A stretch of DNA of 57,976 nucleotides from an uncultured Candidatus Bathyarchaeia archaeon (GTDB lineage: Archaea > Thermoproteota > Bathyarchaeia > TCS64): NCBI GenBank assembly GCA_964537625.1, contig CAZIAF010000001.1:1-57976 (forward strand), in the 5' to 3' direction. Shown here one piece after another: positions 1 to 57,976 of the stretch. Under the pieces are notes generated by a model that worked only from the letters and a program-made list of their open reading frames with translations, was not told the DNA's origin and made no database searches. Position 1 is the first letter of the stretch. Each line of letters begins with the position of its first letter. Made by a program: the position numbers and the translations under genes.

Positions 1-558
1 TCCGTAGCTCCGCGCGACTTGGCGACGCTCTACACGTTTACAGCTCGGGCAAGTAAGGCGGCCTTTCTGGTCCTCTAGAATTCCGCCACAGCGGCTGCAG
101 TAGGCGTAGACAACACCATAATCTGGTCCAGCCATGCTGAGCTGGATGAGTCTGTTCTTAGTGTTTGCAACCACCGCTCGCACGATATCTCCGCCTCGGA
201 CAGCTTGTTCGAGGTCACGGCTGAACTCGCGTGCAACGTCGTTGACGTGGATGACTCCCGTGTATGTGGGTTCGACCTTCTTCCCGGCTAAACGGAAGAT
301 GTCTACACGAGCGTCCCTTCTGGTAACAGAACCCGCTTCAGCGATTACTATTAAACCCTCCTTAGGGAGTTTGAGGGGTTTTGTGACCTTCTTTACCTCT
401 AGCGACCGCCTCTCCTTGTTGAGCCTGGGTTCACCGAGTTCTTCGGAGCGTACCAATCCGTTCTCCTGGTAGCTACCTTCCCCATCGTTGTACTCCTCGA
501 TGACCGCGAGTTCCTCACCAGGGAAAACTTTACCCTCGATTTTTTTTGCCTTTGACAT
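1..558 (-). CDS. csl4: Exosome RNA-binding subunit Csl4 (3' end runs off the window; absent from the supplied ORF track)
   Basis: My own minus-strand translation from the ATG at 558-556 gives MSKAKKIEGKVFPGEELAVIEEYNDGEGSYQENG...GVIHVNDVAREF...CSRCGGILEDQKGRLTCPSCKRVERRQV. It stays open to position 1 (186 codons, no stop). The N-terminal PGEELAVIEEY block, the S1-like middle and the CxxC...CxxC zinc ribbon match the archaeal Csl4 layout. Confidence 0.8.
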   Translation of the reverse strand, partial: MSKAKKIEGKVFPGEELAVIEEYNDGEGSYQENGLVRSEELGEPRLNKERRSLEVKKVTKPLKLPKEGLIVIAEAGSVTRRDARVDIFRLAGKKVEPTYTGVIHVNDVAREFSRDLEQAVRGGDIVRAVVANTKNRLIQLSMAGPDYGVVYAYCSRCGGILEDQKGRLTCPSCKRVERRQVARSYG

Positions 559-665
559 GATTGTGCGCCTGTGATGTACGACGTATGCCGCTTAACTGTG
601 AACCAGTCCCTAGGGACCGGTCCTTTTATGCTCCCCCTTTTTAATAAACTGATTGGTGAAGCTTC

Positions 666-1667
666 CTACACGAAGTAGTCATGACCCCAAGTCTCCTCCC
701 AACTCCTCTCCCCAAGAAGCACCTCCGCCTCAACCACGGTGAGGATTGGGCGGTCAATGCCTGTAACACCGTCGACAGCAATTCTTGGGCAAGCGGTGTC
801 AATGAAAGCCCCTGGTTCGGTGAAGTTATTGAGGGCTTCGGCTCTAATCTCGTCCAAATATATTAACCGAGTCGAGAATCCCTTATTGGTGAGTTTTCTA
901 GTTAACTCTTTAGCTGTTTCGATGGCGCGTTGGCCAGGCTTGGAGCTGACGAGAACTCCGAGCGTCTTCACATTTTTAGCAGCTGTAATCGCAGCCATCC
1001 TACGTTTCGCAAGCTTCATGAGCTCGAAATCTCCGAGCTTTAATACGGTACCGTTATAGGGATTAGCTACAACAACGGGTTTTCCTGTCGATAGAGCGAG
1101 GCCTAGAGGGTGGAATTTTCCACCACCAATGAAAAGGTAACCATCGACGTCCTCGAGTAGGTTTGTTGCGGCGGTATAGTTGCAGCCGAGTACCTGCCCG
1201 TTTTCGGGTGTTACGCCGGCGCCATCGCCAATGAGAGTATTAATCCCTTTACTCCTAAGGGACTCTGCGACTTCTTGTAGCTGAGTGGTGTGCTGTATGG
1301 TTGAAGTAAGCCCTACCCTTCTCCAGCCTTCAAGATGGGGTGCGATTACTTCCACGAGCTTCTCAATGTCTATAGATATTCTTGCCTCGACATAGAATAT
1401 TGGCACTTCTGACTCTTTAACGAAGCAAGCATGGCCGTAGTGGACGAGAAGGTCTGCGTTGAGTTCTCTAGCCTGCCGAGTCGCGAGGTCACAGGCGCCA
1501 AAACAGGAGTCCCCACTCAGGATTATCTCTATCCCCGTTGCCTTAACGAGATAATCTGCCATCTGAAATGCGAAAGGCCTAATCCCGTCGGGGAGCTGGA
1601 GGAGCACACGTTTTGTGCCTTTGTCCTTTATTTCCTCAACAACCCGGTCAAGCTCGAGTTCATACAT
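666..1667 (-). CDS. dph2: Diphthamide biosynthesis enzyme Dph2 (2-(3-amino-3-carboxypropyl)histidine synthase)
   Basis: 333-aa ORF. MYELELDRVVEEIKDKGTKRVLLQLPDGIRPFAF..., the overall length and conserved Cys positions are typical of archaeal Dph2. Confidence 0.85.
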   Translation of the reverse strand: MYELELDRVVEEIKDKGTKRVLLQLPDGIRPFAFQMADYLVKATGIEIILSGDSCFGACDLATRQARELNADLLVHYGHACFVKESEVPIFYVEARISIDIEKLVEVIAPHLEGWRRVGLTSTIQHTTQLQEVAESLRSKGINTLIGDGAGVTPENGQVLGCNYTAATNLLEDVDGYLFIGGGKFHPLGLALSTGKPVVVANPYNGTVLKLGDFELMKLAKRRMAAITAAKNVKTLGVLVSSKPGQRAIETAKELTRKLTNKGFSTRLIYLDEIRAEALNNFTEPGAFIDTACPRIAVDGVTGIDRPILTVVEAEVLLGERSWEETWGHDYFV

Positions 1668-1730
1668 GCAATTGTAAGGTAGATTGCAACCTTAAAATAG
1701 GCTCCGGGATTGAGGTAAACCCGAGGAAAT

Positions 1731-3110
1731 ATGACCCTCGAAAAGGTTTTCAGGTACATAGACGACAACCGTGACGAGTATCTACGCCACTGCCAAGAGC
1801 TTCTCAGACAACCTAGTGTCTCAGGAGAACGTGAGAATGTCTACAGGTGCTCCGAAATTGTTCGCGACTTGATTAATGAGACCGGAGCTAAAGCTGATCT
1901 GATCCCCGTCGTCGGCGAAGGCAACCCAATAGTATATGGAACACTTCTCAACAGAAATGCTCATCACACGATCGTCGCATATCAGATGTACGATACTCAG
2001 CCCTTCGGTGAACTCGATAAATGGTCTTCACCTCCCAATAAGGCCGAGGTTGTCGACGGCAGGATCATAGCACGAGGAGCCATAAATAGCAAAGGAGTCC
2101 TTGTTGCTGAACTCATGGCGATAAAAGCCCTCCTAGAAACGATGGGTGAGGTACCTGTAAATGTCGTTTTTACCTTCGATGGCGAAGAAGAGGTAGGTAG
2201 CTGGCAGCTCCGTAAGTTCCTGAAGGAGCAACCCGAGAAGATGAGGGGGGCTGAAGCGGAGTGGTGCCCTAGTACCTTCAGCATCGACTATAAGGACACC
2301 CGAATAACCCTCGGTGGTAAGGGTTGCATCGACATACAACTCGTCGTCGATCACAGCCGTGGCCCTATCCATAGTAGCTGTGCACCGGTGGTCGAGAACC
2401 CAGCATGGCGCCTCGTCTGGGCGCTCGAGAGCATGAGAGGGAACGATGGACGCATTGCGATCGATGGTTTCTACGACGACATCAAGGGACCTGAGCTTGG
2501 CGACCAAGAGATGCTTAAAAAACTCGCAGCCGCTGGGGAAGAAGAGAAGATGAAGAATCAGTGGAGTGTCCAAAGTTTCATTCGAGACCTCCACGACGTT
2601 GACCTCATACAAGCCTATATGTTTGAGCCAACTCTCACGATAAACGGCCTCCAATCCGGCTACGTCGGTCCAGCAGCATACACAATTAATCCTGGCTTAG
2701 CGATGGCGAACATGGATATCCGCCTCGTGCCTGGCATGGACGCTGATGACATCTGGAATAAGATCAAAAACCACCTCCAGAAACACGGTTTTGGTGACGT
2801 TGAGGTCCGTCTCAATGGATGGAAAGCTAATGCCCACAGGAGCCCCTCTGATACCCGAATCGTGATGGCCCACAGGAAAGCAATCGAGGCAATGGGATTC
2901 AACCCTCCTCTCACCTATCCTATGAGTGGAGGTACTGGTCCCAGCATGTACTATACAGCTCCACCACTCAAAATGGTCTCAGCATCATCGGGCAGCGAGG
3001 GTATGCCTCCTCACAACGCACATGCACCCAACGAGTGGATAGGCGTTGAAGAGTTCATCACGACAATTAAGATGTGCGCTACTTTCCTATGGAAATATGG
3101 CAGCCTCTAG
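1731..3110 (+). CDS. M20-family metallopeptidase / dipeptidase (ArgE/DapE/CPG2-like)
   Basis: 459-aa ORF with M20 hallmarks: AYQMYDTQP, FDGEEEVGS (metal-binding EE) and a C-terminal HAPNE block. Confidence 0.8.
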   Translation: MTLEKVFRYIDDNRDEYLRHCQELLRQPSVSGERENVYRCSEIVRDLINETGAKADLIPVVGEGNPIVYGTLLNRNAHHTIVAYQMYDTQPFGELDKWSSPPNKAEVVDGRIIARGAINSKGVLVAELMAIKALLETMGEVPVNVVFTFDGEEEVGSWQLRKFLKEQPEKMRGAEAEWCPSTFSIDYKDTRITLGGKGCIDIQLVVDHSRGPIHSSCAPVVENPAWRLVWALESMRGNDGRIAIDGFYDDIKGPELGDQEMLKKLAAAGEEEKMKNQWSVQSFIRDLHDVDLIQAYMFEPTLTINGLQSGYVGPAAYTINPGLAMANMDIRLVPGMDADDIWNKIKNHLQKHGFGDVEVRLNGWKANAHRSPSDTRIVMAHRKAIEAMGFNPPLTYPMSGGTGPSMYYTAPPLKMVSASSGSEGMPPHNAHAPNEWIGVEEFITTIKMCATFLWKYGSL

Positions 3111-3128
3111 AAAAAGGGAAAACCTATA

Positions 3129-3629
3129 CTAATCGCTTTTTTCTTTTACAAAGATCCTGCTAGGGAGCGGGACCTTATCCATCGCCCTCTTAAGAGCTTC
3201 CTTCGCAATTTCAACGCCATCCTGCTCGACCTCGATGACGATAAGTGGCTCCCCACGTTTTACTCGTGCTGCAGAACCGGTGGGCTTACCATAGGGTCGC
3301 TTCATTCCCTCCTGGAAACGGTCAGCCTGAGCAACGTTAATCCTCTTGTGCTCGCGGAGCACGATATGGGGGAACGGAACCACCTTCATAATGTAAAGGT
3401 CCTTGCCCAGCTGGAGTTCCAACAACCTATTGCATGCGATGCGGGCTGACTCTAGGCTGTTGCCTCTGATTTGGCCGTGCTCGAGGTTGATTAGCTCCAC
3501 ACTGATCGGGAACTTCTTGCCAGTATTTCCCATAGTGAACTTTACTATCTTGTGGCCGGGGACACCGCCCATGAACTTTCGTCGCGTATAGGCCATGCGG
3601 TCGGGGTTCCTGAAGTTCCTAGCGTTCAA
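3129..3629 (-). CDS. rpl10e: 50S ribosomal protein L10e (uL16)
   Basis: 166 aa. The AYTRRKFMGGVPGHKIVKFTMGN... signature matches archaeal L10e. Confidence 0.95.
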   Translation of the reverse strand: MNARNFRNPDRMAYTRRKFMGGVPGHKIVKFTMGNTGKKFPISVELINLEHGQIRGNSLESARIACNRLLELQLGKDLYIMKVVPFPHIVLREHKRINVAQADRFQEGMKRPYGKPTGSAARVKRGEPLIVIEVEQDGVEIAKEALKRAMDKVPLPSRIFVKEKSD

Positions 3630-3925
3630 TGTTTATCCACACACAAGCACATTAGGATTCTTAAAAAGATAATGGCTCGAAGTCTTTCTCAATAGTTCTG
3701 CGCGTAGCTCGGATAAATTAAGATAATTTGGCTGCCCATAAAGTTGCTTTATGCAGGTTTGGCTAGGTTACTTCCCATCTTGGTGAGTAGAACTACTTTC
3801 TTGAATTTCTTCTGTGCTCAACTCGCCATCAATAAGTTTGAGTTTTTGCCATGTCACAACAAGAAACTAGTGCAACTTTTCCTGAGCTGATTCATTCAAC
3901 ATTCCTCATCGCGTGAAGTTTCATT

Positions 3926-4507
3926 CTAGTAAGGGCGGTCTGCGCTTGGCCTTGTGAAGAGTAGGTACTTCTCCTCCTGACTCAGCTCCTCAAGAACCCT
4001 TTTTGAGATCAAGCCAACCAGATCCTTCAGATTGACCCTCTCCTCGATGTCTTGGAAGCTTTTAAACGGATACTTTTCGCGTATATCGAGGATCTGGAAC
4101 ATCAGTCTCTTTCCGATGCCTGGGATTAGCTCAAGACTGTGCATTCTGGGTGTTACAGACTGGCTTGTATTAAAGAAGTTGACGAAGAAGGATTCATTTG
4201 CCTTAACTATCAGTTCGATGACGCCAGGCAGCTCTACCTTCGCTGTGTTTGTAAGATCGTTGTATGCGATCCTTCCAATTACGTGAGATACGAATGCCCT
4301 ATCACCCTTACCGACGAATATCCTATCCCTGGGGTTATAATCGGCATCCTTTCGCGGCGACGCCTCTAATAGGGTGAAGTAGGACTCTCCAGCCATCTGG
4401 ATTACACCTGATGTCGTATGGGGTGTCCGCGGTGCACCTGGGCGGCCGTGGGACAGAAAGTCTAGGACGTAAGCGTACTCCTCGTATTTTTTCTGGTCCC
4501 TATACAA
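3926..4507 (-). CDS. DUF655/COG1491 putative RNA-binding protein (HhH-containing)
   Basis: EEYAYVLDFL...FTLLEA...FVNFFN...LELIPGIGKRLM motifs. It sits in the conserved archaeal rpl21e-rpoF-COG1491 arrangement. Confidence 0.8.
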   Translation of the reverse strand: MYRDQKKYEEYAYVLDFLSHGRPGAPRTPHTTSGVIQMAGESYFTLLEASPRKDADYNPRDRIFVGKGDRAFVSHVIGRIAYNDLTNTAKVELPGVIELIVKANESFFVNFFNTSQSVTPRMHSLELIPGIGKRLMFQILDIREKYPFKSFQDIEERVNLKDLVGLISKRVLEELSQEEKYLLFTRPSADRPY

Positions 4508-4539
4508 GTCTGATCACGACTCTGTAAATCTACAGGAAT

Positions 4540-4866
4540 CTATGCGTTGGTCCTGTATTTCTTAATTATCATTAGAATGCTATTAACGGCATCTTCAGAG
4601 ATGATCCTCTGTCGACCTAGAAAAGTGCGTATCTCTGGGATGCTCCCTGGCATACAGTTCGCCATCTGTACAGCGAGTTGTCTTTCAATGCTTCCTTTCT
4701 CCATCAACTCAGCAACGAGTTTTTCGGAGTCTTCGCTACTCTCCTTAGTGAAGCGAACAGTGTAATCTAGGACTCGGCGCTGTAGGGGATCGAGCTCCTC
4801 TACCTTCGCCTCAAGAATTGCCTTCGCTTCTGCTACTGTGATCTCCTTCTTCTCGACTGTGGACAT
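4540..4866 (-). CDS. rpoF: DNA-directed RNA polymerase subunit Rpo4 (RpoF)
   Basis: 108 aa, Rpo4/F-like (EAKAILEAK...LQRRVLDYTVRFTK). It lies immediately downstream of rpl21e, as in many archaea. Confidence 0.85.
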   Translation of the reverse strand: MSTVEKKEITVAEAKAILEAKVEELDPLQRRVLDYTVRFTKESSEDSEKLVAELMEKGSIERQLAVQMANCMPGSIPEIRTFLGRQRIISEDAVNSILMIIKKYRTNA

Positions 4867-4878
4867 GGATTCAGCCCC

Positions 4879-5175
4879 TTACCTATCTGTGTGTTTTCGT
4901 AGGTGCTGGGGGAGGGCAATAATTGTTTTAACGATCTTTGTCTGTGGAATATGAAGGACATAGGCTTTTCCGCGTTTAGCGACGACCGTGGCGACTTGCC
5001 CCTGGAACCTCTTATGGGGCATCCCTTTGTGAATGGCTGAGTCGATCATGATTATGACCTTGTCACCTTCACCATATTTTGTAAGGAGTCTGCTTAATGG
5101 TAGCTTGCCATGCTCCCTTACATTCTTGGTGAGTACAGCCCTGCTTTTTCTTCGTGGTCCTTTGCTTTTTCCCAT
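4879..5175 (-). CDS. rpl21e: 50S ribosomal protein L21e
   Basis: 98 aa: MGKSKGPRRKSR...HKGMPHKRFQGQVATVV. Confidence 0.95.
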   Translation of the reverse strand: MGKSKGPRRKSRAVLTKNVREHGKLPLSRLLTKYGEGDKVIIMIDSAIHKGMPHKRFQGQVATVVAKRGKAYVLHIPQTKIVKTIIALPQHLRKHTDR

Positions 5176-5316
5176 TATTTTCGCCCCGTCTTCGGGACCT
5201 TAGCCCCGATTGAGCACCACACCTTATCAACGCACTCTTTTATAAGTTCTATTAATTTTCGACTGTATCTCACGCAGGTCTTTTTAAAGAATGCAACAAA
5301 ACTTAAGCCTGTGATA

Positions 5317-7275
5317 ATGTTGGCAAAAAAGAAGCCAGTTGAGATAAAGGATCTTTTCAAGCTTCGTTTGGTTTCTGACCCTCAGATATCCCCGGATGGG
5401 AATAGGATCGCTTTCGTCCATACCGTGATTGACTACGATAAGGACGAATATCTTAACGATATCTGGATGGCAGATGCGAAGACAGGGGCATTGGGTCAGT
5501 TTACGTCAGGTCGAGGTAAGGACAAAAATCCCTGCTGGTCCCCCGACGGGAAACAGCTGCTCTTCACCTCAATATCCCCAGCTAATGATGATGAGGAAAA
5601 GAAAAAACCCCAGCTCTACATAATACAGGTAGGTGGGGGAGAAGCGAGGAAACTCACCGACCTCAAATTCGGCGTCGAGATGCCGAAGTGGTCATCAGAC
5701 GGGAAGCAGATACTATTCATTAATCCAACCCAGCCTGTGGAGACGAAGAACGATGTAAAACATATAACTCGTCTCAGCTACAAATTTAACGGGCGAGGCT
5801 TCTATAACGGCGTCTATAAACACGTTTTCACCGTGTCCTTGAAAGGAGGAAAACCGAAGCAGATCACCCACGGCGATTTCGATGTCCACGCAGCCGAATG
5901 GCTGGGAAAGTCGATCATATTCATTGGTAACAACGAGCTGGACGCCGAAAGAGAAGGCTACGAATACATCTACCTCATCGATGCAAAGGATAAACCGAAG
6001 AGGCTGATTGAGGGTACATGGAATATTGAGACTGTAGAGGTTTCCCCAAACAGGAAACAGATCGCTTTCTCAGGCCACGACTATCGGAAGGGCGGCGCTA
6101 CCAAACACGATATCTGGATCATACCTTACGACGGAGGAACTCCTAAGAAGCTTACCGTCGACTTCGAACCCGACTTGGGTGTAAAAATAAGTAGTGATGT
6201 CCGCATCTCCTCCTCCGACCCTACACCTTTCTGGCACAACGATGGTCACATCTATTTCACATCAAACTTCGCCGGTGTCAGTAACCTCAACCGCATCAAG
6301 GAGGATGGTGGGACTGTGGAGCGCCTCCTCGGGGAAATCGACCACAGTGTCGAAGCCTGGAGCATCAATAATGGTGGCGCTATAGCCTACACAACTCTCG
6401 CGGTCACTAAGCCCTCAGACCTCTGGGTGAATAGTGATGGCAATGCCAAGCAACTCACCAACTTTAACAGGAGGTGGCTTGATAGCCTCGACCTACGAAC
6501 CCACGAAAGGATCGAATTCAAGTCCAGTGGGGGTCACACAGTGGAGGGTTGGATTATGAAGCCAAGCGCCTTCAGGATTGGGAAGAAGTACCCGATGGCT
6601 TTGGAGATTCACGGTGGCCCTCGAGGTGTATTCGGTTACGCTCTTATGCACGAGCACCAAGTCCTTGCTGGTCAGGGATGGGGAGTCATGTACATCAACC
6701 CCTGGGGGAGCGGCGGATACACAGAAGATTATCAGGCGGGGCTTCCCGGCCACTACGGTGAACGGGACTATGCTGACATCATGGAGGCATGCGACTACTG
6801 CATAAAGACCTTCAAATGGGTCGATGGGGACCGCCTCGCTTGCCTTGGTGGCAGTTATGGCGGCTTCATGACCAACTGGATTGTCACTCAAACCACCAGA
6901 TTTAAAGCTGCAGTTACGATGCGCAGTATCAGCAACTGGGTAAGCTTCTTCGGAACCTCGGACATAGGGTGGACCTTCGGGAAACGAGAGATTCTTGGAC
7001 TACCTTGGGATCACGAAGAGAAATTCATGGCGAAGAGCCCGATAAGGTATGTGAAGAATGTAAAAACCCCTACACTCGTGATACACAGCGAGGAGGACTT
7101 TAGGTGCCCAATCGAACAGGGAGAGCAGTTCTACACTGCACTCAAATACCTGAACGTGTCGACTGAATTTCTTAGATTCCCGAAGGAGAATCATGAGTTG
7201 AGTCGCAGCGGTAAACCTAAACACAGGGAGATCCGTCTTGAGAACATAGTCCGCTGGTTGAAGACGTACCTCTAG
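5317..7275 (+). CDS. S9-family serine peptidase (acylaminoacyl-peptidase / prolyl-oligopeptidase-like)
   Basis: N-terminal beta-propeller-type repeats (SPDG..., WSPDGKQLLF, WSSDGKQILF). The C-terminal hydrolase domain has GGSYGGFMTNW (Ser nucleophile), HSEEDFRCP and ENHELS. I moved the start to the ATG at 5317 (MLAKKKPVEIK) because the track's 5110 start overlaps rpl21e. Confidence 0.9.
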   Translation: MLAKKKPVEIKDLFKLRLVSDPQISPDGNRIAFVHTVIDYDKDEYLNDIWMADAKTGALGQFTSGRGKDKNPCWSPDGKQLLFTSISPANDDEEKKKPQLYIIQVGGGEARKLTDLKFGVEMPKWSSDGKQILFINPTQPVETKNDVKHITRLSYKFNGRGFYNGVYKHVFTVSLKGGKPKQITHGDFDVHAAEWLGKSIIFIGNNELDAEREGYEYIYLIDAKDKPKRLIEGTWNIETVEVSPNRKQIAFSGHDYRKGGATKHDIWIIPYDGGTPKKLTVDFEPDLGVKISSDVRISSSDPTPFWHNDGHIYFTSNFAGVSNLNRIKEDGGTVERLLGEIDHSVEAWSINNGGAIAYTTLAVTKPSDLWVNSDGNAKQLTNFNRRWLDSLDLRTHERIEFKSSGGHTVEGWIMKPSAFRIGKKYPMALEIHGGPRGVFGYALMHEHQVLAGQGWGVMYINPWGSGGYTEDYQAGLPGHYGERDYADIMEACDYCIKTFKWVDGDRLACLGGSYGGFMTNWIVTQTTRFKAAVTMRSISNWVSFFGTSDIGWTFGKREILGLPWDHEEKFMAKSPIRYVKNVKTPTLVIHSEEDFRCPIEQGEQFYTALKYLNVSTEFLRFPKENHELSRSGKPKHREIRLENIVRWLKTYL

Positions 7276-7289
7276 TAGTTTTCCTTTCT

Positions 7290-8618
7290 TTACTTCTGGA
7301 ACATCTTGAAGGGCATGCTTCGGAGCCTGCGGTTTCCCTTTAACTGCTTGAACATCTTCTTCATGTTGTCGTGTTGCTTGACTAGTTCTTTTACCTCAGC
7401 CTCGGTAGTGCCTGAGCCTCGGGCGATGCGTTTCATTCGACTCGAGTTGATTACCTTGGGGTCCTCCTTCTCCTCAACTGTCATGCTCCTTATGATAACC
7501 TTCCACCGATCGAGACGCTCCTCAGCCTTTTCCATGTCGGCCTCAGGGAGCTTGTAGCTCATTCCCGGTATCATGCCAAGAACTTTCTGGATGGGACCCA
7601 TTTTGCTCATGGCTTCAAACTGGTCATACATGTCCTGGAGGGTGAACTTACCGCTCATCATGGCTCGGACATCCTTCTCTGAGGGCTGGATCTCGGCCTC
7701 CTTGACCTTAGCTACTAGACCATCTATGTCTCCCATCCCAAGGAGACGGCCGACGAAACGACTCGGAGCGAAAGGCTCGATATCTTCGATCTTCTCACCA
7801 GTGCCGATAAACTTGATTGGTGCTCCGGTGGCTGCTACACTGCTGAGGGCACCTCCACCACGGGCTGTGCCGTCGAGCTTGCTAACTATGATGCTTCCAA
7901 CTTGAGTCGCATCCTTGAAGGCTTGAGCCTGTGAGGAGGCTTGCTGTCCTATAGTACCATCGAGGACTAGAACGATCTCCTGGGGCTTTACGGCAACAGC
8001 GATCTGCTGCATCTCTTCAATGAGACTCCTCTCTTCCTTGTGACGCCCGGAAGTATCAAGGATGACGACTTCGTAGCTCTTGAACCACTCCACACCATGT
8101 TTGGCTACTGAGACTGGGTCCTTGCTCTCCTCTTCACCGTAGAAGTCGATCTTGATCTGCTCCGCCAGCTGCTTCAACTGGTTATAAGCCCCAGGACGGA
8201 ATGTGTCGCAGGTGATTAGCCCAGTTTTGAATCCCCGTTTCTGGTAATATCTAGCGAGTTTCCCCGCTGTAGTTGTTTTACCCGATCCCTGTATACCGAT
8301 GAGCATTACTACATTCTGCTTCCCCGGCTGGATCTTGATATCTTCCTGCTTCTCGCCGACGAAATGAGTCAACTCGTCGTAAACGACCTTAACAATGTGC
8401 TCACGGCGGCTAATGCCTGGGGGTAATTCCTGGCCCAAAGCACGCTTCTCTATGTTCTGGCTGAGCTGCATGACAAGGCCGACATTGACGTCGGCTTGGA
8501 GCAGAGCTCTTTGGAAGTCACGGATCAACTCCTTGACAAGTGCCTCGTCGACAACGGGTGCCCTGATTACCTTACGTAAAGCGTCATAGAGGCTTGACCC
8601 CAGCTTCTCCAGAACCAT
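7290..8618 (-). CDS. srp54: Signal recognition particle protein SRP54
   Basis: G-domain motifs GIQGSGKTTTAGKLA, DTSGRH and SKLDGTARGG, followed by a Met-rich M domain. The start is placed at MVLEKLGSSLYDAL (ATG 8618) rather than at the 20-codon upstream extension. Confidence 0.95.
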   Translation of the reverse strand: MVLEKLGSSLYDALRKVIRAPVVDEALVKELIRDFQRALLQADVNVGLVMQLSQNIEKRALGQELPPGISRREHIVKVVYDELTHFVGEKQEDIKIQPGKQNVVMLIGIQGSGKTTTAGKLARYYQKRGFKTGLITCDTFRPGAYNQLKQLAEQIKIDFYGEEESKDPVSVAKHGVEWFKSYEVVILDTSGRHKEERSLIEEMQQIAVAVKPQEIVLVLDGTIGQQASSQAQAFKDATQVGSIIVSKLDGTARGGGALSSVAATGAPIKFIGTGEKIEDIEPFAPSRFVGRLLGMGDIDGLVAKVKEAEIQPSEKDVRAMMSGKFTLQDMYDQFEAMSKMGPIQKVLGMIPGMSYKLPEADMEKAEERLDRWKVIIRSMTVEEKEDPKVINSSRMKRIARGSGTTEAEVKELVKQHDNMKKMFKQLKGNRRLRSMPFKMFQK

Positions 8619-9282
8619 CGGTTTTCGTATATATTCAGTTGGCGAATGGATTAAATGTTGCCGTGGCTTGGTTACCAAAAATTAGCATACAGCAGTAAAT
8701 GTAACGAGTGTAACCGCATTTTAGTGGTTGGTTTGGATATAATTCCTTGTCAGAAATGTTCTCTTCTTTATATTGAAGGATTTTTAGGCGGGTTTATACC
8801 ATAGCAATGATATCTTTAAGTACCATTCTACGATTTTAATCGTGAAAGGTACTACGGCTAGACTGAATGTAAAGGAGTATGAGAAGAAAATAAGAAAAAT
8901 GTTTAAACAGAATATCCGGAAAAGAAAGCAACTAAAGACCTCGGTGAAATCTGTGGTCGCAGAAAGACTTGAGCAAGCTAAAAACTCGGAAGCAGGCTTG
9001 AACGTTTTACCTAACAACCCTGACTAGAGACGATTAAAAACTAATCTTTGCATATTTTAACCTCACCACTTTGTGAAATAAACTGGCTCACTAAAGCCTG
9101 ATGTTTTTTAGCTCCTCTTTTTCGAATTTATACAAGTCTCATTCAGAGAAAAGAATTGGTTTCCCTCTAAGAGACCAATCAGTACTAGCGAAAACCTCTT
9201 ATCATTCTCGATATTGTATAAGGACTTCAGTGTTTTCACTATAGAGGTACATTTTATGGTCAACGACAAGATAGGTGATACC

Positions 9283-9513
9283 ATGGCTCAGCGAGCTGAG
9301 CGTAAGAAACTCAAGGTAGGCTTCATACTCTTCGCGGCATACTTCGTAGGTTATACCGCATTCACCTTCGCTGGGACCTTCGCCCATGACATCCTCTTGA
9401 TCAGGCTTTTTGGTGTCAACTTGGGTATCGTCAGCGGTATGGCAATCATTATTTCTGCTATTTTGATCGCCGTATTCTATAACTGGTACTCAGGAAAAGT
9501 GGAGGCTGAATGA
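9283..9513 (+). CDS. DUF485 (YjcH-like) small membrane protein
   Basis: Two predicted TM helices (FILFAAYFVGYTAFTFAGTF..., GMAIIISAILIAVFY). Its stop overlaps the start of the downstream symporter (ATGA at 9510-9513), like the yjcH-actP pair. The start could also be 9256 or 9214. Confidence 0.7.
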   Translation: MAQRAERKKLKVGFILFAAYFVGYTAFTFAGTFAHDILLIRLFGVNLGIVSGMAIIISAILIAVFYNWYSGKVEAE

Positions 9514-10982
9514 TTATGAACTACGTTTTTCAACCGATCGCATTTGTTCTCTTTATGGTCATAGTCGGCGTCACCCTTGGCATCAGTTTCTGGGCGGCGA
9601 AGCGTGTAAAGACGTCAAGCCACTATTACGTTGCTGGTGGCGGAGTTAAATGGCTGATGAACGGCATTGCCTTTGCAGGTGACTATCTGAGTGCAGCTAG
9701 TTTTCTTGGTATAGCTGGATTGATAGCGTTCTCTGGCTTCGACGGCTTCATGTACAGCATTGGTTTCCTAGCTGGCTGGGTTGTGGCTCTCCTACTCGTC
9801 GCGGAGCCATTGAGGAGGCTTGGAAAATATACGTTCGGCGATGCACTTGTGAGTACCTTCAAGAGCAAACGGATCCGCCTTGCCGCTGCGGTAAGTACAT
9901 TGATCGTAAGCATCTTCTATCTGATACCACAGATCGTCGGCGCAGGTAGTATTGTTCAACCACTTCTCGGGCTTCCATATGAGGTAGGTGTAGTCCTCGT
10001 AGGCGCCCTGGTCATCTTGATCGTAGCAACCGCAGGAATGGTCTCTACAACCTACGTCCAGTTCATCAAAGGATTTCTACTACTCCTTGCCGCCCTCGGT
10101 CTCACAATAGGAGTTCTAGCAGTGGCTGGGAAAGACCCATTGAGCTTCATCGGGGGCATACTGGAAAGTAAAAATATTGTTTTACCCAGCGGTAATATTA
10201 TTACAGGTGAGACTTATCTGTCGCCCGGGTTGAAGTATAAGAACCCGCTCGACTTCGCCAGCCTCGCGATGGGGCTAATTTTGGGAACTGCAGCTCTCCC
10301 CCACATTTTGATCCGATACTACACAGTACCAACACCCGGCGACGCAAGGAAATCCACAGTCGTCGCGATAGGCGCAATCGGTATGTTCTATGTTTTAACT
10401 CTCTTCCTCGGTCTTGGCGCCAACTACTTCAAGACTTATGACCCAACGAATCAGAACCTCTCGGCGCCCCTTCTAGCTAACTTCATCGGTGGAGAGATAT
10501 TCTTTGCTTTCATCAGCAGCATCGCCTTCGCAACGATCTTGGGTACAGTAGCAGGGTTAATTATGGCTGCAGCAGGGGCGATCGCCCACGATATCTACAC
10601 CGAGTACCTCGGCAAAGCGCAGAGCGACGCTGCGACACTCAATATGTCGAAGATGACGGCTGTCGGGGTAGGCATACTAGCAATCCTTCTTGGCATAGTT
10701 GCGAAGGGACAGAACGTCGCTTTTCTCGTTGGATTAGCCTTCGCGATAGCAGCGTCAGCGAACCTCCCTGCTCTTCTCTGCACGATCTACTGGAAAGGGG
10801 CTAAGGAAAAAGGCATCGTCGCCGGTATTTGGACTGGCCTCCTATCATCGATTTTACTTATCTTACTCAGCCCGACAGTGATGGGCGCGAGCGCCATATT
10901 CCCCATGGAGAACCCCGGACTTGTCAGCATACCTCTCGGGCTTGCTGCGACAGTGCTGCTATCACTGGTTAGCAAAAAATAA
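9510..10982 (+). CDS. actP: Sodium:solute symporter family, cation/acetate symporter ActP-like
   Basis: 490 aa, polytopic, with SSS-family sequence character. It is translationally coupled to a DUF485 gene. Confidence 0.8.
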   Translation: MIMNYVFQPIAFVLFMVIVGVTLGISFWAAKRVKTSSHYYVAGGGVKWLMNGIAFAGDYLSAASFLGIAGLIAFSGFDGFMYSIGFLAGWVVALLLVAEPLRRLGKYTFGDALVSTFKSKRIRLAAAVSTLIVSIFYLIPQIVGAGSIVQPLLGLPYEVGVVLVGALVILIVATAGMVSTTYVQFIKGFLLLLAALGLTIGVLAVAGKDPLSFIGGILESKNIVLPSGNIITGETYLSPGLKYKNPLDFASLAMGLILGTAALPHILIRYYTVPTPGDARKSTVVAIGAIGMFYVLTLFLGLGANYFKTYDPTNQNLSAPLLANFIGGEIFFAFISSIAFATILGTVAGLIMAAAGAIAHDIYTEYLGKAQSDAATLNMSKMTAVGVGILAILLGIVAKGQNVAFLVGLAFAIAASANLPALLCTIYWKGAKEKGIVAGIWTGLLSSILLILLSPTVMGASAIFPMENPGLVSIPLGLAATVLLSLVSKK

Positions 10983-11034
10983 TAGTTATATCCCGTTTTA
11001 ACTCAGTATAAACATTGAAGGCAACTATTCTCTA

Positions 11035-11928
11035 CTAGTATAATTTAGTGCTCTTCAGCGCCTCGGATACTGCATCCACTTGAGTCTTGGTTAATGGGAG
11101 TAAAGGTCTCCGGGGTACTCCCGCTTTGTAGCCCAAGTCGTTTAGGGTCGCCTTTATGGCAGCGACCTGAGGGAAACTAGCAATGAGGACGTTATTAATG
11201 TGGCTCACCGTGCGCTGCCGCTTCCCCGCAGTAGCAACGTCGCCATGTATGAAAGCCTCATAGAGCTCAACACATGTACCGGGAATGACGTTAGCTATTG
11301 CGAGGATGGCACCTTTCCCACCTAGGTTAAGAGTGGGAAGAAACATATCCGCAGCACCACTTAGACATGCGATCCTATCACCGCAGAGCCGTATGATCTC
11401 TGCCATGTTACCGGGATTCCCACTGCTGTCCTTAACGCCGGCTAGATTGCTGCAGTCGGCAGCGATCCTGGAGATGGTTTTAGGTGCTATGCTGTAGCCT
11501 GTAAACTTTGGTACGTTATATAGTATAGCCGGAATCTCAACAGCTGATAATACTGCGGCGTAGTGCTGATAAAGCTCCTCCTCAGTAGGACGGAAGAAAA
11601 AAGGCGTCGTGATCAGAATCGCTTCTGCACCAGCATCTTTAGCATCAAGTGTAGCCTCGATAGTCTCACGAGTCGCCATGGCACCGGTCCCTGCGATAAC
11701 CTGGACGCGGCCATCCAACTCATCGACAACAAATCCCAGCACCTCTATGAGCTCCTCCCTGCTAAGATAGGGGGACTCACCGGTGCTAGCATTGACAACT
11801 ATGCCGGAGACGCCTGCGTTAATCCAGAAGTCTATCAATTCTTTCAACGCTAAATACTGTATCTCACCCCTATCGTCGAAGGGGGTAACGTTAGGGACAT
11901 AGACGCCTTCAAAGTTGAGCCGAGCCAT
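11035..11928 (-). CDS. DapA/NAL-family class I aldolase or lyase (dihydrodipicolinate synthase family; substrate unknown)
   Basis: 297 aa. The VTPFDDRGEIQ...GVSGIVVNASTGES... TIM-barrel signature is typical of the DHDPS/KDG-aldolase family. Confidence 0.8.
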   Translation of the reverse strand: MARLNFEGVYVPNVTPFDDRGEIQYLALKELIDFWINAGVSGIVVNASTGESPYLSREELIEVLGFVVDELDGRVQVIAGTGAMATRETIEATLDAKDAGAEAILITTPFFFRPTEEELYQHYAAVLSAVEIPAILYNVPKFTGYSIAPKTISRIAADCSNLAGVKDSSGNPGNMAEIIRLCGDRIACLSGAADMFLPTLNLGGKGAILAIANVIPGTCVELYEAFIHGDVATAGKRQRTVSHINNVLIASFPQVAAIKATLNDLGYKAGVPRRPLLPLTKTQVDAVSEALKSTKLY

Positions 11929-12003
11929 GTATAGGAGTTCTCTTATAAGGTTAAAACTGGTTCGGAGGCGGACTTTTAAGGCGCCTTCTAGCCAATTTCC
12001 TTG

Positions 12004-13677
12004 ATGTCCAGGCTCTACCCCGAAGGAGTTCCTCGTAGCTTAGAGTACCCAGTGATGCCGCTATATTCCTTTCTTGAGAACACCTCTCGGAAGTTTCCTT
12101 CAAGAATCGGCGTCATATACCTGGGTAACCACGTGAGCTACAGTGAGCTCTGGGATAAGACGCTCCGTTTCGCAGGAGCATTACAGCGGCTAGGTATCGA
12201 TAAAGGAGATCGCGTTGGTCTTCTCCTACCAAATACACCGCAGTTTATTGTAGCTTTCAACGCAGTATTGGTATCGGGCGGGATCGTAGTACCCATCAAT
12301 CCCTTGAACCCAGTCGAGGAGATCGGTAGAGAACTAAAGGAGACCGAGTGCAAAATCCTCATCGTCCTGGACAGATTGCTGGATAAGCTACCAAATGATT
12401 ATTCGGGAAAAGTCGTCGTCGCTAATGCCACAGAGTACGCCCTCTTTCACATTAAACTGCTTAATAACTTCATATATCAGGCCAAAATAATAAAAGATGC
12501 ATTAAACTTTGAGACATTGAAGCGAGGGGAAGCTATTGAAGCTCCGATGCAAGTCGACGCCCGCGAAGACTTGGCCACAATTCTTTACACCTCCGGTACT
12601 ACAGGGAAGCCGAAAGGAGTAATGCTCACACACTTCAACCTCACCGCTAACGCACTCCAGAGTTACTTTTGGCTCCGTGGTTGGGGGTACAGCCCAAAGC
12701 CTCAACCGGAGGGTTGGCCGCTCATCCTATGTGCGGTCCCCTTCTTCCATAGCTACGGGCTAAACATCATGAACGAGGCTGTAAGCTTCGGCTGCACTCT
12801 AGTACTCATCCCGCAGCCTAAACCTGAGGCAATTCTTAATGCAATACATAGACATAGGGTCACCCATGCTCCGTTGATCCCTCGTTTTGTCGGAGAGATG
12901 ATCGATCATCCTCAACTTAGCAGTTATAATTTGACGAGTATCACGACGGTTTCCAGTGGCGGGGGGTACATTCGCCCCGAACACATGAAGAAGTTCGAAG
13001 TCGTCACCGGGGCAATGTTTTATCAAGGCTATGGTCTAACTGAGGCCGGACCAACGACCCACGCAACTCCTATAGTGGGCGCTCCGAACCACCTCAGCGC
13101 TGGTCTTGCCTATCCCGACACGGAAGTCAAGGTAGTTGATCTTCAACTTGGCGAGGTAGAGCTAAAGCCAGGACGCGAAGGAGAGCTAGTTGTCCGTGGT
13201 CCGCAGGTTATGAAGGGCTACTGGAAGGCACCGGAGGAGACGAGAAAGGTCCTCAAGGACGGTTGGCTCTATACAGGTGATATAGTGCGGGTCGATGAGG
13301 GGGGATGGCTCTACTTTATCGGCCGTAAAAGGGATAGGATCGTGGCTGGTGGCCACACCGTATGGCCAGCCGAGGTGGAGGAGACTCTCATTAGCCACCC
13401 TGATGTTGAGCAGGCAGTCGCGGTCGGCACTCCCGATCCACTGAGGTGTAACACTGACATCCAAGCATTCGTTGTGCTGAAGAAAGGTGTCGATCCCACA
13501 GATATCGAACTTCGGCTAATACAATACTGCCGCCTCCAGCTACAGATCTACCAGGTACCGACCAGGATCGATGTCGTATCTTCGCTACCCATGACCCAGA
13601 TGGGGAAGATTGACCGCCTCGCCGTCGAAGCCGAGATCGAGCGTCGCGTCCAACAATCATTAAAAAACTACACTTGA
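12004..13677 (+). CDS. AMP-forming acyl-CoA synthetase (fatty-acid/organic-acid CoA ligase)
   Basis: YTSGTTGKPKGVMLTH (AMP-binding P-loop), GYGLTE and YTGD motifs. ATG at 12004; the track's 12001 is a TTG one codon upstream. Confidence 0.9.
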   Translation: MSRLYPEGVPRSLEYPVMPLYSFLENTSRKFPSRIGVIYLGNHVSYSELWDKTLRFAGALQRLGIDKGDRVGLLLPNTPQFIVAFNAVLVSGGIVVPINPLNPVEEIGRELKETECKILIVLDRLLDKLPNDYSGKVVVANATEYALFHIKLLNNFIYQAKIIKDALNFETLKRGEAIEAPMQVDAREDLATILYTSGTTGKPKGVMLTHFNLTANALQSYFWLRGWGYSPKPQPEGWPLILCAVPFFHSYGLNIMNEAVSFGCTLVLIPQPKPEAILNAIHRHRVTHAPLIPRFVGEMIDHPQLSSYNLTSITTVSSGGGYIRPEHMKKFEVVTGAMFYQGYGLTEAGPTTHATPIVGAPNHLSAGLAYPDTEVKVVDLQLGEVELKPGREGELVVRGPQVMKGYWKAPEETRKVLKDGWLYTGDIVRVDEGGWLYFIGRKRDRIVAGGHTVWPAEVEETLISHPDVEQAVAVGTPDPLRCNTDIQAFVVLKKGVDPTDIELRLIQYCRLQLQIYQVPTRIDVVSSLPMTQMGKIDRLAVEAEIERRVQQSLKNYT

Positions 13678-13723
13678 GAGTATAAGTAGTAGGAATCATA
13701 AGTTTGGTAGTAGATTATCTCTT

Positions 13724-14188
13724 ATGCTCCCACCGAAAACGGTCCTCAAGGATAGGATAGCCAGAATTATAGCCGCTACAAGGTTTCCTTTCGTCGACCA
13801 GACAACATGGGATGAAGATAGGCAAACCCTGGTCAATACGCGAAAGGAAAAGCCTTATGGGGTGGAGACTTCGATGGCCATACTCTACCCGAGCATTGTT
13901 GTTCTAAACCCAGATGGCGCTATCAGGGAGATAGGAGAAGTTGAGATGGGGATTAGCAAAAGACTCCTCCAGAAGTGGAGGTTGCTCTCAGAGGCGACCG
14001 GCATGGGTGAGAGGTACAAGAAGCTCTTCCTCTATGTCCCAAAAGGTGAAGGCAGCAAGGCACAGAGACTACTCGAAAAATGTGGTATAGAGTACGCCGG
14101 TCTTCGGGAGTGGAACATCGAAGATGGGATCCTAGCGACCCGTCCGGTGAAGACACCGGATATGGAGTACGACCACAGGGTCAGTTAG
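13724..14188 (+). CDS. Hypothetical protein, possible PD-(D/E)xK-like fold (weak)
   Basis: 154-aa ORF with normal coding look. The NPDGAIREIGEVEMGISK string within an alternating beta/alpha pattern is the only hint of function. Its 3' end overlaps the convergent ATPase gene by 8 nt. Confidence 0.5.
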   Translation: MLPPKTVLKDRIARIIAATRFPFVDQTTWDEDRQTLVNTRKEKPYGVETSMAILYPSIVVLNPDGAIREIGEVEMGISKRLLQKWRLLSEATGMGERYKKLFLYVPKGEGSKAQRLLEKCGIEYAGLREWNIEDGILATRPVKTPDMEYDHRVS

Positions 14189-15893
14189 GCGGCAGTAATA
14201 GGCTAGCCAAATATTCTTCCGCTTGCTTAATGACCGTCTCGTCGTACATACTCCCTAACTCCCTCTTAATGTACTCACCCAACATCCAATGAATGATCCC
14301 CGTCTCTTTATCATCGAATACTAATCTTGTTTCCTCGAGCAAACGTATTTCGGTGTAGAAGTCATCGGTCATTCTGCTTCCTCCTCCTCGCAAGAAGCTG
14401 AAGAGTTCACCACGCTTCACTGCTTTTTTCTCATGTACCACCATAGCAGTATGCATAGAGCTCTGTTTGAGGTTCCTGATTCGGGTTCCCACTTCCCAGA
14501 TAAATCTCTCTTTAATTATTTCTTTAAATCTGCCGGAGATATCGATGCTAGTGAATAAGGTTGGCTTGTCATATTGTATAATCTGGTGCATCCGATGGTC
14601 AATAAGCCGATTAAGATCATCAACTGTAAAGTCAGAGTAAATCTGTGGAGGTTGTGTCCTCGTAATATGATGATCCACCGTTTCCATCTCTTTGATTAGC
14701 TGTTCCACCTTAGCGGTGCTATTCATGTTTTCCTTACGAAGATTTTCAACCTCTATTTTAAGTTCCGCGATCTCGTTTTCTTTAATCGTAAATTTATAGT
14801 TGAGTTCCTCAATTTTTTTCATATTTTGTTCAAAATCTTCGCTTGGGGAGAGACTTGCTGTCTCCTTTTGTTTCCTAGAACTTTGGCTATTTTCTCCACT
14901 AGAAGCTGACATGTACTTGAATGCTTCAGTAACAGTGATCTCCCCCAAAGCGACACCCCGACCGATCTCTGGGGGGACATTCGCTGGAAGAACGTAGACT
15001 TTCTTAATGTTGTCTCCTAGTATTGCTATAAAGTGACCGATTTGTAGGCTCCTGATCTCCTCTGCGTCTATCTTTGTTTTCCCGATCTGCTCTCGAACTC
15101 TCTCTACTTCATGGCCTTCTCTCTGTCGGCCAAGGATCCAGTTGTTACATTGACGGAGGGGCATCTTGTCTATACCCGCGATGTCTTGAGAGTCAATGAA
15201 GAGAAAGTTGCCAATTGCAGCGCCTTTCCTGATGAAAGTCTCTGCAAAGAGCTTGACCGGCGTATTCCTCCCCTGAGGGATATGTTCCCATGCTTCGGGG
15301 ACAATTAGTATTGTGTCATGCAAGTTGTTAATGACATATTCCATAGTACTCTGGATGACTAGGCTTTGGAGCTCGACGCTCATTTCCGTGAGGTCCATTA
15401 CGTTTATACTGTCGATGAGACTCAGGGTTTTTGCAAATCGGAACCTCTCTATCTGGGGTACTACGATCTTGAGGTACTCCTCAAGGGCAGTGTAGACATT
15501 CTCAGATAGTTGTTTTTTTGTCTCAGCTCGGAGGGATTGGACATTTTCCAGCACTTCACCAAGGGTTCTAGTTCCTTTAGTCGCTTTCATTATCCAAGGT
15601 CGTTCAAACTTCATTTTTTCTCTTAACACTGCTTCAAGCAGGCTGGAAACGTACTGCCAATCAGCGCGCTCGTTGAAAAAAGGAGGTATCTCTCTAAAAT
15701 TTTTAAACCCGGATTCACCGCGCTTCGTCTTAAAGGCAATAGCGCGTCTGTTCGCTCTGCTGATTATCGCCTCTAGGGTTGTGGTCTTCCCGGAAAGTTG
15801 CGTCATTCCTGTGATGACCGTGTGATGGAGATTCATGTAAACTTCGATACCGGTTCCTACCTCAAAGCCCAGGAGAATTTTGACATCGCCCAT
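14181..15893 (-). CDS. HerA/FtsK-superfamily (DUF87-like) P-loop ATPase with a coiled coil and a C-terminal wHTH-like domain
   Basis: Motifs HHTVITGMTQLSGKTTT (P-loop), TILIVPEAWEHIP (Walker B / DEAH position) and RKGAAIGNFLFIDSQ...LRQCNNWILGR. These are followed by a heptad-rich segment, KKIEELNYKFTIKENEIAELKIEVENLRKEN. The gene is clearly AT-richer than its neighbours. Confidence 0.7.
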   Translation of the reverse strand: MGDVKILLGFEVGTGIEVYMNLHHTVITGMTQLSGKTTTLEAIISRANRRAIAFKTKRGESGFKNFREIPPFFNERADWQYVSSLLEAVLREKMKFERPWIMKATKGTRTLGEVLENVQSLRAETKKQLSENVYTALEEYLKIVVPQIERFRFAKTLSLIDSINVMDLTEMSVELQSLVIQSTMEYVINNLHDTILIVPEAWEHIPQGRNTPVKLFAETFIRKGAAIGNFLFIDSQDIAGIDKMPLRQCNNWILGRQREGHEVERVREQIGKTKIDAEEIRSLQIGHFIAILGDNIKKVYVLPANVPPEIGRGVALGEITVTEAFKYMSASSGENSQSSRKQKETASLSPSEDFEQNMKKIEELNYKFTIKENEIAELKIEVENLRKENMNSTAKVEQLIKEMETVDHHITRTQPPQIYSDFTVDDLNRLIDHRMHQIIQYDKPTLFTSIDISGRFKEIIKERFIWEVGTRIRNLKQSSMHTAMVVHEKKAVKRGELFSFLRGGGSRMTDDFYTEIRLLEETRLVFDDKETGIIHWMLGEYIKRELGSMYDETVIKQAEEYLASLLLPPN

Positions 15894-16015
15894 AACTCCA
15901 ACCCTCGAAGAGATCAGTATAACCTATCACGTTACGGTTTAAATCAGTAAGGTGTTATTTTATAAGTGAAAATTTAAAAAAAATAGATGTGTAGCTGGAG
16001 GAGGCTTGTTATGTG

Positions 16016-16309
16016 TTACTCACGGAACCTTATCCTCGCCTTTATAGGGGTTTCCATAACTTTGAGTACAAAGTATCCTAACGGCTCTATTTTCGCTAGC
16101 CGAGTATCTCTTATAGAACCATAGCTTATTAGGTTAAGTTCCCTGAGAATTCTGGAGTTCAGTTTAAGTGTCGAAAGTGGGATACCGGTCTCATTTGATA
16201 GGTTTTTCAGTAGACTTGTCAGGGAATATCTATTTGATAAGATTCTTGTAAGAATTAGGAGTTGTTTGTCGTTAAGGGTCCTTAAAAGTAGTCTGCGGAG
16301 GTCTTCCAC
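16016..16309 (-). CDS. Small winged-helix/HTH-like protein (putative regulator)
   Basis: 97 aa. LTSLLKNLSNETGIPLSTLKLNSRILRELNLISY reads as helix-turn-helix plus wing. It is AT-rich like the ATPase gene downstream on the same strand. Confidence 0.5.
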   Translation of the reverse strand: MEDLRRLLLRTLNDKQLLILTRILSNRYSLTSLLKNLSNETGIPLSTLKLNSRILRELNLISYGSIRDTRLAKIEPLGYFVLKVMETPIKARIRFRE

Positions 16310-16545
16310 TCCGCTGTTTGATATTGGAGGTTGAACACACTCTGCACCTGCAGAGACTCAACTGCTTAGTTTAAAAACATGTTGTGTACGGGAATAGCTT
16401 TCTATTGAAATTATACGTGAAATTGGGGGCGAATGTAGCCTCATATAGTGAGATTATTAAGTGGGCTAAATGTTAATGCCCGCCGCGCGCTCTGGACTAG
16501 GTCGCTGGTTTTATACACCCTTATGACTAATACTCCCTGAGTAAT

Positions 16546-17964
16546 ATGATTAAAGAAAGCGCTTTCAACTTTATCGACGGAAAGAGGAAAGAACTCATAG
16601 GCATCAGCGATAAGGCATGGGAGTACGCTGAGGTTGGTCTCCTCGAGACGAAAACTAGCAAGCTCTTCGCTGACTGGATAGAAAAACAAGGCTTTAAACT
16701 AGAGAGGGGAGTCGCAGACATGCCTACTGCATTTGTTGCCACCTGGAATAACGGTCCGGGTCCTACCATCGGATTGATGGGCGAACTCGATGCCCTCCAG
16801 GGCCTCAGTCAGAAGGCGGTTCCCTATAAAGAGCCGATTAAGGAAGGTGCACCCGGTCACGGTTGTGGTCATAACATTCATGGTACAACAGCTCTCGCTG
16901 CTGCAGTCGCCATGAAGACTGCGATGGAGGAGAATAAGATAGGTGGTACTGTTAAGATGTTTGGTTGCCCAGCCGAGGAGACTCTAGTTGGCAAGGTTTG
17001 GCTCGTTCGCCATAATCTCTTCAATGGGGTTGATGCAGCGCTTAGTCACCACCCTGGAAACAGCAACACAGCGGGTACTGGCAGTAGTAATGCCATGAAC
17101 AGTTTCAAAGTCCACTTCTATGGCCGCACAGCCCATTCAGCAGGGGATCCCGAGAATGGTATTAGCGCTTTAGATGCAGTTGAGCTGATGAGCAATGGTG
17201 TCAACTTCATGCGTGAGCACATAATCGAAAAGGCACGAGTCCACTATGTAACCGAATACGGTGGAGGGCAACCAAACGTTGTCCCCGCCTATGCCAGAGT
17301 CTGGTACTATGTCCGCGCCCCGGAGAGAGAGCAGGTAGAACCCATCTACAACTGGGTCCTACAGATCGCGGACGGGGCAGACAAAATGGCGAGAACAACA
17401 CATAAGATCGAATTCCTCACAGGCTGCTACAACGATCTCTCAAACAAGATACTCGCTGACATAATCGTCGCCAACATGCGTGAGGTTGGAGCCCCCACAC
17501 ACGACGAAGCTGAGATAAAGTTCGCTAAGGAACTTAGTAAGAGCATCGACCCAACTCAGAAGAAGGAGGGACTCCGCAAATCGGAGCGCCCAGGTTGGGA
17601 TAAGCTGGTGGACGAGCTATTCGACGACCGCATCCTCGATGACTACCGAAATGGAAAGGTCGGAGCAGGTAGCACGGATGTAAGCGACGTCAGCTGGGTG
17701 ACACCGACAAACGAGTTCAGCACAACTACCTGTATACTTGGCACTCCCGGCCACAGCTGGCAATTCACAGCACAGGGAGGCATGAGCATCGGCCACAAGA
17801 GCCTGATCTTTGCCACCAAGACGATGGCGGGAACAGGACTAGACTTAATCACTAAGCCAAAACTTTTGAAGGAAGCGAAGATAGAGTTTAAGAAACAGCT
17901 TGCAGGGAGGAAGTATAAACCACCCATCCCCCTTGACCTTAAGCCACCGCTCAAACAATTTTAA
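16546..17964 (+). CDS. M20-family amidohydrolase, AbgB-like (aminobenzoyl-glutamate hydrolase subunit B family)
   Basis: 472 aa. ISDKAWEYAEVGLLE...MPTAFVATW...GLMGELDAL...GHGCGHN is typical of the AbgB/M20 clade. Confidence 0.8.
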   Translation: MIKESAFNFIDGKRKELIGISDKAWEYAEVGLLETKTSKLFADWIEKQGFKLERGVADMPTAFVATWNNGPGPTIGLMGELDALQGLSQKAVPYKEPIKEGAPGHGCGHNIHGTTALAAAVAMKTAMEENKIGGTVKMFGCPAEETLVGKVWLVRHNLFNGVDAALSHHPGNSNTAGTGSSNAMNSFKVHFYGRTAHSAGDPENGISALDAVELMSNGVNFMREHIIEKARVHYVTEYGGGQPNVVPAYARVWYYVRAPEREQVEPIYNWVLQIADGADKMARTTHKIEFLTGCYNDLSNKILADIIVANMREVGAPTHDEAEIKFAKELSKSIDPTQKKEGLRKSERPGWDKLVDELFDDRILDDYRNGKVGAGSTDVSDVSWVTPTNEFSTTTCILGTPGHSWQFTAQGGMSIGHKSLIFATKTMAGTGLDLITKPKLLKEAKIEFKKQLAGRKYKPPIPLDLKPPLKQF

Positions 17965-19553
17965 ATCCCATATCCATAATGATCTTTAACTATGAACTGC
18001 TTCTTATAGAGGTCTCTAACCTTCTCAAACGTGTCCACGTCTTCGAGTCCCTTATCATATCTTATGTGAATTATTCTGGCAAATCGGAGGGCGAAGCCAC
18101 TTTGGTACCTAGTACTCCTCTGTACCTCATTGAAAGCAACCTCAACAACAATCTCAGGGTGAACTGACAAGGTGTACTCGGTTTCGTTGATTTTGCTCCT
18201 ATGCAGACGCTGAGTCATCCAACGGAACTCCTCGTCTGTGAGTCCCTTGAATGTCTTGCCCACAACCTTCCAGTCCTCACCATCCTTCACGGCGAGGTGG
18301 TAGTTACTGAGCCACCCTTTCCGCCTGCCAGACCCCCAATCAACTGCGACAATTACCAGATCAAGGGTTTCTGAGGGCTTGAGTTTTAGCCAGTCTTTCC
18401 CCCTAGCCCCAGGAGCGTACGCGCTGTCGAGTCTCTTAGCCATAAGCCCCTCGTGGCCAGCTCTCATAGCTGCCTTATAGAACGCATCCGCCTCCTCCGA
18501 GCTGTCAGTGACAATCCGCTCCGTTAGAAGGACTTTAGGCGCTATCTTACTGAGAATTGCCCACCGCGTTTCGTTAGTTGCATCTATGAGGAGAGTTCCA
18601 TCAAGGTAGAGGACGTCGAAGAGATTGAGTTTGAGTGGGATGAGCTTCGCTGTCTGCTCGACCTCATTGACGCGGGTTAAGCGTCGCATAAGGTCCTGGA
18701 AGGGTAACGGCTTTCCCTCGGGACCAACTGCTATAATTTCCCCCTCTACGATCAGCCCAACTTGTGGTAGGAATCTCCGGACAAGAGTGACTATATCAGG
18801 GACACTCTCTGTGACGTCGCTTAAACGTCTGCTATAGATCCTAATCTCATCACCAATACGGTGTATCTGAACACGGGCACCATCGAATTTGTACTCGAAT
18901 GCTGTCTTACCGCCCTGCTCCTTAAGTGCTTCTTCAACGTTATTCACCGTCCCCGCTAGCATCGGCTTCAAAGGCACGAAAAGTTCAGGCTTGATCCCCT
19001 CTAATCCCTTCTTACCCTGGGTGAGAGCAATTAGGGCGACTTCTCCAAGGTTCCCCGTGAGCATGAGGGCTCTCCGTACTAACGGAAGAGGTGTCTTGGA
19101 TGCATCCGCTAATGCTTCGAGCATCACACCCTCGTTGACACCTATTCTCATATCGCCGAAGATGATTCTTACGAGGATCTCGACTTCCTCCGTACTCGCG
19201 TTACTAATCAGTCCAACGAGAAGCCGCTCCTTCAGCTTACGGGAGCGCATACCTGATGCAATAGCGATCTCCCCTAGGATGCTGTGGACTCGGCGGATTG
19301 TGAGCTGCTCTCTGAGGAGCGTCGTCTGCTTTTCTTTCTCCAGAACCCGCTTCATTGTTCTCCAACCTACCTCGAGGGTCCGGGGGTCGAACTCGGGGAA
19401 TATCTGACCAACGACCAATAGGACAGCAGACGCTACCTCATCGGGTTGAAGCTGCCGAAGGAACTCGGCGATAAGATGAGTCTTCTCAGTTCTCTTCATC
19501 GTCACCTCTAGCGCCTTGCACAGTTTCGCGAGATTGATGAAAGATGTAACCAT
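17961..19553 (-). CDS. lig: ATP-dependent DNA ligase
   Basis: 530 aa. EYKFDGARVQIHR (KxDG adenylation motif), EGLMAK and the OB-fold tail. Confidence 0.95.
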   Translation of the reverse strand: MVTSFINLAKLCKALEVTMKRTEKTHLIAEFLRQLQPDEVASAVLLVVGQIFPEFDPRTLEVGWRTMKRVLEKEKQTTLLREQLTIRRVHSILGEIAIASGMRSRKLKERLLVGLISNASTEEVEILVRIIFGDMRIGVNEGVMLEALADASKTPLPLVRRALMLTGNLGEVALIALTQGKKGLEGIKPELFVPLKPMLAGTVNNVEEALKEQGGKTAFEYKFDGARVQIHRIGDEIRIYSRRLSDVTESVPDIVTLVRRFLPQVGLIVEGEIIAVGPEGKPLPFQDLMRRLTRVNEVEQTAKLIPLKLNLFDVLYLDGTLLIDATNETRWAILSKIAPKVLLTERIVTDSSEEADAFYKAAMRAGHEGLMAKRLDSAYAPGARGKDWLKLKPSETLDLVIVAVDWGSGRRKGWLSNYHLAVKDGEDWKVVGKTFKGLTDEEFRWMTQRLHRSKINETEYTLSVHPEIVVEVAFNEVQRSTRYQSGFALRFARIIHIRYDKGLEDVDTFEKVRDLYKKQFIVKDHYGYGI

Positions 19554-19554
19554 C

Positions 19555-20580
19555 TCACATACCCCCGAGCCAGTCTTTGAGGCTCCTCTGTCCCTGAGCC
19601 TTCCTCATTCTGGCTAGCATAGTATCTACGCGTTCCCTACTGAAGCTCCGCTCGTCGCATAGAAACTTGATCAACTCATCTTCTTTGACTCGTTTCACAT
19701 CTAAGCTATAGTTGTCGGTAGTCGGGGGGTTGAGGTACAAATCTCTTATATCCTCCATCTCAGCGGGGAGTTGATTCCTAATCTCTGACGGGAGGTCTTC
19801 GAGACGCCCATGCCTCCGAAGAAGTTTTAGGGCTGTCTTCGGCCCGATGCCTCTAACACCTAGGTTGAAATCAGTGCCTATGAGAATGCCGAGATCGATA
19901 AGCTGCTTCCTCGTCAGCTCGAATGTACTCAGGAGTGCCTCTAACTCAATTATCTCGGGCTCTAGCTTACGAATTCTTCCTTTACTGGGCAACCATTCCT
20001 CTCCCTGGATGGTAATATACCGAACAAGCCTCGGGGTACCGAAGAGGAGGCTGTCGTAGTCCTGACTATTCGACGCCCAGACATCACCCTTCGCAGCCAT
20101 ATAGGCTGCCTGCGCCTCTCCCTCACTGGGTGCTTGAACCCAAGGAATACCGAGAAGGTCCAGGAGTCGCTTCGCGTCAGCGATGCCCTCTAGTGTAAGT
20201 TGTCCGGTCATGACCGCCTTCGACATCGCTGCATTATAATCCCCGGCGACGATCGCATCCCTGTACTCCTCTTCAAATCTCTCTCTGATCCTACGTCTCC
20301 TTTCTACCTCCGCTCTCTTCAATTTGGGGGGCTTACCGTCGAAAACGAAGACAAACTTCATCCCATATTCGGCGATCAGACGCGTTGTGCGGAAGGCGAG
20401 TCCAACGAGGTGGCTGGTTGTCCTACCATTGGCATCCATCAATTGTTTCCCGTCTCTTGTCCTGATGAGAGCTAGGAACTGGTGGAGAACAACGAAAGCG
20501 TCAACGGCGAAGCTCATATTCCTTAGGTCCTTAAGGTTGACTACTCTTTTCTCGATAATAGGGGTGAGGTTGACTCCCAA
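19555..20580 (-). CDS. fen: Flap endonuclease FEN-1
   Basis: 341 aa with XPG-N/XPG-I blocks (MGVNLTPII..., DAFVVLHQFL, GIPWVQAPSEGEAQAAYM). The C-terminal PIP box is QRSLKDWL. Confidence 0.95.
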   Translation of the reverse strand: MGVNLTPIIEKRVVNLKDLRNMSFAVDAFVVLHQFLALIRTRDGKQLMDANGRTTSHLVGLAFRTTRLIAEYGMKFVFVFDGKPPKLKRAEVERRRRIRERFEEEYRDAIVAGDYNAAMSKAVMTGQLTLEGIADAKRLLDLLGIPWVQAPSEGEAQAAYMAAKGDVWASNSQDYDSLLFGTPRLVRYITIQGEEWLPSKGRIRKLEPEIIELEALLSTFELTRKQLIDLGILIGTDFNLGVRGIGPKTALKLLRRHGRLEDLPSEIRNQLPAEMEDIRDLYLNPPTTDNYSLDVKRVKEDELIKFLCDERSFSRERVDTMLARMRKAQGQRSLKDWLGGM

Positions 20581-20619
20581 GCGAATCGAATTGATCTACT
20601 TGAATTCAGGTTAAATGAG

Positions 20620-21819
20620 TTACCAGAGGCTGGCAAGGGTAGCGTGGTATATGACCATTATAAGGAAGATCAATAAGGTGCTCGGTAGCAGGAACTTGTA
20701 GACCTTCTGCAGATCCGACCTGTAATACTGGTTCGTGAGAATAAGGCAGAGATGGAGGGGCGACACGTTGTAGCCAGCGACGATCCCCGCAAACATAATG
20801 GTGAGAACATAGACGTTCATTGGCGCCACAAGCGGCATCAAAAGTGGGAATACAATGCCTATGCCGAGTGTAGGTTGTGCCGAGATTGTGCCTATTAGGA
20901 GGGGGATTACGATCAACATCAGTAAAACTGGTACACCCATAGCGAGAATATTTCCCAGCAGGAGTGTCACGCTGCCAGCCTCCGAAACCATATATCGGAA
21001 GAACAAGGTCGAAAAGACGGCTGCAACTATATCCCACTTGACGCCCTTTTTGAAAAAATTCACAATCAACTTGAGATTCACCCTTCTGATGAGGATCACT
21101 ATTGCCATTCCAATAGCGACCGAAATCCATACTGGAATGGTGAAAAGAGTAAGAACGACAGTAACAAGAATTGGGGAAAGCCCGATTAGACTGCCTCGAT
21201 AGTCGCGGGGCCTGTACTCGACTTTTTCCTCCTTCTGTATCCATCTCCAGCTGATTGCAAAGCCTATCCCCCATGTCAGGAGAAAGAGCGGGAAGTTGAC
21301 CGCGATGAACTCGTTCAAGGCAATACCAGCGATGCTGCAGGCGAGGAGCGTCGAGGGGCTTATCGGTGAAGCCCAGTACCAGACATGCCTGAACCAGACA
21401 TTTATGAATGTTCTATGCTCTGATTTGAGCTTGAGTCTATCTGACTCCGGTTCATTGAAGGGCGCCGACATCAGAGCACCACCGGGCATGGATAGAATGC
21501 CGAAAAGAGCTGGTATTAATGCCAGAAGAAACCTGCTAGGTAAGAAGCTGCGTAGTCTATCAATAAGCTCAACCATGTGCCCCGTCTCCTTTAAGGCATA
21601 ACTGAATACAGTGATGAAAGCCACTGCAGCACAGAGTTCCCAGGTCGTCTTATCGCTCACAGTCTTAACAACTACGTCGATGAATATGCTCATAGGCTTC
21701 CCCGATGTGACTCCGATGATTCCGGCGGCTATGATTATAGTTGTGGCGAAATCAAAGTTCTTGAATCGAAGAGCGAAGATGATTACGAAGGCGACTAGGA
21801 GACCAAAAAGTTGTAACAT
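20620..21819 (-). CDS. Polytopic membrane protein (DUF401-like / ion-transporter-superfamily-like)
   Basis: 399 aa with at least 10 hydrophobic segments. The family assignment is from memory of DUF401-type sequences and is unverified. Confidence 0.65.
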   Translation of the reverse strand: MLQLFGLLVAFVIIFALRFKNFDFATTIIIAAGIIGVTSGKPMSIFIDVVVKTVSDKTTWELCAAVAFITVFSYALKETGHMVELIDRLRSFLPSRFLLALIPALFGILSMPGGALMSAPFNEPESDRLKLKSEHRTFINVWFRHVWYWASPISPSTLLACSIAGIALNEFIAVNFPLFLLTWGIGFAISWRWIQKEEKVEYRPRDYRGSLIGLSPILVTVVLTLFTIPVWISVAIGMAIVILIRRVNLKLIVNFFKKGVKWDIVAAVFSTLFFRYMVSEAGSVTLLLGNILAMGVPVLLMLIVIPLLIGTISAQPTLGIGIVFPLLMPLVAPMNVYVLTIMFAGIVAGYNVSPLHLCLILTNQYYRSDLQKVYKFLLPSTLLIFLIMVIYHATLASLW

Positions 21820-21954
21820 TCAATGTACCAGATTGTTCACTCTGATAGATCCTATTCATATAAAACCCTTTCAGCCCCGAGGATTCCAATAAGGTCTAAC
21901 TAAAACCAACAAGTCCCCATGAGAGACTTTAGTTTACTGATCTAAAAAAACCTG

Positions 21955-22293
21955 TCAAGAAGGATATGAGGTGAGCTTCTGAAGTCTACCCTCAATCATC
22001 TTTTTCGGTAACGCACCAAGAGTCTTGTCGGTGAGTTTTCCATCCTTAAAATATAGGATGGTGGGTATGCTCATTATCCCGAACCTCATTGGAATCTTTC
22101 TGTTTTCATCGACGTTGAGCTTTCCAAAGGTTATGTTGTTCCACTCGCTAGCAAGCTGCTCAATCACTGGGCTGAGCATGTTGCATGGCCCGCACCAGGC
22201 AGCCCAGCAGTCGATAACGGCGAGTTTGTTCTTGGTTATGAACTCCTCGAAGGAAGTATCTGTTACAGCGATTGTTTTCTTTTCTTCGGCCAT
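21955..22293 (-). CDS. trx: Thioredoxin
   Basis: 112 aa with the WCGPC active site ([12 protein letters not shown]). Confidence 0.9.
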
Positions 22294-22362
22294 TTTAGTC
22301 GAGTCTGTGTGATGATGCGCTGGATATAAATATATTTAAAGGTGTTCAACATCATTGAACAT

Positions 22363-22797
22363 ATGTCTCTTCGTGAGCTCCAAAGCTTAATTAACGCCCC
22401 CGAGCTTGGCGCGGATGAACTTATGCGTTGCACACTTGGCGTCAAGACATCAGAGGTCGAAGCCTATTGCGCCCTCTCCGGTCTCGGCTTAACAACTGTT
22501 CAGGAAGTAGCCGAAAGACTCGGTAAAAGCAGACCGACTACTCAACGATTGCTCCAGTCTCTGGTCGAGAAGGGGCTTTCGACTCGGGAAGAAGAGTTGA
22601 TTGGTCTTGGTGGCTACAAATTTGTTTATCGTGCTGTTGACTCGAACCGTTTGAAAGTCGCAATCCGAGAGATGTTAGATAGATGGTACAAGCGGATGGT
22701 GGAGGATCTAGATGATCTCCCCGTTAAAATCGAGGAGATGGGATGTCCTCGCCGGTTTAGCAGGTTGTCAGGTACCGGTCGATCTCCCAGGGTGTAA
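22363..22797 (+). CDS. TrmB/MarR-like wHTH transcriptional regulator
   Basis: TTVQEVAERLGKSRPTTQRLLQSLVEKGLSTRE is an HTH plus wing. The start is taken at ATG 22363 (the track uses GTG 22342). Its 3' tail overlaps the glnA 3' end by 41 nt. Confidence 0.6.
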   Translation: MSLRELQSLINAPELGADELMRCTLGVKTSEVEAYCALSGLGLTTVQEVAERLGKSRPTTQRLLQSLVEKGLSTREEELIGLGGYKFVYRAVDSNRLKVAIREMLDRWYKRMVEDLDDLPVKIEEMGCPRRFSRLSGTGRSPRV

Positions 22798-24115
22798 TCC
22801 TGGGGCGGCTAGACACCCAATCTGTGCCGACGTACTTCATATAGACCTCGTATTCAGTCCTCTTCGCCTTGGTAAGATTCTTAGCAATATAGTCGCCGAC
22901 GGCGCTTGAAATGATCGGGTCTCTCTCGAATGCAGCGACGGCGTCACCGAGATTCTCGGGGAGCATTTCTAAGTTTTTGGCGTGGTATACGTTATCTTCA
23001 AATATTTCTGGTGGCTCCGCTTTTCTTTTAATTCCATCGAGGCCTGCTCTTAACATTACTGTCTCAGCGAGGTAGAGGTTGCAACTTGGGTCGGGATGTC
23101 TGTACTCCATACGTGTGACTTTGGCTTTATCTCCAGGGTATTGGGGTACACGAACGATTGCAGAGCGGTTCCCGAGGCCCCAGGCGATGTAAACAGGTGC
23201 CTCATAGTGAGGGACGAGTCTCTTGTAGCTATTTACTAATGGTGAGACTATCATACTCATCGCCTGTGCGTGGTTTAGTATTCCAGCTATGTAGCTGTAA
23301 GCCATCCTGCTGAGGCCGTTTTCACTGTCTCTATCGCCAAAGAGGTTTCTCCCTGTTTTGAGGTCGCTAAGGCTCTGATGTACGTGGCAACCTGAGCCAT
23401 TTGAACCCCAGAAGGGCTTAGGCATGAAGGTAGCGGAGGCTCCATGCTTCTCCGCAATGATTTTAACAACAAGTTTGTAAAGGACGGCGTTGTCCGCCGT
23501 CTTTAATGCATCTGCGTACCTAAAATTGATCTCCTGTTGTCCCATGGCAACTTCATGATGGATCTTGTCGAGTTGAAAACCAGCCGCTTCGAGGTTCATC
23601 ATCGTCTCGAGTTTCATATCCTCTGTAGGGTCCATGGGCGGGAGGTAGAAGTAACCACCAGATCCGTAGGGAGAAATGCCGCCATTGCCGCGTTGGACAT
23701 AGAAATATTCGAGTTCGGGGCCTGTGTTGAATCCCATATTTTTTTCCTCGAGTTCGTCGAGAGTTGCCTTAAGGCGGCCTCGGCAATCTCCTTCGAAGGG
23801 GGAGCCGTTAGGGTTACTTAGATATGTGAATATAACGGCAACGCCCGGAGTTTCCCACATGGGGATGAGGAAAGTGGATGGATCTGGATGAGCGGTGAGA
23901 TCACTATGCTCGATGTTTACGAGTCCCATACTGGAGCCATCGAAGCCTATCCCTTCTCTAAGGGCCGTAGGGAGCTGGTACTCTGGTATCAGCATCGCGC
24001 GCGGCATACCATTGAGATCGATAATAATTAAACGAATGTAACGAATATCATGTTTCTTCACCTCGGCCATTATAGGTTCCACGCTGTCGGGGCTTGTCAA
24101 CGAGTTTATGATCAT
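22757..24115 (-). CDS. glnA: Glutamine synthetase type I
   Basis: IRYIRLIIIDLNG (beta-grasp) and FMPKPFWGSNGSGCHVHQSL, plus further GS blocks. The start is uncertain: GTG 24133, ATG 24115 or ATG 24070. Confidence 0.93.
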   Translation of the reverse strand: MIINSLTSPDSVEPIMAEVKKHDIRYIRLIIIDLNGMPRAMLIPEYQLPTALREGIGFDGSSMGLVNIEHSDLTAHPDPSTFLIPMWETPGVAVIFTYLSNPNGSPFEGDCRGRLKATLDELEEKNMGFNTGPELEYFYVQRGNGGISPYGSGGYFYLPPMDPTEDMKLETMMNLEAAGFQLDKIHHEVAMGQQEINFRYADALKTADNAVLYKLVVKIIAEKHGASATFMPKPFWGSNGSGCHVHQSLSDLKTGRNLFGDRDSENGLSRMAYSYIAGILNHAQAMSMIVSPLVNSYKRLVPHYEAPVYIAWGLGNRSAIVRVPQYPGDKAKVTRMEYRHPDPSCNLYLAETVMLRAGLDGIKRKAEPPEIFEDNVYHAKNLEMLPENLGDAVAAFERDPIISSAVGDYIAKNLTKAKRTEYEVYMKYVGTDWVSSRPRITPWEIDRYLTTC

Positions 24116-24166
24116 AATAAAGCGGAATATCACACAACGATAATATATATCTTATCCTATTTTTAC

Positions 24167-24180
24167 TATACAATTGTATA
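24167..24180. promoter_or_regulatory. Perfect 14-bp palindrome TATACAATTGTATA upstream of glnA
   Basis: Read directly from the sequence. It lies 34-110 nt upstream of the candidate glnA starts, in an AT-rich promoter region. Confidence 0.3.
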
Positions 24181-24207
24181 CTAAACAATCTAAATCTAAA
24201 AAAATGA

Positions 24208-25101
24208 TTACTCCTTAGATATACTGGTAATTATGGCGCCTACGATTATGCCTGCACCGCCAACGAGTGTTAATGGCAGAGGGATTATGCCAAAGAACGC
24301 GAATTCACCGATAAAAGCTGCTACGGGTTCAAGGTAGAGCCAAATCGATGCCTTAACCGCTTCGGTGCGGCTTAGAGCGTAGTTCCAGAGTAGGTATCCG
24401 ATGCTGCTACAGAACACCGCGAGGTACAGGATGCTCACCCACTGCTGTGTAGTGAGCATGAAGACACTTCCCCAGTCCGAGGTTAAACTCAAAGGCAGAA
24501 GAAAAACCATACCCCACATAGTCGTATATGCAGTGACCATCAAAGGATGACCGATTCTCTTCATCAATCGTCTGCTTAATGTTGAGTATATGCTCCAACA
24601 GACCGCATTGCCTATTAGGCAGGCGACTCCAATGAAGAACCCCCAGTCAACATTATTGACGAATAGCTTCGGTAGAGCAATTAATGCAACCCCAGATAAC
24701 CCGAGGCCGATGCCTAGGACTTTCCTTAGATTGAATTTCTCTTTTAGCAGAATTGCCCCTGCAATCCCTGTGAGGACTGGCATCAAGCCGACCGCGAGTA
24801 CGGCAGAGACACCAGCACCCGCATACTGAACACCGGTGTATTGGAGCCAGAAGTAGATACTTATACTGAGGAATCCGAAAAGGGCGAGCTCCTTTAAGTC
24901 TACCATGTTGGGTTTGTTGCCCCTTCGGTACTCCCATAGTATCACCGGTGTGTAGATGATGGAGGCGATGATGAATCTTATAGTTGCCAGCATCACTGGT
25001 GAAAGCGTAGTAAGCACCATCCTGGCGGCGACGAAGCTGAGTCCCCATATGATAGCGACGCTTACCGCGGCAACCGTACCATAACCATCGTTTTTCGACA
25101 A
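24208..25101 (-). CDS. EamA/DMT-family transporter
   Basis: 297 aa with 10 TM segments in two EamA-like repeats. Confidence 0.85.
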   Translation of the reverse strand: MSKNDGYGTVAAVSVAIIWGLSFVAARMVLTTLSPVMLATIRFIIASIIYTPVILWEYRRGNKPNMVDLKELALFGFLSISIYFWLQYTGVQYAGAGVSAVLAVGLMPVLTGIAGAILLKEKFNLRKVLGIGLGLSGVALIALPKLFVNNVDWGFFIGVACLIGNAVCWSIYSTLSRRLMKRIGHPLMVTAYTTMWGMVFLLPLSLTSDWGSVFMLTTQQWVSILYLAVFCSSIGYLLWNYALSRTEAVKASIWLYLEPVAAFIGEFAFFGIIPLPLTLVGGAGIIVGAIITSISKE

Positions 25102-25219
25102 ACCTATCTCCCATTTTTTTAATGAAATATGCCTATCTCATCTACATATTTTAAACTTATGGGAAATCTCATATACATGTGTATAGTTTTTCTTATTTAC
25201 TCTGAATGAGGTGTCCCTG

Positions 25220-25678
25220 ATGTTTATGCTTGATGAGATTGACAGGAAGGTCTTGAAGGAGCTATTGAAAGACTCGAAGAGAAGCCAGAGGGAGCTTGCG
25301 AAGGCGATTGGCGTCTCTACAGCGACGGTGATCAACCACATCACCAGACTCGAGTCCGCTGGCGTCGTTAAGGACTACACGATCATGGTCGACTGGGAGA
25401 GGCTTGGCTATGAGCTTACTGTCATAATAGAGATCACTGTAGCTCGTGGTAAGCTGATCGAGGTCCAGAAGGCAATCAGTAAGCTCCCCTACGTCTGCGG
25501 TGTATACGACATCACTGGCGAGATCGACAGCATCGTGGTAGCGAAATTCAAGACTAGACAGGAGCTGAGTGAGTTCCCGAAAGCCCTCCTAAGTATGCCT
25601 GACATAGAAAGGACAAACACGCATGTAGTGCTCAACACCGTGAAGGAAGACTTCAGGATGCTAGATAACCTGAGATAG
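25220..25678 (+). CDS. Lrp/AsnC-family transcriptional regulator
   Basis: DEIDRKVLKELLKDSKRSQRELAKAIGVSTATVINHITRLESAGVV plus a RAM domain. The ATG at 25220 lies 6 nt after GAGGTG. Confidence 0.9.
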   Translation: MFMLDEIDRKVLKELLKDSKRSQRELAKAIGVSTATVINHITRLESAGVVKDYTIMVDWERLGYELTVIIEITVARGKLIEVQKAISKLPYVCGVYDITGEIDSIVVAKFKTRQELSEFPKALLSMPDIERTNTHVVLNTVKEDFRMLDNLR

Positions 25679-25681
25679 GAT

Positions 25682-26053
25682 CTACTTCTTTTTCGCTTCC
25701 TTCTTTACTCGTTCCAGATAGTCTTCCCTTGGTGGCGCGAAGCACTCGATGAGGACAGCGGGTTTGTTTCCTGTAGCGTCGAAGTTGTGGGAGATATTCG
25801 GTGGCGCGACGAATGTACACTGGGCTTTAATATGAGTCTTCTCGTCGCCCATGTAGAGATCTCCCTCACCTTCATGCAGGTAACCTATTTGCTCATTGGG
25901 GTGACTGTGGGGAGGAGTTGGGAGCCCAGGCTCAATTGTATTGATCATCATCATGCACTTCTCGCCTGCCATAAGTATCTCACCGTGGCGCCCCTTCACC
26001 GTTTCCAGCTTAGGCGCATCCTTACGTTTAACTATCGTAATCATAGGGATCAA
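25682..26053 (-). CDS. Cupin-domain protein
   Basis: 123 aa with the cupin_2 metal motif PPHSHPNEQIGYLHEGEG...H. Confidence 0.8.
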   Translation of the reverse strand: MIPMITIVKRKDAPKLETVKGRHGEILMAGEKCMMMINTIEPGLPTPPHSHPNEQIGYLHEGEGDLYMGDEKTHIKAQCTFVAPPNISHNFDATGNKPAVLIECFAPPREDYLERVKKEAKKK

Positions 26054-26151
26054 ACCTTTTTATTTGACTCGGGTTTTAAACCTCTTGGTCCATGTCGCGT
26101 GTGCGATAATTAGCATCAGCTAATAAGATAATTCGCAAAGAAAACGACGGA

Positions 26152-27729
26152 CTACACTTTTCTGAGGGTCTTACCAGGTAGCTTACCCGTGTGCTTACCT
26201 TTTTCGATAGTGAAGACCCCATTGCATACGACGTAGGGTATGCCCGAGGCGAAGCGATGGGGATCCGTGAATGTTGCTTCATCCTTTATGGTGTCGGGAT
26301 TGAAGACGACGATGTCTGCCTTATAGCCCTCACGGAGGAGACCGCGACTCTTAAGACCGAGACGCTGAGCAGGAGCGGATGTCATCTTCCTAATCGCCTC
26401 CTCAAGCGGAATTATCTTCTCCTCCCTTACATATTGGCTTAGGATCCTAGGGAAGGTGCCGTAGAAGCGTGGATGGGGTTTGCCTTTACCGAGGACTCCT
26501 TTCGGACTTATCGCTGAGCCGTCAGAGCCCACCATCCCAAGGGGGCTTCTCATCACCGTCTTGATGTCCTCCTCAGTCATGCCAAACATGACTGTGGGAA
26601 CTTGAGTCTCCTCAGCAAGGAGCAAGTCGCAGGCAGCGTCATGTGGTTTTTTTCCTTGCTCTTTAGCTATATCGGCGATAGTCTTACCATTATACTTTGG
26701 GTTATTCTTAGCGTAGACTACAAGGATGCTTCCCCAATCACGTTCAATGCGTTGTTCCTTCGCCATTTTTTTGCGGAGCTCGGGTTCCCGGAGTCTTTCC
26801 ATCATCTTTTCTGCTCCTCCCTCGTGAGCCCAGTGAGGTAGTATTGCAGCGAGCCCCGTACTAGATGCGATGTACGGGTATTGGTCGAATGTGACGTCAA
26901 CATCTCTGGTGCGTGCTTCCTCTATAAGCTTCAACGAGTCCTTGACCATGCCCCATGCCTTCTTTCCGGAGGCCTTAAAATGGGCTATTTGAACAGGGAG
27001 CCCAGCCTTCTCTCCAATCTCCACCGCCTCGTTGACTGCAGAGAGCAGAGAGGAGTACTCCTCGCCTCTGATGTGACTAGCGTAGACGCCGTTATGCTTC
27101 GCTACAACTTTTGCGAGTTCGATGATCTCAGGGGTCCCCGCATAGACGCTGGGCGGGTAGATGAGGCCCGTGCTCATGCCATAAGCACCATCCCTCATCG
27201 CCTCGTCGACAAGCTTTCTCATTTGTAGGAGTTCGGCATCGGAGGGGTCTCTATTTTCGTGACCGATAACGTTCTGACGGACGGTACCATGGCCGACCCA
27301 AGTCGCAACATTGAAGCTGATGCCTTGCCTGTCGACGCGATCCAAATAGTCCTTCACGGAGACCCAGTCATACTCAAAGTCTTCGGGAACACCACTTCGA
27401 CTATATTTCTCCCTATAAGACTTCACATTTTTATTCATAGGCGCTGCGGAGCTACCGCAGTTACCAACAACCTCGACGGTGATCCCTTGGTAGACCTTCG
27501 ACTCGACATGGGGGTCAACTAAGAGAGGGATGTCGCTATGGCTGTGGATATCTATAAAGCCGGGTGAGACAACGTGGTCCTTGACGTTCACTTTTTTCTC
27601 TGCTTGGGAACCTTTTAGGTTACCTATGGCTTCGATCTTGTCCCCGACGATGCCGATATCAGCCTTGAACCATGTGTTCCCTGACCCATCTATAACATGT
27701 CCACTCTCAAATAAAATGTCAAACTTCAA
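26152..27729 (-). CDS. N-acyl-D-amino-acid deacylase (D-aminoacylase) family amidohydrolase
   Basis: 525 aa. The N-terminal FESGHVIDGSG...VSPGFIDIHSHSD motif and the length are typical of D-aminoacylases. Confidence 0.8.
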   Translation of the reverse strand: MKFDILFESGHVIDGSGNTWFKADIGIVGDKIEAIGNLKGSQAEKKVNVKDHVVSPGFIDIHSHSDIPLLVDPHVESKVYQGITVEVVGNCGSSAAPMNKNVKSYREKYSRSGVPEDFEYDWVSVKDYLDRVDRQGISFNVATWVGHGTVRQNVIGHENRDPSDAELLQMRKLVDEAMRDGAYGMSTGLIYPPSVYAGTPEIIELAKVVAKHNGVYASHIRGEEYSSLLSAVNEAVEIGEKAGLPVQIAHFKASGKKAWGMVKDSLKLIEEARTRDVDVTFDQYPYIASSTGLAAILPHWAHEGGAEKMMERLREPELRKKMAKEQRIERDWGSILVVYAKNNPKYNGKTIADIAKEQGKKPHDAACDLLLAEETQVPTVMFGMTEEDIKTVMRSPLGMVGSDGSAISPKGVLGKGKPHPRFYGTFPRILSQYVREEKIIPLEEAIRKMTSAPAQRLGLKSRGLLREGYKADIVVFNPDTIKDEATFTDPHRFASGIPYVVCNGVFTIEKGKHTGKLPGKTLRKV

Positions 27730-27874
27730 AACCAGTCACAGCTTAGAGGTGGTGGCTAATATGATAAAGAGTTTAGCCTGAGTAGTAATAAGCGCGATGA
27801 ACCCAAAACTCCAAATTCCATGTGTAAATAATAAAAAAAAGCACATTTATTGAAAACGAAGTTTACAAGCGAAG

Positions 27875-29263
27875 TTACTGGAGTTTCTCTTTTAATAACT
27901 TACCCAACACCTGAATCCCGCTAACGATTTCTTCCTCTGAAGGTAGACTATAGTTGAGACGCATGTAGTTGTGGATCGGCTTTGTGAAGAAGGGGCTCCC
28001 AGGGACGTAGGCGATGCCTTTAGCGACGGCATCCTTCAACACTTCATCAGTATTGAAGTCCCTTGGGAACTTAACCCAGAGGAAAAGCCCGCCCTTCGGT
28101 TCGTTCCACTTCGCTTTCCTGGGGAAGCTCGTTTCCATTGCCTCTAGCATTACATCCCTCTTCTTTCTGTAGACCTTTGTTACCTTTGGGATCTGTTTCT
28201 CTACATGTCCGCGTCTAAAGAGTTCAGCTGCAGCGTACTGACTGAGGCCATCGTTGCAGATGCTGATATTTCCCTTCGCTTCGCTCATATGACTTATGAG
28301 TTCGTGATTACCAGTGATCCAACCGATCCTCATTCCTGGTGAAACAATTTTGCTGAAGGTACTTGTGTACATGACCCTGCCAGACTTGTCTAATCCTGCG
28401 AGGGGCGTCGGCATTGGACCCTCGAAGCTGATGTAGCCGTAGGGATTGTCTTCGAAAATGATGAAGTCATGTCTTTCGGCGATTTCTAGTATCTGCATCC
28501 TCCGCTCCATCGTCATTAGACTGCTGTCCGGATTCTGGAAGCTTGGGATAATATAGAGCATCTTCGCATTCTTTCCAGCGGTTTTAAGCTTCTTTATTTT
28601 TTCTTCAAGTGCGTCTATATCCATTCCGTCGAAGTCGATTGGAACATCAACAAATCTTGGGCTCCTCTGTTTAAAGGCTGAGAGCGCTTGGAGGTATGTT
28701 GGTGCACCAACGAGGATTATATCACCCTTGTCAATGAAGACACGGGTAACGAGATCGATTGCCTCTTGGCTTCCAGTGGTGACGATGATCTCTTTCGAAG
28801 GATCGGCTTTGATCTTGTGACCCGCCATGAAAGTGGAGAGCTCCTTTAGCAGGCTAGGCATACCGTTTGTACCACCATACTGGAGCATCTCGGCCCAAGC
28901 CTGAGGTGAAGCCTCCTCGAATATTTTCTTCACCTCTACTGAAGGGAGACTAGGAACGTCATAGCTACCACCTGTGAATCTGATCAACTTGACTCCCGGC
29001 TTAGGTAGTAGTATCTGGTTCATGAGACCGGGTTCAAAAGTCGCGCCTAGTTTTGAGTAGAACTTTCTAGAGTCCAGCAACGCAATCGAAGACGCTAATG
29101 AGAATGATGTATTTACATCTATGCCCGAGAAAGTCTGGAACCTATCCCCCGAGGAATAATTATGGTATATTTCGACTCGAGTAAACCTTTTATCCACTAC
29201 AATCCAACTCTCAAAGAATCGAGGATGGTTAAGGCAGCGATTTTCAGCCTTATCCGTTTCCAT
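27875..29263 (-). CDS. PLP-dependent aminotransferase, class I/II (2-aminoadipate/aromatic aminotransferase-like)
   Basis: QYGGTNGMPSLLKEL, TGSQEAIDL and STFSKIVSPGMRIGW (PLP lysine). The start is uncertain (ATG 29263, TTG 29284, or downstream). Confidence 0.85.
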   Translation of the reverse strand: METDKAENRCLNHPRFFESWIVVDKRFTRVEIYHNYSSGDRFQTFSGIDVNTSFSLASSIALLDSRKFYSKLGATFEPGLMNQILLPKPGVKLIRFTGGSYDVPSLPSVEVKKIFEEASPQAWAEMLQYGGTNGMPSLLKELSTFMAGHKIKADPSKEIIVTTGSQEAIDLVTRVFIDKGDIILVGAPTYLQALSAFKQRSPRFVDVPIDFDGMDIDALEEKIKKLKTAGKNAKMLYIIPSFQNPDSSLMTMERRMQILEIAERHDFIIFEDNPYGYISFEGPMPTPLAGLDKSGRVMYTSTFSKIVSPGMRIGWITGNHELISHMSEAKGNISICNDGLSQYAAAELFRRGHVEKQIPKVTKVYRKKRDVMLEAMETSFPRKAKWNEPKGGLFLWVKFPRDFNTDEVLKDAVAKGIAYVPGSPFFTKPIHNYMRLNYSLPSEEEIVSGIQVLGKLLKEKLQ

Positions 29264-29297
29264 GTCTCGACTCTTTGTTCTCAATGAGGATGATAAA

Positions 29298-29858
29298 ATG
29301 GTAGAGGAAATTAGGCTCCACGGTCAAGGGGGTCAAGGTGTAGTAGCAGCTGGAGAACTCATCGCAATAGCCGCATCCTATGAGGGAAAGTTCTGCAGGG
29401 CTTTCCCAATGTACGGCTCTGCTCGTAGGGGGGCTCCTGTCCTTGCTTTCGCGCAGATCGGTGACGAATCGGAAGCCACCCGGTCCATGATCTATTACCC
29501 AAAGTACCTAATGATCCTCGACCCACCTATGCCGGAGATTATGGACGTTACATCGGGATTGATCGAGGGAGGCATCGTGATATACAACACCTCAAAGTCC
29601 GCAGCTGAGGCTGTCAAGTTCTACAGGACAAAGCTCAGTATGATCGCAGTTATTGATGCGACTGGAATTGCCCAGAGGACGATTGGTCGCCCCATCCCGA
29701 ATACGGTGATGCTCGGAGCCTTCGCTAAGGCGACCGGTATTCTCAAGATGGAATCCATCAACAAGGCTATAGATAAACGGTTCCCACCCAAACTCGCCTC
29801 CACTAATAAGGACGCCGCCAAGATAGGCTACGAAACCGTCGAGGTAAAGACCTTCTGA
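29298..29858 (+). CDS. 2-oxoacid:ferredoxin oxidoreductase, gamma subunit
   Basis: MVEEIRLHGQGGQGVVAAGELIA...FPMYGSARRGAPV. ATG 29298 is preceded by GAGGATGA. Confidence 0.9.
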   Translation: MVEEIRLHGQGGQGVVAAGELIAIAASYEGKFCRAFPMYGSARRGAPVLAFAQIGDESEATRSMIYYPKYLMILDPPMPEIMDVTSGLIEGGIVIYNTSKSAAEAVKFYRTKLSMIAVIDATGIAQRTIGRPIPNTVMLGAFAKATGILKMESINKAIDKRFPPKLASTNKDAAKIGYETVEVKTF

Positions 29859-29859
29859 T

Positions 29860-30153
29860 GTGAAAAAGATGAATCATGATAAGAACTCGATAAAGGGATT
29901 TTCCCTAGCAGACCTGACAATCAGAGGAGGCCAGTACGTCGCCAATTGGCGCGTCCTTGCGCCTGAGATCGATAATGAGAAATGCATTGCCTGCAGTCTC
30001 TGCGGGACGTACTGTCCCGAAGGCGCGATCCAAACCAAACCACATGAGAAGCCCAAGATCGACATGCGTTTCTGCAAGGGATGCGGAGTTTGCGCTAACG
30101 AGTGTCCACAGAAGGCGATTGATATGAAACGTGAATTGGAGGTAAAAAAATAA
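29860..30153 (+). CDS. 2-oxoacid:ferredoxin oxidoreductase, delta subunit (2x[4Fe-4S] ferredoxin)
   Basis: CIACSLCGTYCPEGA and CKGCGVCANECPQKA. The start is GTG 29860 or ATG 29869. Confidence 0.9.
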   Translation: MKKMNHDKNSIKGFSLADLTIRGGQYVANWRVLAPEIDNEKCIACSLCGTYCPEGAIQTKPHEKPKIDMRFCKGCGVCANECPQKAIDMKRELEVKK

Positions 30154-32252
30154 TGCCTGACTTTGATGTAATGCCTGGAAACAAAGCCCTAGCTACAGGC
30201 GTAAAACTCGCCAGGGTAGAGGTCATACCCGCTTACCCGATCACTCCTCAAACGACGATAATCGAATACCTCGCTGACTTCGTAGCTAACGGTGAACTTG
30301 ACGCGGAGTACATACACGCGGATGGCGAACACAGCGCGATGGCGATGGCGGTTGGTGCAAGCATGGTCGGTGCCCGCACCTTCACCGCAACCTGTAGTGA
30401 AGGTCTCGGCTACATGCACGAGATTGTCGCACAGGCAGTTAATTACAGAACACCACTCCTCCTCGGCGTAGCAAACCGTACCCTCGGCTGGTACTGGAGT
30501 TTAGGTCCCGACTACAGCGACATAATGCCGGAACTTAATCTAGGCTGGCTTATCCACTTCGCGGAGACGAACCAGGAAGTACTTGACATGACCCTTCAGC
30601 TCTACAAGATAGCTGAAGACTACCGCGTGTTACTTCCCACTATGATGAGCCTCGACGGTTTCTACCTCAGCTACAGTCAGGAAAGGGTCTGGCTCCCAGA
30701 GCAGCATGTGGTCGACGAGTGGCTGCCTCCATACAAGGCACCCTACCCAGTGGACCCAACGATCAACGACAAGTACCCCTCATCAACGATTCCGCCTGCG
30801 CTCCACACAACCTTCAGACGACTCTATGAGGAAGTCCTACAAGACAGTAGAAAAGTAATCAACGAGGTCGACAAGAGCTTTGGGGAGACATTCGGGAGGC
30901 ACTACGGTAGTCTTATCGAGGAGTACCGGACCAATGGAGCCGAATCACTGCTCGTTACTATGGGAAGCATGACGACGGCTGCAAGGAGGGCTATCGATAA
31001 ACTACGTAACGAGGGTGAGAAAATCGGTCTCGTTAAGCTCAGATTCATGAGACCTTTCCCCGATGAGGAGTTCCGACTGATCACAAAGGGTGTTAAGAGC
31101 ATCGGCGTCGTCGACAGAATGATGCTCCACGGAACCCGTGGCGGGGGAGCTTTCCAAGATCTGAAGGGTGCCCTCTATGCCACCGAGACGAAAGTTCCCA
31201 TCAAGGGTTTCGTCACGGGTATGGGAGGTGAGGATATTCCAATCGAGGATATGTATATGATGGGCAAGAAAACCCTTCAGGTCGCTAAGACTAGACGCCT
31301 CGACAAGGAGGTCGAGTTCATTGAGCACAAGTCACAGATGATAGCTAACCCCGTCGAAATCGAGCAGACTGAGTCCATCTTCCCCGGCAGCGATGGCTGC
31401 GCGGGTTGTGGGGCTAGTATAATTGTTCGGCATGTCCTCAATATCCTTGGTAAGAATACCGTTGTCATCAATCCACCGAGTTGTAGTGGCGTCAACTATA
31501 GCACTGTCGTTAAAATACCGTGGATCCTCGCAAACTTTGCGGCGGGTGCAGCCTACGAAACTGGGGTCTTCCGCGCCCTGAGGAAAAAAGGGAAGGCGGA
31601 CAAAGTCTATGTCACAAGCTTCGCCGGAGACGGCGGCACCGCCGACATTGGGCTTCAGAGTCTAAGCGGTGCAGCTGAAAGGGGTGAGAGCTTCATTTGG
31701 CTCTGCTACGATAATGAGGCTTACATGAATACTGGCATCCAGAGGAGTGGCTCGACGCCTCTTTTTAGTGCTACATCGACGACGCCGGTTGGTAAGGTTT
31801 GGTCTGGGAAGCAGATGCGACGGAAGAATCTGGAGATGATTATGGCCGCCCATAGAATCCCCTATATTGCGACTGGGAGCCTCAGCTATCTCCCAGACTT
31901 GGAGAGAAAGATCCGGAAGGCCGCAGAGATTACCCGTGCAGGGAAGGGGTTAGCTTTCCTCCACATCCAGCAACCATGCGCTACGGGGTGGTACTTCCCT
32001 GAGAGCAAAACAGTGGAGGTGGGGAAGCTAGCGGTTCAGACTGGAGCCTGGCCTCTGATGGAGATTGAGGGGGGCAACTTCAAGCTGAACTTCAAGCCAA
32101 AGGAGCTTCGCCCCATCGCTGAGTACCTCAAACCACAGCAGAGGTTTCGTCACTTGAATGATGAGCAGATCGAGCTTCTCCAGAAAGACGCTACAGCGGA
32201 GTGGAACATGCTGCTGGAGATGGAGAAGAGGGGTAGGTTCCCCGGTTACTAA
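30153..32252 (+). CDS. 2-oxoacid:ferredoxin oxidoreductase, fused alpha + beta subunits
   Basis: Residues 1 to about 390 are alpha-like (AYPITPQTTIIEYL, GEHSAMAMAVGAS). Residues from about 396 to 699 are beta-like (PGSDGCAGCG, AGDGGTADIG TPP motif, YDNEAYMNTGIQ). It is a single uninterrupted 699-codon frame. Confidence 0.9.
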   Translation: MPDFDVMPGNKALATGVKLARVEVIPAYPITPQTTIIEYLADFVANGELDAEYIHADGEHSAMAMAVGASMVGARTFTATCSEGLGYMHEIVAQAVNYRTPLLLGVANRTLGWYWSLGPDYSDIMPELNLGWLIHFAETNQEVLDMTLQLYKIAEDYRVLLPTMMSLDGFYLSYSQERVWLPEQHVVDEWLPPYKAPYPVDPTINDKYPSSTIPPALHTTFRRLYEEVLQDSRKVINEVDKSFGETFGRHYGSLIEEYRTNGAESLLVTMGSMTTAARRAIDKLRNEGEKIGLVKLRFMRPFPDEEFRLITKGVKSIGVVDRMMLHGTRGGGAFQDLKGALYATETKVPIKGFVTGMGGEDIPIEDMYMMGKKTLQVAKTRRLDKEVEFIEHKSQMIANPVEIEQTESIFPGSDGCAGCGASIIVRHVLNILGKNTVVINPPSCSGVNYSTVVKIPWILANFAAGAAYETGVFRALRKKGKADKVYVTSFAGDGGTADIGLQSLSGAAERGESFIWLCYDNEAYMNTGIQRSGSTPLFSATSTTPVGKVWSGKQMRRKNLEMIMAAHRIPYIATGSLSYLPDLERKIRKAAEITRAGKGLAFLHIQQPCATGWYFPESKTVEVGKLAVQTGAWPLMEIEGGNFKLNFKPKELRPIAEYLKPQQRFRHLNDEQIELLQKDATAEWNMLLEMEKRGRFPGY

Positions 32253-32266
32253 ACCATATATCCCTT

Positions 32267-33418
32267 TTATATCACTACTCTGCCAATGGCAAAGGCGGTT
32301 TGATGAGTTTTTTCGGCTTGCACCTGTTTACCATTTACAACTGCGTTGATCTCTTCCATGAGGCGGCTGCCACACTCCTGAATAGTCTCTTCCCCGAGCA
32401 AGACAGGGCTTGCGTCGAAGTCGATGATATCCTCTAGCTTGTCAACAGTCTTCTTAGTTGCAGTTATCTTAACGACGGGAGCAAGTGGAGACCCTATGGG
32501 ATTTCCTCCTCCAGTAGTATAGGCGAGGATCTGAGCTCCGGAGGTGAGCATATCCGCAGCCGCGCAAGCACCTATGCCAAGGCTTGTGTTCATAACCCAG
32601 AGCCCCTTACCTGTGATCCTTTCCCCGGGGACAAGAACTCCCCTGATCCTCGTGGTTCCTCCCTTTCTTACTCCTCCGAGACTCTTCTCTACGAGGGTTG
32701 TAAGACCACCGATAATATTACCGGGCGTTGGGTTTGCTTCTCTGAGGCTGTGTCCCATGCGTTTATAATGCTCTTCGAGCTTGTCAGTCATAGCGATGAT
32801 CTCGTCGCCGATCTCTTTCTTTGCAGTGCGTCTTGCTACGAGACCGGCGGCACCATAAAGTCCCGCTGTCTCCCCTATGATAACGGCGCCTCCAAGCGCA
32901 ATAAGTCTATCCGCCATAGCGCCTACCGCCGGGTTAGAGGCGATTCCTGAGCCGGTATCACTACTTCCGCATTGTGTGGCGATGGTGATCTCATCTATCC
33001 CTATCGGTGTCCTCTGCGCATATGATGCCTCCTTCTCTAACTCCTCGATGATTGCTATCCCAATCCTAACAGCCTTGGTGTTACCCCCCTCGTCGTGGAT
33101 CCTTAGATAGCGGGCGGGTTTGTCTCCTGCCTTCTTAGCCAGTATTTCGGCGTCGATCTGTTCACAGCCGAGGCCAACGGTGAGGACGGCTCCTATATTG
33201 GGGTGGTTTACAACGCCTTCCAGGATCCGAAGGGTGTGCTCCTTCTCAGAGCCGAGTTGTCCGCATCCACCCTCATGAGGGAAGACGTTAGCTCCGGTTG
33301 CTTCAGCTATGTTTCTAGCAACTGAGGCACTGCAAAGGACCGTAGGTACAACGGCGATATAGTTACGGATACCTGCTCTCCCATCCGATCTTCTGTAGCC
33401 CATGAAAGTGGTTTTCAT
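32267..33418 (-). CDS. UxaA/GarD-family hydro-lyase, large (catalytic) subunit
   Basis: 383 aa: FMGYRRSDGRAGIRNYIAVVPTVLCSASVA...HEGGCGQ. Confidence 0.85.
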   Translation of the reverse strand: MKTTFMGYRRSDGRAGIRNYIAVVPTVLCSASVARNIAEATGANVFPHEGGCGQLGSEKEHTLRILEGVVNHPNIGAVLTVGLGCEQIDAEILAKKAGDKPARYLRIHDEGGNTKAVRIGIAIIEELEKEASYAQRTPIGIDEITIATQCGSSDTGSGIASNPAVGAMADRLIALGGAVIIGETAGLYGAAGLVARRTAKKEIGDEIIAMTDKLEEHYKRMGHSLREANPTPGNIIGGLTTLVEKSLGGVRKGGTTRIRGVLVPGERITGKGLWVMNTSLGIGACAAADMLTSGAQILAYTTGGGNPIGSPLAPVVKITATKKTVDKLEDIIDFDASPVLLGEETIQECGSRLMEEINAVVNGKQVQAEKTHQTAFAIGRVVI

Positions 33419-33699
33419 CTCTTTCTCACCTCATCAACGATATCCTCGACGTTATGGACGTGGACGTGGTCGCCCACAAGTATCCTGGTCTTGGCTCGCC
33501 CAATCCATTCACCATATTTTACTATGTAGCCGCCTCTCATTATCTCAGTTAAAGCAAATTTATGCCCCTCAGGGATTGTTTTAAGAAGGGTGATCCTGCC
33601 TTTTTCTGTCTCTATCACCTCTCCCTTCTCAATTGCTTCAACGACGGTTGCTACATTGTCCCTCTCGTCAACTATGACGTATCGACGTCTTCCTATCAT
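33415..33699 (-). CDS. UxaA/GarD-family hydro-lyase, small SAF-domain subunit
   Basis: 94 aa: VIVDERDNVATVVEAIEKGE...IPEGHKFAL...GEWIGRA. It overlaps the large-subunit start by 4 nt. Confidence 0.85.
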   Translation of the reverse strand: MIGRRRYVIVDERDNVATVVEAIEKGEVIETEKGRITLLKTIPEGHKFALTEIMRGGYIVKYGEWIGRAKTRILVGDHVHVHNVEDIVDEVRKR

Positions 33700-33743
33700 C
33701 CTCTACGCCTCTGTCAACTGTAAACTAGTATCCTATCCTTATC

Positions 33744-33768
33744 GTTTAAGTGATCAATAGTTTAAGTG
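33744..33768. promoter_or_regulatory. Direct repeat GTTTAAGTG-N7-GTTTAAGTG in the divergent promoter between the SAF/UxaA and DUF917 genes
   Basis: Read directly: 33744-33752 and 33760-33768 are identical 9-mers, 16 bp centre to centre. Confidence 0.3.
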
Positions 33769-33805
33769 TTAAATCTGAAGGCATTTGATTTTACTCTGGA
33801 TAAAA

Positions 33806-34864
33806 ATGCCTAGAAAGATCACTGTCGAAGATGTCGAGGCTTTAACAATTGGTGGAACTATTCTGGGTGGTGGCGGAGGAGGCTGGCCCGAGGAGGGTCG
33901 AGCTGCGGGAATGTTAGCGATAGAATTAGGTGGAGTCGAACTCTGGTCTCCTGAGGAAACTCCTATGGATTGGAGGGTTATCACTGTCGCTGCGCTGGGG
34001 GCTCCGACTGAAAGGGGAGCTACAAAAGCGCGTCACTTCATCCGTGCCGTACAGTTACTCTGGGAGGCAGGTGTCGAGTTCGACGGCATCATTGCCGCTG
34101 AGAACGGAGGTCAGAACAGCTTCGGCGGATGGATACCTGCTGCCGCACTTGGGCTACCTGTTGTAGACATCCCTGGTGACGGTCGTGCTCACCCGACTGC
34201 AATGATGGGAAGCATGGGTATCCACCGGATCGACTACCACTCGGTAAAAGCGGGCGCCACAGAGGGGTCGGAGATGATTTGCTGGGGAACTCTGCAGAGA
34301 ACTAGTAACCAGATTAGGTTCATGGCAGGGGACTGTAAAGCGCTCATTGCTATGGCAAGAGATCCGATCCCCGTCGAATGGTGCTTGGAGCATGGTGCTC
34401 CTGGCGCCATCCAGCAGGCTATCGACCTCGGCAAGGTTTACCACAAGGCGAAGAAAGGTGAAACAGCTGTAAAGGCGGCAGTCAAGTTCCTAGATGGCGA
34501 GGTCCTCGAGAAGGGAAAGATAGTTGATATGAAGACCGAGGCGAAGGGAGGCTTCGACGTCGGCCTCATGACAATTAAGGGAGAGCGAACTTGGGAGCTT
34601 GGCTATGTTAACGAATACATGACCTTGGAAAGTGGGGGAAAGAGACTCGCGACTTTCCCCGACTTGATGACCACATTCGACGCTGAGGGGAGCCCCGTCA
34701 CTAGCGCCGCGTTGAAGCAGGGAGACGATGTCTACCTCGTTAAGGTACCTAAAGAGAAGATCAAGGTTGGCGATGGAAACAGGTATCCCGAGATCTACGA
34801 TCCAGTCGAGAAGGCGCTAGGAAAACCAATGGTCAAATATCTCAAAGGCTACCTCAAATCATAA
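33806..34864 (+). CDS. DUF917-family protein
   Basis: 352 aa. EALTIGGTILGGGGGGWPEEG and the overall pattern match DUF917. ATG at 33806. Confidence 0.75.
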   Translation: MPRKITVEDVEALTIGGTILGGGGGGWPEEGRAAGMLAIELGGVELWSPEETPMDWRVITVAALGAPTERGATKARHFIRAVQLLWEAGVEFDGIIAAENGGQNSFGGWIPAAALGLPVVDIPGDGRAHPTAMMGSMGIHRIDYHSVKAGATEGSEMICWGTLQRTSNQIRFMAGDCKALIAMARDPIPVEWCLEHGAPGAIQQAIDLGKVYHKAKKGETAVKAAVKFLDGEVLEKGKIVDMKTEAKGGFDVGLMTIKGERTWELGYVNEYMTLESGGKRLATFPDLMTTFDAEGSPVTSAALKQGDDVYLVKVPKEKIKVGDGNRYPEIYDPVEKALGKPMVKYLKGYLKS

Positions 34865-34914
34865 TTTTTACTTTATGCGCTCCTATTGCATTAGACTAGG
34901 TAGGGGAAAGCGCT

Positions 34915-35889
34915 CTAAAAGTCTCTCTCCATCAAAGTAAGTTTCTGGTAGCAGCCTCTCTTCTCAGCTTTCCTGTAGACATAGTCAGCGACGATGACAT
35001 CTTCTAGGGCTAGGCCGATGTTGATGGCGAGGATACGTTCCTTATTGTTCTCCCTGCCTTTTTTCTTACCTGCTACGATCTCACAGAGTTCCGCATATAG
35101 CTTTGGTATTCCGTCTGGGAAGGCTCCCTGCTCATGGAAGTGGATTGTCTGGTCCCAGCTGTCGGTGACGAATTTATCCGCTTTCAGGATAGCATCGCCA
35201 TACCAAGCTCTGCTCGCTTCAAGTCCCATTCCAAGTGCCCCTGGTTTGAACCATTCGTTCTTGACTAAGGGCTTGGCAAGCCGCTGCGTCGCAGTGAGTA
35301 TGATATCTGAGTTTTTAGCAGCTTCTTCGACGCTAGTGACGGGTGTGATCTCGACCCCTGTCTCCCCTTCGAGGTCCGTCTTGTATCTCTTTGAGGTCTC
35401 AAGATTGATGTCGTAGGCCTTTACATTAACGAGTGTTGGGATGATCTCCTTGAGAGCGATCAGATTCATCCTCCCCTGAACCCCGCAGCCAATGACTCCG
35501 AAGGACTTTGAGTCCTTCAAGGCGCAGTACTTCGCAGTGACAGCAGAGACTGCAGCGGTTCGCACTGCTGTAATCCATCTGCAGTCCATTATCGCGGTTG
35601 GGAGCCCCGTCTCCATGTTGTTTGTGATCATCACGCCTAGAATCTGAGGGAGTCCCAGCTCCCTGTTGCTCGGATAGCCACTTACCCACTTGATACCGCC
35701 GATCCCTAGCTTCCGGTAGTACGCTGGCATCGCATGGATGAAGCTATCAGGTTTCGCGTGTATTCCCGGCTTCGGCGGGTTCTCAACATAGCCTAACCCT
35801 TGCTCCTTGAGGCCTTTCTCCACAAGCAGAATAATCTCCTTAAGCGGAATATCCATGTCTAGAATATCTTCTTGTGAAAGATACAGCAT
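34915..35889 (-). CDS. Ornithine cyclodeaminase / mu-crystallin-family NAD(P) enzyme
   Basis: MLYLSQEDILDM...MPAYY..., Rossmann GVIGCGVQG. ATG at 35889. Confidence 0.85.
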   Translation of the reverse strand: MLYLSQEDILDMDIPLKEIILLVEKGLKEQGLGYVENPPKPGIHAKPDSFIHAMPAYYRKLGIGGIKWVSGYPSNRELGLPQILGVMITNNMETGLPTAIMDCRWITAVRTAAVSAVTAKYCALKDSKSFGVIGCGVQGRMNLIALKEIIPTLVNVKAYDINLETSKRYKTDLEGETGVEITPVTSVEEAAKNSDIILTATQRLAKPLVKNEWFKPGALGMGLEASRAWYGDAILKADKFVTDSWDQTIHFHEQGAFPDGIPKLYAELCEIVAGKKKGRENNKERILAINIGLALEDVIVADYVYRKAEKRGCYQKLTLMERDF

Positions 35890-36056
35890 CTCAACGCGTT
35901 TCAAAACGAGGCACCTACTTCATCTTAAGGGGATCTAGAATTAGTAATTTTTCAAGTTACGACGGGAGTATCGATATGTGTAGCATATACGCCAGCCGCT
36001 TCCCTAATACAGCAGTTGAAATTAGAGGTCCTACAGTAGTAAACGTTTGTAAGTGA

Positions 36057-36506
36057 TTATGGAATGAGGCCAAAATCCTCCTTTATTGTGTTTAGAACGA
36101 GGTGGGTCTTCGTCCGCTCTACATGGGGTACAGTTAATAACTTTTTTGTAAAGTCGCTAAGTTCTTTTCGGGTTCGGAACTTCCCGATGATCATGAGGTC
36201 GCTGTCTCCAGTGATATTATAGACCCCAGTCGCTTGGCTCATCTTAGCGATGACCTCCCCGACTTCAATCATCCTCCCCTCAGATACTATGATCTCCGTA
36301 ATAGCAGTCAGTTCAAATCCGAGTTTTTCATAGTCGAGTAGAGCCCCATAACGACGTATGACTCCAGTGTCCTCCAGCTCTTTGAGTCTGGATGCAACTG
36401 TTCCGGATGAGACACCAATTTTCCGTGCGACTTCACGAATTGACTGACGTGAATCCCTTAGATATTCCTCAAGGACCTTCGATGAGATATCGTCTGACAG
36501 ATCGAT
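36057..36506 (-). CDS. Lrp/AsnC-family transcriptional regulator with no canonical start codon (the track shows only its C-terminal 71 aa)
   Basis: My translation of the open frame above the track's ATG (36272) gives IDLSDDISSKVLEEYLRDSRQSIREVARKIGVSSGTVASRLKELEDTGVIRRYGALLDYEKLGFELTAITEIIVSEGR-MIEVGEV... This is a full HTH_AsnC plus RAM architecture. The frame is bounded upstream by TGA at 36509-36507. Confidence 0.7.
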   Translation of the reverse strand: MDLSDDISSKVLEEYLRDSRQSIREVARKIGVSSGTVASRLKELEDTGVIRRYGALLDYEKLGFELTAITEIIVSEGRMIEVGEVIAKMSQATGVYNITGDSDLMIIGKFRTRKELSDFTKKLLTVPHVERTKTHLVLNTIKEDFGLIP

Positions 36507-36834
36507 TCACCTTGAGCGAATGATGATTTCTGACGGTTAAAGTTGGCGTTTGGCGAGTAAGAAATTATACCTTAAGACATCTAGAAGAGAAATTAGAAAA
36601 CAATTATCGTGATTATTATAAACGCTAGCACCTTTGCGCGCGCACAATCGGTAAAACCCTGTCGGTGAGAGCAAAGTCAATGTTCTTTGGTTATGCGTTA
36701 ATGAGTGTGAGGCGGTACATTTTGTTGTATTGGCGACGTGTGTTACGACTAGGTTTTTTGATAAATTTGGCTCTAGAGGTAGCCCCAATTAAACTCTTCG
36801 AAGAATTTTGTTTGTTGGAAAAAGGAAAAAAGGC

Positions 36835-37218
36835 TTAGTAATCGACTGGGATCTTCTGCATTAACTGGAAGAGCCTGAGGAAACTCTTACTATAACGGAT
36901 GATGTTGCTCATATTTCCTTTGAACTGGAGTTGGCGTTGCATAATTGCGTTGCCGCCATCAAGCTCACCCTTGTTGACCTTACTCCAGACATCATAGGTG
37001 CCTTCTAGACTGAAGTCGGTTTTCTCCCCCTCGCTGAGAGCACGGATCTCAGTGATTTTTCCGTCTGCGAATTTTGCATAGATAGGTGTGAGGTATGTGT
37101 TATCCGTTACTTTGAATACGAAACTAGCGGCGAACATTTTCGCCTTTATACTGAACTCGTTATCGGTATTAGCGAGCTCCTGGACCATCTTCCAGTAGTC
37201 GAGGCTAAGATACTTCAT
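36835..37218 (-). CDS. SCP2 (sterol-carrier-protein-2-like) domain protein
   Basis: 127 aa. GELDGGNAIMQRQLQFKGNMSNIIRY is typical of the SCP2 C-terminus. ATG 37218 lies 5 nt after AGGTGA. Confidence 0.65.
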   Translation of the reverse strand: MKYLSLDYWKMVQELANTDNEFSIKAKMFAASFVFKVTDNTYLTPIYAKFADGKITEIRALSEGEKTDFSLEGTYDVWSKVNKGELDGGNAIMQRQLQFKGNMSNIIRYSKSFLRLFQLMQKIPVDY

Positions 37219-37275
37219 ACATTTCACCTTTAAACTGATTCGAGTAATTGTTGTGGTTTCTTTTTAAATAGATTG

Positions 37276-37319
37276 CTCTCGCGCGAGAGGCGTGAAGCCT
37301 TAACGTTCTATCGTTAAGG
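37276..37319. promoter_or_regulatory. Two adjacent palindromes: CTCTCGCGCGAGAG, then CCTTAACG-N6-CGTTAAGG
   Basis: Read directly. They lie in the divergent intergenic region between the SCP2 gene and the HpcH aldolase gene. Confidence 0.3.
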
Positions 37320-37445
37320 AGAATTTGGGGAAAGCCCGAATAAAGAGAAATTATCCTAGTCGCATTGTGGATCTACTTACTCTCTCAGGTTGAATGCCGC
37401 CTTCTTTATATCACCAATACCCTCTCTAGTTGGGTTGGTGAGAGG

Positions 37446-38198
37446 ATGAAGAATCCCCTTAAGGAGAAGTTATTAAGAGGAGAACTCTGCATTGGCGCTT
37501 TCGTCGGCCTTGGCCATCCTGATGTTACTGAGACATTGAGTAGAGCTGGCTTCGATTGGCTTCTTATCGACGGCGAGCACGGTCCCCTTGGTATCGAGAC
37601 AATGCAGACGATGATGATGGCGATGAACGGGAGCGACTGCACCCCGATCGTCCGCCCACAGTGGAACGATCCGGTTATCATCAAACGGATCCTGGATATC
37701 GGCGCTTATGGCGTCCTAGTTCCCTGGGTTAATTCGAAAGAAGAGGCAGAGGCAGCTGTACAGGCATGCAAGTATCCACCGGAGGGTGTTAGAGGTTGGG
37801 GTCCTCGTAGAGCTAGCCGCTTCGACCCTGACTATCGTACCACAGCAAACGACGAAGTCCTAATCAGTGTCCAGATCGAAACCCAAAAGGCTGTAGATAG
37901 CCTCGACGAGATTGCTGCGGTGGAAGGTGTTGATGCCCTCTTCATCGGACCAAATGACCTAAGTAATAATATGGGCTTTGGCATTCCTCCTCTGTGGGAT
38001 AATCCCCGCTTCATGGGGGCGATTGAGGCTGTACTCCATGTTTGTGATGAGTATGGGAAAGCCCCTGGGTTGTATTCTGATATGAGGAACATTAAGTGGG
38101 CGGTAGAGAAGGGCTTCATATACAACACAGTTGGCGAAGCGGACGGTTTCCTATCTTATGGAGCGGCTGAGGCTCTCAAGAAGGCTCGTGGAGAGTAG
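37446..38198 (+). CDS. HpcH/HpaI-family 2-keto-3-deoxy-acid aldolase (GarL/RhmA-like)
   Basis: MKNPLKEKLLRGELCIGAF...GFDWLLIDGEHGP...IVRP. ATG 37446 is preceded by GGTGAGAGG. Confidence 0.88.
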   Translation: MKNPLKEKLLRGELCIGAFVGLGHPDVTETLSRAGFDWLLIDGEHGPLGIETMQTMMMAMNGSDCTPIVRPQWNDPVIIKRILDIGAYGVLVPWVNSKEEAEAAVQACKYPPEGVRGWGPRRASRFDPDYRTTANDEVLISVQIETQKAVDSLDEIAAVEGVDALFIGPNDLSNNMGFGIPPLWDNPRFMGAIEAVLHVCDEYGKAPGLYSDMRNIKWAVEKGFIYNTVGEADGFLSYGAAEALKKARGE

Positions 38199-38262
38199 TT
38201 TTCCCCAACTTTTTAAATCAGAGGGCAGCAGAGTTACGTGAATCATCGCCAGAGTTGATCCT

Positions 38263-39696
38263 ATGGATACGAAGGAGTCACTTAATGCAATCTTCAACCC
38301 CAAGAGCGTTGCGCTGATCGGCGCCACGTCCGACTCGAGCAAATGGGGTTACATGTTCATTAACGCCATTAAAGTAGGCGGGTACCAAGGAAAGGTCTAC
38401 CCCGTCAACCTAAAAGCTGCTGAGATCGGCAATATCCTAGAATACAAAGTATATCCTAGTCTCCTCGAGGTTCCGGATCAGGTCGACTGCGCCGTCATAC
38501 TCGTCCCCGCTAAGGTAGTGCCGAGTGTTTTCGATGAGATGGCTATCAAGGGCGTAAAAGGCGCTATAGTAATCACCAGTGGTTTCAGTGAAACCGGTGA
38601 AGAAGGCACGAAGCTAATCCAGCAGGTCAAAGATAAGTCTGCGGGTAAGTTTCGATTCGTAGGTCCCAACTGTATGGGTGTCAGCAGTAGCATAAGTAAG
38701 TTCAGCGCGCTTATGGTTCCACTCGTCAGCCAGAAAGGCGAAGTTGCCTTCATCAGCCAGAGTGGCGGCTATGGTCTCCAGCTATTCCTCCGCGCTAATG
38801 CTCTCGGCGTCGGTATTAGCAAATTTGTCAGTAGCGGTAACGAGACCGATCTTAAGGGTTGGGAGTATTGTAACCATTTCGCAGAAGACCCAGAAACCAA
38901 AGTCATCTGTATGTACATCGAGGGACTTAAGGAAGGCCGCAGGTGGTTCGAGACTGCTAAGCAGATTACAAAGAAAAAACCAATCGTAGTAATTAAGGTC
39001 GGCGTCACCGAGGCCGGCAGCAAGGCCGCTGCCAGTCATACTGGAAGTATCGCCGGTAGCGACAAGGTCTACGACGCAGCGTTCAAACAAGCAGGAGTTA
39101 TCCGTGCGGGTGACGCTGCAGAGATGTTCGATTTCGTCAAGGGTTTCCTCTACTGTCCACTACCCAAGGGGCGAAATATGGGTATTGTAAGTAACAGTGG
39201 AGGAGTCGCAGTTGAGACCGCTGATAGACTCGTCGAGAATGGTCTCAATATCCCCACGCTGAGCGCTGCAACCCAGGAGGAACTTAAGGGAGTTATCCCA
39301 ACCTTTGGTAACGCCAAGAATCCAGTCGACTTAACCGCTAACCTCGATGTATGGAAACTCGGTCAAGCAGCGGAGATTGTGTTGAAGCAACCCGAGATCG
39401 ATGGTCTAATTACCATCGGTCTCGGCACTGCCATGATTAAGACCATGTTCCCTGACGTCGACCAGGAGACCCTCACTGGTCTAATCCAGATGATTGATAA
39501 CAACCTCATCTCGATCTACAAAAAGTTCGACAAGCCAGTTGTTGTCATTGAGCCATCCGCTGACGTCGAGCCTGAATCTGGCAAGATTTTTGAGAGAGCG
39601 CGGATTCCCGTCTACACTACGCCGGAGCGTGCCGCGGACGTCATGGGCATCCTATACAGGCGGAAACTCTACCTCGAAAAAGTTGTAAGGTCCTAG
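38263..39696 (+). CDS. ADP-forming acyl-CoA synthetase, alpha subunit (CoA-binding plus CoA-ligase domains)
   Basis: PKSVALIGATSD, VYPVN and FVGPNCMGV. 477 aa. No ATP-grasp beta subunit is adjacent. Confidence 0.85.
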   Translation: MDTKESLNAIFNPKSVALIGATSDSSKWGYMFINAIKVGGYQGKVYPVNLKAAEIGNILEYKVYPSLLEVPDQVDCAVILVPAKVVPSVFDEMAIKGVKGAIVITSGFSETGEEGTKLIQQVKDKSAGKFRFVGPNCMGVSSSISKFSALMVPLVSQKGEVAFISQSGGYGLQLFLRANALGVGISKFVSSGNETDLKGWEYCNHFAEDPETKVICMYIEGLKEGRRWFETAKQITKKKPIVVIKVGVTEAGSKAAASHTGSIAGSDKVYDAAFKQAGVIRAGDAAEMFDFVKGFLYCPLPKGRNMGIVSNSGGVAVETADRLVENGLNIPTLSAATQEELKGVIPTFGNAKNPVDLTANLDVWKLGQAAEIVLKQPEIDGLITIGLGTAMIKTMFPDVDQETLTGLIQMIDNNLISIYKKFDKPVVVIEPSADVEPESGKIFERARIPVYTTPERAADVMGILYRRKLYLEKVVRS

Positions 39697-39731
39697 ATTC
39701 TTCCATTAAATCCATTTTTTCCATTTAAAAA

Positions 39732-39899
39732 TTAAAACTCACTATTAGGGTTTTTACTAACTAGAATGATCATGCGCGATACAAGCCTCAAAATAGGGGG
39801 TTTGCGATTCTTTGAGATTACAATTATTATACCTGCGACAACAACAGCAACTGCAACCGGAAAAAATGAATCATAATCCTCCTTCGTCGGAACACTCAT
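39732..39899 (-). CDS. Possible 55-aa single-pass membrane protein (below the ORF-track length cut-off)
   Basis: My own translation: MSVPTKEDYDSFFPVAVAVVVAGIIIVISKNRKPPILRLVSRMIILVSKNPNSEF. There is one clear TM helix followed by KNRK. No homology evidence. Confidence 0.25.
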   Translation of the reverse strand: MSVPTKEDYDSFFPVAVAVVVAGIIIVISKNRKPPILRLVSRMIILVSKNPNSEF

Positions 39900-39925
39900 C
39901 TTGAGCGGAGTCTGAGAGGAATTTG

Positions 39926-40669
39926 ATGTCTCTAGATGCTGCTCAGCGAGCCTTGCTCAGTCGCATCCTCCGTCTCACAAACGGCGAAGCAGTAGCGGTT
40001 AAGGAACTCCAGGGATCCGTTAAGATGACCTCTGAGGTCTTTGATGCCATTATGAATCAACTTGAGGATGGAGGGCTGGTCAAAGTGACCGAAGGTTTGA
40101 TCGAGTTGGATCTAGAGCAGCGGCTGGAAATCGCTAAGCTGGCAGTATCAGCTGGAGTTGACTTCGAGACAGTGAGTAGGAGTCTCGACTGGCTCGAGTT
40201 CGAAGAGCTCTGCGCAAAAGTCTTCGAGGAGAATGGCTTTCGGGTGCTAAGGCGGTTTAGGTTCACCTCTGAGGGAAGACGATGGGAACTAGATCTCCTC
40301 GCTATGAGGACTCCCTACCTAATATGCGGGGAATGTAAGCACTGGGAACAGGGGATGGGGAACCAAACCGCCAAGGGGATCGTTGAGATTCATCTAGAGA
40401 AGGTTGAAGTCTTCTCCCGTCAAATCGACGCGCTGAGGGAGCGGATGAAAGTGAAGTGGGTTAAGGCAACTATAGTGCCAATTGTTTTAACACTTTCCGC
40501 GACTCCCTTGGAGATCTATAGATGCGTCCCCGCAGTCTCTGTACTGTCACTTCCCGGCTTTCTCGATGAGTTTGACGGCCAACTGGACCGTCTCGCCCAC
40601 TTCAAGATCGAGATGTCTCCAATAACACCGAAGTTAAAACAAGCTAAGATAAGGAAAAAGAGGGTTTAA
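39926..40669 (+). CDS. wHTH-fused PD-(D/E)xK nuclease-like protein (Hjc/Mrr-like core)
   Basis: The N-terminal ~100 aa are wHTH-like. The core is FEELCAKVFEENGFRVLRRFRFTSEGRRWELDLLAMRTPYLICGECKHW, with E...D...E-x-K spacing as in Hjc/Mrr_cat. Confidence 0.6.
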   Translation: MSLDAAQRALLSRILRLTNGEAVAVKELQGSVKMTSEVFDAIMNQLEDGGLVKVTEGLIELDLEQRLEIAKLAVSAGVDFETVSRSLDWLEFEELCAKVFEENGFRVLRRFRFTSEGRRWELDLLAMRTPYLICGECKHWEQGMGNQTAKGIVEIHLEKVEVFSRQIDALRERMKVKWVKATIVPIVLTLSATPLEIYRCVPAVSVLSLPGFLDEFDGQLDRLAHFKIEMSPITPKLKQAKIRKKRV

Positions 40670-41205
40670 CGACTCCAAGTGAGCTCGCCATCGATGAAGA
40701 CCTTCTCAACCCTGGTCTTCAGCTCTAGCGGGTCGCCACTGAGAATGCGGATATCAGCATCCTTTCCCTTCTCGATGCTGCCGACTCGGTTGGCGACACC
40801 TATGATCTCAGCAGGATCGATGGTTATTGCCTTGAGACCCTCCTCATAGGACAATCCGTCGCGAACCGCGAGACCTTCACAGATTGGGAGGAATGCGATT
40901 GTAGAGCCGACTGCGTAGGTCTGAATAGCGAAGTGTACTCCCGCGTCGTAAATGGCCTTTGGTGCCTCGAAGCTGAGCTCTCTCATCTCCCATTTACCAC
41001 GGGCGGTCAGACTTGGACCCCATACTGCGGAGACCTTCTTCTCGGCAAGCCACTTAGCGATTCGGTGCCCCTCAGTAGCATGTTCCCAACTCATCTCCAG
41101 TCCAAACTCCTCACAGATCCGGATAGTGGTAGCGACGTCGTCTGCGCGGTGAGCGTGAGCGCGAAGCGGTATTTCCTTCTTCACCACAGAGGGGAGAGCT
41201 GCCAT
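40666..41205 (-). CDS. Amidohydrolase-superfamily protein, C-terminal half only (probable gene remnant)
   Basis: 179 aa covering only the distal part of the TIM barrel and the C-terminal beta-sandwich (GSIEKGKDADIRILSGDPL...VFIDGE). There is no HxH N-terminal half. The in-frame stop lies 25 codons upstream of the ATG, and only about 220 bp remain before the next gene. Confidence 0.55.
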   Translation of the reverse strand: MAALPSVVKKEIPLRAHAHRADDVATTIRICEEFGLEMSWEHATEGHRIAKWLAEKKVSAVWGPSLTARGKWEMRELSFEAPKAIYDAGVHFAIQTYAVGSTIAFLPICEGLAVRDGLSYEEGLKAITIDPAEIIGVANRVGSIEKGKDADIRILSGDPLELKTRVEKVFIDGELTWSR

Positions 41206-41424
41206 ACGTATAGGGTAGCTTAGGAAAAACCCTGAGTATATGCATGGATCAGCATAGTCAGCTATGCTCAGGGTACGGTTTTACAAATTTCTCTGGAAGA
41301 TTTTACAGTTTTTCAGATATGCTGAAATCAGCTTTTTTACACAGTTAACAAGATTCTCGGGGAGGGTGGGTATTTATGGAATCGATTGTAGAGGCTGGAG
41401 AATTACTGTACAACTCAGCATGCG

Positions 41425-43260
41425 TTATTTAAGTTTGACCACCTTGGCGAATTCCTTCGCCTCCTTCTCTAAGCCTAGATTATTAAGCGTCGCCTTAGTG
41501 GGTATGCCGCGATCATCCCAGCCCCTCTTTTTGTAGTAATATCCGAGGAGGGTATCATACTTTTCCTTGTTTAGCTTCTTGCCAGCGAGGGGGCCTTCGG
41601 TGAGTGGCTCCTTGAACCAACGCTCCGGTGGGTAGTCCATCTGGCGGCTCCAGTTGCCATCGAACTCGCGGACCCAGAAGGCTCGTATTAGAGCATAAAC
41701 ACGGTCTCCTAATGCCCACATATCGTCGAGGCTCCACTTTAGACCGGTCGCTGCTTCCATGTATTTGGGGTAGTGGTCGACTTCGAAGCCAAGCTCGATC
41801 CATGGGAATCTGCAGGCAACTAGACATTCGAACATGCCTCCCCTGATTCTCTGGAACTCAATGACTTTGTCAGCTTTCGCTGGTCCATACTCCTCTCGTG
41901 TTCCACTGCTAATCTCCCAGCTTATGACCCAAGCGTCTTTGTGGTGGGCGCCAATTGGGCTGGTACCGAAGCTGAGGCTCATCCCGGGACAGAGATGACA
42001 ATCATAGGCGCTGCACTCAAGTCCCTTGACATGCATTGCGAAGTCGCTGCTACCCTTTCCGATCTTGTCGGCAGCAGCCTTCGTGCCTTTTCCGAAGAGA
42101 GCGCCGTGACCACGCATATAGGCCATATCCTCGATTAGTTTTTGGGCACCTTCAAAGTCACCCCACTTGAGGTCTAGGCCTTTGACTAGCTTCTTTTCTG
42201 ATGTCTCCATGGCGAATCCGATTGCGCTACCTGCGCTAATCGTGTCGAGTCCTAGCATATCGCACATCCTGTTCAGGCGGCCTACCTGCTTAAGGTCGCC
42301 GACGCCTATGTTGCTACCCAGCATTACGACGTTCTCATAGTCGAGCTCCGACTCCTCACCATTAGTGTCCAGGATGATGTTACCGCAGATCATATTGCAA
42401 TTTGGGCAGCCACGTTGCTTAACAGTTGACGCCTCCATTGTATTACCATCGATCTCCTTGCTTTGATCGAAGACACCCTCCGAGAAGTTACGAGTCGGGA
42501 GGGTTGAGGCTGCCTGACACCACTCGACCGTGGCCATTGTACCTTGAGCCTTCCAGTGCTTGTAGTTAGGGCGCTTCAGAATATCCTGAAAATCCTCTTT
42601 TCCCATCTTTATAAGGGCAGACATGTCTGCCACAGGGATCTCTCCGCTGCCCTTGATGATGACTGCCTTAAGGTTCTTACTTCCCATAACAGCGCCCATG
42701 CCAGGGCGCCCACCAGCTCGCCCCTCCTGGCAAACAACTGTTGATATTCTACATAGATTTTCGCCGGATTGGCCTATGATAAGTGCGCCCGTTGAGGCGC
42801 CGTGTTCTTTCTTCAGCCTCTTCTCGGTCTCATAGCTGTCGAGGCCCCAAAGATCGGCTGCACTCTTAATCTCAACATTTTCGTCGTTGATCCAGAGATA
42901 GCTCGGCTTCTTCGCTTTACCGGTGAAGACGATACCATCAAGACCAGCTTTCCGTAGGTTTGGGGCAGCCATGGTTCCCAGGTTTCCATCACCATAACCC
43001 CCTGTTAGGGGGCTCTTGGCTGCGACGACCATCTTGCCACTATTGATGGCTGGTAGCCCGGCATAGGGGCCGCCTGCGAAGATTAGTATGTTATCTGGGC
43101 TAAGTGGGTCTGTACCGGGTTTAAGCTCGTCCCATAGGAGCTTTACAGCGAGGCCTCTGCCTCCGATGAACTTCTTCGCTAGCTCCTCGGGATATTCCAT
43201 ATGGATCGCCTTACCCTTCGTTAGGTCGACGCGTAGGAGGCGTCCCGTCCATCCCTTCAA
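41425..43260 (-). CDS. aor: Tungsten-type aldehyde:ferredoxin oxidoreductase (canonical AOR/FOR-like)
   Basis: 611 aa. MKGWTGRLLRVDLTKGK...GGRGLAVKLLW... and the CxxCxxxC cluster motif RGCPNCNMIC. Confidence 0.93.
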   Translation of the reverse strand: MKGWTGRLLRVDLTKGKAIHMEYPEELAKKFIGGRGLAVKLLWDELKPGTDPLSPDNILIFAGGPYAGLPAINSGKMVVAAKSPLTGGYGDGNLGTMAAPNLRKAGLDGIVFTGKAKKPSYLWINDENVEIKSAADLWGLDSYETEKRLKKEHGASTGALIIGQSGENLCRISTVVCQEGRAGGRPGMGAVMGSKNLKAVIIKGSGEIPVADMSALIKMGKEDFQDILKRPNYKHWKAQGTMATVEWCQAASTLPTRNFSEGVFDQSKEIDGNTMEASTVKQRGCPNCNMICGNIILDTNGEESELDYENVVMLGSNIGVGDLKQVGRLNRMCDMLGLDTISAGSAIGFAMETSEKKLVKGLDLKWGDFEGAQKLIEDMAYMRGHGALFGKGTKAAADKIGKGSSDFAMHVKGLECSAYDCHLCPGMSLSFGTSPIGAHHKDAWVISWEISSGTREEYGPAKADKVIEFQRIRGGMFECLVACRFPWIELGFEVDHYPKYMEAATGLKWSLDDMWALGDRVYALIRAFWVREFDGNWSRQMDYPPERWFKEPLTEGPLAGKKLNKEKYDTLLGYYYKKRGWDDRGIPTKATLNNLGLEKEAKEFAKVVKLK

Positions 43261-43445
43261 GGAATATGCACCTGATATCAGAGATTTCTAAAGACAGATA
43301 AGGATTGCACCTTCGAGATGCTTTAACATGCACATCGAAATATGGTTATAATATCCTTCATACCCTAAAGGGGTTTATTCGATGATAGCTTTGGCTAGAG
43401 TGATCGTGGAGCGTGGTCTTATATCGATTGCAGGGTTAATCGTGT

Positions 43446-43943
43446 GTGAGTGAAATAAGTTTGAGGATCGAGGAGAAGTTAAACGAGTTGGGAGTCGCTC
43501 TTCCGGAACCCACAAAGGGTCCACCAGAATTCAGGCAGGTCTTCCCGTTTGTACGCGTCCACGGTAACCGAGCCTATGTATCGGGGCACGGTCCGACTAA
43601 ACCTAACGGATCCCTAATGGGTCCCTTTGGTAAGGTTGGAGCAGATGTGACTCCGGAGCAGGCTTATCAGTCGGCTCGGTACACAGGCCTCGCCATCCTC
43701 ACTAGTCTGAAACAGGAGCTAGGGGATCTAGACCGAGTTGAGAAGTGGCTCCGGGTTTTCGGAATGGTAAACTCCGCGCCTGGCTTCAATAACCAACCTG
43801 CGGTAATTAACGGATTCAGCGATCTCATCGTTGAAGTCTGGGGGAAGGACGCAGGGAAGCACGCAAGGTCGGCGGTGGGAATGGCTGAACTCCCATTCAG
43901 CATCCCCGTCGAGATCGAGGCTGAGGTTTTGATAAAGGAGTAA
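43446..43943 (+). CDS. RidA/YjgF-family protein
   Basis: 165 aa. RVHGNRAYVSGHGP...ARSAVGMAELPFSIPVEIEAEV is typical of the YjgF/RidA fold. GTG start. Confidence 0.8.
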   Translation: MSEISLRIEEKLNELGVALPEPTKGPPEFRQVFPFVRVHGNRAYVSGHGPTKPNGSLMGPFGKVGADVTPEQAYQSARYTGLAILTSLKQELGDLDRVEKWLRVFGMVNSAPGFNNQPAVINGFSDLIVEVWGKDAGKHARSAVGMAELPFSIPVEIEAEVLIKE

Positions 43944-43959
43944 GAAAATCAATCGCAGT

Positions 43960-44235
43960 TTATCCGCCTGCGGTCGGCTGCATTATTACTACTTCGTCAC
44001 CGTCATTCAGGAGCGTTGATATGCCGTTGATCATCTCGATGCTTTTACCATTCACGAGGATGGATAAGTCCTTGCTGCTGACTCTGAAGTCTCCGAGGTA
44101 GCCTTGGCGTTGTCCAGTCTTCTCACCGACCCTTGCTGCGATTGTTGTGATTGTCGCGCATTCTGGCAGATCCAATTCGTACCTCCTACCTATCACGGCG
44201 GAGATGTCCCCGAAGACGCGGACAGTGACCTTCAT
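43960..44235 (-). CDS. MoaD/ThiS-family ubiquitin-like small protein (C-terminal GG)
   Basis: 91 aa: MKVTVRVFG...LVNGK...DGDEVVIMQPTAGG, ending in Gly-Gly. It lies immediately downstream of an AOR paralogue. Confidence 0.8.
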   Translation of the reverse strand: MKVTVRVFGDISAVIGRRYELDLPECATITTIAARVGEKTGQRQGYLGDFRVSSKDLSILVNGKSIEMINGISTLLNDGDEVVIMQPTAGG

Positions 44236-44281
44236 CAGAAAAAGAGTAGATGTACAGGAAAATAAGTGTTGAGAAAATCGA

Positions 44282-46150
44282 TTAGACGCGTAACTTCTTC
44301 ATAGCTGACTCGCATTCGGTTAATCCCAATTTCTTTAGGGTCTCCTTCGTTGGGATGCCCTTGTTGTCCCAGCCGAGGGTTTCGAAGTACTTTTGGAGTT
44401 TTTCGTCAACGATTTTTTTGTCGGTTATCTTACCCTTAAAGGGGCCGCTTGGGAGCGGTTCATAGAATCTAGGGGGGTTGTCATCGTCCTTAATTGGTTC
44501 CCAGGTAACATCTGGGCCGCCGAGTAACATCAAGACCTTCTGGAGGGTAACGATCCTAGGGCCGGTGACGCGGCGCCAGCTCTCAAGAGTAATTGGGAAC
44601 CCTGTGACCGCCTTAGCGAAGTCGAAGACGAGCTCCTGAGGTACGCCATAGTAGCAGAAGTTGCAGAAGACGGCGGAGTCTGTGAAGATGGCTCCACTCA
44701 TGTCGGTGTAACCATCGACAGCCGTGGATGTATGGTCTCCTCCCTGAACTGAAGCGGCGTATGCGATGTCGTGAGTGTAGTCTGCATCGCTACGAGTACC
44801 GTGAGCTCCGATCTCGATGCCTTTAACGTGTACCGCAAATTTTAGTAACTCTTCAGATTTCATCTTTTTCATCTGCGAGATCTTGATGGCTGCGCGGTAT
44901 GTTCCCTCGGCGAGAGTATCGCCGATCTTCTCACGTTTAGCGATGAGCCAGGCGAGTTTATCCATTGACTCAGCGTCACCCCAGATTGGTTTGAATCCAA
45001 AGTCCGACTCCTTGAGTATCCCACGTTGGTATAACTCTGCCGCGAAAGCCATTGTATTTGGACCGTTGATACCTGAATGACCGAGGTTGTCGATCAATGC
45101 ACTCATGTGGATATTGTCGGCGGGATCGAAGATGCCTAGGTTTGTGCCGCAGTAAGCTTGGAGCTCGTAGTCAGGCATATCTGTGATATCTCCCTTCCAT
45201 CTACCATTTTTGACGCAGCTCACCTTCATACAGTTGGTTGTGCAACCGAAGTCCGCCCACTTCTTCTTGACCCAAAACTGGTTCTCGAACTTAGGGCCGC
45301 CCATGCTCTTCTCGTCGTGCCATTCTTCCTGCCAGTTGCGGACGGGTTCGGAACTAGTATCGGCTCCGACGGAGTAGCCACCATAGCCGGTACCCCAGCG
45401 ACGCATATTGGTTCGAGTCCAAAGGTGCTCATGGGTTCTTTTGAGCAGCAGCTTCACTGCCTCAGGCGCATCGACCTTGGGGATCATGCCCCGTCCTTTA
45501 GCGACAATGGCTTTGAGGTTCTTGCTTCCCATCACAGAGCCGTAGCCACCGTAGCCGCAGGCGTGACAGAGCTTACTCATGACAGCCGCGTTTCTAACCA
45601 TTTTCTCACCAGCTGGACCGATGTAGATCATACCCGGCTCTTTCCAGAGGCCAATCAATGGCTTCTTCTTAGAGAGTTCAGTAGTGACCTCTTTGTTCAG
45701 AATCCTAATTGTGTCCTCACCAATTGTCCCCCAGAGATGCTTCGCCCCTTTAATCTCGCCACCCTCGTCAGTGATCTGTATGTAGACGGGCTCATCGGCT
45801 TTCCCTGTAACAATAACGCCGTCGTATCCCGCCATCTTGAGCTCGGACGCGAACTCGGTTGAGGCGGTAGAGCCTACAACTCCGTTGCTCAACGGGGACT
45901 TAGCGGTACACATGATCCTGGCACCTGGATAGATGGCTGTCATTGGCCCGGTGAGAGCGAGGAAGACATTCTCGGGACTTAGAGCGTCGACGTCTCCCCA
46001 TCTCTTGCCAATTCTGTCCCATAGGATCTTTGAGGCTAAGCCGCGACCACCGAAGTACATCTCCAGCGTCTCATCGTTGAATACTGTGTCCTTGATCTTC
46101 TTCTTAGAGAGATCGACGTCGAGGAACTTACCTGCATATCCGCCGGGCAT
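44282..46150 (-). CDS. AOR-family tungstopterin oxidoreductase, paralogue 1 (WOR5/AorB-like, partnered with an Fe-S subunit)
   Basis: 622 aa. MPGGYAGKFLDVDLSKKK...GGRGLASKILW. The Cys motif is GCTTNCMKVSC (Cx3Cx4C). Confidence 0.9.
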   Translation of the reverse strand: MPGGYAGKFLDVDLSKKKIKDTVFNDETLEMYFGGRGLASKILWDRIGKRWGDVDALSPENVFLALTGPMTAIYPGARIMCTAKSPLSNGVVGSTASTEFASELKMAGYDGVIVTGKADEPVYIQITDEGGEIKGAKHLWGTIGEDTIRILNKEVTTELSKKKPLIGLWKEPGMIYIGPAGEKMVRNAAVMSKLCHACGYGGYGSVMGSKNLKAIVAKGRGMIPKVDAPEAVKLLLKRTHEHLWTRTNMRRWGTGYGGYSVGADTSSEPVRNWQEEWHDEKSMGGPKFENQFWVKKKWADFGCTTNCMKVSCVKNGRWKGDITDMPDYELQAYCGTNLGIFDPADNIHMSALIDNLGHSGINGPNTMAFAAELYQRGILKESDFGFKPIWGDAESMDKLAWLIAKREKIGDTLAEGTYRAAIKISQMKKMKSEELLKFAVHVKGIEIGAHGTRSDADYTHDIAYAASVQGGDHTSTAVDGYTDMSGAIFTDSAVFCNFCYYGVPQELVFDFAKAVTGFPITLESWRRVTGPRIVTLQKVLMLLGGPDVTWEPIKDDDNPPRFYEPLPSGPFKGKITDKKIVDEKLQKYFETLGWDNKGIPTKETLKKLGLTECESAMKKLRV

Positions 46151-46151
46151 A

Positions 46152-46673
46152 TTATATCACCTTTTCTCCCTTCTCGCCGAAGAAGAATACAGCGAGGTCC
46201 TTTGCTGTCTCGATTGGGTGTCTACTGAAAAGTTTTCGATGGACACTCGGGCCCTCCGAGACGAGAGTCAAGGCATTATATCCTGCCTCAGTGCAGACCT
46301 TAACACATTCTGGGTCGCCGTTGCATAGATTACAGATAGTCGCCTTATTGTCTCCGGGATGAAGGAAAGGCACATTACCTGGACACGCTTTGACGCATTT
46401 TCCACAGCTTATACACTTTTCCCTATCTACGAGCACTGCGCCGATACCAGCGTCTGTCGACAACGCTTGGGTAGGGCAACTGCTAACACAGGGGTAGTCT
46501 TTGCATTGGGCACAGAGGTGCGGCACCTCAACGCCGGGGAAAGGCATGAAAACGCGGACGCGGGAAGCCTCAGGCCACATCCATTCCTCATGCTTCATGC
46601 TGCACGCGATCTCGCACCTTTTACATCCGCTGCATGCGGCGTAGTCGCGGGCTATCCAGATGGGTTTGCTCAT
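46152..46673 (-). CDS. Four-cluster [4Fe-4S] electron-transfer subunit (AorA/polyferredoxin-like), copy 1
   Basis: CSGCKRCEIAC, CAQCKDYPCVSSCP, CISCGKCVKACP and CNLCNGDPECVKVC. Its stop lies 1 nt before the AOR ATG. Confidence 0.9.
   Translation of the reverse strand: MSKPIWIARDYAACSGCKRCEIACSMKHEEWMWPEASRVRVFMPFPGVEVPHLCAQCKDYPCVSSCPTQALSTDAGIGAVLVDREKCISCGKCVKACPGNVPFLHPGDNKATICNLCNGDPECVKVCTEAGYNALTLVSEGPSVHRKLFSRHPIETAKDLAVFFFGEKGEKVI
46594..46658. repeat. 65-nt tract 64/65 identical to 49324-49388 (5' end of the duplicated Fe-S subunit genes)
   Basis: Hand alignment: ttcatgctgcacgcgatctcgcacctttt[a/g]catccgctgcatgcggcgtagtcgcgggctatcca. The rest of the duplicated module is visibly more diverged. 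Confidence 0.85.
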
Positions 46674-47020
46674 GTTATCACTAGAACGACTTAGAAGGTT
46701 ATTCGGATAAAAAGGCTTCTTGAATACCTTTTCATAGGCAGAAATGTACGAAAAAACACATCGATTTCGGGAGAACGAAAAAAAATATAGGAGCTAGTAA
46801 AAACCGCTCGCGTATAGTGTTTCATATGTCGAGGTAGCACAAGCTTTCAAATCGAAGGGTCCTCCGCCTCAGAAATCAGTAATCTTCGGGAAGTTGCCTC
46901 TAAGTCGAACTCGACTGGAACCCCGGGAGCGTTCCCCACTAATAAACCGATAAGACTTCCCCTGAACTTTGAGAAGATCCAATATGGAAAAAAGTAGTTA
47001 ACGAGATAAAAATGGGGATT

Positions 47021-48880
47021 TTACGACCTGAGCTTCTTCATGAAGGACTCAAGGTCGGTGAGGTCAAGCCTCTTCAGGGTATCCCTCATCGGGATGCCGT
47101 GCTCGTCCCAACCTAGGGTTTCAAAATACGCTTGGAGCTTCTGATCGACGAGCTTTTTGTCGGTAGTCTTGCCTTTATATGGTCCCTCCGGGAGAGGCTC
47201 GTAGAACCTGGGTGGGTTGTCGTCGTCCTTAAGGGGCTCCCACTTCATATCGGGACCGCCAAGCAGCAGTAACGCTCTCTGTAGGGTAACGATTCTCGGA
47301 CCCGTTTCTTTCCTCCAGCTCTCCACTGTGATGGGGAAGCCAGTGACCGCCTTAGCGAAGTCGAACTCCAGCTCTCGGTTTGTGCGACAAAAGTCGCAGA
47401 ACACACCCGAGTCTGCGAAGATGGCATCGCTCATATCGCTATAGCCGTCTCCAATGGTTGAGGTGTGATCTCCACCCTGTACGTTTCCAGCGTAGCTGGC
47501 ATCATGAACGTAGTCCCTGTCGCTGCGGGTGCCATGAGCTCCGATCTCGATGCCCTTAACGTGCACAACATACTTTAGGAGTTCCTCGGGCTTCTTTCCC
47601 TTTATTTCAGCTATCTTGATGGCTGCGCGGTATGTGCCCTCGGCGAGGATGTCGCCAATACCCTCGCGCTTCGCCATCATCCACGCCAGCTTGGAAAAGG
47701 CGTCCACATCGCCCCACTTGAGTTCAAAGCCTATATCTTTCTTTGTAAGTATCTTGCGTTGGTAAAGCTCAGCAGCGAAGCCCATTGTATTGGGGCCATT
47801 GATACCAGAGTGACCGAGATTGTCGATTAGAGCGCTCATATGAATGTTGTCGACCGGCTCGAATATTCCGAGGTTCGTGCCACAGTAGGCTTGGAGCTCG
47901 TAGTCGGGTAAGTCCGTGATATCTCCTTTCCACTTTCCGTTTTTGATGCAGCTAATCTTCATGCAGTTCGTCGTGCAGTTGAAATCTGCCCATTTCTTCT
48001 TGACCCAAAACTGCTCGAAGCGGGGGCCAGCGTAGCTCTTCTCATCATGCCATTCGGTTTGCCAGTTGCGGATGGGCTCGGAACTAGTGTCGGCGCCGAC
48101 GGTGTAACCGAGGTAGCCGGTTCCGTAACGGCGGAACTCGGTTTTACTAATGAGTATCTGGTGAGCTTTTTTCCAGAGGAGTTTTGTGGCCTCCGGAGCA
48201 TCCGGAGCAGGTATTCTTCCGCGACCTTTAGCAACCACTGCTTTTAGCTTCTTTGAGCCCATTAATGCTCCATATCCTCCATAGCCGGCTGCATGGCAGA
48301 TCTTCGTCATTACTGCGGCGTTCCTGACCAGATTTTCTCCTGCGGGCCCTATGTATACCATACCTGGCTCGCGCCAAGTGCCTACGTTTGGCTTCCGTTT
48401 TTTTAGCTCCTCGCCGACCTCTTTGTTAAGTATCTTGATTGTCTCTTCACCGAGAGTTCCCCAGAGATGGCTCGCGTCGCGAATCTCAGCCTCACCATCG
48501 GTGACGAGAAGATATATTGGCTTCTCGGATTTCCCGGAGATGATGATTCCATCATATCCTGCGCAGCGGAGTTCATGGGCGAACTCGGTGGAGGCTGTAG
48601 AGCCGACAGTGCCCATGCTAGCGGGGCTCTTTCCTGAGACACAGATCCTACCGCCAGGGTAGATGCCAGTCATGGGTCCGGTAAGGATTATCAAAGGACT
48701 ATCGGGTGCGTAGGGATCGAGGTTCTCCCACTTCTTGCCTACGCGATCCCAGAGGATCTTAGCAGCTAGGCCGCGGCCTCCGAAGTACTGTTGGAGTATC
48801 TTTTCATCGAAGCTTACCTCCTTAATCCTGTCCTTGGTGAGGTCTACATCGAGGAACTTGCCTGCATATCCATTTGGCAT
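47021..48880 (-). CDS. AOR-family tungstopterin oxidoreductase, paralogue 2 (tandem duplicate)
   Basis: 619 aa, about 70% identical by eye to 44282-46150. Same NCTTNCMKISC motif. Confidence 0.9.
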   Translation of the reverse strand: MPNGYAGKFLDVDLTKDRIKEVSFDEKILQQYFGGRGLAAKILWDRVGKKWENLDPYAPDSPLIILTGPMTGIYPGGRICVSGKSPASMGTVGSTASTEFAHELRCAGYDGIIISGKSEKPIYLLVTDGEAEIRDASHLWGTLGEETIKILNKEVGEELKKRKPNVGTWREPGMVYIGPAGENLVRNAAVMTKICHAAGYGGYGALMGSKKLKAVVAKGRGRIPAPDAPEATKLLWKKAHQILISKTEFRRYGTGYLGYTVGADTSSEPIRNWQTEWHDEKSYAGPRFEQFWVKKKWADFNCTTNCMKISCIKNGKWKGDITDLPDYELQAYCGTNLGIFEPVDNIHMSALIDNLGHSGINGPNTMGFAAELYQRKILTKKDIGFELKWGDVDAFSKLAWMMAKREGIGDILAEGTYRAAIKIAEIKGKKPEELLKYVVHVKGIEIGAHGTRSDRDYVHDASYAGNVQGGDHTSTIGDGYSDMSDAIFADSGVFCDFCRTNRELEFDFAKAVTGFPITVESWRKETGPRIVTLQRALLLLGGPDMKWEPLKDDDNPPRFYEPLPEGPYKGKTTDKKLVDQKLQAYFETLGWDEHGIPMRDTLKRLDLTDLESFMKKLRS

Positions 48881-48881
48881 T

Positions 48882-49403
48882 TTAGATTACCTCCTCTCCT
48901 TTCTCTCCGAAGAAGTAGACGGCGAGCTCCTTCGCTACCTCGATGGCGGGTCGGCTGAAGGTCTTCCTATTTACGCTGGGACCCTCTTCAACGAGCATGA
49001 GGGCGTTGTAACCTGCCTCTGCGCAGACCTTTACGCATTCGGGGTCGCCGTTGCATAGGTTGCAGATGGTGGCCTTGTTGTCGCCTGGATGCATTATCGG
49101 TATGTTGCCAGGGCATGCCTTTATGCAGGCGCCGCAGCTGATGCATTTCTCCCGATCAACTAAGACTGCCTTCGTTGATGGATCGGTGGAGAGTGCCTGC
49201 ACTGGACACGAAGCCACACATGGGTAGTCCATGCACTGGGCGCAGAGCTGGGGTACCTCGGTGCCGGGGAACGGCATGAAGACGCGGACGCGGGAAGCCT
49301 CGGGCCACATCCAGCCTTCATGTTTCATGCTGCACGCGATCTCGCACCTTTTGCATCCGCTGCATGCGGCGTAGTCGCGGGCTATCCAAATATTCTTTGC
49401 CAT
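48882..49403 (-). CDS. Four-cluster [4Fe-4S] electron-transfer subunit, copy 2
   Basis: 173 aa, about 80% identical by eye to 46152-46673, with the same four Cys motifs. Confidence 0.9.
   Translation of the reverse strand: MAKNIWIARDYAACSGCKRCEIACSMKHEGWMWPEASRVRVFMPFPGTEVPQLCAQCMDYPCVASCPVQALSTDPSTKAVLVDREKCISCGACIKACPGNIPIMHPGDNKATICNLCNGDPECVKVCAEAGYNALMLVEEGPSVNRKTFSRPAIEVAKELAVYFFGEKGEEVI
49324..49388. repeat. Partner copy of the 65-nt near-identical tract (offset exactly 2,730 bp)
   Basis: See 46594-46658. Confidence 0.85.
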
Positions 49404-49603
49404 TCAATCACCAGAAACGATTTATAGAGTACTGGAGTGTATGATAAAACTTCTCTCTATAACCCCCCCGGTTACGATATGTTCGATAAACAATATCGAA
49501 AGCGTAATTCAGACCCGAAAAATGTCTTAACTCAGAAGAACTTCGAAAAAAAGATTTTTTTTCTGATATAATCAGCGGAATAAATTCAATTTTGAGTTAT
49601 TCC

Positions 49604-50914
49604 TCATTTAACCCATTTTCGACGCGCTTCACCTACAGCGAAGACGGATCCTGTTACTAAGACCATATCTCCTCTTCTCGATTGGTGGAGGGCTTTATTT
49701 ACCGCTTCTTTCACGTTCTCAATCGACTCCCAATGTTTCCCATGCTTCTCTATCTCGGCTCCTATTCTAGTCCTCTCAGCGGCTCTCCCCATGACGGTGT
49801 GGCTTGTGACTATGAATCTATCAACTACTGAGGCGAGGTAGGCAATCATCAGAGGAATATTCTTATCGCTGCTGATACTTACAACTGCGTTAAGTCTTCT
49901 GTGTGGAAGGTCCTTGATCGCTTCTGCTAGGGATTTCATAGCCTCTGCATCCTTCGCAGAATCAAGTACGACAAGGGGCGACTCCTGCATGACCTCTAAT
50001 CTACCAGGCCAGCTTACATGGGCGAGACCATTGGTGATAGCTGATTTTGGTACATTGAAGTTATAGCGACTTAGGGCTTCAATAGTCCCAACAGCTGTGG
50101 CGGCGTTGAATAATTGGAAGCCACCGAGCAGCCGCGTATAGAGTGTATAGTCACCCTTCAGGCCTTCAACGATGAAACTTTGTCCCTTGAGATCCGAATT
50201 GATTTTCCTGAAGCTAATCTCTTTCCCGACACGATAGATCTCGGTGTTGAGCCTTTGACACGTCTCCTTGAAGAGGGCGTAGACGGCGTCGTCCTGGGTC
50301 GCGGTTACTAATACGCTATTAGGTTTTATGATACCGGCTTTCTCGTAAGCTATCTTGAGAACTGTATCTCCGAGAACTTGGGTATGTTCAAGACTGATGT
50401 TTGTGATAATCGAAATAAGGGGTTGAATGACGTTTGTGGCGTCTAGTCTCCCTCCCATCCCCACCTCTAGGACAGCAAAATCAACTTTCCTCTCGGCGAA
50501 GTACTCGAAGGCCAATGCGGTGACTATGTCGAAGAATAGTGGGCGTACGTGTTCAGGCTCCTCATCCAGCTTTTCAATTAAAGGCCTAATCTTGGATACT
50601 AGTCTAACGATTGTGCCCTCAGATATCTCCTCATCGTCGACGACAATGCGCTCAGTGAAGCGATCGAGATGTGGACTAGTGAACAATCCGACACTGTATC
50701 CGGCAGCGCGTAGGATGCTCGCGATCATCGCGGAGGTGCTTCCCTTTCCATTGGTCCCTGTTACATGAATAGATCTAAATTTGTTCTGCGGATTTCCAAG
50801 TAAACCGACAAGACGTTCGATTGGTTCCAACGTCCTGTCCGGTCCGAGTCTCCGTACCTTGAATAGCCATTCAACGGCTTCATTGTAGGTGCTAGTCCCC
50901 AAGGTTACACGCAT
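49604..50914 (-). CDS. folC: Folylpolyglutamate synthase / dihydrofolate synthase-like Mur-ligase-family enzyme
   Basis: VTGTNGKGST P-loop, the EVGMGGRLDATN block and 436 aa length. Confidence 0.8.
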   Translation of the reverse strand: MRVTLGTSTYNEAVEWLFKVRRLGPDRTLEPIERLVGLLGNPQNKFRSIHVTGTNGKGSTSAMIASILRAAGYSVGLFTSPHLDRFTERIVVDDEEISEGTIVRLVSKIRPLIEKLDEEPEHVRPLFFDIVTALAFEYFAERKVDFAVLEVGMGGRLDATNVIQPLISIITNISLEHTQVLGDTVLKIAYEKAGIIKPNSVLVTATQDDAVYALFKETCQRLNTEIYRVGKEISFRKINSDLKGQSFIVEGLKGDYTLYTRLLGGFQLFNAATAVGTIEALSRYNFNVPKSAITNGLAHVSWPGRLEVMQESPLVVLDSAKDAEAMKSLAEAIKDLPHRRLNAVVSISSDKNIPLMIAYLASVVDRFIVTSHTVMGRAAERTRIGAEIEKHGKHWESIENVKEAVNKALHQSRRGDMVLVTGSVFAVGEARRKWVK

Positions 50915-51477
50915 TTACTAGTGCCACCGATAAAGATGTATTTACATTTCGATTGATCGGCTGCTAGAAGAAGTAGCTGTGGATTATGGAGCTTGTATAG
51001 ATTAGCATAGCGACATAGAACATTAGTAGCACCTTAAGCGCTGACTCTGGCATCGGCTTCACTTGGACAGCTAAGTTCGCTGCGACTAGTAAAAGTAACC
51101 CGATGTTAATAACACACACGCAACGGCAACCGGGAAAAGGCTGAACTCGGTACGTCAAAGGAGCTGGGCGAAAGTGAAGTTTTGCCTTCTCTTCTTAAAC
51201 TGGTAAAAAACTTCAACGTTGAAACTATAAATCATTATTGTTAGTAACCAGTTAATTTGGAGGGGTTTAGTTATGATGAATCAAATCGTTATACCTGCAA
51301 GGACTAGAATAAGGACCCGAATAGGCGACGTATTTAGTCCCTTTGTCGTGCCGAGTACGTTGACAGGCTGATAGGGTTAATCACGCTGAGCTTCACTGAT
51401 ATTTCGTATATTCCAGTATTCGCTTAAAGTATAATGGATAATTTTTAAAAAATTGAGTCGAGTGTAGATGGCTCGGC

Positions 51478-52599
51478 TCACTTCATTTGCTTGAAACGGT
51501 TTTTCAAGGCTTTAAGGACTTGGGGGAGAGTTGTGTACTCCATAGCTTCTGGACCTAATCTCGCAGGCTCGAATTCACCCATCCTTCGAAGGAATTGGCT
51601 AATCTGGATCGCCTCTTGGCGGGCACCGTCGAAGGCGACGTCCTCGAAGAAATCGACGATGAGTGGGTTGCCTTCGTCGTCAGCGGCGAGTTTTCCGTTG
51701 CTGATCTGTACTCCTAGGCAGACGATGCGGGGTGGGCCGTCGAAAACTGTACATCTGCTATCCTTGAGACTGACGGGCATGAATGGGCCCCAGTGACTGC
51801 CGCGCATCCAACCAGCAACGAGGTAGGTGTGCTGGAAGGGAGCGATGATCTCTCCGACGCTTGGGAACCCGGAGTTACCGCGGACAAGGCAAACGGGGTC
51901 GTCCTTCCCAACGTAGCTACCGGCAATGAGACTAAGCTTCGTTGTGCTACTTGTGGCAACTATTTCGCTGTCACTGTTTCGCCAGACATTACTCACCATA
52001 TAGCGGCTCGTTGCTCCGATTAGAGCGATTAACTGGTAAAGCTCTTTAGGGGATTCGAGTACGACGGCTTTATCCTTGTAAGCGTCGAAGACCTCGAACT
52101 TGAATCCCCCAGTCATCTTCGGGTCGATCACAAGCCCCGCTGTGTTGCTAGGGTCGGCGAAGATGCGATAGAGAAGATAGTTGAAGCAGCTGGGCTCTGT
52201 TTTGTCGGCAGCGAAGACAACGACCGGATCGCTTCCACGCTCCTCGAACTCCATCTCAGCTACGCCGGGGCCCATTCCCTTTACGTTACCGCTGAAGGCA
52301 TCCTTGAGAAGGTCCTGTCCAGCTCCGTATAGCTTGAGTTCCTTCGCTTTCTTCGTGCCGGCGAGGAATGTGTCCCACGCTAGTTTATGGATATCAGGGT
52401 GATTCTCACCCTTGAAATGGGTCATCAGCAGCTCTAAGTCGTCTCCTGCGTTGAAGACGTAGAAGCTGTTGATGAGGCCGGACTTCTGTGCCTCCTTGAG
52501 CATCCTGTTCGCGATGTTGAACAGTGGCTTCGGGACGACAGAGTGTCCGCCTACGCTACCAATATCGGCTTTTATTAATGATACCGTGGTCTTGACCAT
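51478..52599 (-). CDS. fbp: Fructose-1,6-bisphosphate aldolase/phosphatase (archaeal class V FBPase)
   Basis: MVKTTVSLIKADIGSVGGH... is the characteristic N-terminus. 373 aa from ATG 52599. Confidence 0.95.
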   Translation of the reverse strand: MVKTTVSLIKADIGSVGGHSVVPKPLFNIANRMLKEAQKSGLINSFYVFNAGDDLELLMTHFKGENHPDIHKLAWDTFLAGTKKAKELKLYGAGQDLLKDAFSGNVKGMGPGVAEMEFEERGSDPVVVFAADKTEPSCFNYLLYRIFADPSNTAGLVIDPKMTGGFKFEVFDAYKDKAVVLESPKELYQLIALIGATSRYMVSNVWRNSDSEIVATSSTTKLSLIAGSYVGKDDPVCLVRGNSGFPSVGEIIAPFQHTYLVAGWMRGSHWGPFMPVSLKDSRCTVFDGPPRIVCLGVQISNGKLAADDEGNPLIVDFFEDVAFDGARQEAIQISQFLRRMGEFEPARLGPEAMEYTTLPQVLKALKNRFKQMK

Positions 52600-52687
52600 C
52601 GGGTTACGCCTCACTTATTAGAATATTATTATGATATATAATAATTGGTTCCGGGTTTTCTGAGTAATAGTTACTGTATTTACTGAC

Positions 52688-53065
52688 TCAGATATGCTCA
52701 TCTGGTTTGATGTCGATAATTGGTGAGCCCTCGATAGCGTCTAGGCCGTGCACTAGAATCCTATTGCCTTCGATGTTAAGGAGCTCTACAGTAGTAAGGC
52801 CAATAGGGTTGGGGCGGTGCGGGCTATGTGAAGCGAAGACGCCTCGCTCTTCCGTGGCGCCATGGTGTCGAGGCACGACCCTGAGTATCGCTCTCTGGGC
52901 AAGGTTGTCCGCCTTGTGGAACCAGTAAAGGATGTTGATGCGCTTGAATTTGTCGAGACCCTCAATCCCTGGAATATATTCGGGGTCGATTAAGAGAGTT
53001 GTATAATCTCCCTCGACTTTCTCGACGATGCCGATGAATCTTACGGTACCGCTCAACTTATCCAC
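52688..53065 (-). CDS. TsaA/TrmO-like (UPF0066) domain protein, short form
   Basis: FASHSPHRPNPIGLTTVELL and the YaeB-like beta-barrel pattern. GTG start; 125 aa. Confidence 0.8.
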   Translation of the reverse strand: MDKLSGTVRFIGIVEKVEGDYTTLLIDPEYIPGIEGLDKFKRINILYWFHKADNLAQRAILRVVPRHHGATEERGVFASHSPHRPNPIGLTTVELLNIEGNRILVHGLDAIEGSPIIDIKPDEHI

Positions 53066-53205
53066 GTTCTCCTAAATACTTTGGATGGTTTAACTGCATA
53101 CTATCTCTCGCTGATACCACGCACTTGACTTACCCTATTCTATTTAAGCTGGGTGGGTTATGGACAGTTTCTTATCTTATTAAGGTCCGTTTCCCTTGAT
53201 GGTTT

Positions 53206-54354
53206 ATGGGCAGAGTCTCTATAATTAGAAGCCCAAAGACGCCGATGGATGGAGAGGTTGCTGGACTTGTGAAAGGGGCAATCGATTTGATCGGGGGCAT
53301 AGAGAGCATCGTAAAGAATGGCGACGTCGTTGCTTTGAAACCGAACGTAGTCACTGGCAGAGTCTCGAAACCCGGTGTAATAACCGATAAGCGGGTCATC
53401 GAAGCGATGATTAGGATGTGCCAGCTAGCGGGTGCTAAGAAGGTGCTCGTTGTTGAAGGTTCTGGTTACTTCACACCGACCGATGTTGCATTAGAGAAAA
53501 GCGGAATTAAGGCTGTCTCTGAGGCGTTGGGTGCAGAGGTCGTCAACGTCGACAATGACAAGCTTGTCGATATTAGTGTACCTGATCACTTGATCGTTGA
53601 TAAGATTCCAGTCTCAAAGGCGTTCATGGATGCTGATGTTAGGATTAACCTTCCGGTTATGAAGACCCACGATCAACTCTTGGTCACTCTAGGTGTTAAG
53701 AACTTGAAGGGGGTAATACCGAAACCGTGGAAGAGAAACTTCCACAAGATCGGTGTAGTGAAAGCTGTGATAGATCTGAGTCGTGCAGTTCCCGTAGATC
53801 TTACTTTATTGGACGCCATCAACGCTATGGAGGGACTCGGTCCAAGCTTCGGAGACATTGTGCCTCTTAACATGATTATGGCTTCAAAGGATCTATGGAG
53901 TCTCGATCTCGCTGCGAGTAGGGTAATGGGGTTCGAGATCAAAGAACTTGACTACCTTATAGAGGGGCTCAAGCTTAACCTCTTCGACCCAGAGAAACTG
54001 ACGGTGGTCGGAGAACAAATAGAGAAAGTAGCGCGGATATTCAAGAAGCCACCCACTGACCTTGAGTTTGGTGATGGGATCACTGTAATCAGCGATGGAG
54101 CATGTAGCGCGTGCCGCGGTACAATCCATAGTGTTGTCTACGACCTTGAGCAAATGAGGCTCATGGGGGAGATCAGAGACCTCATCATCGTGGTCGGTGT
54201 CAATGCGAAGGTGCCTAAGGGGCTGAAGAACACGCCCATTGTGATGGGAACCTGCCTCAAAGCTCATGAAAAAGAGGGTTACTACGTCGTTGGTTGTCCA
54301 CCGAACAACGACGGTATGCTGGCGGCAATCAAAAAAGTTTGCAACCTCGAGTAG
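53206..54354 (+). CDS. DUF362-domain protein (putative Fe-S binding)
   Basis: VALKPNVVTG...GVITDKRVIEAMIRM plus C-terminal Cys residues (DGACSACRG, GTCLKAH, VVGCPPN). Confidence 0.75.
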   Translation: MGRVSIIRSPKTPMDGEVAGLVKGAIDLIGGIESIVKNGDVVALKPNVVTGRVSKPGVITDKRVIEAMIRMCQLAGAKKVLVVEGSGYFTPTDVALEKSGIKAVSEALGAEVVNVDNDKLVDISVPDHLIVDKIPVSKAFMDADVRINLPVMKTHDQLLVTLGVKNLKGVIPKPWKRNFHKIGVVKAVIDLSRAVPVDLTLLDAINAMEGLGPSFGDIVPLNMIMASKDLWSLDLAASRVMGFEIKELDYLIEGLKLNLFDPEKLTVVGEQIEKVARIFKKPPTDLEFGDGITVISDGACSACRGTIHSVVYDLEQMRLMGEIRDLIIVVGVNAKVPKGLKNTPIVMGTCLKAHEKEGYYVVGCPPNNDGMLAAIKKVCNLE

Positions 54355-54396
54355 TTTTCCACCCTTCTTTTAAGCTTTAGCGTAGAGTTACTGATT

Positions 54397-54897
54397 ATGG
54401 GCAGCATCACCGAGGCTGAGGCTTATCGGCTGCTTGATGGATCGAGTAAGCTGGCGCATTCGGTACTAGTGTCTAAGATAATGCAGATCCTAGCCCCAAC
54501 GTTCTCTGCATCACCAAATGAGTGGGGTCTTGTAGGCCTACTACATGATCTCGATGACGATATAACCGAGAATGATCGTAAGCGGCATGGGCATAAGACC
54601 GCGGAGATGCTTAGCGGTAGAATGCTGGAGATGGGGTTACACGCCATCAGAGCCCACGATTATAGGTCTGGAGTTAAACCGGTCACCGTTCTTGACAGGG
54701 CTCTCGTTTTCGCGGACAACTTGGCGATAATTATCTCGGATCAGAAAATCAAGACGCCATGTACACCTACGATTTTATTCGAGGCGATAAGGAGTGAGTG
54801 TCAGGATAGGCCTTGGATCGCAGAGAACCTTTTGGGATTCACCGAGAGGGAGGGGCTTGCGATCTGGGATGTTGTCAACAAGATCGGGCTTACCTAG
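54397..54897 (+). CDS. HD-domain metal-dependent phosphohydrolase
   Basis: H...LVGLLHDLDD...HGHKTAEML pattern. Confidence 0.7.
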   Translation: MGSITEAEAYRLLDGSSKLAHSVLVSKIMQILAPTFSASPNEWGLVGLLHDLDDDITENDRKRHGHKTAEMLSGRMLEMGLHAIRAHDYRSGVKPVTVLDRALVFADNLAIIISDQKIKTPCTPTILFEAIRSECQDRPWIAENLLGFTEREGLAIWDVVNKIGLT

Positions 54898-55015
54898 ATT
54901 TCTTTTTTTGCGAGTGCGGAGGTGTAGATCTTGTTTTAGTCCTGTTTTTTGGGTGGAAGCTGTTTGCCCATTCTTTGGCAAACTCCTCAAATAGCTTCAG
55001 ATCTGAACATTATTT

Positions 55016-55561
55016 ATGGACCCTGATGGGGTAGTCGATTTCCTCGTTGAGGCTGGCAAGCTGAAGAGGATCCCTCGCACAGGTTGGGTCGAAGTCGGCG
55101 TCGACCACCCTGAGTCCGTCGCCGACCATTGTTACCGAACCGCCCTCATTGCTATGTTGTTATCCGATCTAAAGGGGTTCGACTCTGGGAAAATAATCTG
55201 CATGGCACTCTTACATGATCTTGCTGAGGCTAGAATCGGCGATCTCACACCCACCCAGAAGGCGGTCAAACTGGATTGGATTCAAAGGGAGCAAGACGCC
55301 TCATGCTACTTGATGAGTCTACTTCCTCAGGAATTAATTAAAAAATACACATCGATTGTCAAAGATTACAACGAAGGTACCTCAGTCGAAGCTCGATTGG
55401 TCCATACTGCCGACAAACTCGACATGATTCTTCAAGCAATCGAGTATGGTTCGGAAGGTGGAGATGAAGAGAGGCTGATGAGGTTCATGCACGTCTCTTT
55501 TGAGGGTGGGGTAGAAGCAGAGCTTGAGAAGAGAATCAAAGAGAGATGGAAGATCAGGTGA
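55016..55561 (+). CDS. HD-domain hydrolase, YfbR-like 5'-nucleotidase family
   Basis: LKRIPRTGW...ESVADHCYRTA...ALLHDLAEARIGDLTP...ADKLD. Confidence 0.8.
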   Translation: MDPDGVVDFLVEAGKLKRIPRTGWVEVGVDHPESVADHCYRTALIAMLLSDLKGFDSGKIICMALLHDLAEARIGDLTPTQKAVKLDWIQREQDASCYLMSLLPQELIKKYTSIVKDYNEGTSVEARLVHTADKLDMILQAIEYGSEGGDEERLMRFMHVSFEGGVEAELEKRIKERWKIR

Positions 55562-55755
55562 GCGCGCCTCCAGATCAGTTCTGGATAATTTGATACTTCG
55601 TTTTTCAGCTCTCCCGGAGAGCAAGATGAACCTCTAGATTAACTATTCGTACCAGATAGAACTCCATCCCAGCATGGAAAACCTTCTTATTATTTCTGAA
55701 GTGATATAATTGGTCTGGTCGTAACCTTACTAGGGAGGTTTAGCCAGCATCGCTT

Positions 55756-55769
55756 CATCAAGCTTGATG
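55756..55769. promoter_or_regulatory. Perfect 14-bp palindrome CATCAAGCTTGATG just upstream of a TATA-like CATATAAAAAG, ahead of the PfkB kinase gene
   Basis: Read directly. It lies 48-61 nt upstream of ATG 55817. Confidence 0.3.
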
Positions 55770-55816
55770 GCGATTCATATAAAAAGACCGGAGCCTCGGT
55801 TAAATGGACTCGGAGA

Positions 55817-56620
55817 ATGAGACTCCTCGCCATCGGAGACAATTGCATCGACCACTACAAAGAGCTTGACAGATGTTTCCCCGGCGGCAATGCTCTCAAC
55901 GTAGCGGTATACTCCCACAGAATACCCGAAGTCGAAGCAGATTACTTCGGCGTTGTAGGAAACGACGAGGCTGGCGACTTTTTACTCAATCAGATGAGGT
56001 TGGAGGGACTCAGTACTACCGGAGTCATCAGGCTCCCGGGAGCCACTGCGGTCACAACTATCTTGATCAGCGATGGGGAACGTGTTTTTACCGATTACAT
56101 CGAGGGTGTACAGAAGAACGCCGAGCTTCCTAAAAAATTGCTTCTAAGAGTAACTGATTACGACATTATTCACTTCTCTGTCTGGGGCTTCGGCAGGGAA
56201 CACATCCCTGCAATCAAAGCAAAGTCTCGGGCCAAGCTTAGCTGTGATTTCAGCAACCAACTAAACCACAATGCACTAGAGGCTATGCCTTACCTCGATT
56301 ACAGCTTCTTCAGCGGTAAGGAACTTATCAATAAAGGCATCGACCCCGAGGAAAAGATCAGGGAGCTGAAGGAACTAACTCCTGGGCTCGTTGTAATGAC
56401 TCTCGGTGAACACGGAAGTCTCTCCTTCGATGGTGAAAAACTCTATTCGAGAAAGGCCTTGAGAATCGAAGTAGTTGACACCCTCGGCGCAGGGGATAGT
56501 TACATAGCTGCTTTCCTCTGCGCTCACGTGGTCGGAGAAACAATCCCGGAGGCCATGAGCAGAGGTAATTTAGTAGCCACCGAAACTTGCAAGCGGTTAG
56601 GTGGCTGGGGAGGTAATTGA
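55817..56620 (+). CDS. PfkB-family sugar/ketoamine kinase (FrlD-like)
   Basis: MRLLAIGDNCIDHY...GGNALNVAV...DTLGAGDSYIAAF. Confidence 0.85.
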   Translation: MRLLAIGDNCIDHYKELDRCFPGGNALNVAVYSHRIPEVEADYFGVVGNDEAGDFLLNQMRLEGLSTTGVIRLPGATAVTTILISDGERVFTDYIEGVQKNAELPKKLLLRVTDYDIIHFSVWGFGREHIPAIKAKSRAKLSCDFSNQLNHNALEAMPYLDYSFFSGKELINKGIDPEEKIRELKELTPGLVVMTLGEHGSLSFDGEKLYSRKALRIEVVDTLGAGDSYIAAFLCAHVVGETIPEAMSRGNLVATETCKRLGGWGGN

Positions 56621-57092
56621 TACGTCATGCCCGAACGCGTAGCATGAGGGACTCGAAATGGTCCCTCTTGGTCATCATTTTCTCGGTACATTCTTCGTTC
56701 ATGGTGCGTACTCGACCTCCCTCATCTTCTTCTTCTCCCCGTTCATGTCCGTCAGAGTGTTGTTGGTGTTGATGACAACGCCGTGCGCATGCTTATTTCA
56801 AAGTGGGATATCAGCAACGGCAACAACCATTGTAATTACATCAATTCCAACAAACTGGCAACGGGGGAGGAGCGGAAGACCAGGAAGCATTCGCCTCCGG
56901 ATTTTCGTACCACTCGTTTTGAAACAGAGGGCGATACAGAATTTATTTTATTATTTGACTACCATTCGACTTTATGGATTAAGAAAGATTTTGGAAATAC
57001 GTGTCTTTCAGGCTGCAAGTCCCCTTCTAATCGATAAAATGATTCTTTATCAAATAGTAAGCTAATGTATGCGTTGTGCGCGCCTATATGAA

Positions 57093-57111
57093 GGAGGTAT
57101 TTAAAACCTCC
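57093..57111. other. Hairpin GGAGGT-N7-ACCTCC at the host/IS110 junction region
   Basis: Read directly. It sits at the point where composition switches from AT-rich to GC-rich. Confidence 0.3.
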
Positions 57112-57245
57112 CAGCCGCCGTGAATTCCACGCATGCGCCTATCCGCCCACCAACCCAAGGAGCAAGATGACACTCCGCCACCAGGCGTCGCCAATCGCGC
57201 GCACGACCACCAACCCGGGGTCAGCGCATCCACGGCGAACCACAT

Positions 57246-57976
57246 CTATGCCTGAGCATCCAACGGATTAAAGTAAGACCTCCCGTGCACCAGCACGCTA
57301 AAGCACACCTCCACAAGCTTCCTAGCAGCAGCCACCAGGGCAGGCCTCCTGCCCCTCCTCTCCGCGACGCCGTGGTAGAACCGTGTCACCGGAGTATCAT
57401 ACCTGATGTGAACCATCGCCGCCTCCACCATAGCCCACCTGAGCCAACGAGATCCTTCGCGAGTGATCCCACCGTGACGCTCCACACCGCCGCTGCTCCT
57501 GGTGCTGGGAACCAGGCCAGCGTAGCTGGCGAGGTGGTCACCGCTGCCGAAGCGGCGCACATCACCGATCTCCGACTTCACCAGCAGCGCCACGTAGTAG
57601 CCGACACCGGGTATCGTCATGAGCAGCTGGACCTCCGCGTCCTTCCCGGCGCTCCGCTTCAAGTCCCCTGAGACGAGCTTCACCTCCTCCTTCAGCGGCT
57701 CGATGAGGCGAAGATAGCAGTCAACGGGCTCCAGCCTAAGGCTCCGCAGCCACTCGACACCCTTGGCCGTAAAGAGGCCATGGCCTGTGGGTGGCTTCAC
57801 TCCCTCTGCGGCGAGGACGTCTCGGATCTTCACCTTCAGCTTCGTCACCTGCCTGACCATGAAGGCCCTACGCCTGACCTTCTCCCGGATCTGGGCGATG
57901 TCCCTCGGTGGTATGTAACTCGTGGGCAAGCTGTCCAGCCTCAGCAGCTCCGCTAAGGCTCTTGAGTCGACTCTGT
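57246..57976 (-). CDS. IS110-family transposase/recombinase, C-terminal part (5' end off-window)
   Basis: LMTIPGVGYYVALLVKSEIGDVRRFGSGDHLASYAGLVPSTRSSGG (Transposase_20 block). The frame stays open upstream of the track's Met to the window edge (...RVDSRALAELLRLDSLPTSYIPP). The gene is markedly GC-rich. Confidence 0.9.
   Translation of the reverse strand, partial: RVDSRALAELLRLDSLPTSYIPPRDIAQIREKVRRRAFMVRQVTKLKVKIRDVLAAEGVKPPTGHGLFTAKGVEWLRSLRLEPVDCYLRLIEPLKEEVKLVSGDLKRSAGKDAEVQLLMTIPGVGYYVALLVKSEIGDVRRFGSGDHLASYAGLVPSTRSSGGVERHGGITREGSRWLRWAMVEAAMVHIRYDTPVTRFYHGVAERRGRRPALVAAARKLVEVCFSVLVHGRSYFNPLDAQA

Follow-up and report, generated by a model that had tools for sequence, protein, structure and literature searches.

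A Viral-Derived HerA-Clade ATPase, a Probable DNA-Targeted Motor, and an Adjacent Small Regulator at a Fixed Chromosomal Site in Bathyarchaeia

The window (the whole 57,976-nt stretch of DNA that was analyzed) contains three genes in a block flanked by an AMP-binding acyl-CoA synthetase and an M20 peptidase, as identified by Pfam. Recomputed ORFs matched the three genes and coordinates of the original prediction exactly, and all of the sequence motifs it had quoted were found in the translations. The p154 and ATPase genes are convergent and, as had been stated, overlap by 8 nt at the 3′ end of the ATPase gene. The genes are as follows:

13724-14188, plus strand: p154 (ORF list, 154 aa), a Bathyarchaeia-specific protein with a weak YaeQ-like fold (AF2, Foldseek)
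14181-15893, minus strand: the ATPase (ORF list, 570 aa)
16016-16309, minus strand: p97 (ORF list, 97 aa), a small wHTH, Tar/TK0271-like transcription factor (NCBIfam match)

The block had been described as AT-rich, which held for two of its genes. The G+C content of the p97 gene was 39.8% (z=-3.0), the lowest among the 55 ORFs of the window, and that of the ATPase gene was 44.2% (z=-1.8, gene-level, relative to the ORFs of the window), compared with a mean of 50.4% over the window ORFs. As a description of the whole block the claim was overstated: the p154 gene, at 51.2%, was typical for the window, and two further 1-kb stretches of the window were equally AT-rich. The G+C content of about 63% given for one sampled line of the synthetase region did not hold for that gene, the gene-level value being 51.3%. 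A search of the locus for att repeats found none, and there was no integrase, tRNA or defense partner gene at the locus. The reported absence of NurA, Sir2, DUF4297 and Mre11/Rad50 was upheld, with none found within about 8 kb in the Pfam-annotated orthologous loci.

The AF2 model of the ATPase (pLDDT 83) had S. solfataricus HerA (4d2i) as its best structural match in Foldseek (E=1.7e-14), and also matched TkHerA and, at 1e-11 to 1e-9, the bacterial defense HerAs. HMM alignments agreed with these matches, and by its predicted fold the ATPase is a HerA-clade member, in keeping with the HerA/FtsK-clade assignment made earlier. For comparison we used the HerA domain plan of PMC11291478. The AF2 model contained no N-terminal barrel (HAS) domain, as had been anticipated. 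The NCBIfam HerA score was 17.7 relative to a cutoff of 800, Pfam DUF87 gave no match, and no transmembrane segment was predicted. The ATPase is a soluble, non-canonical member of the HerA/FtsK superfamily and a putative DNA motor, with the following parts:

14904-15893, minus strand: RecA-like ATPase domain, aa 1-330, with a four-helix insertion at aa 79-150 (AF2 secondary structure)
15780-15809, minus strand: Walker A, aa 29-38 (GMTQLSGKTT; alignments A1 and A4, and alignment to 8yho)
15285-15314, minus strand: atypical Walker B, aa 194-203 (TILIVPEAWE; HMM alignments to HerA/DUF87 structures)
15183-15230, minus strand: putative finger pair and sensor strand, aa 222-237 (RKGAAIGNFLFIDSQD; alignments to HerA)
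14670-14903, minus strand: Ser/Gln-rich linker, aa 331-350 (pLDDT <50), and long helix, aa 352-408 (AF2)
14184-14540, minus strand: C-terminal domain, aa 452-570 (AF2 topology, pLDDT 85-94)

Both unusual substitutions of the original prediction were recovered in alignments to HerA: Met30 aligned with the usual first Walker A Gly, and Pro199 with the Asp/Glu of HerA (...VIEEAH in SsoHerA; FIFEEAH). The GK[T] of Walker A was intact, with G29, S34, G35, K36 and T37 invariant in alignment A1, and in orthologs the motif is interrupted by inteins after aa 37-39. Among 86 diverse family representatives, P199 and E200 were invariant, as were G29, G35, K36 and the sensor-strand residues D234 and Q236, and R222 and G224 were conserved in at least 90%. 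In the alignments, R222/K223 fell on the HerA (E)GRK(F)G pair, and their position in the motif suggests that they act as a trans arginine finger; an R/K finger has been described for a DUF4297-HerA (PMC11291478).

Beyond aa 330, the linker and long helix that had been proposed were present in the AF2 model. The helix is a predicted coiled coil, for which Pfam gave coiled-coil noise only, and the linker/helix part is the fastest-evolving of the gene (dN 0.57-0.69 versus 0.09 for the motor). The proposed C-terminal winged helix was seen in the modeled topology, an H1-S1-H2-H3-S2-S3 order with flanking helices; PDB and Pfam sequence searches with this domain gave no match and neither backed nor contradicted it. 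We regard the domain as winged-helix-like and presume that it is a specificity module.

The ATPase has more than 1625 homologs. Its family comprises 788 representative clusters at 50% identity and has no Pfam model. The family is isolated and, in keeping with the original prediction, non-canonical and undescribed. Twelve IMG/VR contigs carried homologs and also coded for TerL, portal, HK97-type capsid, cement protein and protease, and one member of the group that is sister to the chromosomal sequences was found on a VirSorter contig; the IMG/VR and VirSorter virus labels are predictions. A recurring gene order (ATPase, one to three small genes, a ~170-aa gene, then TerL or portal) was found at seven loci, and ParB_N, integrase, DUF5131, methylase and SNF2 genes were recurrent neighbors. 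Outside the chromosomal copies, the family is encoded by predicted head-tailed Bathyarchaeia viruses or proviruses. The C-terminal domain was common to just one of 146 family representatives and to the L013 and L006 homologs, which are in a mobile-element context. The C-terminal module thus appears to be swapped among family members, which would suit a module that recognizes a specific replicon.

On the chromosome, at least 17 species-level genomes of Bathyarchaeia shared the fixed order ligase, M20, p97, ATPase, AMP-binding, DHDPS, and the ATPase gene was full length and intact in at least 17 species. Neighbor joining of 187 motor-domain sequences (about 340 alignment columns, midpoint rooting only, no support values) placed all 11 sampled chromosomal sequences in one clade, nested among viral and mobile-element sequences. 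The sister group of this clade has a different C-terminus, and recombination is therefore possible. The dS to the closest relative was 0.08-0.12 for all genes, with the ATPase locus equal to its flanks. The dN/dS of the ATPase was 0.05-0.07 (motor 0.069, C-terminal domain 0.047), the motor dN of 0.09-0.10 was the lowest in the neighborhood, and the motor domain, which was 73-86% identical among chromosomal orthologs, was the neighborhood's most conserved protein segment. The GC3 of the orthologs followed that of each host genome over a range from about 0.15 to 0.96. Together, these data showed a single capture of the chromosomal ATPase followed by vertical descent. The shared flanks, their equal dS, the host-like GC3 and the lack of att, integrase and tRNA at the locus were inconsistent with the accessory island originally proposed. 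The suggestion of a virus remnant was half right: the family does otherwise reside in head-tailed viruses, but the chromosomal copy is fixed and conserved.

The wHTH-like character ascribed to p97 was confirmed by its match to NCBIfam TK0271_fam over 84 of 89 positions (E=1.6e-21; 76 bits, family cutoff 130 bits). Its homologs numbered 234, and those with names were all from Bathyarchaeota. The GTG start of p97 is uncertain, as some orthologs have GTC or GTT there. The gene adjoins the ATPase in all syntenic loci covering the region, and the two form a conserved two-gene chromosomal unit. In one genome (L021), a relocated ATPase of chromosomal type lacks p97 beside it, and p97 may thus be dispensable as a partner; it could regulate the divergent M20 gene instead. 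The intergenic regions contain the following elements:

15936-15954, minus strand: promoter-like element 5′ of the ATPase (CACCTTACTGATTTAAACC; intergenic alignment of 19 loci)
15976-15983, minus strand: T8 run directly past the p97 stop codon (sequence reading)
16340-16377, minus strand: p97 promoter region, with a TATA-like TTTTTAAA at 16370-16377 and a dyad at 16340-16355

The CACCTTACTGATTTAAACC element is the counterpart of the conserved CCTCACTCATTTAAGCC of the orthologs and also precedes the relocated L021 copy, and we infer that it is the ATPase promoter. The T8 run is a possible archaeal oligo-T terminator between two transcription units. Eleven orthologous loci each have one GGCAG-N6-CTGCC dyad, located about 95 nt ahead of p97 and just 5′ of a TATA-like box; Tar sites have a dyad, TGGACA-N8-TGTCCA, in the same layout relative to the TATA box (PMC6737238). 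The ortholog dyad (GGGCAG-N6-7-CTGCCC) has been lost in this lineage and is absent from the window. The p97 promoter region has a perfect dyad, CTCTGC-AGGT-GCAGAG, at 16340-16355.

The third protein, p154, had 308 homologs and no Pfam or PDB sequence match. Its AF2 model (pLDDT 88.6) matched YaeQ (2ot9) weakly over the full length in Foldseek (E=1.3e-3, prob 0.99, TM 0.42), and there was also a weak fold match to NucC. YaeQ is a variant of the PD-(D/E)xK fold. The PD-(D/E)xK resemblance noted earlier is retained in this weak match, but the acidic motif is not strictly conserved, E69 and K100 being the sole invariant residues of the putative motif. The claim that the three genes form a unit did not stand: p154 was missing in four syntenic loci (L012, L023, L024 and L027), and on metagenome contigs its homologs adjoined the ATPase in 0 of 26 cases below 56% identity and in 2 of 10 at 56-64%. 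Most p154 homologs lie far from any ATPase, and linkage is limited to one sub-lineage. Thus, p154 is a separate resident gene, a neighbor only, outside the ATPase unit.

Based on these findings, we consider it reasonably probable that the block comprises the resident p154 and a captured viral HerA-clade ATPase with p97, now acting as a DNA-targeted motor. The original prediction was a HerA defense system on an accessory island, with the ATPase as motor, p154 as a PD-(D/E)xK-like nuclease and p97 as regulator. The HerA-clade fold, the p154 matches to YaeQ and NucC, the co-occurrence of all three genes in most loci of the clade and the AT content of p97 and the ATPase, higher than that of any other gene in the window, are in its favor, as is the sole PADLOC match, to MADS mad8 (PDLC04140; E=6.5e-10, ATPase aa 23-294). 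However, HHpred/PDB alignments underlie the mad8 profile, which makes the match a generic one to the general ATPase fold. None of the seven other MADS genes was present, nor was a methylase, kinase or specificity subunit nearby in the Pfam-annotated orthologous loci. The distribution of p154, its convergent orientation, native G+C and limited motif invariance, the lack in the ATPase of the HAS barrel that is the effector-docking surface of Sir2- and DUF4297-HerA, and slow, purifying evolution at a fixed locus without att repeats, integrase or tRNA make this system very unlikely. A different antiviral role, in which the C-terminal domain of an exapted viral ATPase recognizes the DNA or proteins of related viruses and blocks their replication or packaging, would amount to superinfection exclusion fixed in the host. 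The viral origin of the family, the mobile-element homologs that share this domain and the use of HerA motors by bacterial defense systems fit such a role. We consider it unlikely given that the domain evolves slowly and bears no mark of an arms race, an effector is absent, and every clade genome examined has the ATPase in one and the same fixed slot, outside any variable or defense-rich region.

The substitutions in the nucleotide-binding motifs raise the possibility of a pseudo-ATPase that binds nucleotide without hydrolysis through the Walker B Asp-to-Pro change, as a switch or scaffold, an ATP-dependent DNA clamp or a regulator. The Walker B acidic residue normally helps to hold Mg2+, and since an invariant Pro replaces it, ATP hydrolysis could be weak or absent; the Met in place of the first Walker A Gly points the same way. 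Against this, the conservation of GKT, E200, R222/K223 and Q236 is in line with a functional catalytic site, and orthologs carry P-loop inteins, which typically target functionally critical sites. In addition, an atypical Walker B, hhhhGE, supports ATP hydrolysis in PilT/GspE-type ATPases, and we judge a pseudo-ATPase unlikely. That the ATPase is a functionless, decaying remnant of an old provirus is scarcely credible: its viral relatives and the slightly low G+C of the ATPase and p97 genes in this genome would be expected, but not an intact gene in at least 17 species, a dN/dS of 0.05-0.07 with the motor as the most conserved protein of the neighborhood, or a promoter element conserved even at the relocated copy.

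The likeliest reading of the captured ATPase is that of a hexameric translocase, exapted and targeted to DNA. In the viruses, the homologous gene is part of the DNA-metabolism region that immediately precedes the terminase module, with ParB-like, methylase, SNF2 and integrase genes as neighbors. An ancestral member of a Bathyarchaeia clade probably acquired one such copy, which was then inherited vertically in a fixed slot, under purifying selection as strong as that on the neighboring housekeeping genes. By homology, the RecA-like N-terminal domain would form a HerA-like ring, bind ATP via GK36T and hydrolyze it with E200 and the trans R222/K223 finger, possibly helped by E203, so as to pump double-stranded DNA through the ring pore. 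Six winged-helix-like C-terminal domains, tethered by the flexible linker and the ~55-residue helix, would select the DNA site or partner for motor loading. The same logic operates in FtsK-gamma/KOPS and Streptomyces TraB/clt, where a C-terminal winged helix reads polar DNA motifs. p97 is probably autoregulatory and may also control the whole unit, via the dyad upstream of BRE/TATA. In the cell, the ATPase may take part in a transaction of chromosomal DNA or may interfere with related viruses.

The closest known systems differ from the locus in several respects. The bacterial defense HerAs (Sir2-HerA/Nezha and DUF4297-HerA) are of the same fold clade, and 8yho aligns with the ATPase from Walker B to the sensor strand. 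However, the ATPase has no fused or adjacent effector gene, its locus is fixed rather than variable, and the PADLOC Sir2-HerA and DUF4297-HerA models had no match there. In DUF4297-HerA, the HAS domain docks the effector (PMC11291478). The FtsK-HerA-type packaging ATPases (A32-like, corticovirus and sphaerolipovirus NTPases, STIV) are distant fold matches (BFVD E=2e-7 and weaker) and share a viral context with the ATPase family, but the ATPase is much larger and has extra domains. As the head-tailed viruses of the family have their own TerL, portal and HK97 capsid, a role as the viral packaging enzyme was ruled out.

Among regulators, p97 is closest to Tar (TK0271), the aromatic amino-acid activator of Thermococcus kodakarensis, and in the p97 promoters of orthologs a dyad likewise precedes a TATA-like box. 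In contrast to Tar, the p97 score is under the family cutoff, the gene is outside an aro operon, and the dyad differs in sequence and is lost in the window. The likeness of p154 to the YaeQ family is one of fold, in contrast to the lack of a Pfam or PDB sequence match and of a strictly conserved acidic motif.

Archaeal HerA, which acts with NurA in end resection (4d2i; T. kodakarensis 9x1l), has in common with the ATPase a RecA-like core with a four-helix insertion, a GK[ST] P-loop, a catalytic Glu that follows the Walker B strand, and aligned (G)RK(x)G and SQ motifs. The ATPase differs in lacking the HAS barrel, in having PE rather than (D/E)E in Walker B and SQD rather than SQR, in having no NurA, Mre11 or Rad50 nearby, in the viral home of its family, and in its additional linker, long helix and winged-helix-like C-terminus. 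FtsK/SpoIIIE and Streptomyces TraB, of the same superfamily, likewise combine a ring motor with a flexible linker and a C-terminal winged-helix-like domain, but the ATPase matches Pfam FtsK_SpoIIIE at just E=0.23, has no membrane anchor, and is nearer in fold to HerA.

ORF calls on the window recovered the three ORFs of the original prediction at exactly its coordinates, with the 8-nt convergent overlap and all of the motifs it had quoted. In Pfam, the gene on one side of this block encodes an acyl-CoA synthetase of the AMP-binding type and that on the other side a peptidase of family M20, beyond which lies an ATP-dependent DNA ligase gene:

13724-14188, plus strand: p154, an ORF of 154 aa
14181-15893, minus strand: the HerA-clade ATPase, an ORF of 570 aa
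16016-16309, minus strand: p97, an ORF of 97 aa encoding a predicted winged helix-turn-helix protein
17961-19553, beyond M20: the ATP-dependent DNA ligase

The AT-richness ascribed to this block was real but far weaker than hand counts had indicated. Relative to the mean G+C of the 55 ORFs of the window (50.4%), the ATPase gene had 44.2% (z=-1.8) and p97 had 39.8% (z=-3.0, the lowest of the 55); p154 (51.2%, z=+0.2) and the synthetase gene (51.3%, z=+0.3) were close to the mean. In a sliding profile, a further two 1-kb segments of the window reached the same AT-richness. Elsewhere in the window are two AT-rich (40-43% G+C), gene-poor intergenic stretches, 8679-9213 and 35905-36834, in which no tRNA, Rfam match or tandem repeat was found; the second contains a 71-aa ORF at 36057-36272. 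Two adjoining ORFs, together spanning 56658-57929, are also compositional outliers: that at 57246-57929 has 62.3% G+C (z=+3.4) and a GC3 of 0.78, and that at 56658-57065 has 42.9% G+C (z=-2.2).

Pfam had no model for the ATPase (FtsK_SpoIIIE reached E=0.23 and DUF87 gave no match), and its score with the NCBIfam model HerA_Thermprot, 17.7 bits, was well short of the cutoff of 800. By sequence, the matches to PDB chains were weak and motif-consistent, namely Sulfolobus solfataricus HerA (E=2e-4) and the DUF87 protein 8yho (E=5e-4). An AlphaFold2 monomer model (72 homologs used, mean pLDDT 83) was searched against the PDB with Foldseek, and all of the top 50 matches were HerA (E=1.7e-14 to 7e-9), with S. 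solfataricus HerA at E=1.7e-14 and the best matches including Thermococcus kodakarensis HerA-NurA, Deinococcus radiodurans HerA and the Sir2-HerA and DUF4297-HerA defense complexes. Matches in BFVD, to viral FtsK-like and A32-like ATPases, were much weaker (E=2e-7 or worse). These Foldseek matches and the motif alignments upheld the HerA/FtsK assignment made from the sequence, and the model has a RecA-like/ASCE fold of the FtsK-HerA superfamily that is closest to HerA.

In the model the P-loop begins at aa 29, preceded by just three short strands, and because the RecA-like core thus begins almost at the N-terminus, the protein has no HAS barrel. A four-helix insertion at aa 79-150 is also a feature of the HerA domain plan (PMC11291478). 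The core is followed by a disordered Ser/Gln linker (331-350), a helix of ~55 residues (352-408) and the C-terminal domain, and no hydrophobic segment was found in the protein.

The catalytic motifs were examined in 86 representatives of the family (31-56% identity), in which G29, G35, K36, P199, E200, D234 and Q236 were invariant and R222 and G224 were at least 90% conserved, as was K223 in one ATPase alignment (A1). The Walker A motif, xMTQLSGKT, has G35, K36 and T37 invariant and its first Gly one position off (G29, M30). The Walker B motif, LIVPE, lacks the acidic residue before the catalytic Glu; in the alignment, the family-wide invariant Pro199 replaces the first acid of the HerA "EE" or "DE" and E200 is kept. 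As P199 and E200 of the PEAWE Walker B are invariant in these representatives, we consider this motif to be a family hallmark rather than a lesion. ATPases of the PilT/GspE type function with an hhhhGE Walker B. R222/K223 and Q236, the latter the conserved polar residue at the end of the sensor strand, align with the GRK...SQ motifs of HerA, and since in a DUF4297-HerA an R/K pair is the arginine finger in trans (PMC11291478), the position of the motif suggests that R222/K223 may have that function here.

Some homologs are interrupted. The ortholog P0039 (963 aa) has an intein (L022:3445-4620) that interrupts the P-loop after aa 37-39 and in which Pfam recognizes LAGLIDADG and intein-splicing domains; a second insert of ~1.1 kb (L035:6220-7317) occurs after ~aa 75 of an ortholog from a hot-spring metagenome-assembled genome (MAG); and P0047 is a third intein-bearing homolog. 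Because all other catalytic elements are conserved and inteins sit in the P-loop of orthologs, we favor the ATPase being an active enzyme.

The C-terminal domain (aa 452-570) was well predicted, and its order of elements, H-S-H-H-S-S, is that of a winged helix in the AlphaFold2 model; neither a PDB profile search nor Pfam gave a sequence match for it. It was present throughout the clade of ATPase copies that occupy the chromosomal slot of the window (the chromosomal clade), and outside that clade it was found in 1 of 146 family representatives and in the mobile-element homologs of loci L013 and L006. The consensus of the C-termini of the family ends in a wing-like manner (LxxLxxxGFL...Y), and one member matched MarR_2. 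The tether between motor and C-terminal domain evolves fast (dN 0.57-0.69). The small neighbor p97 was rejected as a relative of the C-terminal domain (hhalign probability 0.7%). In the mobile-element context of L013, a 409-aa ParB_N protein (L013:4120-5349) overlaps the start of the homolog with the window-type C-terminal domain. The two are translationally coupled, with an integrase-like gene and DUF5131 near, and ParB_N and the ATPase may have been a functional pair in viral ancestors.

A word-indexed search returned more than 1625 homologs of the ATPase, and every match with a named source was from Bathyarchaeota. Around ATPase proteins of 57-98% identity the gene order FEN1, ligase, M20, p97, ATPase, (p154), AMP-binding, DHDPS was unchanged, with ribosomal-protein and SRP54 genes farther from the ATPase in the same loci. 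The species-representative genomes with this order numbered at least 17 and were all of Bathyarchaeia, and the ATPase was also present in 11 of 11 related metagenome loci. Across these genomes the motor (aa 1-330) was 73-86% identical, compared to 63-78% for the ligase and 59-73% for the synthetase. Against the closest relative (L049), dS was 0.08-0.12 in every gene of the neighborhood, and dN/dS was lower in the motor (0.069) and the C-terminal domain (0.047) than in the flanks (~0.13); in comparisons with distant orthologs, the lowest dN of the neighborhood was that of the motor. The GC3 of the ATPase and p97 genes followed the host in 16 orthologous loci (roughly 0.15-0.96, for host G+C between ~32% and 67%), and the lower G+C of the two genes in the window is therefore more probably a mild trait of this lineage than evidence of recent acquisition.

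A search of 13300-16900 for direct and inverted repeats gave short imperfect matches at chance level and no att-like repeats; no integrase was found in the ATPase locus, and there was no tRNA or Rfam match anywhere in the window. With a slot fixed in at least 17 species genomes, purifying selection and none of these marks of mobility, the block could not be maintained as the accessory island it had been taken for. The variable spots of the neighborhood adjoin the p97-ATPase unit and none is inside it. In some relatives the stretch from the ligase through M20 to p97 has gained a toxin-antitoxin pair (PIN/MazE) and an ORF of 202 aa (L001:4678-5311, 6859-7467). Two chromosomal-type copies from a single MAG (L033 and L034, MFD03899.bin.2.91) both have apparent frameshifts, and their flanking genes are also broken; these copies are more likely to reflect indels of the assembly or a mixture of strains than to be pseudogenes. 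At L075:940-2445 there are a synthetase gene and a p154 homolog (59% identical), and the next 1 kb does not contain the 3' end of an ATPase gene; the site may be an empty one, on a contig that ends before M20 could show.

The convergent gene p154, whose G+C is native, had been proposed as a nuclease partner of the ATPase. It had 308 homologs, specific to Bathyarchaeota so far as their sources are named, and no sequence match in Pfam, NCBIfam, PADLOC, PHROGs or the PDB. Its model (pLDDT 88.6) had a weak Foldseek match to YaeQ (E=1.3e-3, prob 0.99, TM 0.42). YaeQ is a variant of the PD-(D/E)xK fold. In the possible acidic/lysine motif of p154, a candidate nuclease at most, E69 and K100 alone were invariant, and D64 and E72/E74 varied. 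Co-occurrence was counted in 80 metagenome loci: an ATPase was adjacent in 11/11 informative loci where p154 identity was at least 65%, in 2/10 at 56-64% and in 0/26 below 56%, and homologs of 49-56% identity lie amid unrelated metabolic genes. Nor were the three genes present or absent as a unit among relatives, with the ATPase fixed and p154 missing from four syntenic loci. Hence p154 is a conserved gene and not a partner of the ATPase.

The more regular companion is p97, which matched the NCBIfam model TK0271_fam over positions 2-85 of 89 with E=1.6e-21 and 76.3 bits, versus a curated cutoff of 130. Its homologs number 234, and the few with named sources are all from Bathyarchaeota. In all syntenic loci covering the region, p97 precedes the ATPase gene at a distance of 100-130 nt; the M20-p97 spacing varies, with additional genes there in some loci. 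The sequences suggest that p97 and the ATPase gene have separate promoters. A conserved CCTCACTCATTTAAGCC precedes the ATPase start codon by ~45 nt, and in 11 orthologous loci p97 is preceded by a TATA-like CTTTTAAAC with one perfect dyad, GGCAG-N6-CTGCC, directly 5' of it (e.g., L001:7504-7519). In the window this dyad is missing from that position and there is instead CTCTGC-AGGT-GCAGAG (16340-16355), between a TATA-like box and the p97 start codon; box and dyad lie within 16340-16377.

The start of p97 itself is variable (window 16307-16360): its GTG is not kept as a start codon, being GTC or GTT in the orthologous loci L016 and L017, the orthologs hardly differ at the DNA level over the 40 nt that precede it (CACCTCCAATATC...GCGGAG), and gene callers give the orthologs 97-164 aa. 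The true start may be elsewhere, or there may be a conserved 5' leader element. In MAG PPR_0092 (L021:4250-5956) a chromosomal-type ATPase with 83% motor identity lies among PfkB, TPR and GNAT genes, without p97, and retains the promoter-like element AAACCTCACTAATTTAAGC of the syntenic copies. Based on this locus, p97 is a regular and perhaps not an obligate partner.

Beyond the chromosomal clade, an exhaustive HMMER search with aa 1-330 returned 788 clusters at 50% identity (469 at E<=1e-30) and did not reach the canonical HerAs. Among the clusters listed, the chromosomal type was one, and most of the others were 43-57% identical; lengths were 369 to 886 aa. Family members, 39-62% identical, were also found on 12 predicted viral contigs of IMG/VR. 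These contigs encode TerL (phrog_2, E=1e-42; Terminase_6N/6C), portal, HK97-type major capsid and cement proteins and a prohead protease; by this gene content the predicted viruses that bear the family are classed as head-tailed. The order in seven loci was ATPase, 1-3 small genes, a ~170-aa gene, possibly for the small subunit of the terminase, TerL or portal, and capsid, and recurrent neighbors of the family were ParB_N proteins, DUF5131, methylases, an SNF2 helicase and tyrosine integrases. Upstream of the viral ATPases there is often a small gene for an HTH or zinc-ribbon protein; no p97-like homolog was detectable there, and a derivation of p97 from these small genes was rejected (hhalign probabilities <5%). 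The one earlier mention found is that of "HerA", in passing, in an archaeal tailed provirus of a provirus survey (PMC11705971), and a published account of Bathyarchaeia viruses has no description of a family ATPase.

In a neighbor-joining tree of 187 motor domains, computed without support values, the 11 chromosomal sequences formed one clade with no intruder, whose sister group included an IMG/VR sequence (L037/P0070) and P0079, from a VirSorter contig rich in ORFans. Since the tree has no support values, we grade it as probable rather than established that the gene was captured once, long ago, and has since been inherited vertically. The original reading of the block as a possible virus remnant was thus correct as to the viral link of the family and not as to the state of the locus, which is fixed and constrained. 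Overall, the ATPase belongs to an undescribed branch of the HerA clade that is generally virus-borne and was probably domesticated in one lineage of Bathyarchaeia with a Tar-like regulator.

As to what the ATPase does, a weak PHROG terminase match and the position beside the morphogenesis module prompted us to consider it as the packaging enzyme. We rejected this because a canonical TerL and a portal protein are encoded on those viral contigs too, and the ATPase would therefore be a second DNA motor. Replicative helicase found no support as a general role; some of these viruses also have MCM-WH-like or DnaB/KaiC-like proteins. We prefer a translocase whose DNA loading specificity would be set by an exchangeable C-terminal module, based on the conserved motor, the fast-evolving tether and the exchangeable, DNA-binding-like nature of that module. 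In FtsK-gamma/KOPS and TraB/clt the motor is directed by a C-terminal module. The exapted pump would be the functional counterpart of FtsK or TraB in archaea, and would help to maintain the host chromosome, in segregation or in dimer resolution, or act as a fixed anti-viral motor. The exapted viral ATPase may have the latter role, although no finding points to it in particular. In the viruses, the family would be a widespread and unrecognized DNA-handling component separate from terminase. In its full form, that a Bathyarchaeia lineage exapted a HerA-type translocase from head-tailed viruses and retains it, as a core gene under tight constraint with its own regulator, for sequence-directed DNA pumping, and that the family is widespread in archaeal tailed viruses, the proposal is a speculation that we consider rather unlikely to be correct.

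What is new is a HerA/FtsK branch not covered by Pfam, which lacks the HAS barrel and has swappable C-terminal modules and a Walker B whose Pro-Glu is invariant, and a probable, clean case of domestication, the capture of a gene from viruses and its fixation in a class of uncultured archaea. Should the protein prove to be a directed DNA translocase, it would bear on chromosomal and viral DNA handling in archaea without FtsK, and would reveal the use by head-tailed archaeal viruses of a second motor besides terminase. For annotation a false lead is removed, as the locus is not a HerA-based defense island and p154 is not a nuclease partner. The locus is of moderate interest for the probable exaptation and for a candidate uncharacterized second DNA motor of archaeal tailed viruses.

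The three-gene defense system of the original prediction would have paired the ATPase with a nuclease and a wHTH protein. In its favor, PADLOC matched the ATPase to the mad8 profile alone (and neither p154 nor p97 to any); however, the MADS profiles were built by their authors from HHpred/PDB alignments, and this match therefore reports the general ATPase fold. MADS (mad1-mad8) is an operon with methylase, kinase and specificity subunits, whereas the neighbors of the ATPase are metabolic and replication genes. Sir2-HerA and DUF4297-HerA have an adjacent Sir2 or DUF4297 effector, and there is none at the ATPase locus. In DUF4297-HerA the effector is docked by the HAS domain (PMC11291478), which is missing from the ATPase. 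A patchy, island-like distribution is expected of HerA-based defense, in contrast to a slot fixed in at least 17 species genomes at a locus that is neither variable nor fast-evolving. On these grounds the three-gene defense reading was not upheld. Canonical HerA, as in HerA-NurA, differs in having the N-terminal HAS beta-barrel absent here and in the curated models (Pfam DUF87, NCBIfam HerA) that the ATPase does not pass, and no nurA, mre11 or rad50 was found within ~8 kb in Pfam-annotated orthologous loci. As for the regulator, Tar (TK0271) binds TGGACA-N8-TGTCCA, which is upstream of BRE/TATA (PMC6737238), a layout that the dyad of the p97 orthologs, as a candidate operator, would resemble.
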